From Bryobacterales bacterium (GTDB lineage: Bacteria; Acidobacteriota; Terriglobia; Bryobacterales; UBA6623): 64,000 nucleotides of DNA. The stretch is from the NCBI GenBank assembly GCA_965204435.1, contig OZ241997.1, forward strand, positions 2,926,160-2,990,159. Reading direction: 5' to 3'. Under the pieces are notes generated by a model that did not search any database, had not been told where the DNA came from, and saw only the letters and a list, made by a program, of their open reading frames with translations. This document shows positions 1 to 64,000 of the stretch, one piece after another; position 1 is the stretch's first letter; each line of letters opens with the position of its first letter. The translations under genes and the position numbers were made by a program.

Positions 1-591
1 GGCATCGCCGAAGCCGGTCTGCTCCGCCAAGAACGCGTTGATGAATCCATGGGATCGGTATAGCCCATAGGGAACGGTGAACTTTCGACCCATCGTGCGC
101 TCTTTTTCGAGGTCGCGTTCGTTCGTCACAGAGCTTCGTGTGATCGCATGCTCGAGTGTCATGACAGGTTCGACGGAGCGAGCGAATGAGAGCTGGACGG
201 GACCGCGCACCTGTCCACAGTTGACCTCGGTGCTCATGACGGCCCCGAACGCCCGGATGTCGAAAAAGTTCTCGCACATGAACTCGGTTAGCTGTCGTGC
301 CTTCTCAAGCTCCTTCGGAAGTTTCTTGGCAACCGGTTTCTCTCCGATGGAGTCGTATGCCCTTTGGTGGGCTCGATTCAGGACCGTGCCGTCCGAGAAA
401 TAGATCTCGTTCGGCGGCTTGTTCCCGCGAGTAAGGCTGATGTAGTTTCTGACCTTGCGTTTAAGGCAGACGTCGGTCACGAGCCCATGGCCGGTTTCGG
501 GATCGACACGCGGCAGATTCCCCGCGTCTGGATCCCCGTTCGGATTGCAGTCCTTGGCGTCGAACAGGTATACGAAGTCGAAGCGATTCAT
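1..591 (-). CDS. cas7c: Type I-C CRISPR backbone protein Cas7/Csd2 (runs off the left window edge)
   Basis: Manual translation from ATG at 591: [51 protein letters not shown], the Csd2 signature. Lies downstream of cas8c. Not in the ORF track because its stop is outside the window. Confidence 0.95.
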
Positions 592-616
592 TGTCTTCTC
601 CTGATGTCCTGGTTCG

Positions 617-2377
617 TCAGCTCTCCCGAGCATCCTCGCGCTTCGTGTAGAAGTCGCGTGTCTGGTGGTAGTACCCGACCGCGAACAGACCTTGGTCGGG
701 AAGGCTTAGGTGGGCTGGGAAGGCGCCGAGCGGCGCTAGGATCTCCTGGACAAGCTTCTCGCGATTGACCTTTCGCCCACCCTCCAGCTTCGCGAGGTGG
801 TGCTGATAGGTACGCAGGAGCCGGGGGAAGATGGTCCCGGGTGTCGATGAGGCAGCACCGTAAGAGCTGTGTCGAATCGTCTTGTTCAAGCTCTGCCCAA
901 GGGCATCCTTCTGGGTCTTCTCCAGCGCTGCAAATAGGCGACCAAGCCGGTAGGCTGGATCGTGTCGTTCCGGATCGAGACTCATGCTCACCTCCTTGCT
1001 CAAGTTCCGTTTGAGATAACCTTTGATCACACAGGCCCGCGCGTAGTTGATGGTCGCGTCCGCGCCGATTCTGCGAATGACGGCGGTATAGAGCCCTACC
1101 GGATAGGGACTCCCAGTGATGATGGCGCGAAGGAGCGGTCCGCCTAGGTACGGCCGGATTTCCTTTGGGTCACGTGCGGTCTGCCGCAACAGCAGCCACG
1201 CTGGCGGAAGCTCTGGATCGGCTCGCCGTCTCCCCGTCGCGGGTTGGGGCTTGAGGCGGATGTCTAGATGGTGCTGGCGGACGTTTTCGAGAAGTCCGGC
1301 AAGTGTTCCGCGATGGAAGAACCGGATAGAGAGTCTAGCTGCATTGGGAGCGAGCCCCAGCATGTAGAAGGGTGTTCGGTCGGGAGCGTCTTCGACTTCG
1401 GTGTAGGCCGCCCGACCCTCGCGCAACGCTTGCAGGAACGCCAACAGCTTCTGTCGGATACCCTCGTCTTGGACCGAATGGTCTTCGGTGATTGCAGACC
1501 CCTCCGAAACGAAGCGAAGGAAAATATCCTCGGTCGCTGTTCGTTGCTCCGTCCAGAAGGCGACCGTCGTGTCACCCAAAGTCAGCCGGTGCCTGGAGCG
1601 CATCGGTCCGTCGAGGATGGCGTTCAGAGCGGTGACGTAGCGGAAGCTAACGTCCTCCAAAACGGGGGCGTTGTAACTCTGTTTCTTGCCGTAGGACTCG
1701 TACGCGTCTTCGTTGAATCCCGCTATGGTCGCTCCTGCACTCTGGGATCCCGCGACGCCCTTGATCTTCGGATGTAACCGAGCCAAGGGCCCTTCCTCTC
1801 CGGTAACCAGGCACTGGCCTCGATGCTCGGACTGCTGTGCTGCGGATCGCATGTCCCACCATCGGGAAACCGCCGGATCTTCGTGGACATGCCTGGTTTC
1901 GCCCTGGATTTGAAACACTCCGAAGCCCGTGGAGGCGGCGTCCGCCAGAACCGGATGATCCTCGGCTAATGCTGGATTCCAATCTTCGAGGAAGCGACAC
2001 AACGCGGAAAAGGATGGCGCCCCGATCTCGGCTTCAAGCGCAAGGTGTTCTTTGCGGAACGCTGAGAATGCATCTCGGGTCCGTTTCCGGTTCTCGTCCG
2101 CCGGCTTGTACCCGAGCATGTATCCGCTGTTGTCCCACAGGAAACACGGATTCAAGCCGGACCCAGGCGGTTTCGCGGCGCCCGGGACAAGCACCTGTCT
2201 TGGCCGCATGACCCCTTCTACGGGTTCTCGAGCATCTTGTATCTCAAACAGATCGCCCTGCGGTGTCAGGACGACTTTGAAGCTGATCTTCTGCTGGCTG
2301 TAGCCGCGGGGCGCAAGATCGTACTCGGCGTCAGCGCTAAGCCGAGTGTAGAGCGCGTCAAGAGACCCAAGTATCAT
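617..2377 (-). CDS. cas8c: Type I-C Cas8c/Csd1
   Basis: 586 aa with [56 protein letters not shown] and [11 protein letters not shown]. An internal ATG (MSLDPER) lies where Cas11c is typically initiated. Confidence 0.95.
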
Positions 2378-2380
2378 GGC

Positions 2381-3100
2381 TCACCTGCTCGCTTCGGCGA
2401 GCGGGGGCACGTTGACGATCCCCTCTCTCATTCGGGCGCGGAAGAAGCGGGGACGAGCCGCGACGCGATCTCCCCGGCTCGACTCGATGATGTCGCCCTT
2501 GGGGTCTGCCGCGAATTCGAAGTCATGCAGCATGAATCCGAGATCTCGGTCGCCGCGAAGCTCCTGCGGACACTCCGGGAACTCATCGACCAGCCGGAAG
2601 TGGGCCGGGAACTCCCTGGTGCCCAGGTACGGGTGATGGAAGTACTGCCCCCGGCTGGCTCGGCGCTTGAAGGCCGCGAGATGCCTGGCCTCGGGGCTCT
2701 GGCCGGGCGTTCCTGGCTGGACTTGCAAGACCTCTACGGAGGCAGCAATGCCGTAACAGACGTCACGGAGCACCATTGCAGCCCTTTGCTGGCGGTCCTT
2801 CTCCACGGCGACCCCGAGGGCACCGCGGCCCGACTTCATCGCAGCCGCCACCCCGGTCTTTCCCTTGACGGGGATCTTGGACGCGATCTCATTCCGGCGG
2901 ATATGGGTGAAGCGGATCGGCCGCAAAACGTGAATTCGGTTGATGATCCAGCGCATCTGCGGCTTCCAGTAGATTGCTTCGAGAATTCCGCGCGCCGCAC
3001 TTGGCGTCATGATGTCGTACGACACCCGCTCGACTTTCATCTCGGCCCGGTTGAATGCCGCCAGATCGCCCCAAACTTCCAACTTGATGCCGTACGCCAC
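2381..3100 (-). CDS. cas5c: Type I-C Cas5d (crRNA-processing)
   Basis: Motifs EVWGDLAAFNRAEMKVERVSYDIMTPSAARGILEAIYWKP, RRNEI and PYLGTREFP. The likely start is GTG at 3100 rather than the ORF-track start at 3139. Confidence 0.95.
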   Translation of the reverse strand: MAYGIKLEVWGDLAAFNRAEMKVERVSYDIMTPSAARGILEAIYWKPQMRWIINRIHVLRPIRFTHIRRNEIASKIPVKGKTGVAAAMKSGRGALGVAVEKDRQQRAAMVLRDVCYGIAASVEVLQVQPGTPGQSPEARHLAAFKRRASRGQYFHHPYLGTREFPAHFRLVDEFPECPQELRGDRDLGFMLHDFEFAADPKGDIIESSRGDRVAARPRFFRARMREGIVNVPPLAEASR

Positions 3101-3113
3101 GGAAGACCCCTTT

Positions 3114-3731
3114 TCAAGCCACCAGCGATCCAGAGACATCTCGATCCAGGTTCGTGTGGTGCTCGATTACCGGATCCTGCAGCTGTCCTTCCAGCGAAGG
3201 CATCGCCACGCGGAACACTTCGGCCGTCTGCTCGATAATGCTGGTGAACGGGATGACGTAGATGACTCGCCGGAGGCGGTTCTGCTGGGCATACCGCAAC
3301 GCAAACGCCAAGGATGACAGGGTTTTTCCGCCGCCGGTTGGCACGGTCAGTGAGAACAGCCCTAGTGTCTGACCGGCAGCGGCAAGACAGTCCTGACGCA
3401 CCTTGACGCGCTCGATGTTGACTGGGCTCAATTCAGGTTCGAGTTCACCCAGGTGTCTGGTTAGGGCGCCCTCCATCTGCTCAATTGAGTTAGCGGGCCA
3501 CAAGGGGCGCGGCTCTGCGTTTTCGCAGTTCATGAACTCTTCGGTGTCGAGGGAATCGGCATCAACGAGACACAAAAAGATCATGCGCACGAAGAACCCG
3601 ATAGAAAAGGCATCACGGCAGGCCATCGCCTGCTTCACGAACTCAGGGGGGCGGAGGCCTGGAGGCGCCACCAAGCTGACGGGGGCATGAACGCCCCAGG
3701 GTTCGACGGTTTTCATCAGGCGCGCCTCCAA
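3114..3731 (-). pseudogene. cas3: Cas3 remnant (end of HD domain plus helicase motifs I/Ia only)
   Basis: RMIFLCLVDADSLDTE, LTVPTGGGKTLSSL, VIYVIPFTSIIEQ and VIEHH are followed by a stop 13 codons later. It lacks the N-terminal HD motifs, DEAH and the helicase C-terminal domain. Confidence 0.9.
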
Positions 3732-3892
3732 GGAAGCGCTCGCTCGCGTTCAAGCACGGTCTGTGACATGCCCTTTGTTCGGGCATCGAGCGATTTCCCC
3801 TCTTCGTTGGTGGAAGCGCAGCGCAGAGCGTCCTTGAGGTGTTCAATGCTTCGTGAGCCACAGCTGCGCCGCGCTTCCATAATCGCTAGCCT

Positions 3893-4174
3893 CTATAGCT
3901 GCTCCGTCTCGCGGGTGATCGCATAGGCATAGACGAATCGAGACTCAGCGGTTCCGCCGCCCTGTCCGACCGCAAGGCCCATGTCGATGAAATGCGACTC
4001 GACGGCCCGAGCTTCTCGATCCGTGGAGGCAGCCACAAAGATCCATGCGCCGTCTTCTCGATCAACGCCGTGATCATCGAACAATCTGAATGGGGGTTTT
4101 CCGTGATGCCAACATCCCAGCGGTGTTCCAAGGCGGCCATTGGCATTGACGTGCGCTTGAATCTCAACGATCAA
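3893..4174 (-). pseudogene. Small conserved hypothetical protein (GIY-YIG-like), apparently with compensating frameshifts
   Basis: One frame gives WDVGITENP; another gives RLFDDHGVDREDGAWIF..ARAVESHF..GGG..FVYAY. Together they resemble a widespread ~95-aa hypothetical family. Confidence 0.45.
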
Positions 4175-4917
4175 CTCGGATCACGCTCGCGTGGGCACAG
4201 TATACAGATCTGTACCCACAAATGCGGCTTGCGTGGCTCGTATCACTGCCAGTCGTACCGAAATTGGGGAAAAGTCACTTAAAATTCATTTAATTAGCGT
4301 GTGCGATCACTGACATTACACCTGAACCGCTTGCGATGGAGGAATTTATCGGGAAGACTCTGGTTGTCGACAGCGACTAGGGGGATTTGTGTCCACGCAG
4401 CGTCATTGTGCCGATTCAGCCGGGCGCAACTGCCCGGAATCGGTTCAGATTGCAAGGTGCGGTCGCTGTCCGAGAAGATTCTTGAGCACCGGGGCTGGAA
4501 AACCACTTCCGAACTCGCTGATGCCAGCCCAACGCCTAGGCTCCTGACGCCAAAGTCCGCCGTCACCGATTGTGATGACGAATTCAGGCCAGTAGATTCG
4601 AGTCCGGGCGTGGCCCCGGTGGCGGTGACAATTACCTTGGCGTACGTGTTGCGTCTAGCCGGCCATTCTATTGTCGCTGGCCAAGAACTTCAGGTTAATC
4701 GGTGCTGGTCGTCAGCTTGATACAGTTTCCATTGACAAACTCGTACGGCTCGTGCGGAGCGTCCGAGCGGGCTCCGACCGCGAGCCAGACGAGCAGGTGA
4801 TGGAGGCTGTCAGGGCCTTGTCCAGACAGTCGTTCGCGCGAGAGCCGGCTTGATTCCCGGCGAGGTAGGCGCGCCGCGACTTCCAACAGACCGCCTTCTG
4901 GGCCACCCAAGGCAGCC

Positions 4918-7278
4918 TTACTGATCGTCGGGCCGTGCCATCCGGTATCCGACCTGGCGTTCGTTGACGATGTAGGCAGGAGTGGCCGCGTTGTCACTCA
5001 GCTTTCTGCGGAGCCGCTTCACGTAGGTGCGCACCAGTCGCGTATCGGCGTTCGGCCTCCCGCTCCACACCCGGCGCAGGAGGGAATCGTACGTCGATAC
5101 TCGTCCGCCGTTCACGCAGAGAGCACGCAGAAGGTCGAATTCCTTGGCTGTCAGCCCCACCGGGCGGCCGCCCACGGTCACGCGACGCTCCGCATAGTGG
5201 ACGGTCAGATCGCCGAGCACGAATGAATCGGACAGCCCGTTCCGCAGTCGCAGGGCTGCCTGGATTCGTGCCAGCAGCTCCGTGGGTGAGAATGGCTTGA
5301 CGATGTAGTCGGCGGCTCCGGCTTCCAGGGCTCGAGCGACCGTCTCGTCGCGGCCGTAGCCGGAAATGAAAATGACCGGCAGATCAGCCAGCTCGGGAGT
5401 GCACTCCATCAGCTCGATGCCGTCCATCCCGGGCATCACCAAATCCAGCAGGACCAAGTGCGGCTGGTGTGTCTCGAGCAGCCGCGGCACTTCCTGCGGG
5501 TCGACCGTCGAGAGCGTGGAGTAGCCCGGCGCCGCCAGAGTGTCCCGCACGTACTTGAGCGTCTGGGGGTCGTCATCGACCACGAGGACGCGCGTTCGCT
5601 CTCTCCCGGACCGGACGGAGTCTGCGGCACTCTGTGCCAGCCCGTCCGTGACGCTGCTGCGAGCATCGCCAGCGGTCGGCAGCGTAAACGTGAACCGCGT
5701 GCCCAGGCCCGCCCCTTCGCTCTCGGCACGGATTCGCCCCCCGTGGGCCTCCACCAGCCCCTTGCAGATGGCCAGGCCCAGCCCAGAACCGCGGATCCCG
5801 CGCTCTTGGTCGCCCCCGACTCGGGCATACTTGCGGAACAAATGCGGGAGCAGGTCGGGCGGCACGCCCTGCCCCTCGTCAGACACCGAGATCGCCACAT
5901 GCTGGCCGTCCCGCTCCGCGGCGACGCGGATGGGAGACGTCTCCGGCGAGTGCCGGGCCGCGTTCGCGAAGAGGTTGTTCAGCACCTGCACGACTCGCTC
6001 CCGGTCCGCCAGTACAGCGGGCAGGTCCGAAGGCAGGTCGATCCGAAGGCCGTGCTGGCCGCCTCCGCTCAGGAACGTCTTGCGGGCCTGCTCCACCAGT
6101 CCCGCCACTTCCTCCGGTTCCGGGGAGACCGACAATGCGCCCGCCTCGATCCGGCCAGCGTCCAGCAGGTCGCCGATCAGCGCGTACATGTGCCTGGCCT
6201 GCTCCTCGATCAACCTCAACAGCTGGCCGGTCTCGCCCCGCGGCGGCGTCGGCGAGCTTCTCAGCGCAGTCGCGGCCGAGCCGATGATCGAGATCAGCGG
6301 TGCCCGCAGTTCATGGCTCACCATGCCGAGGAACTCAGCCCGCAACCGCTCCAGTTCCTCCACCGGGGCCATGTCCTGCAGCGCCACGACTACGGACTCG
6401 ACCGTGCCTTCCTCCGATCGGATCGGCGTTGCGTTGACCAGTGTTGTGACGCTCGCGCCTTCAGGGGACTGAAAGACGACTTCCTCCGCCCTCATGGTCG
6501 TTGCGTTTCCGAGTGCCTCCACTAGGGGGAATTCGTCGAGCGAAATCTCTCGTCCGCTGGAAAACCGGCAAGTCAAGACCTTGAACAACTGCTCCTGCGA
6601 GCGACCCGGCACGCTCAGCGCCCCTGCAATCCGCTTGGCCTCTCGGTTCAACAGCACTGGGCGGCCGGTCCTAGCCTCGAAGACCACCACGCCCACCGGC
6701 GAGGTGTCCACCAGGGCCTCCAGATCGGCGCGGGCACGCTGCTCGTCGCGGTGCGTCCGGGCATTGGCGATCGCCGTTGCCGCCTGCGAGGCGAACATGA
6801 CCAGCACTTCCTCGTCCGCGTCGGTGAACGGACTCTCGCCTTCCTTCTGGCCGAGAAAGAAGTTGCCGATCCTCACGCCCCGATGCAGCATCGGCGTTCC
6901 TTGGAACGTCTTCAGCGGCAGCAGGTCGAAGGAGAAGCCAAGCGAGCTGGCGTAGGTGGCGAGGTCCGGGACACGTAGCGGGCGCGGGAGGTCTCGGAAA
7001 TGCGCGAAGAGCGTCAGGCCTTCCGGCCACTCCAGCAGACGCCGCTGCTCGTCGGCTGTCAGGCCAGAGAAGACGAAGTCCTCCGGCTGGCCCGAATCGT
7101 CGATCATCACAATGACGCCGTAGCGGGAGCCGGTCAGCGCACGAGCACTCTCCACGACCTCTCGCAGGACGGTGTCGACATCTAGGCTCTCGCTGACGCG
7201 CACGCTAGCCTCGATCAGCCTGGAGACGCGGATTCGCTGCTCCTCGATCTCTCGCCTTAGCTCGTCGTTCATATCCAA
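4918..7278 (-). CDS. Soluble hybrid sensor kinase/response regulator (GAF-PAS-HisKA-HATPase-REC-OmpR wHTH), copy 1
   Basis: H-box VSHELRAPL, N-box NLFANAARH, DEGQG, GSGLGL; REC VVDDD..LLDL..KPF; wHTH LTAKEFDLL..VGYRM. No transmembrane segment. Confidence 0.92.
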   Translation of the reverse strand: MDMNDELRREIEEQRIRVSRLIEASVRVSESLDVDTVLREVVESARALTGSRYGVIVMIDDSGQPEDFVFSGLTADEQRRLLEWPEGLTLFAHFRDLPRPLRVPDLATYASSLGFSFDLLPLKTFQGTPMLHRGVRIGNFFLGQKEGESPFTDADEEVLVMFASQAATAIANARTHRDEQRARADLEALVDTSPVGVVVFEARTGRPVLLNREAKRIAGALSVPGRSQEQLFKVLTCRFSSGREISLDEFPLVEALGNATTMRAEEVVFQSPEGASVTTLVNATPIRSEEGTVESVVVALQDMAPVEELERLRAEFLGMVSHELRAPLISIIGSAATALRSSPTPPRGETGQLLRLIEEQARHMYALIGDLLDAGRIEAGALSVSPEPEEVAGLVEQARKTFLSGGGQHGLRIDLPSDLPAVLADRERVVQVLNNLFANAARHSPETSPIRVAAERDGQHVAISVSDEGQGVPPDLLPHLFRKYARVGGDQERGIRGSGLGLAICKGLVEAHGGRIRAESEGAGLGTRFTFTLPTAGDARSSVTDGLAQSAADSVRSGRERTRVLVVDDDPQTLKYVRDTLAAPGYSTLSTVDPQEVPRLLETHQPHLVLLDLVMPGMDGIELMECTPELADLPVIFISGYGRDETVARALEAGAADYIVKPFSPTELLARIQAALRLRNGLSDSFVLGDLTVHYAERRVTVGGRPVGLTAKEFDLLRALCVNGGRVSTYDSLLRRVWSGRPNADTRLVRTYVKRLRRKLSDNAATPAYIVNERQVGYRMARPDDQ

Positions 7279-7693
7279 TTACGTGTCCGCGCAAGCGCTG
7301 CCACAGCGATCGTACACACAGCGATCATACCCAGTTCAGCAAGAGTTCACTATCTATATACTGAAACAGCCTATAGTGTCACAGTTCTAACGCCCATGCT
7401 GCTCATGCTGTCGGGAAACGGCTGAAAGTCATGGTGCCGCTGGATTCAGGCGGCGCGTCGAACTTGTGGAATTATCGCGGCAGTGACGCCAGTTGCCCGG
7501 CACCCCCCGCACAGAGCCAAGCAGGCGCGCTAGCGCACTCGGCTCCTGACTCTGATGTCTGACGGCAAATCGTTCTGTCGGCCACGGGTGGAGCAATCGC
7601 ACTGGCGGCCAGAGCGCTTTGCAGAGTCAGTCCGAGCGCTCCCAAGGGTATCGGTCCTTTGGACCTGTGCGAGTTCCGGAAAATCTGACCGCC

Positions 7694-9690
7694 GTGGAGT
7701 CGAGGAGAAGCGCGCCTGCCGTAGCGTGAGGGAATAGCTGTTTGCCGACCGCTTTCGCGTTCCGCCGGTGCCTCAGTCTTACGCATAGCTACGTTTCTTC
7801 TCCCCGCTCGTTGAACCGGACATGCGGATTTCCCGCATCCGGCTCCCGGTCGAGATCATGCCTTCGCCCATGGGAAGCTGGCCGTTCGCGGTGCAAGGTG
7901 AGTCAGGCCGAACTCAGTCCATAGCCGTGTGTCCGGGAAGCGCACGTACTTTCCGGACCTCACCTTATGCTTCCGGCACAGCCACTGGCGCAGCCGCTTG
8001 GTGGCGTGACGGTCCAGTGCACGGTAGGCCGGGCTGACTTGTCCGAGTTGGAAGTAGTTGGCCCATCCAAGCATGGCTCGATTCAGCCTTTCTACCACTA
8101 GTTCGGATTCCAACAGCCCGTACCGCGCTTCTGTCGTCTCGCTAATCTTGCGGCAGATGCTGCGGACGCTATCCCGGCTCGGTCGCGTGCCGACATAGGC
8201 ACGTCCCGTGCGCGGGCTATAGTTGCGTCCGATGCGGTACCCGAGGAACTCCACCGGTTCCTCCGGCACTCGCAGGCAGCGGGTCTTCGTCGCGTTAATC
8301 GGCAACCGGAGCGTTTCCATCATCCGTTCGACAGTGGCTCGCATGGCTTCCGCCGGGGCCCTGCCGCAGACCACGAAATCGTCCGCGAAGTTCACGATCT
8401 CCGCTTCGTACTGCTGGGCATAGCCCAGCCGCTTCCACCCCAGGATGAACCGCCGCATGTAGACGTTACTGAGCAAGGGTGAGATCGGAGCTCCCTGCGG
8501 AGTTCCCTTTCTCTCCCTTTTCGCCCGGTTCGTGCGGCGCTTGCCGCCCTTCCCGTCGTCCTCTTCCACGGCCATTTCCAGCCACATCTTGATCCATCCC
8601 AGCATCCGTCCGTCGCTCACGCGTCGCGCGATCGACTGGAGTAATTCGGAGTGCGGAATTTCCCCGAAGTAGTTGGCAAGATCGCCATCGACCACTTCCC
8701 TGTGTCCGGTGTTCACCAGCCGGTGCACGTGTCGCACTGCGTCCAGCGCGCTCCGGCCTTCCCGGTAGGCGTACTGTTCCGGTTGCAGGTCCGCTTCGAA
8801 GATCGGCGATAGCACCAGCGTCGCCGCCGTCTGCGCCACCCGGTCCCGGATGCACGGTATGCCCAAGGGGCGGAGTTTCCCCGGCTGCTTCTTCGGGATC
8901 AGCACCTGTCGTACCGCTCGCGGCCGGTAGGTGTTCTCCCGCAGCTGCTTCGCCAGTTCCCCCAGCCACCGGTCCACGCCCTGCTCCTGTATGTGCTCGA
9001 ATGTTTCTCCGTCCGCCCCGCTGGCTCCGCCGTTCCGGCGGACCGCTTGCCAGGCGGCCCCTAGCACATCCTCGCGCCATACCTTGTCGCTGAGTGTGTA
9101 GAACCGAAAGTCCGGGTCTCCCTTCGCTTTCGCATGCAATGCTGTCTGGAGTCTCCGAACCGAGTCTGGAGCTAGTAGGCTTCCGCCAGTCTCCACCTGT
9201 CCTTTCCTCCTTCCCGCATTCCTCTCGACCGAGGCCCCTTCACTCCACCGGTATTACCCGGCTTCCCCGCTACTGCGGGCCTCTCCGTCACCCTGCCGGC
9301 CCAAGCTGGCCCTCGCGGGTTCCCGGTTGGCGCGTGCACGCCACCGACAGGGCTTCCCGTGTTGCTGCTGTCTCCCTCTTACGTGCATGCCACCGTCAAT
9401 ACCCCGGCGGAACCGGCCGGTGCTCGCGTCGCTCGCTTCCCGGCCGCTGGCAGCCTTCCCCGAAATTTGGGCGGGTCGGCTTCCGCATCAATCCTTTCGA
9501 GGCCTGCTCAACGTTCACTACACGTTGTGGCCTGCACGCTCGCTGAACCACCCAAGGCGGTCCTTTCCCATCGAAGTGCTTCAGTCCGTTTCGTTACCTC
9601 CTCGAACCGCTCCGACTGCTACCGGCTGGAGCGACAGTTGCCGGGCGGGCTTCGCATCCCGCTGAGACACAGCGCCTTTCCACGGCGCAC
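7694..9690 (-). mobile_element. Group II intron (ribozyme plus RT ORF), about 2.0 kb
   Basis: 5' end GTGCGCCGTGG at 9690. Domain V GAGCCGGATGCGGGAAATCCGCATGTCCGGTTC near 7812-7845. 3' end ...CTCGACTCCAC at 7694. EBS1 CAAATT (9464-9469) is complementary to the 5' exon end AATTTG. Confidence 0.93.
7856..9196 (-). CDS. ltrA: Group II intron reverse transcriptase/maturase (no endonuclease domain)
   Basis: Motifs RPLGIPCIRDRVAQ, GTPQGAPISPLLSN, FADD, FLGY and maturase GWANYF; 446 aa. Confidence 0.95.
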   Translation of the reverse strand: METGGSLLAPDSVRRLQTALHAKAKGDPDFRFYTLSDKVWREDVLGAAWQAVRRNGGASGADGETFEHIQEQGVDRWLGELAKQLRENTYRPRAVRQVLIPKKQPGKLRPLGIPCIRDRVAQTAATLVLSPIFEADLQPEQYAYREGRSALDAVRHVHRLVNTGHREVVDGDLANYFGEIPHSELLQSIARRVSDGRMLGWIKMWLEMAVEEDDGKGGKRRTNRAKRERKGTPQGAPISPLLSNVYMRRFILGWKRLGYAQQYEAEIVNFADDFVVCGRAPAEAMRATVERMMETLRLPINATKTRCLRVPEEPVEFLGYRIGRNYSPRTGRAYVGTRPSRDSVRSICRKISETTEARYGLLESELVVERLNRAMLGWANYFQLGQVSPAYRALDRHATKRLRQWLCRKHKVRSGKYVRFPDTRLWTEFGLTHLAPRTASFPWAKA

Positions 9691-9798
9691 CAAATTCCGG
9701 AAATTATGGCCGGTTCGTCTGGTCCTGACCGGCCCGATACTGCCCTATCCTCCAGTTCCGGGAGTCCGAGTTCGGACTTCCGGGAACAGGAGGAGTTG

Positions 9799-11256
9799 AT
9801 GTACACAGATGCGAAGCGTCGTGATATTCAGTTGCTGCTGGCAGCGGGTGTTCCCCAGGAGCGAATCGCCGATCTGACGGGCGCGTCAGTCCGCACGATT
9901 CGGCGGATCGGACGCGAGCCGGCCGACCCTGGGGAGCGCGCTGCCAAGCCACAGGCCGCGGCGCCGCCCGGCCAGCCGCGACGAGCGAGCCCGGGTCGGC
10001 CGTCGCTGGTCGAGCCGTACCGGGACGCCGTGCTGGCGATGCTAGCGGAGACGCCGAAACTCAAGAGCCTGGAAGTGCTGCGGCGCGTGCGCGAGCGCGG
10101 CTACGCAGGAGGCAAGTCGGCGGTCTACGAGTTGGTCCGGCAGCTGCGCCCGCAGGCCGTGCGGCCGATCTGCCGCTTCGAGGGCGTGGCGGGCGAATTC
10201 AGCCAGCACGACTTCGGGGAAGTGCTGATCGAGTGGAGCGGTGGCGGCCGGACACGAGTGCACTTCTTTGCCTCGCGCCTGAAGTACTCCCGCTACACCC
10301 TGGTCACGCGCGTGCCGGACCAGCGGGTCGAGACGCTCGTGCGCACGCTGGCCGCCGATTTCGCGCGCATGGGGGGGCTGCCGCTGCTGGCAGTGTTCGA
10401 CCGGCCCAAGACGATTGCGACGCGATCGGATCCGAAGACCGGCGCAGTGCTGGCTTGGAACCCGACCTTCGCCGAAGCGACCGCCCGCCTGGGCGTTGCG
10501 GTCGAGGTCTGCTGGCCGTACCAGCCTCAGCAAAAGGGATCCGTGGAGAATGTGGTGGGCTGGGTCAAGGGCTCCTTCTTCAAGCCGCGGCAATTCCTCG
10601 ACGAGCACGACCTGGAGATGCAGTTGCAGGCTTGGCACGAGGAGGTCAACGAGCGGCGCGCCAATCGCGCCACCGAGCGCATACCCGGCGAACTGCTGCG
10701 GGAGCAGGAGCTGAGCCGTCTGCGGCCGGTCAAGCTGTTGCCCGAGCAACTCGACCTGCGCTATCCGGTGCGGGTCGGCCCGACCGGCATGGTGACGTTC
10801 CGGACCAACCGCTACTCGATGCCGGCCGAGGCTCTGGGCTACTCGGCGACGTTGCGCCTGTTCAGCGACCGGGTGGTCATCGAAGCGGGGCGCTACCGGG
10901 CCGAGCATCCGCGCCTGCAAGGCCGCAATGTGGTCTCGAGCCTGCCCGCGCACCGCGAGGGCCTGCTGGCCGCGGTGAGCGGAAAGCGAGGTCGCATGTA
11001 TCTGAAACGACAGCACTTGCTGGAGCTCGGCCGCGACGCAGAGCGGTTCCTGACCGAACTCGTGCACGTGCGGCCAAGGCACTGGCACGATGATGTCGAG
11101 CGGCTGCACGAACTGCTGCAAGCCTGCGGCAGCGAGGTCTTGCGGGACGCCTTCCGGCGGGTTGCGTGGCAGCCGGAGATCTCCGTGGCCGCGCTTGTCA
11201 GAGAAGTCAACGGCCGGGCCCCGCTGTTCGCCCGGGCCCCGGAGCAGGCCTCGTGA
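9799..11256 (+). CDS. istA: IS21 transposase IstA
   Basis: N-terminal HTH, RFEGVAGEFSQHDFG, FDRPK and KGSVEN. ATG at 9799 follows the RBS AGGAG. Confidence 0.95.
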   Translation: MYTDAKRRDIQLLLAAGVPQERIADLTGASVRTIRRIGREPADPGERAAKPQAAAPPGQPRRASPGRPSLVEPYRDAVLAMLAETPKLKSLEVLRRVRERGYAGGKSAVYELVRQLRPQAVRPICRFEGVAGEFSQHDFGEVLIEWSGGGRTRVHFFASRLKYSRYTLVTRVPDQRVETLVRTLAADFARMGGLPLLAVFDRPKTIATRSDPKTGAVLAWNPTFAEATARLGVAVEVCWPYQPQQKGSVENVVGWVKGSFFKPRQFLDEHDLEMQLQAWHEEVNERRANRATERIPGELLREQELSRLRPVKLLPEQLDLRYPVRVGPTGMVTFRTNRYSMPAEALGYSATLRLFSDRVVIEAGRYRAEHPRLQGRNVVSSLPAHREGLLAAVSGKRGRMYLKRQHLLELGRDAERFLTELVHVRPRHWHDDVERLHELLQACGSEVLRDAFRRVAWQPEISVAALVREVNGRAPLFARAPEQAS

Positions 11257-12050
11257 GCGCCCCCCGGCCCGCCGTCCCCGCCGCGGCCCGCCCAGCCGAC
11301 CCGCCCGGCGAGCTGGCCGCCCTGCTCAAGCGCCTGCACCTGGCCAACGCCCGGCGCACCTACCCCGAGTTCATCGAGCGCGCCGAGCGCGAGGCCTGGT
11401 CGTTCCACGAGTTCCTGCTCGCCCTGGCGCGCGAGGAAGTCGCCCATCGCGCCGAGACGCGCATCCAGCGCTGCGTGCGCAAGGCCCGCTTCCCCCAGCT
11501 GAAGACCGTCGAGGAATTCGACTTCTCGGTCCAGCCCGAACTCCGTCGCACCCTGCTCGGCTCCTGCTTCGGCCCCGAGTTCGTGGCCGAGGGACGCAAT
11601 TTGGTCCTCACCGGCCGCTCCGGCCGCGGCAAGACGCACTTGGCCACTGCCATCGCCTACCGCGCCATCCAGAACGGCTACGACGCGCTCTTCAGCACCG
11701 CCGCCGCGCTCATCGACGATCTCTCCCGAGCCAGCCACGAGGGCCGCTTCCTGGCGGCCCTCAAGGCCTATGTCCAGCCCGCCGTCCTGGCCATTGACGA
11801 AGTCGGCTATCTCAGCTACGGCCCCGACGCCGCCAACGTCCTCTACCACGTCGTCAACGCCCGCTGCGTCCAGCAGCGCTGCCTGCTGTTCACCACCAAC
11901 AAGCCGCTCAAGGACTGGGGTGCCGCCCTGCACGACCACGATCTGGCCGAGGCCATCATCGACCGCGTCCTCGAGCGCGGCCGCATCGTGGCATTGGAAG
12001 GACCCTCGATGCGCACCCGCCACTTGGAGGGAATCGACTATGAACGCTGA
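11253..12050 (+). CDS. istB: IS21 helper ATPase IstB
   Basis: Walker A GRSGRGKT, IDEVGY, TTNK and GPSMR. The GTG start overlaps the istA stop. Confidence 0.95.
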   Translation: MSAPRPAVPAAARPADPPGELAALLKRLHLANARRTYPEFIERAEREAWSFHEFLLALAREEVAHRAETRIQRCVRKARFPQLKTVEEFDFSVQPELRRTLLGSCFGPEFVAEGRNLVLTGRSGRGKTHLATAIAYRAIQNGYDALFSTAAALIDDLSRASHEGRFLAALKAYVQPAVLAIDEVGYLSYGPDAANVLYHVVNARCVQQRCLLFTTNKPLKDWGAALHDHDLAEAIIDRVLERGRIVALEGPSMRTRHLEGIDYER

Positions 12051-12277
12051 CCGAGAAGCCCGCACTCCGCGAGCATCTGCTAGCATGGTCCGACCCGTTT
12101 CAGCCGGGACGACTTCTGCCGCACCCTTGCCCGACCTCCCACGCCACCTGCCAAACCCCGGACGGGACCGGACCGGCTGCTCGCAGCCTCCCTGCCCATC
12201 GCCCGGCAGTGCCACCTCTAACTCTTACGCTTCGTCCCCTTCTCAGCCCCTTGCTGACCGGCCAGAATTTCCGGAAA

Positions 12278-13831
12278 TCAGAGGCCAGAATTTCCGGAAC
12301 CCACAGACCTGCGCCCGGAATTAGAAGTCTTGCACGATACGCCACCACATCGACGGCCCTCCCGACGGACCGACCGACGCATTGGGTGCCATAGGCCCGA
12401 GCGCGGTGCCTCGCTACCGGTTGGGATCCTAGCATCCCAGCGCGGCTTGTAGACGATCGGATGACGCTCTTTGGCTCTAGCGGGGTCGTAGTCGGGATTG
12501 GGTGCTGGCATCGTGGCACCAACGGACTCTCTCCACGCCGCCACTGCCTCCCGCATTGCGGCAGTGCGCTTCTTTTCCAGCGAGGACAGATCCTTGCTCT
12601 CCGCTGGATCCTCGATGAGGTTGTAGAGTTCAACGTGCGAGTCTTCGTAGAACTCGATCAGCTTCCAGCCTTTCTTGCGAATTGCCGCGGCAGGTGTGGA
12701 TCCCGCATTTGAGTAGTGCGGATAGTGCCAGTAGAGCGTGTCTCGCTCGAGCTCTCCGGTCTGCTTGAGCAAGGGCACGAGGCTCTTGCCGTCTGTGGTG
12801 TGGCCGTCTGTATCTGCCGCCGCGGCCATTTCAAGCAGCGTGGGATAGAAGTCGATGCTGCTGACAGGTGTGTCTTCGACTGCACCCGCTTGAACCGCTT
12901 TGGGCCAGCGCACGATCAGCGGCTCGCGGATGCCGCCCTCCCAGATGTAGCCCTTGCCCGATCGGAAGCCGCCGTTGAAGGCGCGGCTCGCCACTCCCCC
13001 GTTGTCGGAGAAGAAGAAGACGGCGGTGTCGGAGGCGAGATCGTGACGCTCCAGCAAGGCGAGCAGGCGTCCCACGCTCTGGTCGACACCTTCGACCATC
13101 GCGGCGTAGACCGCGTGGTTCCGGTTGGTCGGATCGGTCCTGCCCGCGTAGCTGTCGATCAGGCTGCGCTTGGCTTGGATAGGCCCGTGCACTGAGTAGT
13201 AGGACAGATACAGGAAGAACGGGCGCTCCCGATTCTCTTCGATGAACTGTTCGGCGGCCTTGGTCAACTTGTCAGTCAAGTAGTCGCCGGGCTGAGCACC
13301 GGGGACTTGGAGCCACTTGTGCGGCGCGAACATGGTTCTGTGCGAGCCCAAGTGGCCGGACGCGAAGCTCTCGTCGAACCCGCGCTTCTCCGGCATGTAA
13401 TCGCCTGCTCCGAGGTGCCACTTGCCGATGCAGGCGGTGGCGTAGCCGGCCGCGCTGAGCGGCTCCGCGATCACGGTCTCGTCGAGTGGCAGACCTAGGG
13501 GGAGTTGAGCTTGTAGCAGCTTGGCGTGGGGCAGGACGTTGCCGGGCAGGTACTGCGTCAGACCGAGTCGGGCGGGCCAGCGGCCGGTCAGAATACTGGC
13601 CCGTGTCGGAGAACAGTTGGGGGCTGCGGCGTAGGCGTTCGTGAAGCGCATGCCCTCTTCGGCCAGACGGTCAATGTTGGGCGTGCGGTGATAGCTGTTG
13701 CCATAGGCCGCAACATCGGCGTAGCCCATGTCGTCGAGAAGCAGGAAGATGATGTTGGGACGATCTGCTGTCTGGGCTAGGGATTCGGCCGTCGAACCGA
13801 GGGCTGCAACGGCGCACAACGCCGCGGACAA
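12278..13831 (-). CDS. Type I (formylglycine) sulfatase; native start removed by an IS630 fragment and the ORF tail runs into the IS21 end
   Basis: PNIIFLLLDDMG, CSPTR, GKWHLG, SDNGG, GKG..WEGGIR and ELYNL..DP.E. Only part of a signal peptide remains. Confidence 0.88.
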   Translation of the reverse strand: MSAALCAVAALGSTAESLAQTADRPNIIFLLLDDMGYADVAAYGNSYHRTPNIDRLAEEGMRFTNAYAAAPNCSPTRASILTGRWPARLGLTQYLPGNVLPHAKLLQAQLPLGLPLDETVIAEPLSAAGYATACIGKWHLGAGDYMPEKRGFDESFASGHLGSHRTMFAPHKWLQVPGAQPGDYLTDKLTKAAEQFIEENRERPFFLYLSYYSVHGPIQAKRSLIDSYAGRTDPTNRNHAVYAAMVEGVDQSVGRLLALLERHDLASDTAVFFFSDNGGVASRAFNGGFRSGKGYIWEGGIREPLIVRWPKAVQAGAVEDTPVSSIDFYPTLLEMAAAADTDGHTTDGKSLVPLLKQTGELERDTLYWHYPHYSNAGSTPAAAIRKKGWKLIEFYEDSHVELYNLIEDPAESKDLSSLEKKRTAAMREAVAAWRESVGATMPAPNPDYDPARAKERHPIVYKPRWDARIPTGSEAPRSGLWHPMRRSVRREGRRCGGVSCKTSNSGRRSVGSGNSGL

Positions 13832-14164
13832 CTACGCCACGCACAAGCACGCCAAGGTCCAGGCTTGGCTCCACAAGCACAAGCGCTTCCACATGCACTT
13901 CACGCCGACCTCCAGTTCCTGGATGAACCTGGTGGAGCGCTTCTTCGCCGACCTGACCCAGGACTGAGTGCGCGACGGCAGTTTCGCCAGCGTCAAGGAG
14001 CTCAAGGACTCGATCGTGGCGTACTTGGAGGAGCGTAACCGGGCTCCGAAGCCATACCGCTGGAAGGCCAGCGGAGCGGAGATTCTCGCCAAGATTCAAC
14101 GGGCGAGGCAAGCCTCGCAGCAGAGCGAGAGTTAATTGCCATCATTTGAGGCACGGGACACTAG
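13823..14164 (+). mobile_element. Truncated IS630-family copy (3' 342 bp)
   Basis: Near-identical to 17045-17386, including the right end GGCACGGGACACTAG. Carries a nonsense change (GACTGC to GACTGA). Confidence 0.93.
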
Positions 14165-14454
14165 CCAGGGGGCCACAGCCGATGCTGCAGCCTTGGCTCG
14201 GTTCCTGGGCAGGATCCCCGCACGGCTGCGCAAGAGCGGATCCCATCTATGGGCGTCCCGCTCGATCTGCAGCAAGCATGGAGTTCGGACGAGTCGAAGC
14301 CACCCGACCCGAAGCTTGTGCTCCGTCGTGAAGCGGCTCCGCAGCATGCTAGGCGAAGACTCGGCCGGCCCCGGCCAGGGGCCAGACCTTGAGCAACGTC
14401 GGCTGCCGCATGCTTGGCTCAGACGCCCCGAAAGTGCGCGACCACAATATGGCT

Positions 14455-14760
14455 GGGCGTTAGACGCGGTCCCGGCGTGGCGCATGTTCAGCTTGGACCG
14501 CTACGCACGGGTCGAGCCCGAGACGCCGGCGGCGGAGGTGCTGCCAGAGGACGAGCGAGAGGTGATCGGCATCATCGTGCGGGGCGAGCGGTTGCTGCCG
14601 CTGACCGAGCGCGACGGGCCGATCCTGCCGGACATCCGGAGCTGGGTGGTGCTGCTGGCGCACATCGCGGACTGGCAGCCCTCGATTCGGAGTTCCCTGC
14701 CCGGCAGCGAGGTCTTGTGGCAGGCCTAGGTGCAACCGCAGATGACGGGCCGCGTGACGC
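14455..14760 (+). pseudogene. IS4/IS50-like transposase C-terminal fragment
   Basis: AWRMFSLDRYARVEPETPA..PDIRSWVVLLAHIADWQPS..LPGSEVLWQA resembles the Tn5-type dimerisation region. Confidence 0.65.
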
Positions 14761-14882
14761 AAGTAGCCAGGGCACCTCAGCCATACCCGAACCTGCGCCT
14801 CCCTCGAATGTGACCAAGCGCTAGCTTGACGCAGCACCACCCAATCATGCAACATTAAGCTGAAGGTTGCCTAGGAGATTGA

Positions 14883-15086
14883 ATGGCTGACAATCCCAAC
14901 GCCCCCCGAGTGCCGTTAAGTGAAGATGACTTAGAGGTCTTCGAGCGGCTTGAGGAGGCCCAGCGGCAATATGCGCAATACGTTGAGATCACCGAGGCCG
15001 CAACGGTGATTTTCCCGGCCGAGACGCCCCCGGTGCCGCCAGCTACGGATGTCCCCCTGTCGCTGACGATCGGGCCGGATCGTTAG
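14883..15086 (+). CDS. Small acidic hypothetical protein (67 aa)
   Basis: Strong RBS (TAGGAG) before the ATG; ends 35 bp upstream of the protease gene on the same strand. Confidence 0.6.
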   Translation: MADNPNAPRVPLSEDDLEVFERLEEAQRQYAQYVEITEAATVIFPAETPPVPPATDVPLSLTIGPDR

Positions 15087-15121
15087 ATCGCCGTGAGTCT
15101 CGGCAATCCCAGTACGAACGA

Positions 15122-16126
15122 ATGCCAAGCTGGAGCCAACTGGTAGACCACATCGACAGCTTACCCAACGACAAGGCTAGAACCGACTTCACCAAGCGCG
15201 AGATCGTGAATCGACTGGCGGAAATCGGTAAGCTCCGCGGAGACCGCAATGTAATATTCTACGGCTCGGGGTTTCTCCAGAAACCCGACGCGCCGCCTCA
15301 GACCATCCAGATTACGCACGAGGACTTGAACGCCTTCATGTCCGTCATGTTCGAGATGGAATGGAACCGAGGGCTGACGCTCGTTCTGCATACTCCCGGC
15401 GGGGTCATCAACGCTGCCGAAACAATAGTGGCTTATCTCCGTTCGAAGTTCGCCGACATCGAAGTCATTGTCCCAACTTTCGCCATGTCGGCCGGAACGA
15501 TGATCAGCTTGGCCGCTGATCGCATTGTGATGGGCCGGCAGAGCCAACTCGGCCCGATCGATCCCATGTTCGTGATGGGACAGCGAACTCACTCAGCTCG
15601 CGCCATTGTGGACCAGTTCGACAAAGCCAGGGATGAAATCCTAGGCAACACCGCAGCTTCTGGGGTCTGGTTCCCCATATTGCAAAGCATGGGGCCCGCA
15701 CTACTTGAGGAGGCAAGGAACGCGCTCGAATATGGCGAGCGAATGGTCAAGGAATGGCTGGAGGCTTACATGTTTTCGGGGAGGGAAAATGCGGGTGACC
15801 TCGCGAAGGCTGTCGCACACTATTTCAATGACACCTCGAACCACAAGAGCCACGGACGACGAATAGACCGTGATGAAGCGCGAGGACAAGGCCTGAACGT
15901 GGAAGACCTTGAGGAGAGACAAGATCTCCAGGAGGCGGTCCTTACGCTATATCACCTTGCAACGATCGTGATCGAGAAGGGTCCCCTGGCAAAGCTGGTT
16001 TGCTCAGATCACGGCAAGACGCACGTTAAGAACTGGGTGCCGACGCAGCCACACCTGCAAGGGGTGCAATTGTCGATCCCGACCCAACAACGGCCTGCCC
16101 GCAAAGAGGGACCTGAACCCTGCTAA
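15122..16126 (+). CDS. SDH-family / S49 ClpP-fold serine protease
   Basis: Motifs LVLHTPGG..AAETIV, IVPTFAMSAGTMISLAAD, SQLGPIDP and SHGRRI. Confidence 0.88.
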   Translation: MPSWSQLVDHIDSLPNDKARTDFTKREIVNRLAEIGKLRGDRNVIFYGSGFLQKPDAPPQTIQITHEDLNAFMSVMFEMEWNRGLTLVLHTPGGVINAAETIVAYLRSKFADIEVIVPTFAMSAGTMISLAADRIVMGRQSQLGPIDPMFVMGQRTHSARAIVDQFDKARDEILGNTAASGVWFPILQSMGPALLEEARNALEYGERMVKEWLEAYMFSGRENAGDLAKAVAHYFNDTSNHKSHGRRIDRDEARGQGLNVEDLEERQDLQEAVLTLYHLATIVIEKGPLAKLVCSDHGKTHVKNWVPTQPHLQGVQLSIPTQQRPARKEGPEPC

Positions 16127-16202
16127 ACCGTAGTCGCGAAAAGGATCGTTTCCGCGACGGTGGCTACCGCGGGCAGCGCGTCGCCAAGCTGGCCGAATGG
16201 CC

Positions 16203-17385
16203 TAGTGTAATGTAACATAATTGATAGAAATTATAGCGGCGATTGTGCTACGCTCGTTCGCGGAAGGACCACGCCCTGTGGCGCGACCTGTCGGAACCCT
16301 CGAGATCGGGCCTGCCGAACAGCAGGAACTCCAGCGCAGGGTCCGTGCGACCACGACCCCTAGGCGCGATGTGGAAAGGGCCCGCATCGTCCTGCTGCGC
16401 GCCCAAGGCGTGCGGCAGAAGGATATCGCCGCGCAGCTCGGTGTCAGCATCGGCTCCGTCAACCGCTGGTCGCAACGCTTTGACGTCGACGGCATCGCGG
16501 GCCTGCGGGACCGTCCGGGACGGGGACGCCGGCGGTCGATTCCCTTGCAAACAGTGGAAAAAGTCGTCACCGAGGCGGGCCGCAAGCCGCCCGGGCGGCA
16601 GCGCTGGAGCACCCGCTCGCTGGCCGCCGCCACGGGCGTGTCGCATTCCAGCGTGCAGCGCATCTGGGCCGAGCACGACCTCAAGCCGCATCGCAGCAAG
16701 ACGTTCAAGCTCTCCGGCGACGAGCACTTCGAGGCGAAATTCTGGGACGTGATCGGACTGTACCTAGACCCGCCCGAGAAGTCCGTCGTGCTGTGCTGCG
16801 ACGAGAAGACGCAATGCCAGGCGCTGGAGCGCACCCAGCCGGCCCTGCCGCTGGGCGTGGGGAATGTGCGGACCAAGACCCATGACTACATCCGGCACGG
16901 CACGATTTGCCTGTTCGCGGCGATGAGCTACCTGGAGGGGAAGCTGACCTACCGCATTGAGCACAAGCACACCCACGTGGAATGGCTGCGCTTCCTGAAG
17001 CAGCTGCAGCGCGAGGTGCCGCGGGGTCTGCAGGTCCACGTGATCGCGGACAACTACGCCACGCACAAGCACGCCAAGGTCCAGGCTTGGCTCCACAAGC
17101 ACAAGCGCTTCCACATGCACTTCACGCCGACCTCCAGTTCCTGGATGAACCTGGTGGAGCGCTCCTTCGCCGACCTGACCCAGGACTGCGTGCGAGAAGG
17201 CAGTTTCGCCAGCGTCAAGGAGCTCAAGGACTCGATCGTGGCGTACTTGGAGGAGCGTAACCGGGCTCCGAAGCCATACCGCTGGAAGGCCAGCGGAGCG
17301 GAGATTCTCGCCAAGATCCAACGGGCGAGGCAAGCCTTGCAGCAGAGCGAGAGCTAATTGCCATCATTTGAGGCACGGGACACTA
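16203..17385 (+). mobile_element. IS630-family element (complete)
   Basis: Ends CTAGTGT...ACACTAG with a TA target duplication; single transposase ORF. Confidence 0.92.
16278..17357 (+). CDS. IS630 transposase
   Basis: HTH, CCDEKTQCQAL, HDYIRHGT, IADNYATHK and SSSWMNLVER. The likely start is GTG at 16278. Confidence 0.93.
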   Translation: MARPVGTLEIGPAEQQELQRRVRATTTPRRDVERARIVLLRAQGVRQKDIAAQLGVSIGSVNRWSQRFDVDGIAGLRDRPGRGRRRSIPLQTVEKVVTEAGRKPPGRQRWSTRSLAAATGVSHSSVQRIWAEHDLKPHRSKTFKLSGDEHFEAKFWDVIGLYLDPPEKSVVLCCDEKTQCQALERTQPALPLGVGNVRTKTHDYIRHGTICLFAAMSYLEGKLTYRIEHKHTHVEWLRFLKQLQREVPRGLQVHVIADNYATHKHAKVQAWLHKHKRFHMHFTPTSSSWMNLVERSFADLTQDCVREGSFASVKELKDSIVAYLEERNRAPKPYRWKASGAEILAKIQRARQALQQSES

Positions 17386-17454
17386 GATCAAGGATTGGGG
17401 ACCATCGGGCGGCGCGCGAGCTGCGCCATGGCCCCCCTAGCCTGCCGTCGGGTG

Positions 17455-17740
17455 AGAACAGGAGCATCAGGCCGAACTGGAGCTGTCGGTTGCCCTGAGC
17501 CGTACTTCCAATAGCTCCCGCACTGCGATTGCCGATAGCAAGACTAGGCCGGCCGAAGTGAGGCCGATTGAAGAAATTGAAGGCCCCAAACTGGAACTCG
17601 ATCCTCGAGATCTCGCTAAGCGGCAGCGGGAAATTGCGATGCAGTGCGAAGTTGACCATGTTAGCCCCCGACCCTTCGAGAATGTTGCGGCCTGAGTCTC
17701 CAAATGTATACCTCGGTGGGAAGAGAAGGGCGGCGCCAAA
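17455..17740 (-). pseudogene. 3' remnant of an Oar-like TonB-dependent receptor
   Basis: YTFGDSGRNILEG..AFNFFNRPHF..RQLQFGLMLLF is the typical C-terminus of this family; the rest of the gene is absent. Confidence 0.75.
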
Positions 17741-17839
17741 CTACGAAATCAGGTCAGGGTGTCTCATGGATGTCTCAGGTCTCGCCAAGGAAGCGGCGAT
17801 GACCGAGTGATTGAACTCCGTTGATGTCGCTCGCCCCAG

Positions 17840-17896
17840 CGCGCCCGGCTGGGCGGCGCCCCCGACGCGACGTGCAGAGCCGCCCAGCCGGGCGCG
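17840..17896. repeat. Perfect 18-bp inverted repeat with a 21-nt loop
   Basis: CGCGCCCGGCTGGGCGGC ... GCCGCCCAGCCGGGCGCG. Confidence 0.85.
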
Positions 17897-18818
17897 GCTT
17901 AAGGAACTGGGGCCGGGTTCGACTCGCCTTTCATTCCAATAGAATTCAGGGAAGATCCGCTCATGCCCACCAGCCCCCTGAGACCCATGTGATTCGGGGA
18001 AATTTTTGAGAGTTCACCAACGGGTCACCTCTTCTAGCTACTTGTTCACTCAAATTCCAGAGTCGCTGTGTATTAGTCATAATATAGGCTTACGGATGAT
18101 GCAGTTCGTCAGATGGCTCCTGAGAATGCCGTGACCGGAGGTCTGGCAGCAGTTCCCATGGCGGCGGTTCATCGGACTCGCGATCTTGACTTATGCGGTC
18201 TGGGCGATCGCGTCCGTTGCGGTGGCGATTCCTCTGTGGCGCGACATGGCAACGGAGCCGAGCGGGGTCGTCCCTCTGGAGATCTGGGTCCGGACGGTCT
18301 GGTTCGCGATCACCGAATGGCCTTGGACTGTACTTGTGGCGTGGCTCGCATTCACCGGCGTCGTGCTAGCCGAAACGCCCACGCCTACCTATATCTCCCC
18401 GGAACGAGCAAGGTCTATCGTGTCGTCGAGTGCATACCCGATGAGCCAGCCTGCGGTAACGGTTGCTTGATGCCTCTGGGCTTTCTGACAGCTCCCGTCT
18501 TCGATGGAATGACCCCGAGTCCGCTGCAAGGTTCGGGACAGCCGGCGCCGGCAGCCGATACGCTTGTTAGCGCAGAGGTGGCAACCGGCGGTTGCCCCTG
18601 CCCCCGGTGGTCGGTCTCGATGTTTTCTCCGATCGTGCCGTGTTCGGCGTCCCACCCGATGCGCTTCGCGGCTCGATCTCCTTCGCCTGATGTCCGTCGC
18701 CTGATCCAGTTCTCGGCGGCTCCACCGATCAGGGCACCAAGCGTAGGTTCTTTCACCAGGCGCAGGTTCTTTCACCATACGTAGCTCATAGGACGTACCT
18801 CACACAAGGAGCAAAAAA

Positions 18819-21800
18819 ATGTATTCGCACTATCAGACTGGAGCTTCACGTCTCCGACCAGTTCCCACTCTGGTCTTTCTGGCCATGGCTTGCGTGTCGC
18901 CAGTTCTGGCGCAGACGAACACCGGTTCGATACAGGGTGTCGTATATGACGAGTCGATGGCCGTGATACCCGGTGTCACCGTGACAGCCAGAGACGTGGC
19001 CCGCGGCGTCGAACGCAGCTCGATTAGCTCGGAGACAGGCGAATTCGTATTCACACTGCTCACACCGGGTGTATATACGCTGCTCTTCGAATCTGACAAC
19101 TTCACCCCGTTGACACTTGAGGGGCTCGAGGTGCTGGTTGGCGAGACGGCTGTCTTATCGCCGCAGTTAATCGTTGCGGCGGCGCAGACTGAGGTCGTGG
19201 TCTCTGCGGAGGCACAGCGATCCGCGATCGAACCTCAGCGTGTTGCGCAGTCGGACCACATCGACTCGGTCCGCATCGAGAACCTGCCAATCAATCGGCG
19301 CGACTATCTGGATTTGGCGCTGCTAACCCCAGGCGTGGTTGATGCCAAGTACATCGCCAATGCCACGGATCGCCGCATTGCTCCGACGCCAACGTCAGGA
19401 CTGGGCGTCGGCGGTGGGAACGGGCGCACCAACACCTTCATGATTGACGGCCTGGACAACCTGTACAACACCGGCAGTGTCCGCTCCTCGATCAGCCAAG
19501 AGGCGGTGCAAGAATTCCAAGTCAATCGCAGCACGTTCTCCTCCGAGCAGGGCGGCGCTCCGGGCGCCACGATCAACATCGTGACGAAGGGCGGCACGAA
19601 TCAGTTGCATGGATCGCTGTTCGGCGTACTGCGCAACCGGGCCTTCCAAGCCCGCAATTACTTTGATCCCGGCAAGAGCGCCTATACCCGAGCCCAGAAT
19701 GGCGTCTCGATCGGCGGTCCGATCTTGAGAAACAAGACCTTCTGGTACGGCGCGTTCGAGCGGCTCGATCGAAACGAGTCCCAAATCGTGCCGCTGCTCG
19801 CCGATCCCTCGTTCCTGACCTCGCTGACCCCGTCCCAGCAGACCCTGGCCGATGTGCTGGGCGCCTCCGGGCCCCCGGCCTTCCGGCCGGTGATAGCCCA
19901 ACTCACTGCCGCACTCACTCCGGCTAACACTCCCGGCGTCAGGGAACTGTTCGAAGACAACAGCGGAATCTTCCCATTCTCCGAGCTGCGCCAGCAGTTC
20001 ATCACCCGCGCGGACCATACGTTCAGCGAGAACCACAACATGTTCTTCCGCGGCAACTTGACCGGCCAAGAGGGGCAGAACACTGACTTCGGCGCTCTCA
20101 CTGCCCGTAATCGTGGGCGCAACAACAGCGTCGTTGATTTCGCGCTGGCGTTTGGCGACACCTACGTGATCAACTCCAAGTGGCTCAGCGAGACACGGGT
20201 CGGCGCGGGCTACCACGACTTCGGCGTGTACCCGACCGATCCTCACGGTCCGGCAATTTCCATCGGCGGATTCGGTTCGTTCGGCCGGGATCTCATCCTG
20301 CCAACGCGCGTGGTTGAGCGGGTGATGCAGTTCCGCCAGAACTTCATGCGCGTATCCTCGCGCCAGACCTTCAAATTCGGCGTCGATTACAACCCCGTGC
20401 GCGACTGGATTCGATCCGAGACGTTCTTTGGCGGCCGGTTCATATTCTCCGAGGCGGTTCCGCTCGCAAACGTCATCGACGGGGCCGTGCCCGGAGCCTC
20501 GCAGCTGGTGAAGGGGCTGCTGGCCGGCGCTGGCCAGCAGCAGCTAGTGGAGTTCGTCGACCGTCCGATTTCAGCGCTACAGGCATTTGCCCTCGGGCTG
20601 CCGACCGTCTACCAGCAGGGCTTCGGAGACCCTTATTGGTTGGGTTGGTCGAACCGCCTCAACTTTTTCTTCGAGGATTCCATCCGCGTGACGCCCAAGC
20701 TGAAGCTCACGCTCGGGTTGCGCCACGAGTTCGAGATCAAGACCAGGTTTCCGCGCGACTTCAACAACATCGCGCCGCGCGCAGGATTTGCCTGGAGCCC
20801 CGATCCGAAGACCGTGATCCGTGGCGGCTTCGGCATCTACTATGCCCGCATTGACGGCCAGATCGCGTACATCAACGACTTGCTGGGCGAAGCGCAGCAG
20901 ATATACCAAGTGTTCATCCCGCTCACCGGCGTGGGTGGCATTCAGAGCGCCCTCACCGGGCAGCCGCTGACATCGGCTGAAATCTACCAAACCCAGAAGG
21001 CGCGAGGCGTGATCGGAACGCGCGGGATCACGCCGCAGGATCTCGCGATTCACGGCATTGACCCCGGTCCGGGCTATCCGCTCCGTGTCGGCTTCCGAGT
21101 CGCCGAGGACACGGTCAACCCATATGCCCAGCAGGGCAGCTTTGAGATCCAGCGCGATGTCGGTGGCTTCGCACTCTCGGCAGCCTACAACTACAACCGA
21201 GGGGTTCATCTTATCCGGCCGCTCGACCTGAACGTTTACGAGGCCGGCACGAACGATCAGGGCAGGCCGATCGTTGGATTCCACAACCCGCTGATCCTGC
21301 AGGACAACGTCTACGGAAGCTGGGGCCGGTCCTACTACCACGCTCTGATCTTGCATGTGCAGAAGCGCTTCAGCCAGAACTTCACCGTGTCGGCCCACCA
21401 CACGTGGAGCAAGGCGATTGACGAGGCGACAGACTACAACTCGTCGTACGAGCCACACCTGCAATGGGACGCTCGCAACGAGTTGGCCCTCTCCCATTTC
21501 CACCGCGGGCATCGATTCGTTGCCAACGCGGTGGCAACGTCTCCTTGGAAGGCCGGCAAGGGACGCGGTTTTGGGCACAACCTGCTGTCTGATTTCACGT
21601 TCTCGGGGATCATCTTGGCCCGCTCGTTCGCCCCATTCAATCTCAATGCGAACTTCGACACGATAGGAGACCGGCACACCGACACGCACCGGCCGTGGGG
21701 CCTTGGTCGCAACGTAGGCGTGGGACCGGCCTTCTTTGGCATGGACATCCGCCTGACTCGCTCATTTTCCCTGTCAGAGAGAGTTAACCTGCGAATCGTG

Positions 21801-21986
21801 GGCGAGGGTTTTAACCTGCTGAACAAGACCAACTTCAAAGGCGTGAACGGGATAGTCGGCGCCATGACTCTCGAGCAGGTTCCGGACCGCCCGACCGGTC
21901 AGCGCGGGAACGTGACAGATCCCTTCTCCTTTACCTCCGCCTTTGACCCTCGCCAGTTCCAGATCTCGCTGCGCCTGTCCTTCTAA
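18819..21986 (+). CDS. TonB-dependent receptor (Oar-like, carboxypeptidase-regulatory N-domain)
   Basis: Signal peptide, GSIQGVVYD..IPGVTV, LPINRRDY, EAVQEFQV, NNIAPRAGFAW and terminal RQFQISLRLSF. RBS AGGAG. Confidence 0.93.
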   Translation: MYSHYQTGASRLRPVPTLVFLAMACVSPVLAQTNTGSIQGVVYDESMAVIPGVTVTARDVARGVERSSISSETGEFVFTLLTPGVYTLLFESDNFTPLTLEGLEVLVGETAVLSPQLIVAAAQTEVVVSAEAQRSAIEPQRVAQSDHIDSVRIENLPINRRDYLDLALLTPGVVDAKYIANATDRRIAPTPTSGLGVGGGNGRTNTFMIDGLDNLYNTGSVRSSISQEAVQEFQVNRSTFSSEQGGAPGATINIVTKGGTNQLHGSLFGVLRNRAFQARNYFDPGKSAYTRAQNGVSIGGPILRNKTFWYGAFERLDRNESQIVPLLADPSFLTSLTPSQQTLADVLGASGPPAFRPVIAQLTAALTPANTPGVRELFEDNSGIFPFSELRQQFITRADHTFSENHNMFFRGNLTGQEGQNTDFGALTARNRGRNNSVVDFALAFGDTYVINSKWLSETRVGAGYHDFGVYPTDPHGPAISIGGFGSFGRDLILPTRVVERVMQFRQNFMRVSSRQTFKFGVDYNPVRDWIRSETFFGGRFIFSEAVPLANVIDGAVPGASQLVKGLLAGAGQQQLVEFVDRPISALQAFALGLPTVYQQGFGDPYWLGWSNRLNFFFEDSIRVTPKLKLTLGLRHEFEIKTRFPRDFNNIAPRAGFAWSPDPKTVIRGGFGIYYARIDGQIAYINDLLGEAQQIYQVFIPLTGVGGIQSALTGQPLTSAEIYQTQKARGVIGTRGITPQDLAIHGIDPGPGYPLRVGFRVAEDTVNPYAQQGSFEIQRDVGGFALSAAYNYNRGVHLIRPLDLNVYEAGTNDQGRPIVGFHNPLILQDNVYGSWGRSYYHALILHVQKRFSQNFTVSAHHTWSKAIDEATDYNSSYEPHLQWDARNELALSHFHRGHRFVANAVATSPWKAGKGRGFGHNLLSDFTFSGIILARSFAPFNLNANFDTIGDRHTDTHRPWGLGRNVGVGPAFFGMDIRLTRSFSLSERVNLRIVGEGFNLLNKTNFKGVNGIVGAMTLEQVPDRPTGQRGNVTDPFSFTSAFDPRQFQISLRLSF

Positions 21987-22296
21987 CGCCAGTTGGCTCC
22001 GACTAAACTCAGCGGTGCCTGGCCCTTGGCGGACGGGCGCCCGGCGCAGTGGGGGCCGGGCCCAGCATTTCGATGCAGTGCCTGTCTGATCAGGTTGCCG
22101 TCAGAGTGGCCTGCTCGCAGAGATGGTGCATCTGGGCAGTGCCCCTGCTAGCCATCTCCCTCGCCCGAACTCGCCAAGGTCCATTCCCTCCCGTCTGCAA
22201 CGACTCGCGTTCGGACGACATCTCGGCGATTTTAGTTGCTATTCCACAGCTGTCGAGCGTCACATCCTATTGAATTTGGCCTGCCCTTGCTCCGTT

Positions 22297-23352
22297 TCAC
22301 CCAACCCATTTTGTGCCGTCGCAGATCCAGCCCTTCTGGACTAGCACATCCGCCGCCAACCCGATCTGTCGGGGCCAGAAGCGCTTCTTGCGATCGTTCC
22401 ATGCGTAGACCTGCTGGATGAGGTCCTCACGGGATTTGGGGCTGTCGTGTTCAAGGGTCCAATGCACTGTTGACAGCAGTTCAAGACCGAAAGACGATTC
22501 GAACCCGTCGACGAGGTCAACCACTCTGTCAAAGCGCTCTCGTGTCTTGGGTGAGCGACTCAAAACCGCAAGAGCATCTTCGACAGCGCCGGGAAGGATC
22601 TCCAACTGCTTGTTGGGTGCGTCGCCCCCATCGGCGTAGCCCAATATGAAGTGTCCTTCGATGGCATGCAGGACACGACGCAGGTTCTCCGCATAGGGTC
22701 CGTAAGGAGCCTTCGTGAATTTCAATCTCAGGGGCTCTCCCGCGGCCTGGATGAAGTAAAGGAGCTTGTGAACCTCCAAGAGCGTAACAAACGGATCGAG
22801 CAAGCCGCGCAAATAACGGTGCATCAGCCCGACTAGCGCCGCTCGGCCCGAGGTCATCTTGGGAACTTGGGGGCTGCGCACAATCCGGTCCGCAGAAGGC
22901 ACGCTAGGCTCGAAAATTACGGCCTGCAAGTCATCGCAGCCAGTAAGCGCCTCCTCAATACGTGGACGCACGACAGACCATTCGAGACCGCCAAGGCCAC
23001 TGCCGAGCGGTGGAACAGCGATTGAGCGGATACCCCGTTCACGGATCAGTTTGCCCAGTGCGTTTAACCCAGCCTCGACATCCTCAATGCGGCTCCTGCC
23101 GCGCCAATGCCGCTTGGTCGGAAAGTTGATGATGTAGCGGGGATTGGTGATCGCTCCCGTTTCGAACACGAACATGTTCCCAGGCCGGACATCGCCTCGA
23201 TCGCAGGCTTCGGCGTAGGCACGGAAGTTCTCGGGGAACGCCCGCTTGAACCGGAGAGCAATCCCGCGTCCCATTACTCCGACGCAGTTCACCGCGTTGA
23301 CCAGCGCTTCGGCGTCTTCCGCAACAATGTCGCCGACCTTGAATCGAATCAT
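22297..23352 (-). CDS. darG: DarG macrodomain antitoxin
   Basis: Start MIRFKVGDIV, then LVNAVNCVGVMGRGIA, IINFPTKRHW, PPLGSGLGGLEW, YGPYA and GLELLSTVHW. Lies directly downstream of darT. Confidence 0.93.
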   Translation of the reverse strand: MIRFKVGDIVAEDAEALVNAVNCVGVMGRGIALRFKRAFPENFRAYAEACDRGDVRPGNMFVFETGAITNPRYIINFPTKRHWRGRSRIEDVEAGLNALGKLIRERGIRSIAVPPLGSGLGGLEWSVVRPRIEEALTGCDDLQAVIFEPSVPSADRIVRSPQVPKMTSGRAALVGLMHRYLRGLLDPFVTLLEVHKLLYFIQAAGEPLRLKFTKAPYGPYAENLRRVLHAIEGHFILGYADGGDAPNKQLEILPGAVEDALAVLSRSPKTRERFDRVVDLVDGFESSFGLELLSTVHWTLEHDSPKSREDLIQQVYAWNDRKKRFWPRQIGLAADVLVQKGWICDGTKWVG

Positions 23353-23368
23353 CGGCACCATTCCCGCA

Positions 23369-24007
23369 TTAATAGTACCGATCCCCCTTGATCTCGACGG
23401 TGGGTTGGCGAGCAGTTGCGCGCATGGCGCTATGAGCCTGCTCGAGTACCTTCGCCGAGTGTACACCGACCCGCCGGACCAAGGACCACGGGAACGACTG
23501 TTCAACCAAAAACTCCGCTTGCTTTTTCTCTTTAAGGTCCCGCCAGTCGTTGGCTCCGACGGCTTTCCAATCGATCTCGTCCAGCTGCCCCAAGTCACAG
23601 CGATCTTGGAAATACGAGGAGCCAGCATTGGAGAGGGTGAAGGCCCATCGCCGACTGTTACGGTCGGCCCACTTAACGGTCTCGTGGAGGTCGGCTTCGA
23701 GATGCACGATGGGACGTTGTCCACCGCGATACGTGAGTTCTGGATGATTAGCCTTATGGATCACGTAGAGCATGACTGAGCGAGGACAAAAGTAGAACGG
23801 AACGCAGTCGCCTACAGCGAGGTTGGGCCAACAGTCGAGGTGGTTGCACAGCCGGCGATTCTTGATGTTGCTCATGCCGATGGTCGTGCCCGGACTCATG
23901 CGCTGCTGTACCTCTGCATCGCACCAGAGCTCACCGTCTGCGACTACCGATGCCAGCCGGTCCACATGAATGATGTGATAGAGCTTGGGCTCAGCGGGTG
24001 GCGGCAT
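23369..24007 (-). CDS. darT: DarT ssDNA thymidine ADP-ribosyltransferase toxin (DUF4433)
   Basis: Motifs LYHIIHVDRL, VPFYFCPRSVMLY, FTLSNAG and catalytic KQAEFLV. Confidence 0.93.
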   Translation of the reverse strand: MPPPAEPKLYHIIHVDRLASVVADGELWCDAEVQQRMSPGTTIGMSNIKNRRLCNHLDCWPNLAVGDCVPFYFCPRSVMLYVIHKANHPELTYRGGQRPIVHLEADLHETVKWADRNSRRWAFTLSNAGSSYFQDRCDLGQLDEIDWKAVGANDWRDLKEKKQAEFLVEQSFPWSLVRRVGVHSAKVLEQAHSAMRATARQPTVEIKGDRYY

Positions 24008-24355
24008 GGTCGACTCTCAACCCCTATCCCTCATGGGTTGCAACAGAATGCGAGCTTATCGTCCGTATCGAAACGAGCATCCGACTCAGGTATCGGGGAT
24101 GTCGCCTTGCACACATCTTACCTGGCCATCACGATGTCGCACCAACCTCCAGGACTGCGAACCGCGTACATGGATGTCCTCCCGCATGGCCATACAATCG
24201 CTTCGGCTGTCTGCTGCGTGCGGGTTCCGGAAACTCTGGCACACAAAATTCCGGAAATTCTGGCACACTCTGACCCCTTGAAAGTCGAGCTTCCGCTGTG
24301 TACCCCTTCAGAGGGGGGGCCGTCCGTAGGCCCCTCTCAGAAGGAGGATGCCGCG

Positions 24356-25834
24356 ATGCACGATACAACCAAGCGCTTCGAAATCGAGACCCTGCTCAAG
24401 GCCGGTCTTGCCAAGGCCCGAGTGGCGGAAATTGCCGAGGTTTCGCTGCGGACCGTTCACCGGGTCCGGGCCGAGGTCGAGGCGCGCTCGGCCGAGACGG
24501 AGGGGACAGACACAGAGGCCGGCACGCAGGCGTCGCGCCGTCCCCCGGACGGCGGTCCAGGCCGGCCCTCGAAGACGGCGGACTACCGGGAACTGGTGGC
24601 TTCCATCTTGGAGGCGCAGCCCGGGCTGAAGACCCTTGAGGTCCTGCGCCGCGCGCGCTTGGCCGGCTATGGCGGCGGCAAGACTGCCTTGTACTCCCTG
24701 GTGCGCGAGCTGCGACCACGGACCGTGCGCCCGATCTGCCGCTTCGAAGGCGTTGCGGGCGAGTTCACGCAGCACGATTTCGGGGAGGTGCGGGTGCGCT
24801 GGAGGGGGAACGGCCAGCTCGAGCGGGTGCAGTTCTTCTGCAGCCGTCTGAAATTCTCGCGCTTCTCGCTGCTGGTGCTGGTCGCCAACCAGCGCACCGA
24901 GACCTTGGTGCGGTCGATGGCGGAGCACTTCGAGCGGATGGGCGGGATCCCGCTGCTGGCGGTCTTCGACCGGCCGACGACGGCGGCGCTGAAGTCGGAT
25001 CCGAAGACCGGCGAGGTGCTGGAGTGGAACCCGGTGTTCGCCGACGCGACGCAGCGCATGGGGCTGGGGGTGGACCTATGCTGGCCGGGACGTCCCAATC
25101 AGAAGGGCACGGTCGAGAATCTTGTCGGCTGGGCCAAGGGCTCGTTCTTCAAGGTCCGCCAGTTCCATGACCGGGCCGACCTGGAGGCGCAGCTGGCGGA
25201 CTGGCTGGTCGAGATCAACGAGCGCCGTCCCTGCCGGGCCACCGGCTGCGTGCCGGCCGAGTTGCTGGCCGAGGAGCGCCAGCGGCTGCGCCCCCTGCGC
25301 CTGCGCCCGGCCGAGCTGGCCCTGCGCCTGCCGGTCAGCGTCGGCCCCACCGCCATGGTCGAGCACGAGACCAACAAGTACTCGATGCCGCCCGAAGCGT
25401 GCGGCTTTCCCGGCACGCTGCACCTGTTCCGCGACCGCGTGCGGATCGTGGCGGGCCGCTACCACGCCGAGCACAAGCGCTTGCCCGCCTCCAGCCGCGG
25501 CGTGTCGAACCTGCCGGCCCACCGCCGGGCCATGCTGGAGGCGGTCAGCGGCAAGCGCGGCCGCCAATACCGCATGCGCGAGCATCTGTTCCAGCTCGGC
25601 CCGGCCGCCAAGGAGGTGATCACCGAGATCATCTACGCCGAACAGCGCTCCTGGAACGACAGCATCGAGCGGCTCCACGAACTGCTCCAGCTCTACGGCG
25701 ATGACGCCCTGCGCGCCTGCTTCGAGCGCCACCGCGGCCAGCCCGGCTGCCGCGTCGCTGACATCGCCCGCGAGTTCGCCCGCGAACAGTTCCCCCTGCC
25801 GTTCGGCAACGGCACCCACGGAGGCCCGCGATGA
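24356..25834 (+). CDS. istA: IS21 transposase IstA
   Basis: Start MHDTTKRFEIE after AGGAGG; RFEGVAGEFTQHDFG and KGTVEN. Confidence 0.94.
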   Translation: MHDTTKRFEIETLLKAGLAKARVAEIAEVSLRTVHRVRAEVEARSAETEGTDTEAGTQASRRPPDGGPGRPSKTADYRELVASILEAQPGLKTLEVLRRARLAGYGGGKTALYSLVRELRPRTVRPICRFEGVAGEFTQHDFGEVRVRWRGNGQLERVQFFCSRLKFSRFSLLVLVANQRTETLVRSMAEHFERMGGIPLLAVFDRPTTAALKSDPKTGEVLEWNPVFADATQRMGLGVDLCWPGRPNQKGTVENLVGWAKGSFFKVRQFHDRADLEAQLADWLVEINERRPCRATGCVPAELLAEERQRLRPLRLRPAELALRLPVSVGPTAMVEHETNKYSMPPEACGFPGTLHLFRDRVRIVAGRYHAEHKRLPASSRGVSNLPAHRRAMLEAVSGKRGRQYRMREHLFQLGPAAKEVITEIIYAEQRSWNDSIERLHELLQLYGDDALRACFERHRGQPGCRVADIAREFAREQFPLPFGNGTHGGPR

Positions 25835-26616
25835 AGCCGCCCGCCGTCTCCCCGCAACAGCTCGAGGCCATGCTCAAGCGCCTCCATCTCGCCTGCGCCC
25901 GGCGGTCCTACTGCGAGCTCGTCGAGCAGGCCGAGCGCGGCGCCTGGTCCTTCCGCGACTTCCTCGCCGCCCTGGCCTCGGCCGAGATCGAGCATCGCCG
26001 CCAGACCCGCCTGCGCCGCTGTGTCCGCCAGGCTCGCTTCCCGGTCCTGCACACCCTCGAGGAATTCGACTTCTCCGTCCAGCCCGAACTCCGCCCCCTG
26101 CTGCTCGGCTCCGCCTTCGCCCCCGAGTTCGCCGCCGATGGCGGCTGCCTTGTCCTCAAGGGTCGCAGCGGTCGCGGCAAAACCCATCTCGCGACCGCCA
26201 TTGCCTACCAAGCCATCCTCCACGGCTACGATGCCCTCTTCGCCACCGCCAACGATCTGGTCGAGACCCTCTCGCTCGCAGCCCGCAACGGCCGCCTCCG
26301 CGACGCCTTGGCCGCCTACGTCCGCCCGCAACTCTTAGTCTGTGACGAAGTCGGATACCTCGCCCACGGCCCCGATGCCGCCAACGTGCTCTTCCATGTC
26401 GTCGACGAGCGCCACCGCCGCCGTCGCTCGATGGTCTTCACCACCAACAAGCCGCTGGAGCTCTGGGGCCGCGTCCTGCACGACCCCGACCTCGCCGAAG
26501 CCATTCTCGACCGCATCCTCGAGCGCGGCCGCATCGTCACGCTCGAAGGACCCTCCATGCGCACCCGCCACCTCGACCCGGCGCCGGGTCCGTCTGACCA
26601 GGAGACTGCCTCATGA
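25831..26616 (+). CDS. istB: IS21 helper ATPase IstB
   Basis: Motifs GRSGRGKT, CDEVGY, TTNK and GPSMR. Confidence 0.95.
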   Translation: MKPPAVSPQQLEAMLKRLHLACARRSYCELVEQAERGAWSFRDFLAALASAEIEHRRQTRLRRCVRQARFPVLHTLEEFDFSVQPELRPLLLGSAFAPEFAADGGCLVLKGRSGRGKTHLATAIAYQAILHGYDALFATANDLVETLSLAARNGRLRDALAAYVRPQLLVCDEVGYLAHGPDAANVLFHVVDERHRRRRSMVFTTNKPLELWGRVLHDPDLAEAILDRILERGRIVTLEGPSMRTRHLDPAPGPSDQETAS

Positions 26617-27127
26617 AACCTCTTCCCAGCCCTTCTGGGGACTCCTCTTTGGGTGTGCCAGAATTTCCGGAAAAATCCTGCCAGAATAACTGGAACCCAC
26701 ACTGCGCTTACGTGCAAATGCAGGCAATGCTGCGATTCTGGCAGGTCCGATGTGCTCCCAGATCACTGCAGCGTCAACTATGTGACTCAGCGCTAAGTGG
26801 CTGCCCAAGTCCTGGTTGGTCCCTTGGGCCGCTATTGAACCAGTACTTGGAGGCGAAATGTGTCGCTCTTGAGACAGGCTGTCTTGTGGGTCTTGGCGTG
26901 CGCGGTCTCGATCGCTTCGTCCGTCTTGCGCACCGCGCAGACCTAGCGGGCGGCCCGGTCTGGGCGACCGTGCGGGCTGTCCGCACCCCAACTGGCGCGA
27001 GGAGCAAGAGCCTCATGCACGAGTGCTCGCGATTGCGCGGGCAAGGCCTTGCCGAGAATGCCTCGCGTACGTGCATTGGCGGCCCGTGGTCAGGCCCCAT
27101 GGCTCGGCTCCAGGGAGGCGAGCGGAT

Positions 27128-27442
27128 TCACCCGGATCGAAGCGCCTTGATCCCCGAGACGATTTCCGCGGCGACTTCCGAGTTGTATTTCCTGACCCTG
27201 TTGCGTGTCACGGAGAGTTCGACCAACGAGACGATGACTGGAATGAACGTCCAGCAAAACGCCATGTAGAGAAGTCCCAGGCCAGTCTCGCCCAAATAGA
27301 ATCTATGTGCGCCCAGCCCGCCTAGGAAGACTGTCAGGAGGGCACCAGTTGTTGAGTCCTTGCGTCTTGAGTTGAACTCGTCTTGAAACGTGAGTCGTTC
27401 TTGGTCGGTGAGATCCCCAAGCAAGATTGTGTGGTCAATCAT
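27128..27442 (-). CDS. TM2-domain membrane protein
   Basis: RRKD..GALLTVFLGGLGAHRFYLG..GLLYMAFCWTFIP; RBS GGAGG. Confidence 0.88.
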   Translation of the reverse strand: MIDHTILLGDLTDQERLTFQDEFNSRRKDSTTGALLTVFLGGLGAHRFYLGETGLGLLYMAFCWTFIPVIVSLVELSVTRNRVRKYNSEVAAEIVSGIKALRSG

Positions 27443-28143
27443 GCATTCATCCTCCAGTCCGGTGACACCCCGGGGAACCTACGGCTGACGGTGTGGACGA
27501 TGTCGAGATCAATGGCGGCGTCCGCTTCCAGTCCCCGAGGATAGCGAAGGTGGGCGGCTGTGGCCGCACCTCCGTTCCCGCTGTAGCGGTGCTCTCCCGT
27601 GGCCGCGACGGGCGACATGACGCCCGGCTGTACAACTCCCGGGGCGACTTTTCCCGCGGCGGACAGCTCGCGTGCGAAGAGCGCAGCGAAGGCTGTCGCT
27701 GTCTCCAGCTGCACGGCTCTCGACGGATGCCGCCTTCGCGCAGACCGTCCGGGAGCGACCTGCGAGCTCACCGCCATTCGCCCCGGCCCAATAGTTGCGT
27801 TCGGAGCGCCGACGTGCCGATGTGCTGCGACGATTGCGATGATGTTGGGCACGCTGCTCTGCGACGAGGCCAGCGACCTCTCTCCGCGGCCCGAAGGAGT
27901 GGCGGTGCAGGGCAACTGAACGACGATCGATCGACAGGTCAACGAATCTACGAATAGCAGACGTATCTGAATTAATTGTGATTTTTCGGAATATTTAGTG
28001 GATAATTTATTAACTCACCTGCTGCCGCAAGAATATTCGGTATTCCAGTGCGTTCTTGAGCCCATTCGGTCCGTCCCGCGCGGAGTTGGGACGCAAACCT
28101 ACGGACCGGTAGACCATCCGTTCCGGCCGCGCAGGGGCTGCCG

Positions 28144-30495
28144 TCAGCCGCTGTCCGGCTTCGGCATGCGATAGCCGACCCGCGACTCGCTGAAGATGTA
28201 CTTCGGGCTGGCCGCGTCGTCGCCCAGCTTGCGCCGCAGCCGCCTCACGTAGGCATGCACCACCCGCGTGTCGCCCTTGTTCCGCGTCCGCCACACCCGC
28301 CGCAGCAGGTCTTGGTGCGTGACCACCCTCCCGCCGCGGGCCGCCAGTTCGCTGAGCAGGTCGAACTCGGTCGCCGTCAGATCCACCCGCTGCCCGGCCA
28401 GAGTCACTCGCCGCTCCTCGCGGTCGATGGCCAGATCGCTCGCCCGGTAGGGCGGCGTTGGCCCGCCCTGCTGCCGCAGCGCGGCCCGGACCCGCGCCAC
28501 GAGTTCCGTGTCGGAGAACGGTTTGACGATGTAGTCGGCCGCCCCTAGCTCCAGCGCCCTGGCGATCGTCTCGTCCCGGCCGTACGCCGACAGGAAGATG
28601 ACCGGCAGGTCGCCCAGCGCGGGCAGCCGCTGCAGCAGCTCGATGCCGTCGGTGCCCGGCAGCATCAGATCCAGCAGGACCAGGTCGGGCTCGCCCGTCT
28701 CCAGCAGGCCGGCCACCTCTTCCGGATCTCCAGTTGCCAGCGTGTCGTAGCCGGCCTCCTCTAGGATGCGCTGCAGGTACCCCAGCGCCTGCGGGTCGTC
28801 GTCCACGGCCAGCACGCGCACTCGTCCCGGCTCCCGAGGCCGCTGGCCGACGGGGCTCGCTGCGCCCGGTCCGGCCTCCTCGGCCAGCGGGATCGTGAAC
28901 GTGAAGCGAGCGCCGAGACCCTCCCCCTCGCTGTCGGCCCGGATGCGCCCCCCGTGGGCCTCCACCAGCCCCTTGCAGATCGCCAGCCCCAAGCCCGCAC
29001 CGCCCCCGTGCGGCCGGTCCTTTCCCACGTCGCGGGTGAACTTGCGAAACAGGTGCGGCAGCTGCTCGACCGGAACGCCCCGTCCCTCGTCGGTCACCGA
29101 GACCGCCACTTCGTCCGCCTCCCGTGCCACTGTCACTCGGATGGTGGCCGAGGCCGGGGAGTTGCGGGCCGCGTTCGTCAGCAGGTTCCCCAGCACCTGC
29201 GCGATGCGCTGCCGGTCCGCCAGCATCGGCGGCAAGTCCGCCGGCAGGTCGATCTGCAGCGGATTGGTTCTCCCCCCGCTCAGGAACACCTTCCGCGCCT
29301 GCTCCACCACCAGCCTGACGTCCGTCGGCTCGGGGGCCACCGACAGCGTGCCGGTCTCGATCCGCGCCGCGTCCAGCAGGTCGTCGATCAGGCTCCGCAT
29401 GTGTTCGGCCTGCTCGTCGACGATCTGGAAGAACAGCTCCGTCCGGGCCGGGTCCCGCGCCGCCCCGGCGGCCAGCGCAGTCGCCGCGCAGCCCTTGATC
29501 GAGACCAGCGGGCCCTGCAGCTCGTGGCTCACCATGCCGAGGAACTCTGCGCGCAGCCGCTCCAGCTCCTCCAGCGGGGTCATGTCCTGCAGGGTCACCA
29601 CCAGCGACTCGACCGCGCCGTCCTCCGCACGGATTGCCGTGGCGTTGATCAGCACGCTGACTTGCCGCCCGTCGGGCACCTCGAGCACGATTTCCTCGGC
29701 GCGCACCGTGACAGCCTCGCGCAGCCACTGCCGCAGCGGGAATTCATCCATCGCGATCTCCCGGCCGTCAGCCAGCCGCACGCGCAGCACTTGGAGCAGT
29801 TCCTCAGGCGAGCGCCCGGGCATGCGCAGGTCTCCCGCGATGCGCCGCGCTTCCGGGTTGGACGACACCAACTGCCCGCTCCGGGCATCGAACACGACCA
29901 CCCCGACGGGCGAGGTCTCGATCAGCGCCTCTAGGTCGGACCGGGCTCGCTGCTCGTCGCGGTGCTTGCGAGCGTTGGCGATTGCAGCTCCTGCCTGCGA
30001 GGCAAACAGCGTCAGGATCTCCTCGTCTTCGGTCGTGAATTCCTGTCCGGCTGCCTTGTCGGACATGTAGAAATTACCCAGGGGCACGCCCTGATGGCGG
30101 ATCGGGGCTCCTAGGAAGGTTCGTGCCAGCACGCGGAATTCCGGGAAGCCGTGGGCGCTGAGGTGAGCGGCTAGGTCCGGCAGGCGGATTGGCTCGGGGA
30201 TCTGGCGCAGGTGTTCCCACACCTCTGGCCCGCGGGGCAGTTCCAGAAGCGTTTGGCGCTCCCCGGGATCCACGCCGGACGTGACAATGTCCTGGAACTG
30301 TCCCGCCTGGTCCATGGTCGCGATCAAGCCGCTAGCCGCTCCAGTCAGCGTGCAAGCGCTTTCCACGACCTCTTGCAGGACAGTCTCGAGATCGAGACTC
30401 TCGCTGATGCGGAGGCTAGCCTCGCTCAGACGGGAGAGGCGCACTCGCAGCGCCCGGACCTCCCTTTTCAGCTCGTCGATCTCGCTCAATTCCAC
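28144..30495 (-). CDS. Soluble hybrid GAF-PAS-HK-REC-wHTH regulator, copy 2
   Basis: VSHELQGPL, NLLTNAARN, GAGLGL, AVDDD..LLDLMLP..KPF and LTATEFDLL..VGYRM. The likely start is GTG at 30495. Confidence 0.92.
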   Translation of the reverse strand: MELSEIDELKREVRALRVRLSRLSEASLRISESLDLETVLQEVVESACTLTGAASGLIATMDQAGQFQDIVTSGVDPGERQTLLELPRGPEVWEHLRQIPEPIRLPDLAAHLSAHGFPEFRVLARTFLGAPIRHQGVPLGNFYMSDKAAGQEFTTEDEEILTLFASQAGAAIANARKHRDEQRARSDLEALIETSPVGVVVFDARSGQLVSSNPEARRIAGDLRMPGRSPEELLQVLRVRLADGREIAMDEFPLRQWLREAVTVRAEEIVLEVPDGRQVSVLINATAIRAEDGAVESLVVTLQDMTPLEELERLRAEFLGMVSHELQGPLVSIKGCAATALAAGAARDPARTELFFQIVDEQAEHMRSLIDDLLDAARIETGTLSVAPEPTDVRLVVEQARKVFLSGGRTNPLQIDLPADLPPMLADRQRIAQVLGNLLTNAARNSPASATIRVTVAREADEVAVSVTDEGRGVPVEQLPHLFRKFTRDVGKDRPHGGGAGLGLAICKGLVEAHGGRIRADSEGEGLGARFTFTIPLAEEAGPGAASPVGQRPREPGRVRVLAVDDDPQALGYLQRILEEAGYDTLATGDPEEVAGLLETGEPDLVLLDLMLPGTDGIELLQRLPALGDLPVIFLSAYGRDETIARALELGAADYIVKPFSDTELVARVRAALRQQGGPTPPYRASDLAIDREERRVTLAGQRVDLTATEFDLLSELAARGGRVVTHQDLLRRVWRTRNKGDTRVVHAYVRRLRRKLGDDAASPKYIFSESRVGYRMPKPDSG

Positions 30496-30762
30496 ACCTC
30501 GTCGGGACCGCGGCGGCACCCTCGGCCGCCCGGCCATGCGCAGGCCGGACGTCGCGGTCGGATGCGAGACATGCCGGAAGCGGACGGAATGAATTTTGCC
30601 AGATTCAGGCCGAATTCATCAAGCTGTCAGAAATGCGGCAGCGGTCGGCTATAGGTGGCAACGGCGCTCACGATAGACTCTAATGCATCGAGCCTCTCGC
30701 AAAATCAGTCCGAACCAACCACGAGTCTCTTTGCTCAGTCAACATGACAAGATCACTCGCCG

Positions 30763-30906
30763 ATGATGCAGGCGCTGGTACAGCACACCCGAGAACCCTG
30801 GCTGGTGCTACACGTTGAACGCTGGATCAGGGCCAATACGGCGCTGCCGGACGGCAGGCGGGAAGCGCCAGAGAGACGGAGTCCGCAGGGAGGAGTTAGG
30901 ACTCCC
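30763..30906 (+). pseudogene. Relic of a second, different group II intron RT
   Basis: MMQALVQHTREPWLVLHVERWIRA..LPDG..SPQGGVRTP resembles the RT region just before and including PQGG. Confidence 0.65.
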
Positions 30907-31708
30907 TCTACGCAACAGGTGGTTTCGCACAGCGGGAGGCGGCGTGACCCTACGCGGGATGCCGTGCCCGAGTGGGCGGCGGCAAATACTTTGGCGTCAC
31001 GTCTAGTCGCTGGCCAGATACGCTTCCGATTCAGACGACGACGGTTGCAATCGACGCTTCGCAGCAGCGGTTCGGTCTGTGGCCACGGCAGCCGGCACTG
31101 ACGAGAGCCTCTCTCGCTTTGTGCGGGCCACAAACGAGTGACGCTTGGAAGGCCGATCGTTCCCCCTCGCGCGCTTTCATGGGTCTGAGGCTCGGCCCCT
31201 TAGGGCCTTGGGTGCAGAGTCTCGTCTCAGGGCACACCACCGGCGGACGAAAGTCCTTGACCCGGCCGCTCTGGGCGACGCTAGTCCTGTCTGGCTGTGG
31301 GGAGTGGGCGCTGCACTCAAAGCGTCCAGTGCATCAGTTGGTTCAACGAGCGGCAGGTCGGCGACCGCATGCCGAATGAGGACAACTGCCGAGGACAGCT
31401 CCTGCCTAGGCGGTAACTCAGTGCGGGGCGCACTGAAGCGGCCCGAGGCGATACCGAAACACCAAAATTCTCCCTGTGGCGAATAGTTTCATGTATTATT
31501 CACTAAACTAGCTTAGGAATCGTTTTTAATTCAGATCAAACTGTTATTATACGCAAAGATTCTTTGCAAAGTTCGCGCTTGGCGGATTCGTGGCCAGAAA
31601 CATCCGTAAGGGCGTACTTCAAGAGCCAAGCAATTTCGCACGAGCCTCGGTGCTCAGTTCTATACGCTGACCACCCACCCGATATTCTCCCCCATTGCAA
31701 GTTACGAG

Positions 31709-34700
31709 GTGATTAGCTTGAAGACCGTAACGTCGTTTCTCTTCCTTGGCATCCTAGCCATAGGCGTCACGCTTCCCAGCGTTGCGCAAGGCGGTGCCGC
31801 GCAGTACACTGTCTTGCTCGCCGATCCTCCCGTGGGCGAGCGGCTCACAACCGCCAATAACGCCGTCAAGTCGCTGTCCACGCGTCGACTCGCCGCACCA
31901 AGCGCGGATTACTTGCGACGGCAAGTGCGTCGGCGCCAAGCCCCGGTGGCAGAAGAAATCAAGGCGCTCGGCATAGACGTGCTTGGGTCGGCGCGAAATG
32001 TTGTCAACGCCCTGTTCGTCCGCTGTACCGAGGAGCAGGCCGCGGAGATTGAGCGCATCCCGGGTGTGCTGCGCGCCGTCCGGGCCAAGACTTACCGTCC
32101 GTTCCTCGACAAGGTTCCGGAGATTGTGGGCAGAAGCGCTGCCCTGCGACTCCCCGACGGGACCACCGTCACTGGCGACGGGATCAAGATCGGAATTCTC
32201 GATTCCGGCCTCGACTTTTCGCACGAGGCATTCCAAGAGTCCCCTTCCGATCCCACGCTTTCCGGCAACGGTGCGTTGCCAATGCTGGACGGCTATCCCA
32301 AAGGCGACCCGGAGCACCTGCTATTCGCTAACAGCAAGGTCGTCGCGGTGCGCAGCTTCGTGCACCTTCTGAACACGCGCGAAGCGGCAACTTCAACGCC
32401 GGACGACAACTCACCGTTGGACTGGCTCGGGCATGGCACGGCGGTCGCGATGGCGGCGGCGGGGAATCGGGTCCAATCGCCAGTTGGCCCATTGCAGGGA
32501 ATCGCCCCGGAAGCGCGCATCGGAGTCTACAAGATCATCGGCACTCCGGGAATCGCCGACGGCGCTTCCTCCAGCGCGATCATCGCAGCGATTGACGCTG
32601 CGGTTGAGGACGGCATGGACATCCTGAACCTGAGCATTGGCGACGAATCGGCATTCCCGTGGGACTGGGAAGGCGAGGATTGCGAGCACGAAGCCAGCCG
32701 GGAGTGCAATCCGGACGCCATCGCCCTGCGCAGGGCTGTGACCGATTTCGGACTTGTGGCGGTCGTCGCGGCCGGCAACTCGGGAACCAATGGATTGCAG
32801 AGCAGCCCGACATTCAACACCCTGTCGGGGCTTTCCAGCGTACCGGAGTCGATCGCGGTGGGTGCAACCCTGAATTCCCGTAGACTCGGTCGGGCCGTCC
32901 GCATCGCCGGCACCTCGTACGAAGCGGTCGCCGGTCCGGGGCCCCTGTCCGCCTCCGACATCGAAGCCACGGCGGTCCCGGCTTGGGCGTTCGATGACCC
33001 GACAGGATGCTCCCCGTATCCGGTTGGAGCGGTGGAGGGCCGGATTGCGGTGGTCGAGACTGGTCACTGCCCGGACGCGCTGCAGGTCGAAATCGCCGAC
33101 GCGGCTGGCGCGGTCGCATTGCTGTCTCTGAACTTCTACCAAGAAGGAGGCGATCCGGGCGCACCACTTCCGCTGGAGGGCTTGGAGGCCACCGACATTC
33201 CGGCTTTCGCGGCTGGACCCGACGCGGGATTCGCCTTCTTGAACGAATGGCAGGACGCGGATGCGGTGACGCTGAGTCTAGAAGTAGCACCCCTCGAGAC
33301 GGCGAGCGATCCCACGCAAGTTGCGGACTTCAGCTCGAGAGGGCCGACTCTCAGGCAATCGCTCAAGCCAGACGTTGTGGCACCGGGGGTCGTATACACG
33401 GCTACTCCGCTGGTCGGCTTCCAAGGCAACTCCTACCGCCCGAGCGGTTACTCCCAGACCGAAGGAACAAGCTTCTCGGCACCGATCGTCGCCGGCACGG
33501 CCGCACTGGTCTGGCAGGCTCGGCCTGAATTCTCCGCCCGCGAGGTTGCATCGGCATTGGTCAACACGGCGAACCCGAATGTGCTTGAAGGCGAGTCGCC
33601 GGCAACCGTGCTGTCTGTGGGGGCCGGGATGCTGGATGTCGACAGAGCGATCTGCTCCGTCACCACGTCCGTGCCGCCCAGCGTGAGCTTCGGCATCTCA
33701 GAAGAACAAGGCAGGCCAGATCCGCAACAGATCACCATCCGGAACAGGGCGAACGAACAACACACCTACCACGCAACGGTTGAGCGGGACCACACCGGCT
33801 GCGAGGCGTCCGTTACGCTGAACGGCTTGTCACAGGCTCAGTTTACGCTCGCTGCAGGGCAGTCCACGAGCATCTCTGTAGGCCTCGACTCGACGAGCTG
33901 CGGTCCCGGAACGTTCGAGGGAAGGATACGGGTTGCGAACGGTCAGTCAGATTTTGACATCGTCGTCCCGTATCTGTACTCGGTCGGAGACAATGTGCCG
34001 TTCAACTCGATCATCGTGGCGGGGGGCGTAGGACAGAGCCCGCCGGGCACCGCAGCCGCCGAATTCCTCGGCGCAAAGATCATAGACCGCTACGGATTGC
34101 CCGTCACCGGGCTTCCGGTCAGCTTCCGGGTCGCTGCGGGCGAAGGCACGGTCCGAAGGTCCGACGCAGTGACGTCCCAGTTCGGCACGGTCAGCGCCGA
34201 TGTGGAGTACGATCCGACGACGGCTGAACAGCAAGTCATACTCGAGGTCGGAGACCTTGAGATCCCCTTCGAATTCTATGTGGAGGGATCGGCACCGGCC
34301 GTCACGGCGCTCGGAACGGCGGGGCTGGCTGGCGTGCACGAAGCATTCGCGCCTGGCTCTATTCTCAATCTGTTCGGAACGGACCTTGGCGAATTCGAAG
34401 GCTCAATCCAGGCCGAGTGGGCTCCAGTGTCGTTGAAGGGCACCAGCGTCTCGTTTGACGTGCCCGGGCGAGGCACGAGCGTTGCGGGACGGCTGCTGTA
34501 CGTGAGCAACGACCGAATCGACTTACAGATTCCCTGGGAGTTGCAGGGTTCGGAGTCGGCACTCGTCAAGGTGAAGACGGGCTTCGTTGGCTCTCCGGTT
34601 TCCGTCGGGATCGCAGAGGTCTCGCCCGCTATTTTTCCGAGTCCGCTTGCGCCGATGCCGACGCCCGCGCAGTCCGAGCCCGCGATCGGCTGGTTCCTGC

Positions 34701-35023
34701 GCGGAGATGCGGAGACGATCACCGCTTCAAATCCTGCGCAGCCCGGAGAGACACTTGGCGTGGTCATGACCGGCAACGGACCGGTCGAAGACCCGACTAG
34801 CTCTGGCGAGGCCTTGATGGTCGTAAACTCCACTGTCCATACGCCGACCGTAACGGTCGGCGGACAGTCTGCTGATGTCACCTATTCCAGTCTGATCCCG
34901 GGAACGATCGGGGTCTACGCGGTCGGTTTCGTCGTACCGGAGACGGCTTCGGGCGGGCAAACGACCGTCCAGGTCCGGATCAACGGCGTCGATAGCAACC
35001 TCGTTGGGTTGCCGTTGCGATAG
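31709..35023 (+). CDS. Secreted S8 subtilisin-like peptidase with PA and Ig-like domains and a Solibacter-type (TIGR03437-like) C-terminus
   Basis: Catalytic triad ILDSG / GHGTAVA / GTSFSAP, FSSRGP and LKPDVVAPG. C-terminal APGSILNLFG, QIPWEL and ITASNPAQPGE. Confidence 0.92.
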   Translation: MISLKTVTSFLFLGILAIGVTLPSVAQGGAAQYTVLLADPPVGERLTTANNAVKSLSTRRLAAPSADYLRRQVRRRQAPVAEEIKALGIDVLGSARNVVNALFVRCTEEQAAEIERIPGVLRAVRAKTYRPFLDKVPEIVGRSAALRLPDGTTVTGDGIKIGILDSGLDFSHEAFQESPSDPTLSGNGALPMLDGYPKGDPEHLLFANSKVVAVRSFVHLLNTREAATSTPDDNSPLDWLGHGTAVAMAAAGNRVQSPVGPLQGIAPEARIGVYKIIGTPGIADGASSSAIIAAIDAAVEDGMDILNLSIGDESAFPWDWEGEDCEHEASRECNPDAIALRRAVTDFGLVAVVAAGNSGTNGLQSSPTFNTLSGLSSVPESIAVGATLNSRRLGRAVRIAGTSYEAVAGPGPLSASDIEATAVPAWAFDDPTGCSPYPVGAVEGRIAVVETGHCPDALQVEIADAAGAVALLSLNFYQEGGDPGAPLPLEGLEATDIPAFAAGPDAGFAFLNEWQDADAVTLSLEVAPLETASDPTQVADFSSRGPTLRQSLKPDVVAPGVVYTATPLVGFQGNSYRPSGYSQTEGTSFSAPIVAGTAALVWQARPEFSAREVASALVNTANPNVLEGESPATVLSVGAGMLDVDRAICSVTTSVPPSVSFGISEEQGRPDPQQITIRNRANEQHTYHATVERDHTGCEASVTLNGLSQAQFTLAAGQSTSISVGLDSTSCGPGTFEGRIRVANGQSDFDIVVPYLYSVGDNVPFNSIIVAGGVGQSPPGTAAAEFLGAKIIDRYGLPVTGLPVSFRVAAGEGTVRRSDAVTSQFGTVSADVEYDPTTAEQQVILEVGDLEIPFEFYVEGSAPAVTALGTAGLAGVHEAFAPGSILNLFGTDLGEFEGSIQAEWAPVSLKGTSVSFDVPGRGTSVAGRLLYVSNDRIDLQIPWELQGSESALVKVKTGFVGSPVSVGIAEVSPAIFPSPLAPMPTPAQSEPAIGWFLRGDAETITASNPAQPGETLGVVMTGNGPVEDPTSSGEALMVVNSTVHTPTVTVGGQSADVTYSSLIPGTIGVYAVGFVVPETASGGQTTVQVRINGVDSNLVGLPLR

Positions 35024-36137
35024 GCCTGTGGAGCGTTTCGGCAAGCGATGCGGTAGAGCAGCCCAGTTCGCGGCACGGGCTGCAGTACTGCCCGGACCTA
35101 GATGCACGCTTTGGCCACGCCAGCGACTCGACCGATTAGCCGGGCGGTCAGCGCAAGGCTTGGGGGCGGGTCAACGGCAAAGAAGGCAGCGAGGCGTACC
35201 GAGTGCTGCGGGCGCTGGGTCTGAAGCTGGAAGCGCCGCGAGCGCCGGAAGTCGGCGATAGCACGATCCACTGAAGCGGGATGAGAATAGGTCGAAACCA
35301 TGTCCGAAGGAGCGATTTTCAACCTGTCCAAACCCGGTGCCTGAAAGGAAAAGAGTGGCACGATCTGCGAAATGCTTAACAGGTGCGGCATCGTGTATGA
35401 GAAGGAGTAATTTCGTCGTGTCTCGCGCCCTAGCACCCCATTCCTGAGCCGCCAGACGGCCATTGGTACATCAGAAACGATTACACGCAAAGGGATTTCG
35501 GACCGTTGGCGCTCAGGATGACCTGCGCCCGCAGATCCGCTCACGAGGACTCCATTCGCTGGCATTTGCTAGCCGCCCCGCTTCAGATACGGTGGAGGCC
35601 AGTCTTCAGGCGCAGAGTGCACGGAAACTATGAATTTCGGGGGTGACATCGAGAAGCCGATCACAGGGTCCAGCACGCTCTCGGAACCGACCGCCCGGCC
35701 TTCTGACTCCCATTTCTTGACGTACGTGGAGAACTCCCCTTGAGTCATCTCCTCCCCATGTTGTCGGGATCGTTCAAGCAGATTTCAATCACAGCGGTGC
35801 CGTATCTCATCCAGAAAGAGAGCTGAGCGAATCCGCAGTTCCCGGACTCAGGGCGGTGTGCCTGCGCGGTCCGCCACCGCCAAGGAAGTGGGAGGAAAAG
35901 CCACGCGGAGCCGAACATTGCACCGTTGCCGGTCAGCCGATGCCGGAGGCGCCACTGCTCTTGAGACTCTCGACAGCCCCGGATTCATCCAGACAGAAGT
36001 TCTCGACTCAGCAAGCAGACGCTGAGGGAAAAGCCGCCTCCAGCGCTTGACTCTGTCGCCGTTCTTCAGCCTGCCAACCGATCCGCCCGGACTCGCGGCT
36101 AGGCCAATGATGCTCGCAGCCCCGCTCACCTCACGCG

Positions 36138-36233
36138 CTACAGTTTCCCCTCGTCTACCGCCCTAAAGTAACCAAGCTCGACCGGCAGATACCACGGCTT
36201 GAGATAGCAATAGGTGGGCGGCAAGGGGTTGAT
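36138..36233 (-). pseudogene. Diverged duplicate of the 3' end of the coupling-protein gene
   Basis: NPLPPTYCYLKPWYLPVELGYFRAVDEGKL* versus NPLPPTYCYLKPRYLPVELGYFEALDEGKL* at 37433-37525. Confidence 0.88.
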
Positions 36234-36509
36234 CCCCAGCACGGACCGCTGCAAGTCCCCATTCGCCATCACCGCCAAATGGCCCGGCCCAAGGCGGAGT
36301 TCACACCGCTGGCGCTCGGTGAAAGCAGACACTGGGTTCAACGCCGTTGAGCAGCGCCGCCCCTTTGCGGGGTACGATTGCCTGTCCGCGCTGGCTCCGC
36401 AGCCCCGCCTCGATCCCGATTGACGGCAGCGGCCCGCGTTAGGATCTCGGCCTGCATGGAAGCCTGTTAAACTACGCTTGGCAGAAGCGGAAGCACCGCG
36501 GACACAGAC

Positions 36510-37361
36510 ATGGCCGGCACCAAAGCACCAGCCACTGCACCGCCCCCGGCAGCCGTCGATTACCCGTTCTCGGACGGCAAGATCATGGCCGAGCTGCCGC
36601 AGCACGTCGACGCAATCCTGTATGCGCTGGCGACGCTGCGGACTTGGTTCGCGCGATACGATCGCGTTCAGGTGGGGGCGAACATGTTCCTCTACTACCA
36701 AGAGGGCGACAACACCAAGCGGGTCACGCCGGACCTGTTCGTGGCACGGGGACTGGAGGCGATGCCGGAGCGTTCCTACAAGCTCTGGGAAGCTGGCCGA
36801 CCGCCGACGTTCGTGTTAGAGGTGGCCTCGCCCGGAACCGAGGATCGCGACCGCGGGGCGAAGCAGGCCTTGTACGCCTCGATCGGAGTGGAGGAGTATT
36901 GGCGGTTTCACCCTACCGGGTCGCTGAAAGGGGCCAAGCGGGCAGGGGCGCGCCTGGAGGGGGGAGCGTTGCGGGGATTGGGATACAAGCCGCTGAGGAC
37001 GAGGCCGGACGGATCGATCCGCAGCGAAGTCCTAGGCTTGGACGTGCGGGTGGACGAGCGGCCGGGCAGTTCTCATCTGCTGCGGTTCCGGGATCCCGCG
37101 ACAGGGCAGGACCTGCTGACGTTCGAAGAGTCGGAGCGTGGGCGAGAAGCAGCGGAGCGCGGGCGACAGGCTGCAGAGCGTGAGCGGCAGGAGGCAGAAC
37201 GCGGGCGGCAGGAGGCAGAACGCGCGCGGCGCGACGCAGAACGGGCGCATCGTGCGGAGACTTCGGCAAGGCAGGACGCCGAGGCGGAAGTCGCCCGGTT
37301 GCGCGCGCAGCTTGCCAGAATCGAGAGCCGCCAAGCGGGCGGAACAAACGGCGAGTCCTGA
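36510..37361 (+). CDS. Uma2-family PD-(D/E)xK endonuclease with a coiled-coil tail, copy 1
   Basis: YPFSDGKIMAE, TPDLFV, FVLEVASP, KQALYASIGVEEYWRF, and heptad repeats AERGRQE. Confidence 0.9.
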   Translation: MAGTKAPATAPPPAAVDYPFSDGKIMAELPQHVDAILYALATLRTWFARYDRVQVGANMFLYYQEGDNTKRVTPDLFVARGLEAMPERSYKLWEAGRPPTFVLEVASPGTEDRDRGAKQALYASIGVEEYWRFHPTGSLKGAKRAGARLEGGALRGLGYKPLRTRPDGSIRSEVLGLDVRVDERPGSSHLLRFRDPATGQDLLTFEESERGREAAERGRQAAERERQEAERGRQEAERARRDAERAHRAETSARQDAEAEVARLRAQLARIESRQAGGTNGES

Positions 37362-37432
37362 GGGCTCCTGCTATCGAATGGCGATCAGTCCTTCGGCGAA
37401 TCCAGCCGCCCGCTGACGCGGCCCATCTCGCT

Positions 37433-39382
37433 CTACAGCTTCCCCTCGTCCAGCGCTTCGAAGTAGCCCAGCTCGACCGGCAGGTACCGCGGCTTGAGGT
37501 AGCAGTACGTGGGCGGCAGCGGGTTGCGCCCGTCGTAGGCCGCCACGATTGCCTCCGCATTGCGCAGGCCCGCGAAGGCCGATGGCTGGAACACCGGCTC
37601 CCGCCGCAACGAGTACGACTTGGTCACTCCGAACGTCCCCTTGCCGCCGCCGGCACGGCCGCTGAGCAGGCCGACGCCGGACTGCGACGACTCCGAGATC
37701 GAGTACCCCTCCTTGAGCCGCTCGACCTGCCCGCAGGCTTCCGACGCCAGCTTGCACGAGGACTCGTCAGACAGGGTGAGGAAGATGCGCGTCCGAAACG
37801 TCTGCAGCAGGGTTCTCCACGACTCCCCCGGCAGCGCCGAGCGTAGCGAGCTGATCGACTGCGTGGCCACCAGGGCCACCAGCCGCGCCTGCCGCGACAG
37901 GCTGAAGAACTTCTCGTCCCCGCCCGGGTCGTTCTCCCCGACCGTGGCGAAATGCTGGTACTCGTCGCAAATGAAGACGACGTCTCGCCACGGCCGCCGC
38001 GGCTCCTGCGCCATGCGCGGGATGCGCCCCAGCACCGACCGCTGAAAGTCCTGCTTCAGCATCACCCCGATGGCCCGGCCCAGCGCTGGGTTCGCCCCGA
38101 CCGGAATATTCAGGGCCAGCACCTTGCCCTCCTCGATCGCTTCGGCCACCGGCCGCAAAGGCCAGCGCCCCCGGTAAGGGCCTACCTCGCTGTAGACATG
38201 CTTCGGCGGGCAGAACACGTCGGCCACGTCCGGCTGGTCGAACAACGACAGGAACACGCTCACGCCCTCGGTGATCGAGCTGCGCAAGCGCATGTCGAGC
38301 TGGCTCCAGTCGTTCCGGTACCACGTGATCACGGTTTGCAGCTGCCGCTGCGCAGAATCGGCCGGTTCCGGATCTACCTCCCTGAACTTGATCTTGCGCT
38401 CCTTCAGCACTTCCAGCAGTTCCCGATCGCCCTTCACGTACCATTCCCCGGCCTTCTCGTCGTACTCCCACGTCCGGTCGGGCAGGGTCGGCTCATGCAG
38501 CTTGTATGCCTCGACGCCCAGCCGCGCCTCCGGCACGAGCTCGAGTCGCTGGCGAGCATCGTCGATCTTGCGCCGCAGCGATTCGTCGTCCAAGGCAGTG
38601 CGGTAAACGTCCTGCAGCGTGACGTAGCCGTCGCACACGCGAAATAGCAGGATCACGAACTTGACCAAGTTGGTATAGGCCTGCTGCCAGAACGGATCCT
38701 TGCCCTTGCCGAAGAGCTGGTTCAGCAAGGACGCGATCTGGTACGCCAGCGAGTAGGCGTCCAAGTCGCAGTGCAGCGGGTTGTAGCACCAGTCCCCGTC
38801 CAGGCTCAGTTCGATGTAGTCGTCGGCCCTGCCTTGCGCGCGCAGCATCTGCCGGACCTGGTGGCAGAAGTCGCCCTTCACCTCCAGCACCAAGCCGCCC
38901 GGACGCAGCTCGTCCCGGTCGGCATGCCAGCCCAGCACCTGTTGCGCGAACGGGTACATGCAACACGACGTCTTGCCGGAGCCGACCGCGCCAAAGACCG
39001 CCGTCCCGGCGTAGAGTCCGTGCCGCTGCACGGCCAGCCAGCCCGGCTGGCCGCTGGGCCCCGGCCGGGTGCGCCGGTGCGTTTCCCCGACGACGATCTG
39101 CGGCTCGTCGCTCCGCGGCCACGCAGGCAGCGACGCCGCTGCTCCCTTGCGCCGGCGCCTCTCCACCATCAGCCCGCCGACCGTCGAGCTCAACAGCACC
39201 AAGAAGTACGGCGTCAGGATCCAGGCGGCCGCATACCCCCAGCGCAGCACCGCTGCGGCCACCGGCGATTGGAACGTGATCAGCGCCAGCACCGGGTCGT
39301 GCGCGGGCCATGGCCAGTACCGGCCCCATGCCACCGCGCCCAGCGCGGCGCCCGCGACGGCCAGCAGCAGACTCATAGCCAT
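37433..39382 (-). CDS. virD4: Type IV coupling protein (VirD4/TraG-like)
   Basis: Two N-terminal transmembrane segments, Walker A GAVGSGKT, VLEVKGD, Walker B FICDEYQ and ATQS. Confidence 0.85.
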   Translation of the reverse strand: MAMSLLLAVAGAALGAVAWGRYWPWPAHDPVLALITFQSPVAAAVLRWGYAAAWILTPYFLVLLSSTVGGLMVERRRRKGAAASLPAWPRSDEPQIVVGETHRRTRPGPSGQPGWLAVQRHGLYAGTAVFGAVGSGKTSCCMYPFAQQVLGWHADRDELRPGGLVLEVKGDFCHQVRQMLRAQGRADDYIELSLDGDWCYNPLHCDLDAYSLAYQIASLLNQLFGKGKDPFWQQAYTNLVKFVILLFRVCDGYVTLQDVYRTALDDESLRRKIDDARQRLELVPEARLGVEAYKLHEPTLPDRTWEYDEKAGEWYVKGDRELLEVLKERKIKFREVDPEPADSAQRQLQTVITWYRNDWSQLDMRLRSSITEGVSVFLSLFDQPDVADVFCPPKHVYSEVGPYRGRWPLRPVAEAIEEGKVLALNIPVGANPALGRAIGVMLKQDFQRSVLGRIPRMAQEPRRPWRDVVFICDEYQHFATVGENDPGGDEKFFSLSRQARLVALVATQSISSLRSALPGESWRTLLQTFRTRIFLTLSDESSCKLASEACGQVERLKEGYSISESSQSGVGLLSGRAGGGKGTFGVTKSYSLRREPVFQPSAFAGLRNAEAIVAAYDGRNPLPPTYCYLKPRYLPVELGYFEALDEGKL

Positions 39383-39438
39383 CGCTGCAACGCACCCCGG
39401 CTGATGCCCCGAGCAATCTGCGCGGCAACTTCCATGGC

Positions 39439-40470
39439 CTAGCGGCAGGCGGCGTCAGCCGCCGCGTAGTCGAATTCCATCAACACTTCCCGGTAGCGGC
39501 ACGCCGCCGCGAAGTCGCCGCCCGGCTTGCGCGCCGGCGCGCCGCTGCGGGCCCACTCCCGGTAGCGCCGCTCTACCGCGGCACCGACGTGTTGCGCACC
39601 CAGGGACGCGTACCGCTCGACAGACTCCCGCGAAAGATCCTTCCAGCGCCGCTTGTCCACCAAGCGGCGCAGTTCGAAATACTCTCCTTCGGACCAGTCC
39701 CGCTCCGCTCGCGCCAGCCAGCGCTCCCACGCGTGGCGCAGGCGGGCAAACTGTGCATCGCTGTCTGCCAGCACGACCCACTCGCACGCAATGCCACGCT
39801 GGGCCAGCGCCCTGGCCAGGGGTTCATGGCTGGACAGGTGCCGCTCCATGCCATGCACGCTCGATCCGGCGTGAGCGTATGTGAACCGCACTCGCGCGCG
39901 AGACTCCTCCGGCGCGCCAATCGGAAACCCGTCGGGGAAGTACCTGCGCCTGTTCTGGAGCGTCCGGACCGCCGCCGGAAAGCAGTCCTCGCCAATCCCC
40001 AGCGATGCAAAATAGGCCGCCTTGTCGGCAGCGGTGAGCAAGAACCGCACTTCGCCGATCCGGGAGATCCAGTAGTCCAGTACCAGCAGCCGCTGTTTCG
40101 CGGCCCGGCGCGCCCGTCCGGCCCGCGATCCGGGATCGTCGCAACCCACCGCCTGGAACAGGGACGCGCCGCACAGCCGATAGAGCCGCGGCTTGCGGAG
40201 ATTGGTCTTGACATGCCCGTTGGCCTGCACCCGGCGCACGAGCCGGACCTCTGCGCCGCCCCTCCTCCCGCCACAGAATGTCAGGAACTGCCGCTGCACG
40301 AAGAAGCCGCCCAGCAACGCGACGGCGGTCAAGAACTCCGCTTCCACGGCGCGGTACCCGAGCTTCTCCACCCGTTCCGCCCGCTCGAAGAAGTCGGCTC
40401 CGATGACAGCGCCCTGCTCCGCGGCCCCAGTAACGCCGGGCGGCGCTTCCGCTGTGCCGGTCCCCGCCAT
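39439..40470 (-). CDS. Conserved hypothetical protein of the T4SS/mobilisation operon
   Basis: 343 aa, coupled to the upstream gene by TAATG; LGYRAVEAEFL..GGFFVQRQF and RRYFPDGFPIG. Confidence 0.65.
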   Translation of the reverse strand: MAGTGTAEAPPGVTGAAEQGAVIGADFFERAERVEKLGYRAVEAEFLTAVALLGGFFVQRQFLTFCGGRRGGAEVRLVRRVQANGHVKTNLRKPRLYRLCGASLFQAVGCDDPGSRAGRARRAAKQRLLVLDYWISRIGEVRFLLTAADKAAYFASLGIGEDCFPAAVRTLQNRRRYFPDGFPIGAPEESRARVRFTYAHAGSSVHGMERHLSSHEPLARALAQRGIACEWVVLADSDAQFARLRHAWERWLARAERDWSEGEYFELRRLVDKRRWKDLSRESVERYASLGAQHVGAAVERRYREWARSGAPARKPGGDFAAACRYREVLMEFDYAAADAACR

Positions 40471-41372
40471 TACCCAGGCCCTTGGCGGCTCACGCGGCCG
40501 TCTGCCGCCATCCGATAGATCTGGTAGCCCGCCAGCGCCTTCACCGACAGGCTGCTCTCGCGGTAGTCGGCGGTCGTGACTTCGATGTCGACGGACCCTG
40601 ACTCCCCGCCGCGCTCTGCGGGGCGCTCCCATTCGATGCGCACGTCGGGGAATGACAGCTTTCCGCCGGCGACCGTCAGTTGAAGCTGGCCGGCGACCTC
40701 GGCCCGCGCCTCGCGGCCGTCTTCTCCTCCGCGCCTGGCTGCGTCCATGTGCCGCGAGGCGATGCGGCGCAGCTGGCGTTCGGTGCGGATGCGCCGGACC
40801 TCGCCGCCGTCGGCGGCGATCCGCAGCATTTCGCAGCGCGCCGCCCGGTAGACCGCGGTGTCATGCAAGACTTGGGCGGCATGCGCACGGCCCGAAACAT
40901 ACGCCTGGGCCTCTTCATCGCCTCTTTCGCGGGGGTCGATGCAGCGCTCCAACAAGCGCCGGCCGCGGCTAGTGAGCGTCGCGGCCTCGATCCGGCGCCC
41001 CCCGCGCTGGAAGCGCTCCACGCGCAGCAACCCGTCTCGCTCCAACTCTTGGACCGAGCGCTTGGAACTCCTGGCTGACTCGAACACTTCGGTCAGGTCG
41101 GAAAGCTCAACGGTGCCAAAGGTCCCGGCCACCCGCAAGGCCTCCACGCTTTCGGCTGCCAGCCGAAAGCGGCCCCAGCGCGCCAGCCCTCGACGGCGCC
41201 GGCTGGGTCCGCTGCCAGCCTGTCCGCGCAGGACTTCCCTGCGGACATCTCTCGGAATGGGGTCTCTCGGCGCCTTGGCCGGAGTGACATGCGGACGCTC
41301 CCGCCGTTCGCGACGGGTGTCAAAGGCCGCCGCTTCGCGCGCGAGTTCGCGCTCGTAAATCTCTCGGATCAT
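40470..41372 (-). CDS. Putative replication-relaxation (MOBC-like) protein: winged helix plus PD-(D/E)xK
   Basis: wHTH-like LERDGLL..LTSRG, LHDTAVY and FPDVRIEW..VDIEV; positioned between virB8 and the coupling protein. Confidence 0.55.
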   Translation of the reverse strand: MIREIYERELAREAAAFDTRRERRERPHVTPAKAPRDPIPRDVRREVLRGQAGSGPSRRRRGLARWGRFRLAAESVEALRVAGTFGTVELSDLTEVFESARSSKRSVQELERDGLLRVERFQRGGRRIEAATLTSRGRRLLERCIDPRERGDEEAQAYVSGRAHAAQVLHDTAVYRAARCEMLRIAADGGEVRRIRTERQLRRIASRHMDAARRGGEDGREARAEVAGQLQLTVAGGKLSFPDVRIEWERPAERGGESGSVDIEVTTADYRESSLSVKALAGYQIYRMAADGRVSRQGPG

Positions 41373-41677
41373 GCTTGTCCCTCCTCCTGTTGGCGGAGCC
41401 GCTGCGCCAGTTCGGTGTCAAACGTCTTGCCGCGCCGCACCTCCCCGTCCAGCCGCCGCAGCTTTCTCCCGGCATCCCCGAGCCCGAGCCGGCGGCACGC
41501 CAGGTACAGCAGGGCGAACAGGTCAAAGGCCAGCGCCAGAACGTAGGCCGCGATCACCCAGCCGTAGTCGCGCACCAGCTCGTTTCGGTACGGCGCCAGA
41601 TAGCGAAACTCGTCCAGCGCCAGCCACGCAGCCGCGCCGCCAACTGCCAGGGTCAGCCCGAAGGCGATCCGCGCCAC
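41369..41677 (-). CDS. Small two-TM membrane protein in the T4SS operon
   Basis: Two hydrophobic segments; ATGA overlap with the next gene. Confidence 0.65.
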   Translation of the reverse strand: MARIAFGLTLAVGGAAAWLALDEFRYLAPYRNELVRDYGWVIAAYVLALAFDLFALLYLACRRLGLGDAGRKLRRLDGEVRRGKTFDTELAQRLRQQEEGQA

Positions 41678-41680
41678 GGC

Positions 41681-42331
41681 TCAGTCCTCGATCCGGTCGC
41701 TGCGGAAGTACGTGATCGACAGCCCCAGGGGATTGACCGCCAGCAGCTCGCGCGGCGGCTTCTCCAGAAAGCGGAATTCGAACTCCGAAGTCCACCGCCG
41801 CACCCCGCTGACGCGACCGCTCAAGTCGCGCAGCGTCTCGGTAAAGTCGACCCGCGCTTGGTAAGGCTCTTCCCGGGCCGGCTGCACTTGCACCGCGTCG
41901 ATCGCAATCTCGATCTCCGGCCCCTCGCCTCCCAGAAACCGCACGAGCTCCCCGCTGTCTTCCTGCTCCTGCATCAGCCGCCGGCCGAGCGGCCCGTCCA
42001 GGAACAGCAGCGAGCGCTGCCAGGAATCGAGCACGGCATCGCGGCGGCGCTCGCGATGGAGCACGACGAAACGCCGCAGGAAGTACTTCACTTCCGGCTT
42101 GGCGACGTCGGGCACGTAGGCCGCGGCCTCGTATTGGACCGCCTCGGCACGGCCGACCTCGTCAATGCGCACCACCAACGGAGACAGGTGCTCGAAGCGA
42201 TCGAACGTGCGCCAGCACAGCAGCAACAGACCGACACACAGCAGCGCCAGCGCTCCCATGGCGACCTTGAGGTAGCGGTTGGTGGACAGCACCTCCGCCC
42301 AGATTTCTGCATAGGCTTCGTGGGTTTTCAC
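41681..42331 (-). CDS. virB8: VirB8/TrbF-family protein
   Basis: Single TM, PLVVRIDEVGRAEAV and C-terminal NPLGLSITYF. Confidence 0.85.
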   Translation of the reverse strand: MKTHEAYAEIWAEVLSTNRYLKVAMGALALLCVGLLLLCWRTFDRFEHLSPLVVRIDEVGRAEAVQYEAAAYVPDVAKPEVKYFLRRFVVLHRERRRDAVLDSWQRSLLFLDGPLGRRLMQEQEDSGELVRFLGGEGPEIEIAIDAVQVQPAREEPYQARVDFTETLRDLSGRVSGVRRWTSEFEFRFLEKPPRELLAVNPLGLSITYFRSDRIED

Positions 42332-42344
42332 GACAATTCCCCCC

Positions 42345-43232
42345 TTACAGGCCGACGCGGCGCGCGGCCGAAGAAACCACGGAGGCGGCGCCGCTGGTGA
42401 AGCTGCCGCCGCCGTGGAAGATGGCGTTCGTCAAGGCATGCACCTTGAACATCGACAGCACGGCCACCAGCAGCACCGCCGCCGAATAGAAGAACCAGGT
42501 GACCTTGGCGCTGAGGCCGGCAGGCACCGCCTGCCACATGCCGTCGAGCATGAACGTGCACAGCGCCAGAAACGTCCAGCCCACCGCCGTGTAGAACGAG
42601 AACTGCAGGTACGAGCGCAGCCAGCCCCAGAACAGGAAGTCCATCCTCGGCACGAACAGCCACGGGATGAACAGCGGCCCCAGCACCACGCAAGCGCCGG
42701 CGGCCACCCGGCCGGCGGCGATCGAGGCGATCAGCAGGGCCGTGCAGGCCGTGTTGAACAGCAGGATCACGAACGTCCAGATCAGCGACCCGGCCCCCAT
42801 GAAGAAATCGAAGAAGCTCCACGAGGTCAGCTCCGTCCAGCCCTCGTGGAAGGACTGTGCGAAGTTCCAGCTGATGAAGCCGTCGATGCGCTGCGAGTAG
42901 AAGTCCGCCGCCCGGATCGGCAGCGTTGACACCGGCATGCCGAGGCCGGGAGCGTCGACGACGTAGAAGCGCAGCATGGCGAGGCTGAACGACATCGCCA
43001 GCACCAGCGGCAACAGGCGGCCCCACTGCACCCCCTGGCCGGACAGGGCGGTCTGGATCCCGAACCACGCCACCGACAGTGCGGCCAGGGCGCGGAACAG
43101 CAGCAGTCCCTCGCCGACAAACAGCGGGGCGAGATCCGCGATCGCCGCGTCGATCGCGGAAAACGCCCACAGCAGCGGGAACTCGCTCGGGTCGGTCGGC
43201 GGGACCGGCGGAGGCGTAGGCAGTAGCTGCAT
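42345..43232 (-). CDS. virB6: VirB6/TrbL-family polytopic membrane protein
   Basis: Multiple TMs; VVLGPLFIPWLFVPRMDFLFWGW. Confidence 0.82.
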   Translation of the reverse strand: MQLLPTPPPVPPTDPSEFPLLWAFSAIDAAIADLAPLFVGEGLLLFRALAALSVAWFGIQTALSGQGVQWGRLLPLVLAMSFSLAMLRFYVVDAPGLGMPVSTLPIRAADFYSQRIDGFISWNFAQSFHEGWTELTSWSFFDFFMGAGSLIWTFVILLFNTACTALLIASIAAGRVAAGACVVLGPLFIPWLFVPRMDFLFWGWLRSYLQFSFYTAVGWTFLALCTFMLDGMWQAVPAGLSAKVTWFFYSAAVLLVAVLSMFKVHALTNAIFHGGGSFTSGAASVVSSAARRVGL

Positions 43233-43255
43233 GGTCGGACTCCCCTACTGCGAGG

Positions 43256-44113
43256 TCAGGGCATGCGCCATTGCGGCGCAGGCTGGGCCGCGGCCAACTC
43301 GCTGAATTCGGCAGCGGCCTCCATAGAGCGGGCCAGTTGGTCGCGCTCGCGCTTCGAAGTGGCCAGTTCGGCTTCCAGCAGCGCATCGAGCAGCTGGTTG
43401 GTCTGCTCGGCGCTGCCTAGCTGGCGCACCTGCCCGACTGTCAGCTTGCCGAGCAGCGCCGGCATGGACTGCGAGCCATTGCTGGGGTCGAGCACGGCGC
43501 GCTCGAGGTTGGCGTGGGCCGTGCTTCGCTCCGCGGCCAAGCGCCGCGCCTCCCCCAGGACCGCCAGCGAGCGCACGGTGGCCGCATCGGCGATCTCCAA
43601 CGAGGCGTGTTCGCGCCGCACTCCCGCCTGGAGCTCTGTGTCCAGGGACAGCATGGCACCGCTCCAGTCCGGCACCGGCGCCGAGGCACGGCCGTACGCG
43701 TCGACAACGTCGGACAGGGAGTCGCCGTTGATGGCGTCGGCCCAGCCGCCGGAGGTGCCGAAGCGGTCCGCCGTGGCGCTGCGCAGCCAGCGCGTCGCGG
43801 TGGCCCGGAAGTCGGTCAGGTTCTGCACGTCGCGCAGCGTCCCGACCACGCCCGAGAAGTGCTCGAGCGTGCCGTTGGCCATGCCGCGGATGTTCTGCAG
43901 TTCGCCGAGCCGCTCGTTGGCAGCGTCGACCACCGGCTGGGCGGCCTTGATGGTGACCGGCATCAGGCCGTTCAGCCCGCCGCCCAGCTGCGGGATGCCG
44001 ATGGCCTTGCCGACAGCCTTGCCAATGCCGGAAAAGAATGCGCCCCAGAATGGCGTGGCCGGCGCGGCCAGCACCACCAACAGGATGCAAAGGATTGCGA
44101 GTTTGCGAGTCAT
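43256..44113 (-). CDS. VirB5/TrbJ-like secreted helical protein
   Basis: Signal peptide and helical composition; located between virB10 and virB6. Confidence 0.55.
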   Translation of the reverse strand: MTRKLAILCILLVVLAAPATPFWGAFFSGIGKAVGKAIGIPQLGGGLNGLMPVTIKAAQPVVDAANERLGELQNIRGMANGTLEHFSGVVGTLRDVQNLTDFRATATRWLRSATADRFGTSGGWADAINGDSLSDVVDAYGRASAPVPDWSGAMLSLDTELQAGVRREHASLEIADAATVRSLAVLGEARRLAAERSTAHANLERAVLDPSNGSQSMPALLGKLTVGQVRQLGSAEQTNQLLDALLEAELATSKRERDQLARSMEAAAEFSELAAAQPAPQWRMP

Positions 44114-45303
44114 TGTGATTCTCCTTGGATTGCAGGCCCGGCCATCGGGCCGGGCGGGTCACGGTAAGGCCGCACGATCAAGTCGGCCGTGAGGTAGATG
44201 CGGATGCGGTGGCCCTCGCGGATGGTCAGCTTGGGCAGGCGGTTGAGGTAGCGGTCGAGCATGCGCTCGGCCGACTGGGACAGTCCCACGCCGACCGATT
44301 GCCGGGCCGCCCCGAAGCGCGACGCCAGCGCTTGCGCCGGGCTGACCGCGCTGGACAGCCCCGCCAAGGCGCCGATCGCCCCGGCCGCCAAGAAGGCGGA
44401 GGGGTAGCGTCGGTCGACCAGGTCCAACAGACCGGTCTCGCCGATCTGGTTCAGTGCCGCGCTCTGGTCGAGCCGGACGGCCCGCCCGTCCGGCAGGATC
44501 AGGCGGTGAAACGTCACTGCCAGCCGTGACTGCTCCCACGCTTCGACCTGGAGGGCTTCTCCAAGCGCTCGCGTGCCGCGCGGGATCAGCAGCCGCTGGC
44601 CGGAGCGGTCGTAGACATCGGCCGACACCATGGCGTTGACCGGGCCGGAAAAGTCGCCGCTCAGCCTGTTGGTCAGAACCGCCTCGAGAAACTCGCCCTC
44701 GCGCAAGATCTCGGTGCGGCCGGCTTCCTCCGCGACATCCTCAGGTTCCGCAACCGTCGCAGGCGTGGCGGCTTCCGCTTCCCTGCCGGGAGCGCCGGCC
44801 GGACCTGCGACACTGCCGGCCTGGGCGGCCATCGCATCGCGATGGCTGAGCACCAGCGGCGCAGCGCTCAGGGAGCGGTAGCGCCGCAACGCCTCCTCGC
44901 GCCTGATCTGCTCCTCGGGCGTGATGCCGCTCGCATTGCCGTGGCCGCCGGAGTGGATCGGGCCGGACTGCACGAGCGGGGCCGGCGGCCGGGGCAGTCC
45001 GTCCGGACGCTCGGCGGGCACGCCGAGCTCGCTGCGCATCCGCTTCTCGGCCTCGCGGGCGGCCTCGTCGCGCATGCGGCGGGCGGCGCTCTCGGCCGAT
45101 CGCACCCCGACAGGCGTGCCGGTCCCGGGAGAGCCTGGCATGGCGACCTCGGTCGCGTCTTGAGACGGTCGAACCTCTGGGTCGCCCGGAAACAGCAGCA
45201 GCGCCAGCACCAGCACGCCGGTCAGCCCCAGCAGCACCCAGGTCTGGGCGCGGGCCGGCAAGGCGCCCGGCGGACGCGGGATCTTGTCCAGGATTCGCTT
45301 CAC
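44110..45303 (-). CDS. virB10: VirB10/TrbI
   Basis: TM, Pro-rich linker, EAVLTNRLSGDFSGPV, LLIPRGTR, GETGL and PKLTIREGHRIRIY. Confidence 0.9.
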   Translation of the reverse strand: MKRILDKIPRPPGALPARAQTWVLLGLTGVLVLALLLFPGDPEVRPSQDATEVAMPGSPGTGTPVGVRSAESAARRMRDEAAREAEKRMRSELGVPAERPDGLPRPPAPLVQSGPIHSGGHGNASGITPEEQIRREEALRRYRSLSAAPLVLSHRDAMAAQAGSVAGPAGAPGREAEAATPATVAEPEDVAEEAGRTEILREGEFLEAVLTNRLSGDFSGPVNAMVSADVYDRSGQRLLIPRGTRALGEALQVEAWEQSRLAVTFHRLILPDGRAVRLDQSAALNQIGETGLLDLVDRRYPSAFLAAGAIGALAGLSSAVSPAQALASRFGAARQSVGVGLSQSAERMLDRYLNRLPKLTIREGHRIRIYLTADLIVRPYRDPPGPMAGPAIQGESQ

Positions 45304-45318
45304 GTCCGTGCCCCCCGG

Positions 45319-46125
45319 TCAGCGCTCGGCGCGGCGAAAGCGCACCTTGCGCTTCCCGATCTGCAGCCAGCCGTCCGCCAGCGGGCGGCGGGTCACGTAC
45401 AAGCCGTCGTAGAAGTCGTACGGCACCATGGACGGCTTGCCGTCGCGGGACTCGTACAGCGCCGGGGCCTCCTCCGGATCCGCCCGGATGTAGGTGAAGC
45501 GGTCATCGAGCCACATTGCGGCGACCCGAAACGGCGCCTCCAGTGCCTCCCGGTCCAGCTCGTACTCGAAGCGCAGGCTGCGCGGATAGGCCGCGCGGAA
45601 CGCCTCGACCCGCTGCTCGGCATCTTGGCGGGCCTGTTCGATGGCCTGCTCAGACTCTTGGCGGGCCGCTTCCGCATCGCGCGCCAATGCAGCAGCCGCC
45701 CCGCGGGGCTCGAATCCCAGCGGCTCCAGCGGTGCCCCGCCCTCGGCGGAAGGCTGCTTCGGGCGCAGGAACAGCTTCAGGTCCGGCTCTGCCTCGGAGT
45801 CGCCGAGTTCGCGGAAATGCAGCGTGTAGACGTTGCCCTTGTCGGTGACGAGGGTGACGTTGGTCTCGATGTCTTCGGCGCTGGGCTTGACAAACGCGAG
45901 GTTGGCCGCGCCCTGCACGCTCCAGTACTCGGCATCGCCGCAGACCCAGTCGAGAATTCGCTCGGCAGGGTCCAGCACGATGGCCGTGGCGAAACGGACC
46001 CGCGCCCGGGCCTCGATCACCTCGTCAGGTCCGGCCGCTACCTCGCGTGCGAGGCCGCGCTCCGGCACGGCGGCGGCAGCCGCCAGGGCCGCGCATATAA
46101 GAAACTGCGTCAGTCGGTAGTGCAT
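45319..46125 (-). CDS. virB9: VirB9/TrbG
   Basis: Signal peptide, FVKP..TNVTLVT and DDRFTYI..EAPALY. Confidence 0.85.
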   Translation of the reverse strand: MHYRLTQFLICAALAAAAAVPERGLAREVAAGPDEVIEARARVRFATAIVLDPAERILDWVCGDAEYWSVQGAANLAFVKPSAEDIETNVTLVTDKGNVYTLHFRELGDSEAEPDLKLFLRPKQPSAEGGAPLEPLGFEPRGAAAALARDAEAARQESEQAIEQARQDAEQRVEAFRAAYPRSLRFEYELDREALEAPFRVAAMWLDDRFTYIRADPEEAPALYESRDGKPSMVPYDFYDGLYVTRRPLADGWLQIGKRKVRFRRAER

Positions 46126-48545
46126 TGTTCTGTGTCCTCCATGAGAGAGTCGAGGCCGCGCTCAAAGCCGAGATCTCGGATGGCATCGCGGCGGCGGGCA
46201 GCCTCGACCGGGTTGGTCGTGTACAGCCAGTAGCTGCGCCGGTCGACGCTGAGTTCGAGCACTTGCGCGAGACCCGGCCGGTGGAGCAGCAACTGGCGCT
46301 TGGGAACAAGCGCCCCGATGGCTTCCGCCTCGGCGGGCCTGAGTCCGAACGCGTCAGCGTAGCCGGAGGGATCGAGCTCCGGATTCGCCAGGAAAATCTT
46401 GGTCAGGCAGCTCTCGGCCACCGTGCGGCAGAGGCTGGCATTGGCCGTGGCGTCACCCGGCGACTGGGTGGCCAGTACCACGCCGGCGTTGCACTTGCGC
46501 CATGTCTTGAGACCCTCTCCCAAGTAGGCGCCGATGTGCGGGTCGGCCAGGAACCGCCAGGCCTCGTCCACCACCAGCAGCTTCCAGCGGCCGAGTTCTT
46601 CCGGGGCGGTGATCATCGTCCCCAGCCGGTGCAGCAGGTAGTACAGCAGGGCGCGCGCCAGCTCGGGCTTGCCCGCCGCCCCGGCCAAGTCGATGGCCTG
46701 CCAGTCGGCCAGGCTCAGGGAGTCCTCGGCGTTGTCGAAGACCGAGCCCCACACGCCGCCTTGGATCCAAGCGCCCAGAGGACCGCGCAAGTTGGCGGGC
46801 AGCAGGCCGTGCAGCGATGACAGCGTGCGCGCCTCCGGCTCGAGCTCGTAAAGCGCCTGAATCTGCGCGCGCAACTCGGCCCGCTGGCCGGCGTCGCACT
46901 GCGCGCCCTCGATCTCCAGCAGCATGCGCACGAACGAGACCAGGAACTGCAGGTTCTCCGCGGTCGGCTCGAGCGCGCGGAACGGATTGAGCTCGCAGGG
47001 CAGCCCGGCTGTGTCCAGCTGGAGGTGCAGGTAGGCTCCGCCGACCAATTCGGTCAGCTGGCGGTAGGACCCGCCCAAGTCCAAGATGCACACGCGCGGG
47101 TCGTACTTGCGGCCCTGGGCGAGCAGGAAGTTGAGCAGGAAGCTCTTGCCCGACCCGGTGGCGCCGATCACAAGGGTGTGCGCAATGTCGCCGGCGTGTG
47201 CCGCGTAATAAAACGGCGTGCGGCGGCTGGTCTCGAAGATCGCCAAGTGCTCGTCGCCGAGATGCCGGTCGCGTGGATCGCCCTCCGACACCGCCCACAG
47301 CGGCGCCAGATCGGCCGCGACCGCGGCGCTGAGGTACGTGTGCCGCAGCTGCCGCCTGTGGTTGCCGGGTGCCATGGCAAACCACGCGTTCAGGCCGTTG
47401 TACGTCTCGCGGTGGAAGCGGGCGTCGGCGGCCGCCGCGATCCGCAGCAGTTCCGGTCGCACCGCTTCGATCTGCACCGGATCGCGGCCGCGCAGCACCA
47501 CGCTCAGGCTGTGCTCGCCAAACGGCATGCCGTCGACCTCGAGCTCCCGCAACGCCTCTCCCAGCTGGACGGCCTCGGCTTGCGCCGCCCGGTCCTCCAA
47601 GGCCCCCTGCGCCTGGGGCGGCGCGTCTCCGGCCGAGGCGTGCGCCAGCATGCTGTAGCGCTTCTGGTGGTAGTGCCGGCGAGCGGAGCTCATCCGCCGG
47701 CGGGACTTGGCCGTGTCTTCCCTGCTCCACTCGCAGGCGAGGTCGAGTTCGGCATCCAGATCGAGGATCTCTCCGAAGAGGTGGGCCCGCGATGCGGCCG
47801 GAGGGTCCAGCAGCGCATAGGTCTCGACCCGTTCGGCATCCAGCAGCAGGTGGTCGCGGTACCCCTCGATATCGCTGAGGGCGAGCTGCCTGTCCAGGCC
47901 GTGCGGGGAAACGGACCGGGCTTCCGAAGCAGTGGAGCGAGAGTTGGCGGACAGCGCCAAGGCTCGGAACAGGTCCTCGCCTCGCAGCGCTTCGAGAGCG
48001 GTGACGTCATTGACCAGGCCGCAGAATGATGCCACCGCGCTCTCGAAGCGGACGCGGGCGGCGTCCACGTGCGAGGCCAGCACCTGCTTGGTGCGCTCCG
48101 GCGACAGCCAGAGCGCCGCCCGCGAGAGCATCGTGCCCGCCGAGGCCCGGCCGGCTCCCGCCGCCGGCGCCGGAGTCAGCTTGGGATCCCACGTCCAGAA
48201 CGCGTAGGTCTCGATCGAGTACAGTCCCTTGTCCAACAGGTGGGCGCGACGCACGCGGCGCGCTCTTTCTGCCAGCGGATCGGTAGGAATCCGCTGGGGG
48301 AGCGAGTCGAGCCTCCGCTTGCAGACCTGCCAGCGAATGCGCCAGCCCGGCGCCAGGCTCTTCAGCGCCCGCGTCCACCGCAGGCTCACGTACTCGAGAT
48401 CGGCGGCTGACCTGCACTCGAAGGGCGCTCCGGCGAGTCGCGCTCCGGCGAGCAGCTCGCCGCGCTTGGTCATCACGACGCCGTCGTCCACGAATCCCAG
48501 CCACGGAAGCTCGCGGTGCAGCGGGGCGGCAGTGCGTATCGTCAT
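46110..48545 (-). CDS. virB4: VirB4 ATPase
   Basis: HTLVIGATGSGKS, LDLGGSY, LLVVDEAW and ATQS. ATG at 48545 overlaps the virB3 stop. Confidence 0.93.
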   Translation of the reverse strand: MTIRTAAPLHRELPWLGFVDDGVVMTKRGELLAGARLAGAPFECRSAADLEYVSLRWTRALKSLAPGWRIRWQVCKRRLDSLPQRIPTDPLAERARRVRRAHLLDKGLYSIETYAFWTWDPKLTPAPAAGAGRASAGTMLSRAALWLSPERTKQVLASHVDAARVRFESAVASFCGLVNDVTALEALRGEDLFRALALSANSRSTASEARSVSPHGLDRQLALSDIEGYRDHLLLDAERVETYALLDPPAASRAHLFGEILDLDAELDLACEWSREDTAKSRRRMSSARRHYHQKRYSMLAHASAGDAPPQAQGALEDRAAQAEAVQLGEALRELEVDGMPFGEHSLSVVLRGRDPVQIEAVRPELLRIAAAADARFHRETYNGLNAWFAMAPGNHRRQLRHTYLSAAVAADLAPLWAVSEGDPRDRHLGDEHLAIFETSRRTPFYYAAHAGDIAHTLVIGATGSGKSFLLNFLLAQGRKYDPRVCILDLGGSYRQLTELVGGAYLHLQLDTAGLPCELNPFRALEPTAENLQFLVSFVRMLLEIEGAQCDAGQRAELRAQIQALYELEPEARTLSSLHGLLPANLRGPLGAWIQGGVWGSVFDNAEDSLSLADWQAIDLAGAAGKPELARALLYYLLHRLGTMITAPEELGRWKLLVVDEAWRFLADPHIGAYLGEGLKTWRKCNAGVVLATQSPGDATANASLCRTVAESCLTKIFLANPELDPSGYADAFGLRPAEAEAIGALVPKRQLLLHRPGLAQVLELSVDRRSYWLYTTNPVEAARRRDAIRDLGFERGLDSLMEDTEQCTTD

Positions 48546-48862
48546 CTGTCCGTGTCCGCCACGATCTGCAACGGCTCGGGGCCCGCAGCCCGCAGGGCGG
48601 GGTCGTAGCGCCGGCTGCAACTGGCCGACCGCAGCAGCACGCTCGGCAGGCAGGGATCGAGCTTGGTGACCACGAGCCCGGCCCCGTAGCCGGCGCTGAA
48701 CAGGAGCAGTCCGGCAATGGGGGCGTTGAACGAGCTGAACGCGGCCGCGCCCACGCAGGTCGCGCCCATGAACAGGCGGCGCTCGCAGCCGAGCACCGTC
48801 AGCGGGCGGCTCAGCGCAAGGTAGGTCCCGTGCAAGGCCGGCGTTCCGTCCGATTGGCTCAC
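48542..48862 (-). CDS. virB3: VirB3/TrbD
   Basis: ALSRPLTVLGCERRLF, two TMs, DP motif. GTG overlaps the virB2 stop. Confidence 0.85.
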   Translation of the reverse strand: MSQSDGTPALHGTYLALSRPLTVLGCERRLFMGATCVGAAAFSSFNAPIAGLLLFSAGYGAGLVVTKLDPCLPSVLLRSASCSRRYDPALRAAGPEPLQIVADTDR

Positions 48863-49158
48863 GGGAACAGCCACTGCATGAAGTTGACAGCGCCGATCGC
48901 CATGCCGACGCCGAAGATGAGACCGGCCAGGGCGCGCTTGCTGCCGCCCTCGCCGAAAGCGAACATCAGGCCGCCGATGACGATCGCGATCAGGCTCAAG
49001 CCGCGAGCGATCGGGCCGGTGAAGGCGGCCTGCAGCACGGTGACGGCTTGCAGCCAGGGGCTGACCGTCTGCGCAAGCATGACTTGCGGCAGGGCTAGCG
49101 CGACGAGCGCTAGCCGGCCCAGCCTGCGCCGGGCCAGTGAGTGGAAACGTTGAAGCAT
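48859..49158 (-). CDS. virB2: VirB2/TrbC pilin
   Basis: SPWLQAV..FTGPIARGLSLIAIVIGGLMFAFGEG; RBS AGGAGG. Confidence 0.9.
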   Translation of the reverse strand: MLQRFHSLARRRLGRLALVALALPQVMLAQTVSPWLQAVTVLQAAFTGPIARGLSLIAIVIGGLMFAFGEGGSKRALAGLIFGVGMAIGAVNFMQWLFP

Positions 49159-49289
49159 AGGTATGCCTCCTTGAGGTCAAGTGGAAGGAAGAGTTCCGCA
49201 GCGTCCGCGCCGGGGCCTGTCAGGTCCGGTTTCACAGTGTTTGATGCCTCGCACCCGCGGCAGCGCACACCGCAGAACTCAATAGAAGT

Positions 49290-49370
49290 GAGAATACTCT
49301 ATTTATAGATAAAATGTCAAGCGTTTCGGAGAATTTTCTTGTAGTTCTGAAATATATGCTCTATTTATAG
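49290..49370 (-). promoter_or_regulatory. Sigma70-like promoter of the T4SS operon with two operator-like repeats
   Basis: Minus strand reads TTGACA(49320)-N18-TATTCT. The motif AT(A/G)CTCTATTTATAG occurs at 49294-49308 and 49356-49370. Confidence 0.65.
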
Positions 49371-50022
49371 TTCCAACTATTTGTAATCAGTGAAATATTT
49401 GCGGCAGACCTCGGGGCCAGCGGTCAAGGTGATCGCCACTTGTGTCCGAAAACGTAGAGAATTTGCTTTGCGTAGCACCTCATCCAGCAGTGGTTGGGAG
49501 GCATAGTTTCTCTGAGAGCCCAGTGATGCGATCATCGCTCGGAACAGGTCTCTGACGCCCTCATACCCTCCGTGCTAGGAGATCCTGTGAATCTCAGGTC
49601 CGCCGCACTCGGCCGCCGGGACGTATCGCATGGACTTGCTGTCTTGACCGATGAAGATTGCGCAACCGCATGGGCAAACGCATCGCAGAAACCATAGGCA
49701 GGCTACAGGGCATAGGGTGCAATCCCTAAGTGTTTGACTGAATGCCGGCGCGCTCGGACGCCCCCCGTTACAGCTCCAGTGGGTCGCAACGTCCCGCGTA
49801 GATGCCGCAGGTGCCAGCAGCACCCCGCGAGGAGCCGGCGACGGTCCCACGCATGGAGACAGCCGCGAGGTGTCGCCCTCTACGCGTTCGAACGTCGCCG
49901 GAGCCATCGATTCAGGCGCCCCGAATCGAATGGCACCGCTCGAGGAACGTGCGGTCGGCGAGGATGAGCCCAAGCCGACACTCGAACTCCTACCGGCTGA
50001 AATCGTGGCCTTCGCGATCTGG

Positions 50023-50790
50023 TTAGCGGAGGCGTTCTTGTGCTTCCTGCATGCGGCGGCTCGTCTCGTCGGCGCCCTGCTCGGCAGCGAGCGGCTTGGT
50101 AGGACGCGACGGAAGCGGCTGGCGCGCGCGCTTGGCCTCCCGACGCCGTACGTCGGCCAGCCTCTGGGCATACCCCTGCAACCAGTCTGCGCACCATGGG
50201 GCCGGGTTGGCGACCTGCCGGCAAACCTTCCCCCGCTCCAGCCGACATTGCTCGACAGGTCTGGGGAGGTGGAAATCATCATGCTCGGAATTGTCGAGGA
50301 GCTGGAGCTGGTCGAATCGCTCTGCCGTGCGGCGCAGGTTGGACAGGGAGTACCTCCAGCGTTCGGGGATTCGTTGCGGGTCGACCATGTGACCGGTGCC
50401 GGCGAACACGCGCTGCTCGATCCTGTCGATGTTGATCCGCGGATCGTTGGTGCCGAAGTACACCCCCTCGACGCGGTAGCCAGCCTCGATCACGCGTTCC
50501 ACGATGGCAGGTCCGGGCTGTCCGGAGTAGGTGCTTTCGGTGCCAAAGTCCAGCCGCTGCCCGATCGCTTCCGCGATTTGCGCATCAACGTACACTCGCG
50601 TTCGGGCGCGGGCCTCCGGGCTGTTCCAGTCCCCGATGCCGCCAGCAATCGAGTCTTGGTCGAAATAGCGCGTGGGCAGCAGGTCGTAGTTCTTGCGCTT
50701 CCAGGCACTCTTGCCGACGCCATTGCAACCCATCACGATGGTGAATACCGGACGGGGGTCGATCAGCTCGGACATGTCCTCATTGTCCAT
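50023..50790 (-). CDS. Zeta-toxin-like / predicted P-loop ATPase
   Basis: Motifs IVMGCNGVGKS, FGTESTYS, RIEQRVFAGTGH and LLDNS. Confidence 0.8.
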   Translation of the reverse strand: MDNEDMSELIDPRPVFTIVMGCNGVGKSAWKRKNYDLLPTRYFDQDSIAGGIGDWNSPEARARTRVYVDAQIAEAIGQRLDFGTESTYSGQPGPAIVERVIEAGYRVEGVYFGTNDPRINIDRIEQRVFAGTGHMVDPQRIPERWRYSLSNLRRTAERFDQLQLLDNSEHDDFHLPRPVEQCRLERGKVCRQVANPAPWCADWLQGYAQRLADVRRREAKRARQPLPSRPTKPLAAEQGADETSRRMQEAQERLR

Positions 50791-51039
50791 CAGATCTGAC
50801 TGCCCGGCGATCCGCCGGGTTGAGCGAGACTCCACCGAGGTGGAAGTGGCAGCGATCGCGGAGCTGCGGAGCGTCGATCCGCGTCCTGCGCGACCAATAG
50901 CTCCGGGATGACCTGCAAGCGATCGATGGGTGCAGCTGTAGCGGTTCCTCAGCCCATCTCGCAGCCTCCGGCCAGGAATTGCAGAGTCCGCCCGCCGAGC
51001 GGCACCCAGTGCTCGCGCTTCGGCCAGCAAGATGAAGGG

Positions 51040-51330
51040 GCGTACGGCTGTACTCCTTCTCGCAAACGCTCATTTGCTCAAGTCCCTGCCGAGGCGTACC
51101 GGATCAGTGGCGAATGACCCTGATCGCGTTGCGCCGAAGAACGACGCGGCACCGACGATGCCGCTGGCGCGCGAAGAGGTCCGCGCCATGTTTGCGGCGG
51201 CCGGCGGAGGGACGCGGGAGGGGGCCCTGCTGATGCTCATGCGGTACTCGGGCCTGCCATCCGGGACGCCTCCACACTGCGCCGCGACGCCTTGGACGGC
51301 GCGGGTCTGACGATGCAGCGGGCCAAGAGC
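51040..51330 (+). pseudogene. Tyrosine recombinase/integrase fragment
   Basis: PTMPLAREEVRAMFAAA..ALLMLMRYSGL is box I; the frame is broken immediately afterwards. Confidence 0.65.
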
Positions 51331-51359
51331 GCGAGCTGGTGACGGTGCAGGCGTTCGAG

Positions 51360-51640
51360 CGCCTCGAGGCCGATTACCGGGGAGCTGGTCAAATCCTTGC
51401 GGATCGGCGGCACTGTCGAGGCGCTCCGCTCGGCAGCGATTCAGGCACCCGAGCTGCGCGGCTCCCATGTCGTTGGGTGGGCGGTCCTAACGCTTGTAAG
51501 GCTGGCTGACGCGGGCAGCATTGTCGAGGCGGGCGACGTCGTCGCCGAGTTCGAGCTCAAGCGTTTGGGAGACCACATCGCCGAGGTGGAATCGTATTTG
51601 ACGCAGGCGAATGCGAACCTCCGCAAGAGGCGCTCCGGGC
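51360..51640 (+). pseudogene. Fragment of an efflux periplasmic adaptor (HlyD-like)
   Basis: LRIGGTVEALRSAAIQAP..LVRLADAGSIVEAGDVVAEFE followed by a helical stretch. Confidence 0.5.
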
Positions 51641-52981
51641 CGAACGCCGCAAACGAGAGCCCAACCCCTCGCTGACATGGTTGAAGTCGCGCGCGCCCAT
51701 GCGTTGCGCCGGCGTCGTCGCTAGTCCCCTGACGCGCGGGGATGCACCAGGATTCCGAGTGGCGCTCGACTTTTGGTGAACCGTGACCGATCAGTTGAAT
51801 GAAAAGCGCGACCAAATCGGCACAATCCGTATTGTGGCCGTACTTTCTCGCACCATGCTGCTCCATCCGGCTTGCGACAGCGGCACTCCCGGATTCCGTG
51901 CGATGCGCTGGTCGACCGCCTCCGCGCAGCCGCCCCGGAGAGGTGGATCATCGCCGCTGAGTTTCATGGGGAGGTCCTGCTGCATCGGTGAGCACATACG
52001 AGAATTGTCCAGTCTAGTTGCAGCTACCCACTTACGGAAGTTCCGTCGGGAAGCCCCATTCGCTGGCCTTCAGGTCCGGTTCAGACACCAAGCGCATCGG
52101 ACTTCGGCTGAGCCTTGGACCAGCAAGCGACTGTTAGAGTTGCCACCCATACAGGAACCGCAGGAAATCCGCGGTCAATTTAGCGGCAGGAGGAACGGGA
52201 ATCAGCTCGCGTGTCCGCTTCGGGGCACGTCGCCCGTTCCACGCGGGCGACTCGCGATCCACCAGAAGCAACCGTCTCGTTCAGTCTGCGGAGAACACTT
52301 GGACTAGAACCGCTATGCGACAGGACGTAACGTCGGCGACGAGCAGTTCGAAATGGGGTTCTGAGGGTGGCGCCCAACAGAGCACTCTCTACGACCTTTC
52401 GCGTCAGAACAGGTCGTGCTCGATCCAACGAATCTCGACTGGTCCCGTGAATCTGCAAGGCGCCTCTTCCCCCGATGTCCGTGGTGGATTGATCTACTCG
52501 TTGAGCTCGGCCGTGGGTAGCTGGTAGGTCGGGCGCACAAGTTCGCCTTGGCGCGGCTGGGACTGTCCCGCGGCGGCAGCCCGCCGGAATCGCAGCCCGT
52601 GTTAGGAGAAGGGCGGTCCGACAGACCGACAGCCGTTAGGAGCCTGTCGGCCTGAGGGCCGACTTCCCGGGCGCTCTCTAGCGCCCACCCGCGCTCCTCG
52701 CACCGCGACTGCCCGAGGTCCGCTTAGGCTAGACCCCGCCGCCGCGCGCTGCAGCCCCAGTCCCGAGGGGTCCCGGTGCGGCGCTTCGCCAGTACTCCAG
52801 AACGTGGGATCGCCCTGACGCCGTTATGTTAAGTTTAGATATACAGAACGGAAATAACAATGTCGTTTTCGTCAAGAACAACCTGCGGTCGCACGCAAAG
52901 ACACTGCAGTCGGCGTGACCCGTCGCGAGTTCCGACGCTGCGGCGGACCGCCGAGCGTGCCGCACCGACAGGACAGACGAC

Positions 52982-55327
52982 ATGAGCAACGCCGACGACC
53001 TGCGGCGCGAGAACGGCGCCCTGCGCGAGCGCTTCTCCACTCTCGACGCCGCCATCCTGCGGATCAACGCCAGCCTCGACCTCAACACTGTGCTGCGCGA
53101 TGCGGTTGAGAGCGCCCGCCTCCTGACCGGCGCGAGCTACGGCATCATTACCGCCCTCAACGAGGAGGGCACGCAGTGCGAGCCGGTGTTCTCGGGCTTC
53201 ACCGACGAGCAACAGCGCGAGATTGCCGCATGGCCCGGCAAGATGTCCGTGTTCGAGCACCTGTGCAGCCAGCCTGGGCCGGTGCGGGTCGCGGACCTGG
53301 CGGGCTACGTCCGCTCTCTCGGCATCGAGCCAGGCCGGGAGTTCTCGCGCAGCTTCCAGTACACGCCGATGCTCCACCGCGACATCCACGTGGGCCAGTT
53401 CTTCCTCGCCAAGAAATCGGGCGCGGAGGCCTTCACCAACGAGGACGAGGAGGCGCTGACGCTGTTCGCGGCCCAAGCCGCGGCGGCGGTCGCCAACGCC
53501 CGCGCGCATCACGGCGAGCGGCGCGCGCGGGCTCGGCTGGAGGCTCTGGTCGAAGCCTCGCCGGTCGGTATCGTGGTCCTCGATGCGCAGAGCGGTCGGC
53601 CGGTGTCATTCAACCGCGAAGCACGGCGGATCATGGAGAGCCTGGATCCGCGGCGCCGCCCGCCCGAGCTGTTGCTGGAGCTGATCCAGTGCCGGCGCGC
53701 CGACGGCCGCGAGATCACCCTGAGCGAGTTTCCGCTCGCGCAACCGCCCGGCGCCGGCGAGACCGTGCGGGCCGAAGAGATTCAGCTGTCGGTGCCGGAC
53801 GGGCGCAGCGTGAGCACCCTGGTCAAATCGACCCCGATCCAGTCGCCCGGCGGGGGCGTGGAATCGGCCGTGGTAACGCTGCAGGACCTAGCCCCGCTCG
53901 ATGAGATCGAGCGCCAGCGATCCGAGTTCCTGAGCTTGGTGAGCCACGAGCTGCGCATGCCCCTGACCTCGATCAAGGGCTCGGCTGCGACCCTGCTGGA
54001 GGAGGGCGAGGCGCTCGAGGCGGCCGAGCGGCGTGAGTTCTCCCGCATCATCGTCGAGCAGACCACCCACATGCGCGGTCTGATCAGCGACTTGCTAGAG
54101 GCAGGGCACATCGGGGCGGGCACGTTGACGGTCGCGCCGGAACCGGTGGAAGTGGCCGAGTTGGTAGAGCCGGCGCGCAGCGCGTTCCTCAGCGGGGGCG
54201 GCCGGCATGGCATCCTAGTCGACCTGCCGGCCGGGCTGCCGCGCGTGATGGCGGAGCGCCGACGCATCGTGCAGGTCCTAGCCAACCTGATCGCCAACGC
54301 GGCTCGGCACGCCCCGCCGTCGTCGTCGATCCGGATCGCGGCGGAGCGCGACCAGGCGCATGTCGCGGTCTCGGTCAGCGACGAGGGGCGCGGCGTGGCT
54401 CCGGAACAGCTGCCGCACCTGTTTAGCCGGCAGGCAGCCGGCAAGGAAGGGGTTCCGCTGGGTCGCGGCCTGGGGCTGCTGATCTGCAAGGGGCTGGTGG
54501 AGGCGCACGGCGGGCGCATCCGAGCCGACAGTCCCGGCCCCGGCCGCGGCACGACATTCACCTTCACGATCCCCGCTGCCGCCGAGCCCGGCGGCGCGGC
54601 GACGGTCCCATCCGAAGACCCTCGACTGGAAGCCGCGGATCCCGGCGAGCCGCCACGCATCCTCGTGGTGGACGACGACCCGCAGACGCTGCGCTTCGTC
54701 CGCGACGCGCTTTCGCGGGCCGGCTACGCCCCGCTCCTGACGGGCACCCCGGAGGAGATTCCGCACATCATCCAGAGCAAGCGGCCGCAGCTGGTCCTGC
54801 TCGACCTGCTGCTGCCCGGCGGCGACGGCATCGAGCTGCTGGGGCGGGTGCCCGAGCTCGCCGAGCAGCCAGTCATCTTCATTTCCGCCTACGGCCGCGA
54901 CGAGACCGTCGCGCGCGCGCTCGAGTCCGGCGCCGCCGACTATGTCGTCAAGCCCTTCTCGCCCACGGAACTGGTCGCCCGGGTCCGGGCGGCGCTGCGC
55001 CGGCACGCCGAGCCGCCGCCGTTCGAGGTCGGGGAGCTTGCCATCGACTACCAGCGACGCCGGGCGACAATGAGCGGGGCAGCCGTCGATCTGACCGCCA
55101 CTGAGTACGAGCTGCTCCGCCTGCTCTCGCTGCAGGCAGGGACGGTTGTGACCCACCAGACCCTGTTGCGGCGGGTGTGGGCCAGGCACGAGCGACCCAA
55201 GGCCAACTTGGTGCGCATCTTCGTCAGGAATCTCCGCCGCAAGCTCGGCGACAGCGCCTCCCGGCCGACTTACATCGTCAACGAGCGCGGAGTGGGCTAC
55301 CGCATGCCTGCGCCAGGCGACCTGTAG
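52982..55327 (+). CDS. Soluble hybrid GAF-PAS-HK-REC-wHTH regulator, copy 3
   Basis: VSHELRMPL, NLIANAARH, GRGLGL, VVDDD..LLDL..KPF and LTATEYELL..VGYRM. Confidence 0.92.
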   Translation: MSNADDLRRENGALRERFSTLDAAILRINASLDLNTVLRDAVESARLLTGASYGIITALNEEGTQCEPVFSGFTDEQQREIAAWPGKMSVFEHLCSQPGPVRVADLAGYVRSLGIEPGREFSRSFQYTPMLHRDIHVGQFFLAKKSGAEAFTNEDEEALTLFAAQAAAAVANARAHHGERRARARLEALVEASPVGIVVLDAQSGRPVSFNREARRIMESLDPRRRPPELLLELIQCRRADGREITLSEFPLAQPPGAGETVRAEEIQLSVPDGRSVSTLVKSTPIQSPGGGVESAVVTLQDLAPLDEIERQRSEFLSLVSHELRMPLTSIKGSAATLLEEGEALEAAERREFSRIIVEQTTHMRGLISDLLEAGHIGAGTLTVAPEPVEVAELVEPARSAFLSGGGRHGILVDLPAGLPRVMAERRRIVQVLANLIANAARHAPPSSSIRIAAERDQAHVAVSVSDEGRGVAPEQLPHLFSRQAAGKEGVPLGRGLGLLICKGLVEAHGGRIRADSPGPGRGTTFTFTIPAAAEPGGAATVPSEDPRLEAADPGEPPRILVVDDDPQTLRFVRDALSRAGYAPLLTGTPEEIPHIIQSKRPQLVLLDLLLPGGDGIELLGRVPELAEQPVIFISAYGRDETVARALESGAADYVVKPFSPTELVARVRAALRRHAEPPPFEVGELAIDYQRRRATMSGAAVDLTATEYELLRLLSLQAGTVVTHQTLLRRVWARHERPKANLVRIFVRNLRRKLGDSASRPTYIVNERGVGYRMPAPGDL

Positions 55328-55380
55328 GCCCTATCCACCGGGTGGGCGAAGCTGGCTCCAGCCGCTAGAACTTCGCGCGC

Positions 55381-55695
55381 GACAGCCCGCAGATGCTGCG
55401 CTACGTGCGGGACCCACTCAGCGCCGCAGGCTAGCTACGATGTGGCCGTCACTGGAGAGGCGGGGGAGGTGGCCGGCCTCGTCCGGACACACCGGCCCGC
55501 ATTGGTCCTGTTGGACCTGGCGCTGCCCGGTTCCGACGGGATAGAGCTGCTGGAAAGGGTCCCCGAGCTGACCGACCTGCCGGTCATCCTCATCTCCTCC
55601 CACGGCCGGGAGGAGACAATCGTCCGGGCGCTCGATGCAGGTGCCGCCGCCTACATCGTCAAGCCGTTCTCGCGATCCGAGCTGGCGGCGCGTGC
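55381..55695 (+). pseudogene. Isolated REC-domain relic of a fourth paralog
   Basis: DSPQMLRYVRD..[GCTA duplication]..LVLLDLALPGSDGIELL..YIVKPFS. Confidence 0.8.
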
Positions 55696-55797
55696 GGTCA
55701 GCCCTACGCCGGCGCCCCGAGCCCGAGGCCGATGACCCGAAGTGAACACGAGTCCCGGGCGCTACCAAGTGCTGTGGCGGATCTAGGGCGCGGAAAC

Positions 55798-56160
55798 GGC
55801 CCGGCCCGTTTCGCGTGGAGATTGTCGACTACCATTGACCGGATTTTGTGACGCTTGTCCCAACTCACCGAGCGCCCACCCATCCCGGGGAAATGCTCTT
55901 GGAGGACTTCCTCAAGCCACTGGAGCTCACCCAACGCGATCTGGCCGACGCGATTGGCGTGCCGTACCAGCGCGTCAACGAGATCGCGCGTCGCAGAAGG
56001 GGCGTGGGCCCTGCGGCTCGCCAGATTCCTCGATACGTCACCAGAGTCTTGGATGAACCTAGAGTTGACTGGGGATCTATTCCGCGCGCAGCAGGTCGAA
56101 GAGGAGGATCTCAAGAGGAAATCCCCCTTGTTGAAGCCATCCGGTGTCGTAGTGCGCTAG
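55798..56160 (+). pseudogene. higA: Decayed higBA: higB 3' stub plus frameshifted HigA antitoxin
   Basis: ..VEIVDYH* ends at 55838. PTHPGEMLLEDFLKPL..VNEI is followed in another frame by ALRLARFLDTSPESWMNL. Confidence 0.82.
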
Positions 56161-56367
56161 AACGGTCTGGCAGGGGAGTTCATTCGTCGATGCGATCTGG
56201 AATCCATCGGCGGAAGGCTGCGCAGGCAGGCGGATCCCAAGCTGCCCCAAACGAGTCAGAGCCCCGTTCCAAGCGTTGCTACCTGCTCGTAAGACCCCTT
56301 GTCACGAGCCCGTTTTTCGGCTATTTGGAAATTAAGCTGCAAAATCGCCGAGAAAACACGTGTCCAA

Positions 56368-57583
56368 GTGTACCTTCCGCGGACTATTGAGCCGATCGTT
56401 GCCTCGTCCCGATTTCCAGTGCTCATGCTGACCGGGGCGAGACAGGTCGGCAAGACGACCTGCCTCCGGCGCTTGAGCGCCCCGGACCGAACCTATGTTT
56501 CTCTAGATGACCCGCTGGTCCGGAGCCTCGCCAGAGAAGACCCTGCATTGTTCATGCAGCGGTTTCAGCCTCCTGTGCTCATCGACGAAATCCAGTACGC
56601 GCTCGAGCTGCTCCCCTTCATCAAGATGGCCGTCGACAGAATCCGTACTCCAGGGCAGTTCTGGCTCACGGGTTCGCAGCAGTTCCATCTCATGCAGGGG
56701 GATGTCCGAAACCTTGGCGGGCAGGATCGGCATCGTGCAGCTCTATGGACTCTCTAGGCGCGAACGCATGGGCGTGGACGCCTCGTCCCCATTCCTGCCG
56801 GTTCCCGCCGCCGTTCGCGCGAGGCTCGAGACAGCAGGCTCGCTGGGCCTCAAGGAGCTCTATCGACTAATCTGGCGCGGTGACTTTCCCGCGATCGCCC
56901 TAGACGACCAGATGGACTGGGAATTGTTCTATGGCTCCTACCTGCAGACCTGCCTCCAACGAGACGTCCGGGACCTGGCTCGCGTCGGCGACGAGACATC
57001 CTTTCTCCGGTTCGTCAGGTCGGCCGCGTCCCGCACTGGGCAGCAGTTGAATCTGTCGGACCTGGCTCGAGATGCTGATATCTCTCCGAATACCGCAAAG
57101 AGCTGGCTCTCCATCCTGCAGACTTCCGGCATAGCCTACCTGCTTGAACCATTCCACACGAATCTCACCAAGCGGCTCGTAAAGCGCCCGAAGCTGTATT
57201 TCGCGGATACGGGCCTGTGCTCATACCTCTGCGGATGGTCCAGCTCCGAGACGCTGGAGGCAGGAGCCATGTCAGGTCCGATTCTGGAATCCTGGATTCT
57301 CAACGAGTTGCTGAAGAGCTGCCGTCACAACGGCCGTTCGGCACCGTACTACTACTATCGGGATCGGGACGGGAAAGAAATTGATCTGCTGATCGTGAGA
57401 GACGGCACAATCTATCCGCTTGAATTCAAGAAGACCGCGTCTCCCAACAAGATTCATGCCCGGAATCTCGCAACTCTGAGAAAATCCGATCGCCGCGTGG
57501 GACAAGGGGGCGTAATCTGCCTCTCGAACGAATCGCTGCCTCTCACGGAATCCGACATTGCGATTCCGGTTTCGGCACTTTGA
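56368..57583 (+). pseudogene. AAA_14 / DUF4143 ATP-binding protein, frameshifted near 56700
   Basis: GARQVGKT, IDEIQ and LTGS in one frame; ETLAGR..KRPKLYFADTG..EIDL..EFK in another. The shift lies at a G homopolymer. Confidence 0.85.
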
Positions 57584-57825
57584 CTGTCGGCTGCTGGGCC
57601 AGCGTCTCCAAGACTCCCGACTGGGAAGATTTGGGGGGAGTCCGGGGCGACAGCCCCGGCAACCTCGCATGTGCCTTCGGAATGCTGGCCTAGCGGTGGC
57701 GGATCGGCCTATTCTGCCACGGTTCTGATCGACTAAACCCCGGCTAGGCAAGGGCTTCGCTGCCGAGTCCTGCCTCCGAAGCCCGCTGCTATACTGCGCA
57801 AGGCGAACCTACCGCCCATACCAGC

Positions 57826-58698
57826 ATGGCCAGAATCGCAGCACGCCCTTTGACAGCGCCCCCAGACGCCGACATGTACCCGTACTCGGACGGCAAGATC
57901 ATGGCCGAGACGCACTTGCACGTCGACGCCATCCTGTATGCGCTGGCGACTCTGCGGAACTGGTTTGCCAGCCACGTTCGCGTACAGGTGGGGGCGAACA
58001 TGTTCGTCTACTACCAAGAGGGCGACGCGAGCAAGCGCCTGACGCCGGATCTGTTCGTGGTGCGGGGGCTGGAGGCGTTGCCGGAGCCCTCCTACAAGAT
58101 ATGGGAGGCGGGCCGGCCGCCGACCTTCGTGCTGGAGGTAGCCTCGCCGTCGACGGAGAACCGGGACCGGGACGAGAAGCAGGCCCTGTATGCGTCGATG
58201 GGCGTGGAGGAGTACTGGCGCTTCGCTCCGACGGGGTTCTTGAACGATCCCGAGGGGCCGCGCGTGCGCCTAGCGGGAGGAGTGCTGCGGGGGCTGGGGT
58301 ACGAGCCTCTGGAGAGCGCCGCGGATGGGTCCATTCGCAGCGAGGTGTTGGGGCTGGAGATCCGTGCAGACGAGCCGCCGGAGACCCGTCATCTGCTGCG
58401 TTTCCGGGATCCGGAGACCGGGCAAGACCTGCTGACGTTTAGCGAGTTGCAGGAGGCTCAGATCGAGACAAAGAACAGGTTGCGGGAGGAAGCGGCAAGC
58501 CGACGCGAGGCAGAGCGGGCACAGCGCGAGGCGGAGGACAAGTGGCGGACGGAAGCGGCGGGCCGCCTCGAGGCCGAGCGGGCGCAGCGTGATGCGACCG
58601 CGGCGAGGCGAGATGCCGAAGTCGAAATCACCCGTCTTAGAGCGCAGGTTGCCAGACTCGAAAGGGGTCAAGGCGACGGATCTGGTAGCGTGTCCTGA
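57826..58698 (+). CDS. Uma2-family endonuclease with a coiled-coil tail, copy 2
   Basis: YPYSDGKIMAE, TPDLFV, FVLEVASP and GVEEYWRF. Confidence 0.9.
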   Translation: MARIAARPLTAPPDADMYPYSDGKIMAETHLHVDAILYALATLRNWFASHVRVQVGANMFVYYQEGDASKRLTPDLFVVRGLEALPEPSYKIWEAGRPPTFVLEVASPSTENRDRDEKQALYASMGVEEYWRFAPTGFLNDPEGPRVRLAGGVLRGLGYEPLESAADGSIRSEVLGLEIRADEPPETRHLLRFRDPETGQDLLTFSELQEAQIETKNRLREEAASRREAERAQREAEDKWRTEAAGRLEAERAQRDATAARRDAEVEITRLRAQVARLERGQGDGSGSVS

Positions 58699-59073
58699 TC
58701 CAACTGTTCCGTTGACTGCATGCACTTTCTGACAACGCAGTCTCACTCCGTCGCAGTTCCACACGCCATCGACAGCACCAACTGGCCGCCTCCCAGGCCC
58801 GGTGCATCAGCGCGGCAGGAATCAGCTTCGCACGGGCGGTAACGCTCCATGCTCCGGCCAAGCCAAGCCCCGCCGTAGCAGGAAGCCGCACTCCGAGGAC
58901 ATGCGACTGCCGTCAGAGCGGGGGCGGCCTCGTCGGCGGCCTAGATCGGCCAGACCGGCGGCGCTACAGACTGCGGAAGTGCGGCGCGTTCTTGGATTTT
59001 CCCTCCTTTTGATTACAATCTACTTACAATGATGTTGTTCTGATTACAACGGTGCTGTAAGCCCTCACTTCCC

Positions 59074-61986
59074 ATGCCCACCCCTTCGGTGATGTCTCCG
59101 GGCCAGTGCCCGCCAGGGAATGCTCGTCGCGCCATGTCCAAGCGCAAGCGCAGAAGTCAAGCGGGTTCCGCCAATCTCAAGCCAGGGCTCCGGGCGGCGG
59201 CTCTGGCCTGTCTATGCCTAGTTCTGGCCGAGCCGCTCCACACTGCTACGGAGAACACGGACGACTTGATTGAGAAATACGAGAACCTCCTGCTACTGCA
59301 GTCCGACGATTACGACGACCTGCCGGCCGCGAAGGCTGCTTTCGAGGGGCATATGCTGGGCCGGTTCAGGCGCGCGGTTAACCGGGTCGAAGCGTTCGAG
59401 TTTCAACGCAGGGACCAGCTGGCCTATTTCGCCAGAAGCGCTGACACCGAGCCGGCGCAGCCGGCCGAAGAGCAGACGAGCGGTGAATCCAACGCCGCAT
59501 TCCATCGTCTGTTTAACGACACCGCGCTGTCGCTAGCGTACGCGTACCGCACGCCGGGAACGGCCGACCGCGCGAACCCGCACTTCCAGAACGCCGAGGT
59601 GCTGCAGCTGTACCTCTCGGTGCTCGAATATGCGTACAGCCGCGGCCTGACGGAGGATGCGTGGTTGCCCGACCACGCGGGAACCGCAAGCGCGAGGGCC
59701 TTGGAGCAGGGATTGGTCCGCGAGTCCGGCGACTTTTCCCAAGTGTCGCTGCGCCTGGCCGGTTTCATCCAGAGCGTCTTCCTGATGCGGCAAGAGCTTG
59801 CCGCAGCCGACCTGCTCGACAAATACAGGGCGGTCGTCCGCAATCTGGTCGTGAATTGCGGCACGATGCACGGCGCGTTCTTCCAAGTTGCGCGGGAAGA
59901 AGCCGGCGTCAGTTACCCCGAGCCGCTGCCGGTCGAGTACCAGTACAATCTCCATGCCGACGGAATCCGCCTGTTCGTCGACTACTTCTGGCCGTACTAC
60001 CTGCTCGTGGACGATGCTGGCGAGCGCAGCATGATGGCCGCGATCCTGTACCACGTCGTCGACACGAACCTTGCCCTCAAGCCGGGGACCTACGGCACCA
60101 TCAAGCCGGACGGGGTGGGATTTCACCACCACTCGGTCTATGCCAGCGCCTACGCGCCCCACGCCCTGGAAGTGGCCGCCCAGCTGCTCTACCTGCTGAA
60201 GGGCACGACGTTCTACCGCGCGGACAACGTTGAAGCGATCAAGCTGGCGCTCGAGACCTATCGAGTGATGGTGCAGAAATACTCGGCCTCCTTCGCGCTG
60301 CAAGGGCGGTTCGTCGGGGGAAACCTCGAAGGCAGGTCCCGCGCGATTGCCAAGGCCATGGCCTACCTCGCCCATCCGGACGGAGTGGACGACATGGACG
60401 TCAAGGCCTTGTTCCTTGAATTCTTCGACCCGGAGTACTTCTTCTCCGAGGAGCGCAGACAGCCGTTTTCCGATGGATCTCGCGGCCTTGCCATTCAGGG
60501 CATGGGCATTTACCGCCTGATCTCGGACCTGCAAGGTTCCGGCGTCCAGCCGGGCGAGACTCCGACCGGCGTCTGGATCAAGCCCTACGCCGCGGCTGGC
60601 TTTCTCCGTCGCGGCGACTGGCTGGTCACCGCGAAGGGCTTCAGCCAGTACTTCTGGAACTACGAGAACCAGTTCGACAATCACGAGAACAGCTTCGGCC
60701 AGAACTGGGCGTACGGGTCCCTGATGGTCTTCAGCGCGGGCGATCCGGTCAGCGAGGTAGCCTCTGGCCACGCTCTGTTCAGCGGCTGGGACTGGTACCA
60801 CGTCCCGGGAACGACAGCGAGTCACTATGCCATCGAGGAGCACTCCGACCAGGCCTTGAAGGCGTCGCGCAGGGAACAGGGCATCGAGCAGCGAGACACC
60901 CATCGCAACTACAACACGCGGACCTACGTCGGCGGCGTGAGCCTGGGCGATCACGGCTTCTTCGTGCAGGACCTGGAAGCCGTGCCGTTCACGGCGCCGA
61001 CAGACCTGCGGGGCTGGAAGAGCTATTTCTTCGTGGGCGACCAGATCCTGGCCCTCGGCAGCCACATCCGCGGCGGCACGGCGGAGGATGCAACCCACAC
61101 CACGATCTTCCAGACGCACCTGGAGGACTCCACCACGGCGACGCAGGTCAATGGGGAGCAATCGACCGGTCTCCAGACCATGCAGGAGCATCCGGCGGGG
61201 ACTGCCGTCAAGCTGACCGACAGCGTCGGAAACAGCTTCTACCTGGCAGCCAGCACCGCGGACCTAGTGGTGACCCGCCAACTCCAGCAGAGCATGTCGT
61301 TGGACTACGAATCGACCGAGGGGGCTTTCGCCGCAGCCTATCTGGATCACGGGATCAAGCCAGCGGGCGACAGCTACGAGTACGTGGTCATCCCGGCCGA
61401 CGCGGGAGCCGCGAAACTAGATCAGGTGGCCGCCGATCCATCGGCCTACTACCAAGTGCTCGATTCCACACGGATGCACTTGGTTCGCTTCCCACAACAG
61501 GACATCACAGCCTACGCATTCTACGAGGCAGTCGAGACGCCTGAAGAGGAACTGGTGCGGACCGTCAATCAACCCGCAGCAGTGATCGTCCAGGAGCAGG
61601 AAGCGGAGGGAGCGCCGGCGGAGGGAGAAGCGGCAGCACCGAATCCAGTGCGGCTGGTTGCCAGCGTCCCGGACATTGGGTGGCAGTTCGAACCGAGAAT
61701 CTACCGAGACGGTCTCAACTACGCGTCCCGGCATTTTGCCTTCCAGCGCGCGAAGGAACAGACCCTGAGGCTGGTGCTGCGCGGGAACTGGTGCCCGGAC
61801 GAGTCCACAGCGCCTTTCGGATCCGAATGGATTTCGCTGTCCGAAGAGACGCTGCTTCAGCTGCAGTCCAGCGACGGGTTCGCCAGCGAGATCCTGCTGC
61901 GACCGTGCCCGACCGCCGCAACAGAGCCCGCGATGGAAACGGAGGAATTGCCGGAGCACTGGACCGACGATCGAATTGTGCGATAG
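59074..61986 (+). CDS. Polysaccharide lyase family 8 (chondroitin/hyaluronate lyase-like)
   Basis: GTIKPDGVGFHHHSVYASAY, GWDWYHVPGTT, KSYFFVGDQILALGS and YEYVVIP. Signal-like N-region; start uncertain. Confidence 0.85.
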   Translation: MPTPSVMSPGQCPPGNARRAMSKRKRRSQAGSANLKPGLRAAALACLCLVLAEPLHTATENTDDLIEKYENLLLLQSDDYDDLPAAKAAFEGHMLGRFRRAVNRVEAFEFQRRDQLAYFARSADTEPAQPAEEQTSGESNAAFHRLFNDTALSLAYAYRTPGTADRANPHFQNAEVLQLYLSVLEYAYSRGLTEDAWLPDHAGTASARALEQGLVRESGDFSQVSLRLAGFIQSVFLMRQELAAADLLDKYRAVVRNLVVNCGTMHGAFFQVAREEAGVSYPEPLPVEYQYNLHADGIRLFVDYFWPYYLLVDDAGERSMMAAILYHVVDTNLALKPGTYGTIKPDGVGFHHHSVYASAYAPHALEVAAQLLYLLKGTTFYRADNVEAIKLALETYRVMVQKYSASFALQGRFVGGNLEGRSRAIAKAMAYLAHPDGVDDMDVKALFLEFFDPEYFFSEERRQPFSDGSRGLAIQGMGIYRLISDLQGSGVQPGETPTGVWIKPYAAAGFLRRGDWLVTAKGFSQYFWNYENQFDNHENSFGQNWAYGSLMVFSAGDPVSEVASGHALFSGWDWYHVPGTTASHYAIEEHSDQALKASRREQGIEQRDTHRNYNTRTYVGGVSLGDHGFFVQDLEAVPFTAPTDLRGWKSYFFVGDQILALGSHIRGGTAEDATHTTIFQTHLEDSTTATQVNGEQSTGLQTMQEHPAGTAVKLTDSVGNSFYLAASTADLVVTRQLQQSMSLDYESTEGAFAAAYLDHGIKPAGDSYEYVVIPADAGAAKLDQVAADPSAYYQVLDSTRMHLVRFPQQDITAYAFYEAVETPEEELVRTVNQPAAVIVQEQEAEGAPAEGEAAAPNPVRLVASVPDIGWQFEPRIYRDGLNYASRHFAFQRAKEQTLRLVLRGNWCPDESTAPFGSEWISLSEETLLQLQSSDGFASEILLRPCPTAATEPAMETEELPEHWTDDRIVR

Positions 61987-62395
61987 GACAGATGCGCCTT
62001 CGACCGTGAGGTGTTGTTGAGCGCGGGCATCCGGTGCACTTCGAAGCCCAACTCGGTCGCGTGCATCTCGAATCGGCAAACGCCCGTCGACCTCATTGTG
62101 AAGCTGGATGGCCGGCCCCTGAGTGGTCTATGGTGGGTCGGCTCAAGCGGAATTCACGTCGCGAGGCGCGTACCATCCGCAATCGACCGGCCGAGCAAGC
62201 CAGGGCAACGCTTGGTCGACGGCTGGGCGATTGCCTAGGTGAAGCAACGCAGCCGGACGCAGCGGCGCAGCCTCCAGAAGTGAAGCGGGAGGCCAGAGCG
62301 GACACGGAATAGCGAGCCCTCCTACACCACTTCCGGGGACACGACCGAATCTTGTGGCAGGCCGCGCGCCCTGACGACTCCAGCGTCAAGCGGGA

Positions 62396-63181
62396 CTAGG
62401 CGCCGTGAAACGGGCTCGCGGTCGTCCCAATAATTCCCAGACGCTTCGCCACGACACCTGGAAGCCTCGGACCTGCGTTCGAACCAGCTAGATTTGAAGA
62501 CCATGACTTCAAATACGCCCGGAAGTCCTCGTCTTGACTGGCATTCCACGAGTTCAGAGAGGTGCAGTCACGCCAGAGCGAAGCGTTCTTGCGAAACTCT
62601 CCCAGCAAAGCGACGGCCACGACGCCATTGAGACTCCGGTTGTATCGATCGGACTCCAATTCCTCGCGATGATCCAGAAACCACTCGGCAAGTGACGTCC
62701 CTTGGTTCACGGCATGCCGCCTCTCGACGCCCTCCGCATAAGTTCCGTGGTTCGGTGCAAATTCCGCCGCCTTTAGCACGGAAGGCGGCGGGGTCTGGGC
62801 CCAAGCACTGACCAAGCGACGCAATACGAACAGAGAAGCTGCCTCGCAAAGGGCTTCTTCGAACCACTTGTGCTTGTGATCGGTAAATCGGTCGAATCGA
62901 GTCAGCACATGGCAGAGCTCGTGGGAGAACTGGTATACGTACTGCGACCAGTACGTGTCGCTAGCGGTGAGGTAGATCCTGTAAGGGCGCCTGTCTTGCA
63001 CGACCAAGGGGTGGTCCCTACTCCACCGACAGACCTCAATCCGGTCGTCGGGCAGTTGGCCGGTCACCGCTGATAGCTCCTTGAAGGCCGACCCGAGCAC
63101 GCCGAGAATCGCGCTGAGGCTGGTTGCCCCCCAATCGCCGTCTAGAACAGTCAAGCCAAGTTCTGGATTCTGTTTGTCCAT
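62396..63181 (-). CDS. Hypothetical HExxH zinc metallopeptidase-like protein
   Basis: QFSHELCHVL..WFEEALCE is a gluzincin-like pattern. Confidence 0.6.
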   Translation of the reverse strand: MDKQNPELGLTVLDGDWGATSLSAILGVLGSAFKELSAVTGQLPDDRIEVCRWSRDHPLVVQDRRPYRIYLTASDTYWSQYVYQFSHELCHVLTRFDRFTDHKHKWFEEALCEAASLFVLRRLVSAWAQTPPPSVLKAAEFAPNHGTYAEGVERRHAVNQGTSLAEWFLDHREELESDRYNRSLNGVVAVALLGEFRKNASLWRDCTSLNSWNASQDEDFRAYLKSWSSNLAGSNAGPRLPGVVAKRLGIIGTTASPFHGA

Positions 63182-63190
63182 ACGTCGCCG

Positions 63191-64000
63191 CTAGAGCCTG
63201 TCCGATACTTCAATCTCGCCCTTTCCGCCCTTTCTGGGGTCGCGTAGGACGCTGTGGAAGTCCATCAGGTCCATGCAAGAGAAGCCCTCGCCCTCCAATT
63301 CCCTTCTCGATGTTCGGGAAATCCGAGGCGAATACAGAACGTACTCGTGATCCCATTCCCGGAACGCCCGCCCCTCTCGCGTCGACAGGAAGCGCTCGGC
63401 GTGTTCGCGAAGCGCTCTCCTGGATGCGGGCGTGTGCTTTGCAACATTCCGCTTGCACGAACCGAATCGAACCGCGCGAAGTGTCCGGCTCCTAGCAACG
63501 AGGTCAATCTCGATTGGTTCCGCTCGTGTTCCAGAGCGGTTCCAGTAGCCGCGAACAAGTCCGCCGAGAGGAAAGTCGCCCGTACCGGCACGCGAAGCCT
63601 CTTCAGTGGCTTGGCGTACCATTCGTTCGAACGCATGTCCTTCCAACGTTCGGAGCCGCGGAAGCACCGCGGCCTCGACTTCACGGGCCGAGGCGAATCG
63701 CGCATAGCGACGTGCGGGCCCGATGGCGTCAAGCCACGCGAGCAGAAACTGATCGGCAACGCTATAGCGAGCGATCCTAGAATTGTCGTTTGCAAATACA
63801 GGAAGCTCCCGCTCAACCAGCCCTAGATCGCGCACCAAGGAGGTAAGGTACGGGCTGAACGACTTCAGGTCCGGCAGTGCAGTGCGCAACCGAGCGTGTG
63901 TGCAAGGGCCGTGACTTGCGATTTCCCGCAGGACCGCGCGGTAATTGCGATTTAGTTCTCGGCCTAAGAGCGCATCCCCCTCTTCGAACAGCGGAGCCGT
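63191..64000 (-). CDS. ATPase with a C-terminal PD-(D/E)xK (DUF234-like) domain; 5' part outside the window
   Basis: The frame is open to the window edge. PLFEEG, YSVADQFL, GHAFE, GYW..EIDLVA and GSCK. Confidence 0.75.
   Translation of the reverse strand, partial: TAPLFEEGDALLGRELNRNYRAVLREIASHGPCTHARLRTALPDLKSFSPYLTSLVRDLGLVERELPVFANDNSRIARYSVADQFLLAWLDAIGPARRYARFASAREVEAAVLPRLRTLEGHAFERMVRQATEEASRAGTGDFPLGGLVRGYWNRSGTRAEPIEIDLVARSRTLRAVRFGSCKRNVAKHTPASRRALREHAERFLSTREGRAFREWDHEYVLYSPRISRTSRRELEGEGFSCMDLMDFHSVLRDPRKGGKGEIEVSDRL

Follow-up and report, generated by a model that had tools for sequence, protein, structure and literature searches.

An intact group II intron without an endonuclease domain interrupts the left end of an IS21-family element in the window, the 64,000-nucleotide stretch of Bryobacterales DNA that was analysed. 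We consider it probable that one IS21 copy received this recently active intron by retrohoming into the bottom strand of its left repeat region. Two identical copies of the intron at different sites of the genome suggest, indirectly, that it has recently been mobile. It is a member of a clade that changes its targets rapidly, is found in several phyla and often resides 2-26 nt from the tips of insertion sequences.

The intron and its IS21 host

On the minus strand the intron starts with GTGCG at 9690 and ends with CTCCAC at 7694. The best Rfam match was group-II-D1D4-4 (68.9 bits compared to a gathering score of 49, E 1.6e-13), and Intron_gpII (RF00029) was borderline with 40.0 bits at a gathering score of 40. 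With its GUGYG-type 5' end, domain I and domain V/VI the ribozyme has the hallmarks of a mobile bacterial group II intron. The encoded protein contains a reverse transcriptase and a maturase domain (RVT_1, E 3e-32; GIIM, E 1.8e-14), and a motif search located FADD at residues 270-273. No D/En, HNH or other extra domain was detected by Pfam and only 33 residues follow the GIIM match, as expected from the original prediction that the intron lacks an endonuclease. The closest solved structures were the group IIC intron reverse transcriptases 7uim and 6ar1 (E ~1e-42), matches which do not settle the class of the intron. The motif LX3AX3PXLF[V/A]HW, given in the available text of PMC4615759 as the C-terminal motif of the bacterial class D (RmInt1-like), had no regular-expression match in the 446-aa protein. 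A literature search on the family name group-II-D1D4-4 returned nothing, and the available part of PMC3552965 held no class signature usable for the intron protein.

A promoter scan found no sigma-70-like promoter upstream of 9690 on the intron strand, so that the expression of the intron at the IS21 locus is unexplained; this is counted against the preferred explanation. The RNA contigs of run X19 covered only positions 9607-9656, a conserved segment of the intron.

The host element shows istA followed by istB, TG..CA ends and two TTCCGGAA-containing repeats at each end, as is characteristic for the IS21 family. For IstA, Pfam gave Mu-transpos_C_2 (E 6.3e-9) and rve (E 6.4e-6), the latter, like HTH_23 and rve_3, below the curated cut-offs. 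The istA frame is open from 9706, and the likely start, picked by eye, is the ATG at 9799 that follows GGAGGAG. The GTG start of istB overlaps the istA stop codon. The inner repeat L2 was assigned by direct reading and by alignment with the right-end repeats. Target duplications of 5-6 bp were found by eye at five IS21 copies.

When positions 7694-9690 were removed, the sequence TGCGAGTTCCGGAAAATCTGACCGCC|CAAATTCCGGAAATTATGGCC was obtained, and the same contiguous sequence is present in four uninterrupted IS21 copies of the same genome. The insertion point coincides exactly with the boundary between L2 and L1 and is 26 bp away from the left tip; TTCCGGAA repeats flank it at 7674-7681 and 9695-9702, and the intron is antisense to istA and istB. 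The restored left end is the inverted-repeat partner of the right end with an alignment score of 23.5, compared to a 95th percentile of 13 and a maximum of 14 for 100 shuffled queries. These results bear out the original prediction that excision restores an IS21 left end mirroring the right end, that the antisense intron lies precisely between the first and second TTCCGGAA repeats and that a 6-bp GACCTG duplication surrounds the whole unit. Two details were corrected: the restored end has four A's and not five, and the element, flanked by GACCTG as described, had been extended one base too far at its end.

Table 1. Positions of the intron, the IS21 element and their parts in the window
Feature	Positions	Strand	Basis or remark
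Target-site duplication GACCTG (6 bp), left copy	7662-7667		Read directly
IS21-family element including the intron	7668-12305		Ends TGCGAG...CCCACA
IS21 left tip with outer repeat L1 (TGCGAGTTCCGGAAAATCTGACCGCC)	7668-7693	+	Intron 3' exon on the minus strand
Group II intron, 1,997 bp	7694-9690	-	Rfam matches; boundaries set by empty sites
Domains V/VI (D5/D6)	7694-7847	-	RF00029 Intron_gpII, model 1-77 of 77
Intron-encoded protein, 446 aa	7856-9196	-	Pfam RVT_1 (100-322) and GIIM (345-413)
EBS1 (CAAATT in RNA), intron nt 222-227	9464-9469	-	6/6 Watson-Crick with 5' exon AATTTG
Candidate EBS2 (GGAUUG)	9489-9494	-	Variable loop CCUCGAAA..GCGG
Domain I, 5' part	9520-9664	-	RF02003 group-II-D1D4-4, model 1-138 of 138
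Inner repeat L2 (CAAATTCCGGAAATTATGGCC)	9691-9711	+	End of the 5' exon on the minus strand
istA (IS21 transposase)	9799-11256	+	Pfam Mu-transpos_C_2, rve, HTH_23, rve_3
istB (AAA+ helper)	11253-12050	+	Pfam IstB_IS21, E 1.1e-60
IS21 right end, repeats R2 and R1 (GGCCAGAATTTCCGGAA twice)	12260-12305	+	Ends ...CCCACA; read directly
Target-site duplication GACCTG (6 bp), right copy	12306-12311		Read directly

Pairing of the intron with its exons

The EBS1 hexamer is complementary to the last six bases of L2, the inner IstA-binding repeat. IBS1 (9691-9696) and an IBS2-like TAATTT (9701-9706) both lie in the minus-strand 5' exon within L2. In the relatives of the intron the EBS1 loop covaries with IBS1: in 82 distinct junctions, which represent 38 EBS1 hexamers, 5.40 of 6 positions were paired on average, whereas the value for mismatched EBS1-exon pairs was 2.68 and reached at most 3.10 among 500 draws. 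Both the predicted position of EBS1 with its pairing to AATTTG and the covariation for which a check among the reverse transcriptase relatives had been proposed were thereby confirmed. The evidence for a stem at EBS1 comes from the alignment, and a local MFE fold of 9380-9560 on the minus strand was uninformative (z = -0.55).

A complementarity of 11 nt across the ligated junction had also been pointed out. It is present, since the plus strand at 9464-9474 is identical to the ligated exon AATTTG|GGCGG, but its 3' half (GGCGG/CCGCC) is neither needed nor conserved. This half is missing at the second intron copy, and the GCC before EBS1 is retained in relatives despite their differing 3' exons.

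The candidate EBS2 can form three Watson-Crick and three G-U pairs with TAATTT at -16 to -11, a weak pairing that is counted against the preferred explanation, and the corresponding loop/exon signal in the relatives was modest (4.18, control 3.46). For EBS3 or delta, a column pairing with position +1 was sought over 15 relatives; two weak candidates were obtained, neither of which fits this genome. The base 5' of EBS1 did not track the +1 base in the relatives.

Target sites in the genome, in metagenomes and in relatives

The motif TAATTT-N3-6-A[AG]TTTG has seven matches in the 6.36 Mb genome compared to about 0.3 expected from base composition, a count that is partly circular as the two occupied sites had served to define the motif. 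Five of the matches are full IS21 left ends, one is a solo left end, and the last is the site of the second intron copy. With six of the seven matches, the IS21 left end is probably the main homing site of the intron variant, and the second copy would then occupy an ectopic look-alike site. This second copy (G000:C1:2880227-2882223) is identical over 1997/1997 positions and resides in a unique intergenic site outside any IS, where five Watson-Crick pairs and one G-U are formed. A 3,901-nt metagenome contig of run X5 agrees with 7666-8170 at every position, and its continuation is a flanking sequence that was not found in this genome. It carries the same L1|intron junction, so that one junction at the IS21 position is found here and one in the metagenome. 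The joint 7692/9690 in runs X1 and X3 was discarded as evidence for the locus, as its short side comprises at most 26 letters and can stem from empty IS21 copies.

The insertion could also be a one-off ectopic event, with an AT-rich non-IS site or a lost site as the habitual target, and L2 would then merely resemble this target and have no adaptive meaning. We regard this as rather unlikely, and several results speak in its favour. Five of the six IS21 left ends in this genome are empty and one is occupied; two of the empty ends, at 2033353 and 2036522, share the favourable strand and replichore. In run X3 the sequences beside the intron are those of the non-IS site and the left ends of IS21 occur in the empty form only, and the non-IS copy may therefore be older, bearing in mind that metagenome contigs show presence, not absence. 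None of the nine junctions of the closest relatives (G011, G002 and G017, 85-94% identity) is at an IS21 end. These observations are counted against the preferred explanation, and the identical copy in the unique intergenic site likewise fits a one-off insertion. However, EBS1 pairs with all six bases at IS21 and not at the other site, each of the five motif matches without an intron belongs to an IS21 left end, the X5 contig has the same junction beside another flank and homing to IS tips is frequent in the clade. The predicted adaptation to the IS21 end is thus supported by the target matches and the X5 junction and weakened by the empty ends and the identical non-IS copy.

As another possibility, the original prediction had proposed that the 4.6-kb unit of IS21 and intron transposes as a composite with the intron riding on the IS. 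The target duplication does flank the whole unit, which is equally expected if the intron arrived later, and the different flank beside L1|intron in the X5 contig might stem from a composite that has moved. Against this stand four intron-less IS21 copies and a single composite in this genome as well as the relatives, in which the introns resemble each other far more closely than the host IS copies do. Composite travel found no support and is very improbable. A wrong joining of intron and IS21 repeats during assembly might be considered, as both are multi-copy in the genome. The chance of this is negligible: the junction falls to the base at an EBS1-complementary site, excision gives the exact sequence of the empty copies and the independent X5 contig runs from L1 into the intron.

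The preferred explanation, retrohoming into the IS21 left end, also involves the replication fork. From the cumulative GC skew the origin was placed at about 4.49 Mb and the terminus at about 0.89 Mb. The minus-strand copies at 2.88 and 2.93 Mb are thus both on the lagging-strand template (n=2), and relatives are found on this template as well. By analogy to RmInt1 and RmInt2, the intron would have reverse spliced into the single-stranded lagging-strand template at the fork, and nascent DNA would have served as the primer. The insertion has left L1 at a distance of 2 kb from L2, and for IstA two neighbouring repeats are required at each end (PMC10122671, available text). Because of this separation, and by extension from the in-vitro behaviour of IS5376, another member of the IS21 family, the IS21 copy is probably immobilised and would not move as a composite either.

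Among 85 distinct 5' exons of the relatives no L2-type repeat of IS21 was found. The expectation that relatives repeatedly occupy IS21 ends, put forward as a check, has therefore largely failed for IS21. The relatives recurrently reside close to the tips of insertion sequences from other families, at distances of 2-26 nt. In genome G003, introns occupy four of ten IS left tips, at a distance of 2 nt and with 9-bp duplications. The introns in this genome are 99.65-99.9% alike and the occupied IS copies 77-100%; that the introns are far more alike than their hosts points to independent homing and not to co-transposition. An inverted-repeat partner was identified for G021a/d, L066/67/70/71, L092, L110 and L123, which places the intron 17-25 nt from the tip, and at L066/67/70/71 both IS ends are used. 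Head-to-tail tandems were observed at 18 of 120 junctions. Target turnover is fast, with the 38 EBS1 hexamers occurring among relatives whose proteins are 67-88% identical. A total of 386 relatives was found, and judged by record titles, the lineage is present in Acidobacteriota, Alphaproteobacteria, Gemmatimonadota, Rhodothermales and others.

A distant locus (L116) contains three direct repeats with two introns in them, and an antisense istB remnant is located at a distance of 254 nt. Another repeat interrupts this istB, and istA was not detected there; the case is only suggestive. The AATAAT-type 5' exons (G008, G016, G018 and G019) were rejected as IS21 ends, as tblastn with the IstA of the window gave no match in their flanks. 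In such flanks Pfam detected one pair of transposase genes of the rve/Mu type, which precedes L037, and one gene of the IS630 type at a distance of 1.5 kb from L040; of the other open reading frames, six were assigned to families of host genes and two had no Pfam match.

A wider reading, which is possible though doubtful, sees a multi-phylum clade of endonuclease-less introns that lives mainly on the extreme tips of several IS families and disables IS ends. An invariant portion of the ribonucleoprotein would recognise the conserved distal 5'-exon element T-A-R at -16 to -14, which would often coincide with the (C)CTAG tip of IS4/IS1380-like elements, whereas EBS1 and EBS2 would change quickly and track the subterminal sequence of each IS. 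If this holds, the introns would be parasites of IS ends, here prising apart the IstA-binding repeats, and could shape IS dynamics in IS-rich symbiont genomes.

Independently of this wider reading, the locus probably represents a clean natural case in which one mobile element disables another at the level of DNA recognition. In the clade, IS tips of unrelated families were struck repeatedly and the target specificity turned over quickly. This bears on how endonuclease-less introns find safe sites and offers natural examples of retargeting that can be used for gene-targeting design.

Comparison with known systems

Group IIC introns are found behind terminators and in attC sites. The intron described here is similar to them in that it has no En domain, has its closest reverse transcriptase structures in this group and uses non-coding targets in mobile DNA. 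In contrast to group IIC, its EBS1 comprises 6 nt, a loop of the EBS2 type is present, the best Rfam match is D1D4-4, and its sites are IS tips or AT-rich intergenic sequences and not positions behind terminator stem-loops. IS21 ends were not reported as an intron target in the literature searched, which was covered partly by titles and the beginnings of abstracts.

According to the available text of PMC5894124, RmInt1 in ISRm2011-2 (IS630 family) and Sr.md.I1 in the transposase ORF of IS66 are endonuclease-less introns with insertion sequences as natural targets, and introns of this type are thought to block the spread of the IS. The present intron is likewise an endonuclease-less intron in an insertion sequence. 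RmInt1 and Sr.md.I1 are located in the IS body or ORF, where splicing could restore the mRNA, whereas here the intron is antisense and lies between DNA-recognition repeats, so that splicing cannot repair the IS.

The nearest parallel in target choice is RmInt2, which homes into the inverted repeats of ISRm17 (PMC4615759, available text). For RmInt2 and probably also for the present intron, the homing site is in a non-coding IS terminal repeat; a bias to the lagging-strand template and a relaxed EBS2 pairing are common to both, and head-to-tail tandems occur, here in the relatives. Repeated use of one position in the terminal repeats of a given IS, as by RmInt2, is clear for relatives in other IS families. 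The absence of the class D C-terminal motif points to a different lineage, and the host IS belongs to the IS21 family with only one of six ends occupied. Unlike in ISRm17, the target is confined to the left end, the right repeats reading AAATCAG or AACCCAC and the left GAATTTG. In conclusion, the homing of introns into IS ends is already known, with RmInt2 and ISRm17, as far as that text goes, setting the principle, and the IS21 insertion adds no new category; it differs from ISRm17 in that it separates two transposase-binding direct repeats.

The intron and the IS21 element around it

The IS21-family element that surrounds the intron has TG...CA ends with two TTCCGGAA-containing repeats at each, and is bracketed by the target duplication GACCTG. 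After removal of the intron it was 98.6-99.9% identical to the four uninterrupted copies in the 6.36-Mb genome, and in all four of these the insertion point reads TGCGAGTTCCGGAAAATCTGACCGCC|CAAATTCCGG. The original prediction had described a restored left end and a 6-bp duplication; the junction and the duplication were confirmed, whereas its left-end string contained one extra A and its element end was off by one base. The intron is complete, with GTGCG at the 5' and CTCCAC at the 3' terminus. It had been called endonuclease-less, which was borne out since no domain was found in its protein downstream of RVT_1 and GIIM. The insertion in the window is real, precisely placed and derived from an apparently recently active intron.

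Some 44 kb to the left of the window, the genome carries a second copy that is identical at 1997 of 1997 positions. Its site (...CATAATTTTGTAGTTTG|ATAAGGTTATAAAATATGG) is AT-rich and unique, with no repeat within ~880 nt. The source genome also holds a 113-nt piece of the intron 5' end, and such fragments, stopping near nt 105-113, recur in five related genomes (G004, G013, G014, G017 and G023). A divergent second IS21-family element in the window has a twin in the same genome.

Locations of the features. Bare coordinates are window positions, C1 is the contig of the source genome, other G and L labels are related genomes and fetched loci with relatives of the intron
Feature	Location	Strand	Remarks
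IS21-family element	7668-12305		
Target duplication	7662-7667 and 12306-12311		
istA	9799-11256		part of the IS21-family element
istB	11253-12050		IstB_IS21, E 1.1e-60
Group II intron	7694-9690	minus	
group-II-D1D4-4	9520-9664	minus	Rfam, 68.9 bits (gathering score 49)
Intron_gpII (D5/D6 model)	7694-7847	minus	Rfam, 40.0 bits, exactly the gathering score
Intron ORF	7856-9196	minus	446 aa, RVT_1 and GIIM, FADD motif present
EBS1 (CAAATT)	9464-9469		
11-nt match to ligated exons	9464-9474		identical on the plus strand
Second intron copy	C1:2880227-2882223	minus	
Intron 5'-end piece	C1:2253774-2253885		85.8% identity
Divergent IS21-family element	24626-26571		69.7% identical to the istAB region (1,988 nt aligned)
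Its twin	C1:4707231-4709176		
1.69-kb IS	L028:1555-2895	minus	
DruA-DDE_Tnp_1 hosts	L013:49-2508, L017:693-2462, L020:6406-7488		
tRNA-like repeat	L114:2517-2537 and 2995-3016		
Paired introns	L116:3010-7041, L118:3010-7017		
Split introns	G001:C2:178803-183662, G022:C8:1161065-1166404		

Recognition of the 5' exon

Relatives were taken from 41 genomes of the same order (29 with a match; within the genus, 22 of 24 other genomes), from 20 full-length copies with flanks plus 30 further 5' junctions, and from 78 loci of a one-genome-per-species scan that gave 386 stretches encoding a relative. Their domain I alignment showed two variable loops on constant stems. The loop that holds CAAATT follows the last six exon bases (GCTATG/CATAGC, GACGAA/TTCGTC, TGAAGT/ACTTCA). 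From 120 extracted junctions, 18 were excluded where the 5' flank was the 3' end of another intron. The remaining 82 distinct junctions represent 38 EBS1 hexamers. EBS1 and exon paired here at 5.40 of 6 positions on average, against 2.68 when EBS1 was paired with the exons of other lineages (maximum 3.10 in 500 draws). The predicted EBS1 was found in the sequence, and its loop tracks the exon end. The second variable loop (GGAUUG in the window intron) gave a weaker signal, with a longest helix of 4.18 against 3.46.

Among 85 distinct 5' exons, T was found at −16 in 45, A at −15 in 43 and A or G at −14 in 43 and 19, respectively, with no conservation upstream of −17. This T-A-R is kept whatever the EBS1/EBS2 sequence; in several targets it falls on the (C)CTAG of an IS tip or the TAG stop codon of a host gene (e.g. 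L033).

The 11-nt complementarity across the ligated junction was also confirmed. Its 5' half is the EBS1-IBS1 pairing and its 3' half sets GGCGG against CCGCC. The latter draws on the GCC in front of EBS1, which most Bryobacterales relatives share. Because this GCC is kept irrespective of the 3' exon (TGACA, TCTGA, AGTTG, ACCCG) and the second copy in the source genome has ATAAG in place of GGCGG, the GGCGG/CCGCC pairing is not required and is not a conserved recognition element. The chance of a 5-nt match is ~0.3% (our arithmetic from the genome base composition), and the extra pairing could still add affinity at the window site.

IS ends and other targets

In the source genome, the motif TAATTT-N3-6-A[AG]TTTG has seven matches. 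One is the second intron site, and the other six are IS21 left ends, five full and one solo (at 4047219). The two occupied sites served to define the motif, so only the five unoccupied matches are informative by themselves, and every one of them is an IS21 left end. At the IS21 site EBS1 forms 6 of 6 pairs, and at the second site 5 plus one G-U. Five of the six IS21 left ends are empty. Judged by GC skew, replication starts near 4.49 Mb and ends near 0.89 Mb, so both intron copies lie on the lagging-strand template. The empty ends at 2033353 and 2036522 are oriented like the intron copies and the three others are not; the occupancy of 2/4 favourable versus 0/3 unfavourable sites is too small for a test. 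Contigs, not reads, of sequencing runs were also inspected. In metagenome run X5, a contig of 3,901 nt matches 7666-8170 at every base and continues into a flank absent from the source genome (up to 4 mismatches allowed), so L1, the outer left-end repeat, is joined to the intron in the same way at a different locus elsewhere. The contigs of run X3 join the intron to the flanks of the second, non-IS site and show the IS21 ends only in the empty form.

Repeated insertion into IS21 ends was not seen among the relatives: a repeat of the type of L2, the inner left-end repeat, occurred in 0 of 85 distinct 5' exons, and the closest relatives (G011, 85-94%; G002, 87-89%; G017, 90%) have different 5' exons. 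In our reading, the window variant recently gained a specificity that fits the L2 repeat, with IS21 ends as the principal pool of targets, yet homing is far from saturating.

Other relatives, away from any identified IS tip, were found just behind host genes (L033, L034, L006), among housekeeping genes (L104-L109, L115) and inside a transposase ORF (G003a). The repeat that holds the relative in L114 (GCGGGTTCGAATCCCGCC) resembles the end of a tRNA gene on the T-arm side and has a second copy ~470 nt upstream, an arrangement like that at the borders of integrated elements. Introns are often arranged head to tail in tandem, and L088 has as many as five 5' ends in succession; in the Paracoccaceae MAG contigs L082, L083 and L088, such arrays comprise three to five 5' ends, repeated mostly every 1,999 nt, with each intron directly adjoining the next. 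L116 and L118 each have two introns in neighbouring direct repeats, 46 and 22 nt apart; L116 has three ATGTCAYCCAAYGTAGC-type repeats and an antisense istB 254 nt further on. Introns in G001 and G022 are interrupted at the same position (1018-1024, 7 nt on both sides) by insertions of ~2.9 and 3.3 kb, which may be an element targeting that spot in the intron ORF.

IS boundaries around relatives were judged from 3-3.5-kb flanks. In G003 and G022, the host of the intron is a 1.69-kb IS, and the insertion lies 2 nt in from its left tip. The ends of this IS begin with CAGC, its 9-bp duplications are TCGCTTGAC and CCCCGGGGC, and its 447-aa ORF had no Pfam match at an E-value of 0.001 or lower. Ten IS copies in G003 retain the left tip (at least 92% identity), and four of them are occupied. 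The introns there are 99.65-99.9% alike and the host IS copies 77-100%, which indicates independent homing and not co-transposition. This IS, sited in L028 with relatives in L098-L103, G003 and G022, is multicopy, with 46 matches in each of the two genomes.

Both exons of each site were then joined and the flanks searched for an inverted-repeat partner (cut-off 15). The window scored 23.5, L123 28, G021a/d 21 (an IS with a DruA/DDE_Tnp_1 transposase, intron 18 nt from the tip), L110 19.5 (DDE_Tnp_1_4), L092 18, L066/67/70/71 15.5-17.5 (a 2.5-kb IS, both ends used) and L098/L100 15-16. Scores of at least 15 were obtained for 18/84 sites, which include loci fetched twice (e.g. L055 = G021d, L089 = G016a), versus 18/472 random windows from the same loci, and scores of at least 18 for 10/84 versus 4/472. 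Three matches stem from inverted intron copies (L089, G016a, L119), that of L114 is the tRNA-like repeat, and in L095 the partner, scoring 15, is found 15-40 nt upstream of where the intron inserted. Hand grouping of the sites with two known flanks gave ~46 distinct target groups, of which 7 are firmly placed no more than 26 nt from an IS tip; L094, L111 and L116 are suggestive of three more. Fused transposases with an N-terminal DruA (DUF4338) and DDE_Tnp_1 are frequent intron hosts in the genus.

Fate of the IS21 copy and comparison with RmInt2

For an IS21 family member, PMC10122671 describes two direct repeats per end, with the catalytic IstA subunits on R1 and other subunits on R2, and reports that integration by IstA needs a pre-cleaved end with both repeats complete. 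In the window copy, L1 and L2 are now 1,997 bp apart, and splicing offers no remedy since the intron is antisense and outside any IS transcript amenable to it. By analogy, we infer that the left end is disabled. Movement of IS21 and intron together as a composite, the other outcome originally considered, is unlikely.

The probable mechanism of the window insertion follows a known pattern. RmInt2 is a class D intron without D and En domains, and PMC4615759 reports all its copies within the ISRm17 inverted repeats, both of which are targets, a preference for the lagging-strand template, tolerance of four EBS2 pairs and head-to-tail copies. PMC5894124 restates this behaviour and says that the intron insertion blocks IS spread. 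New elements are the position between L1 and L2 of IS21 and the breadth of the tip-targeting clade. Unlike RmInt2, the window intron protein lacks the class D C-terminal motif, and the intron therefore represents another lineage that appears to behave in the same way.
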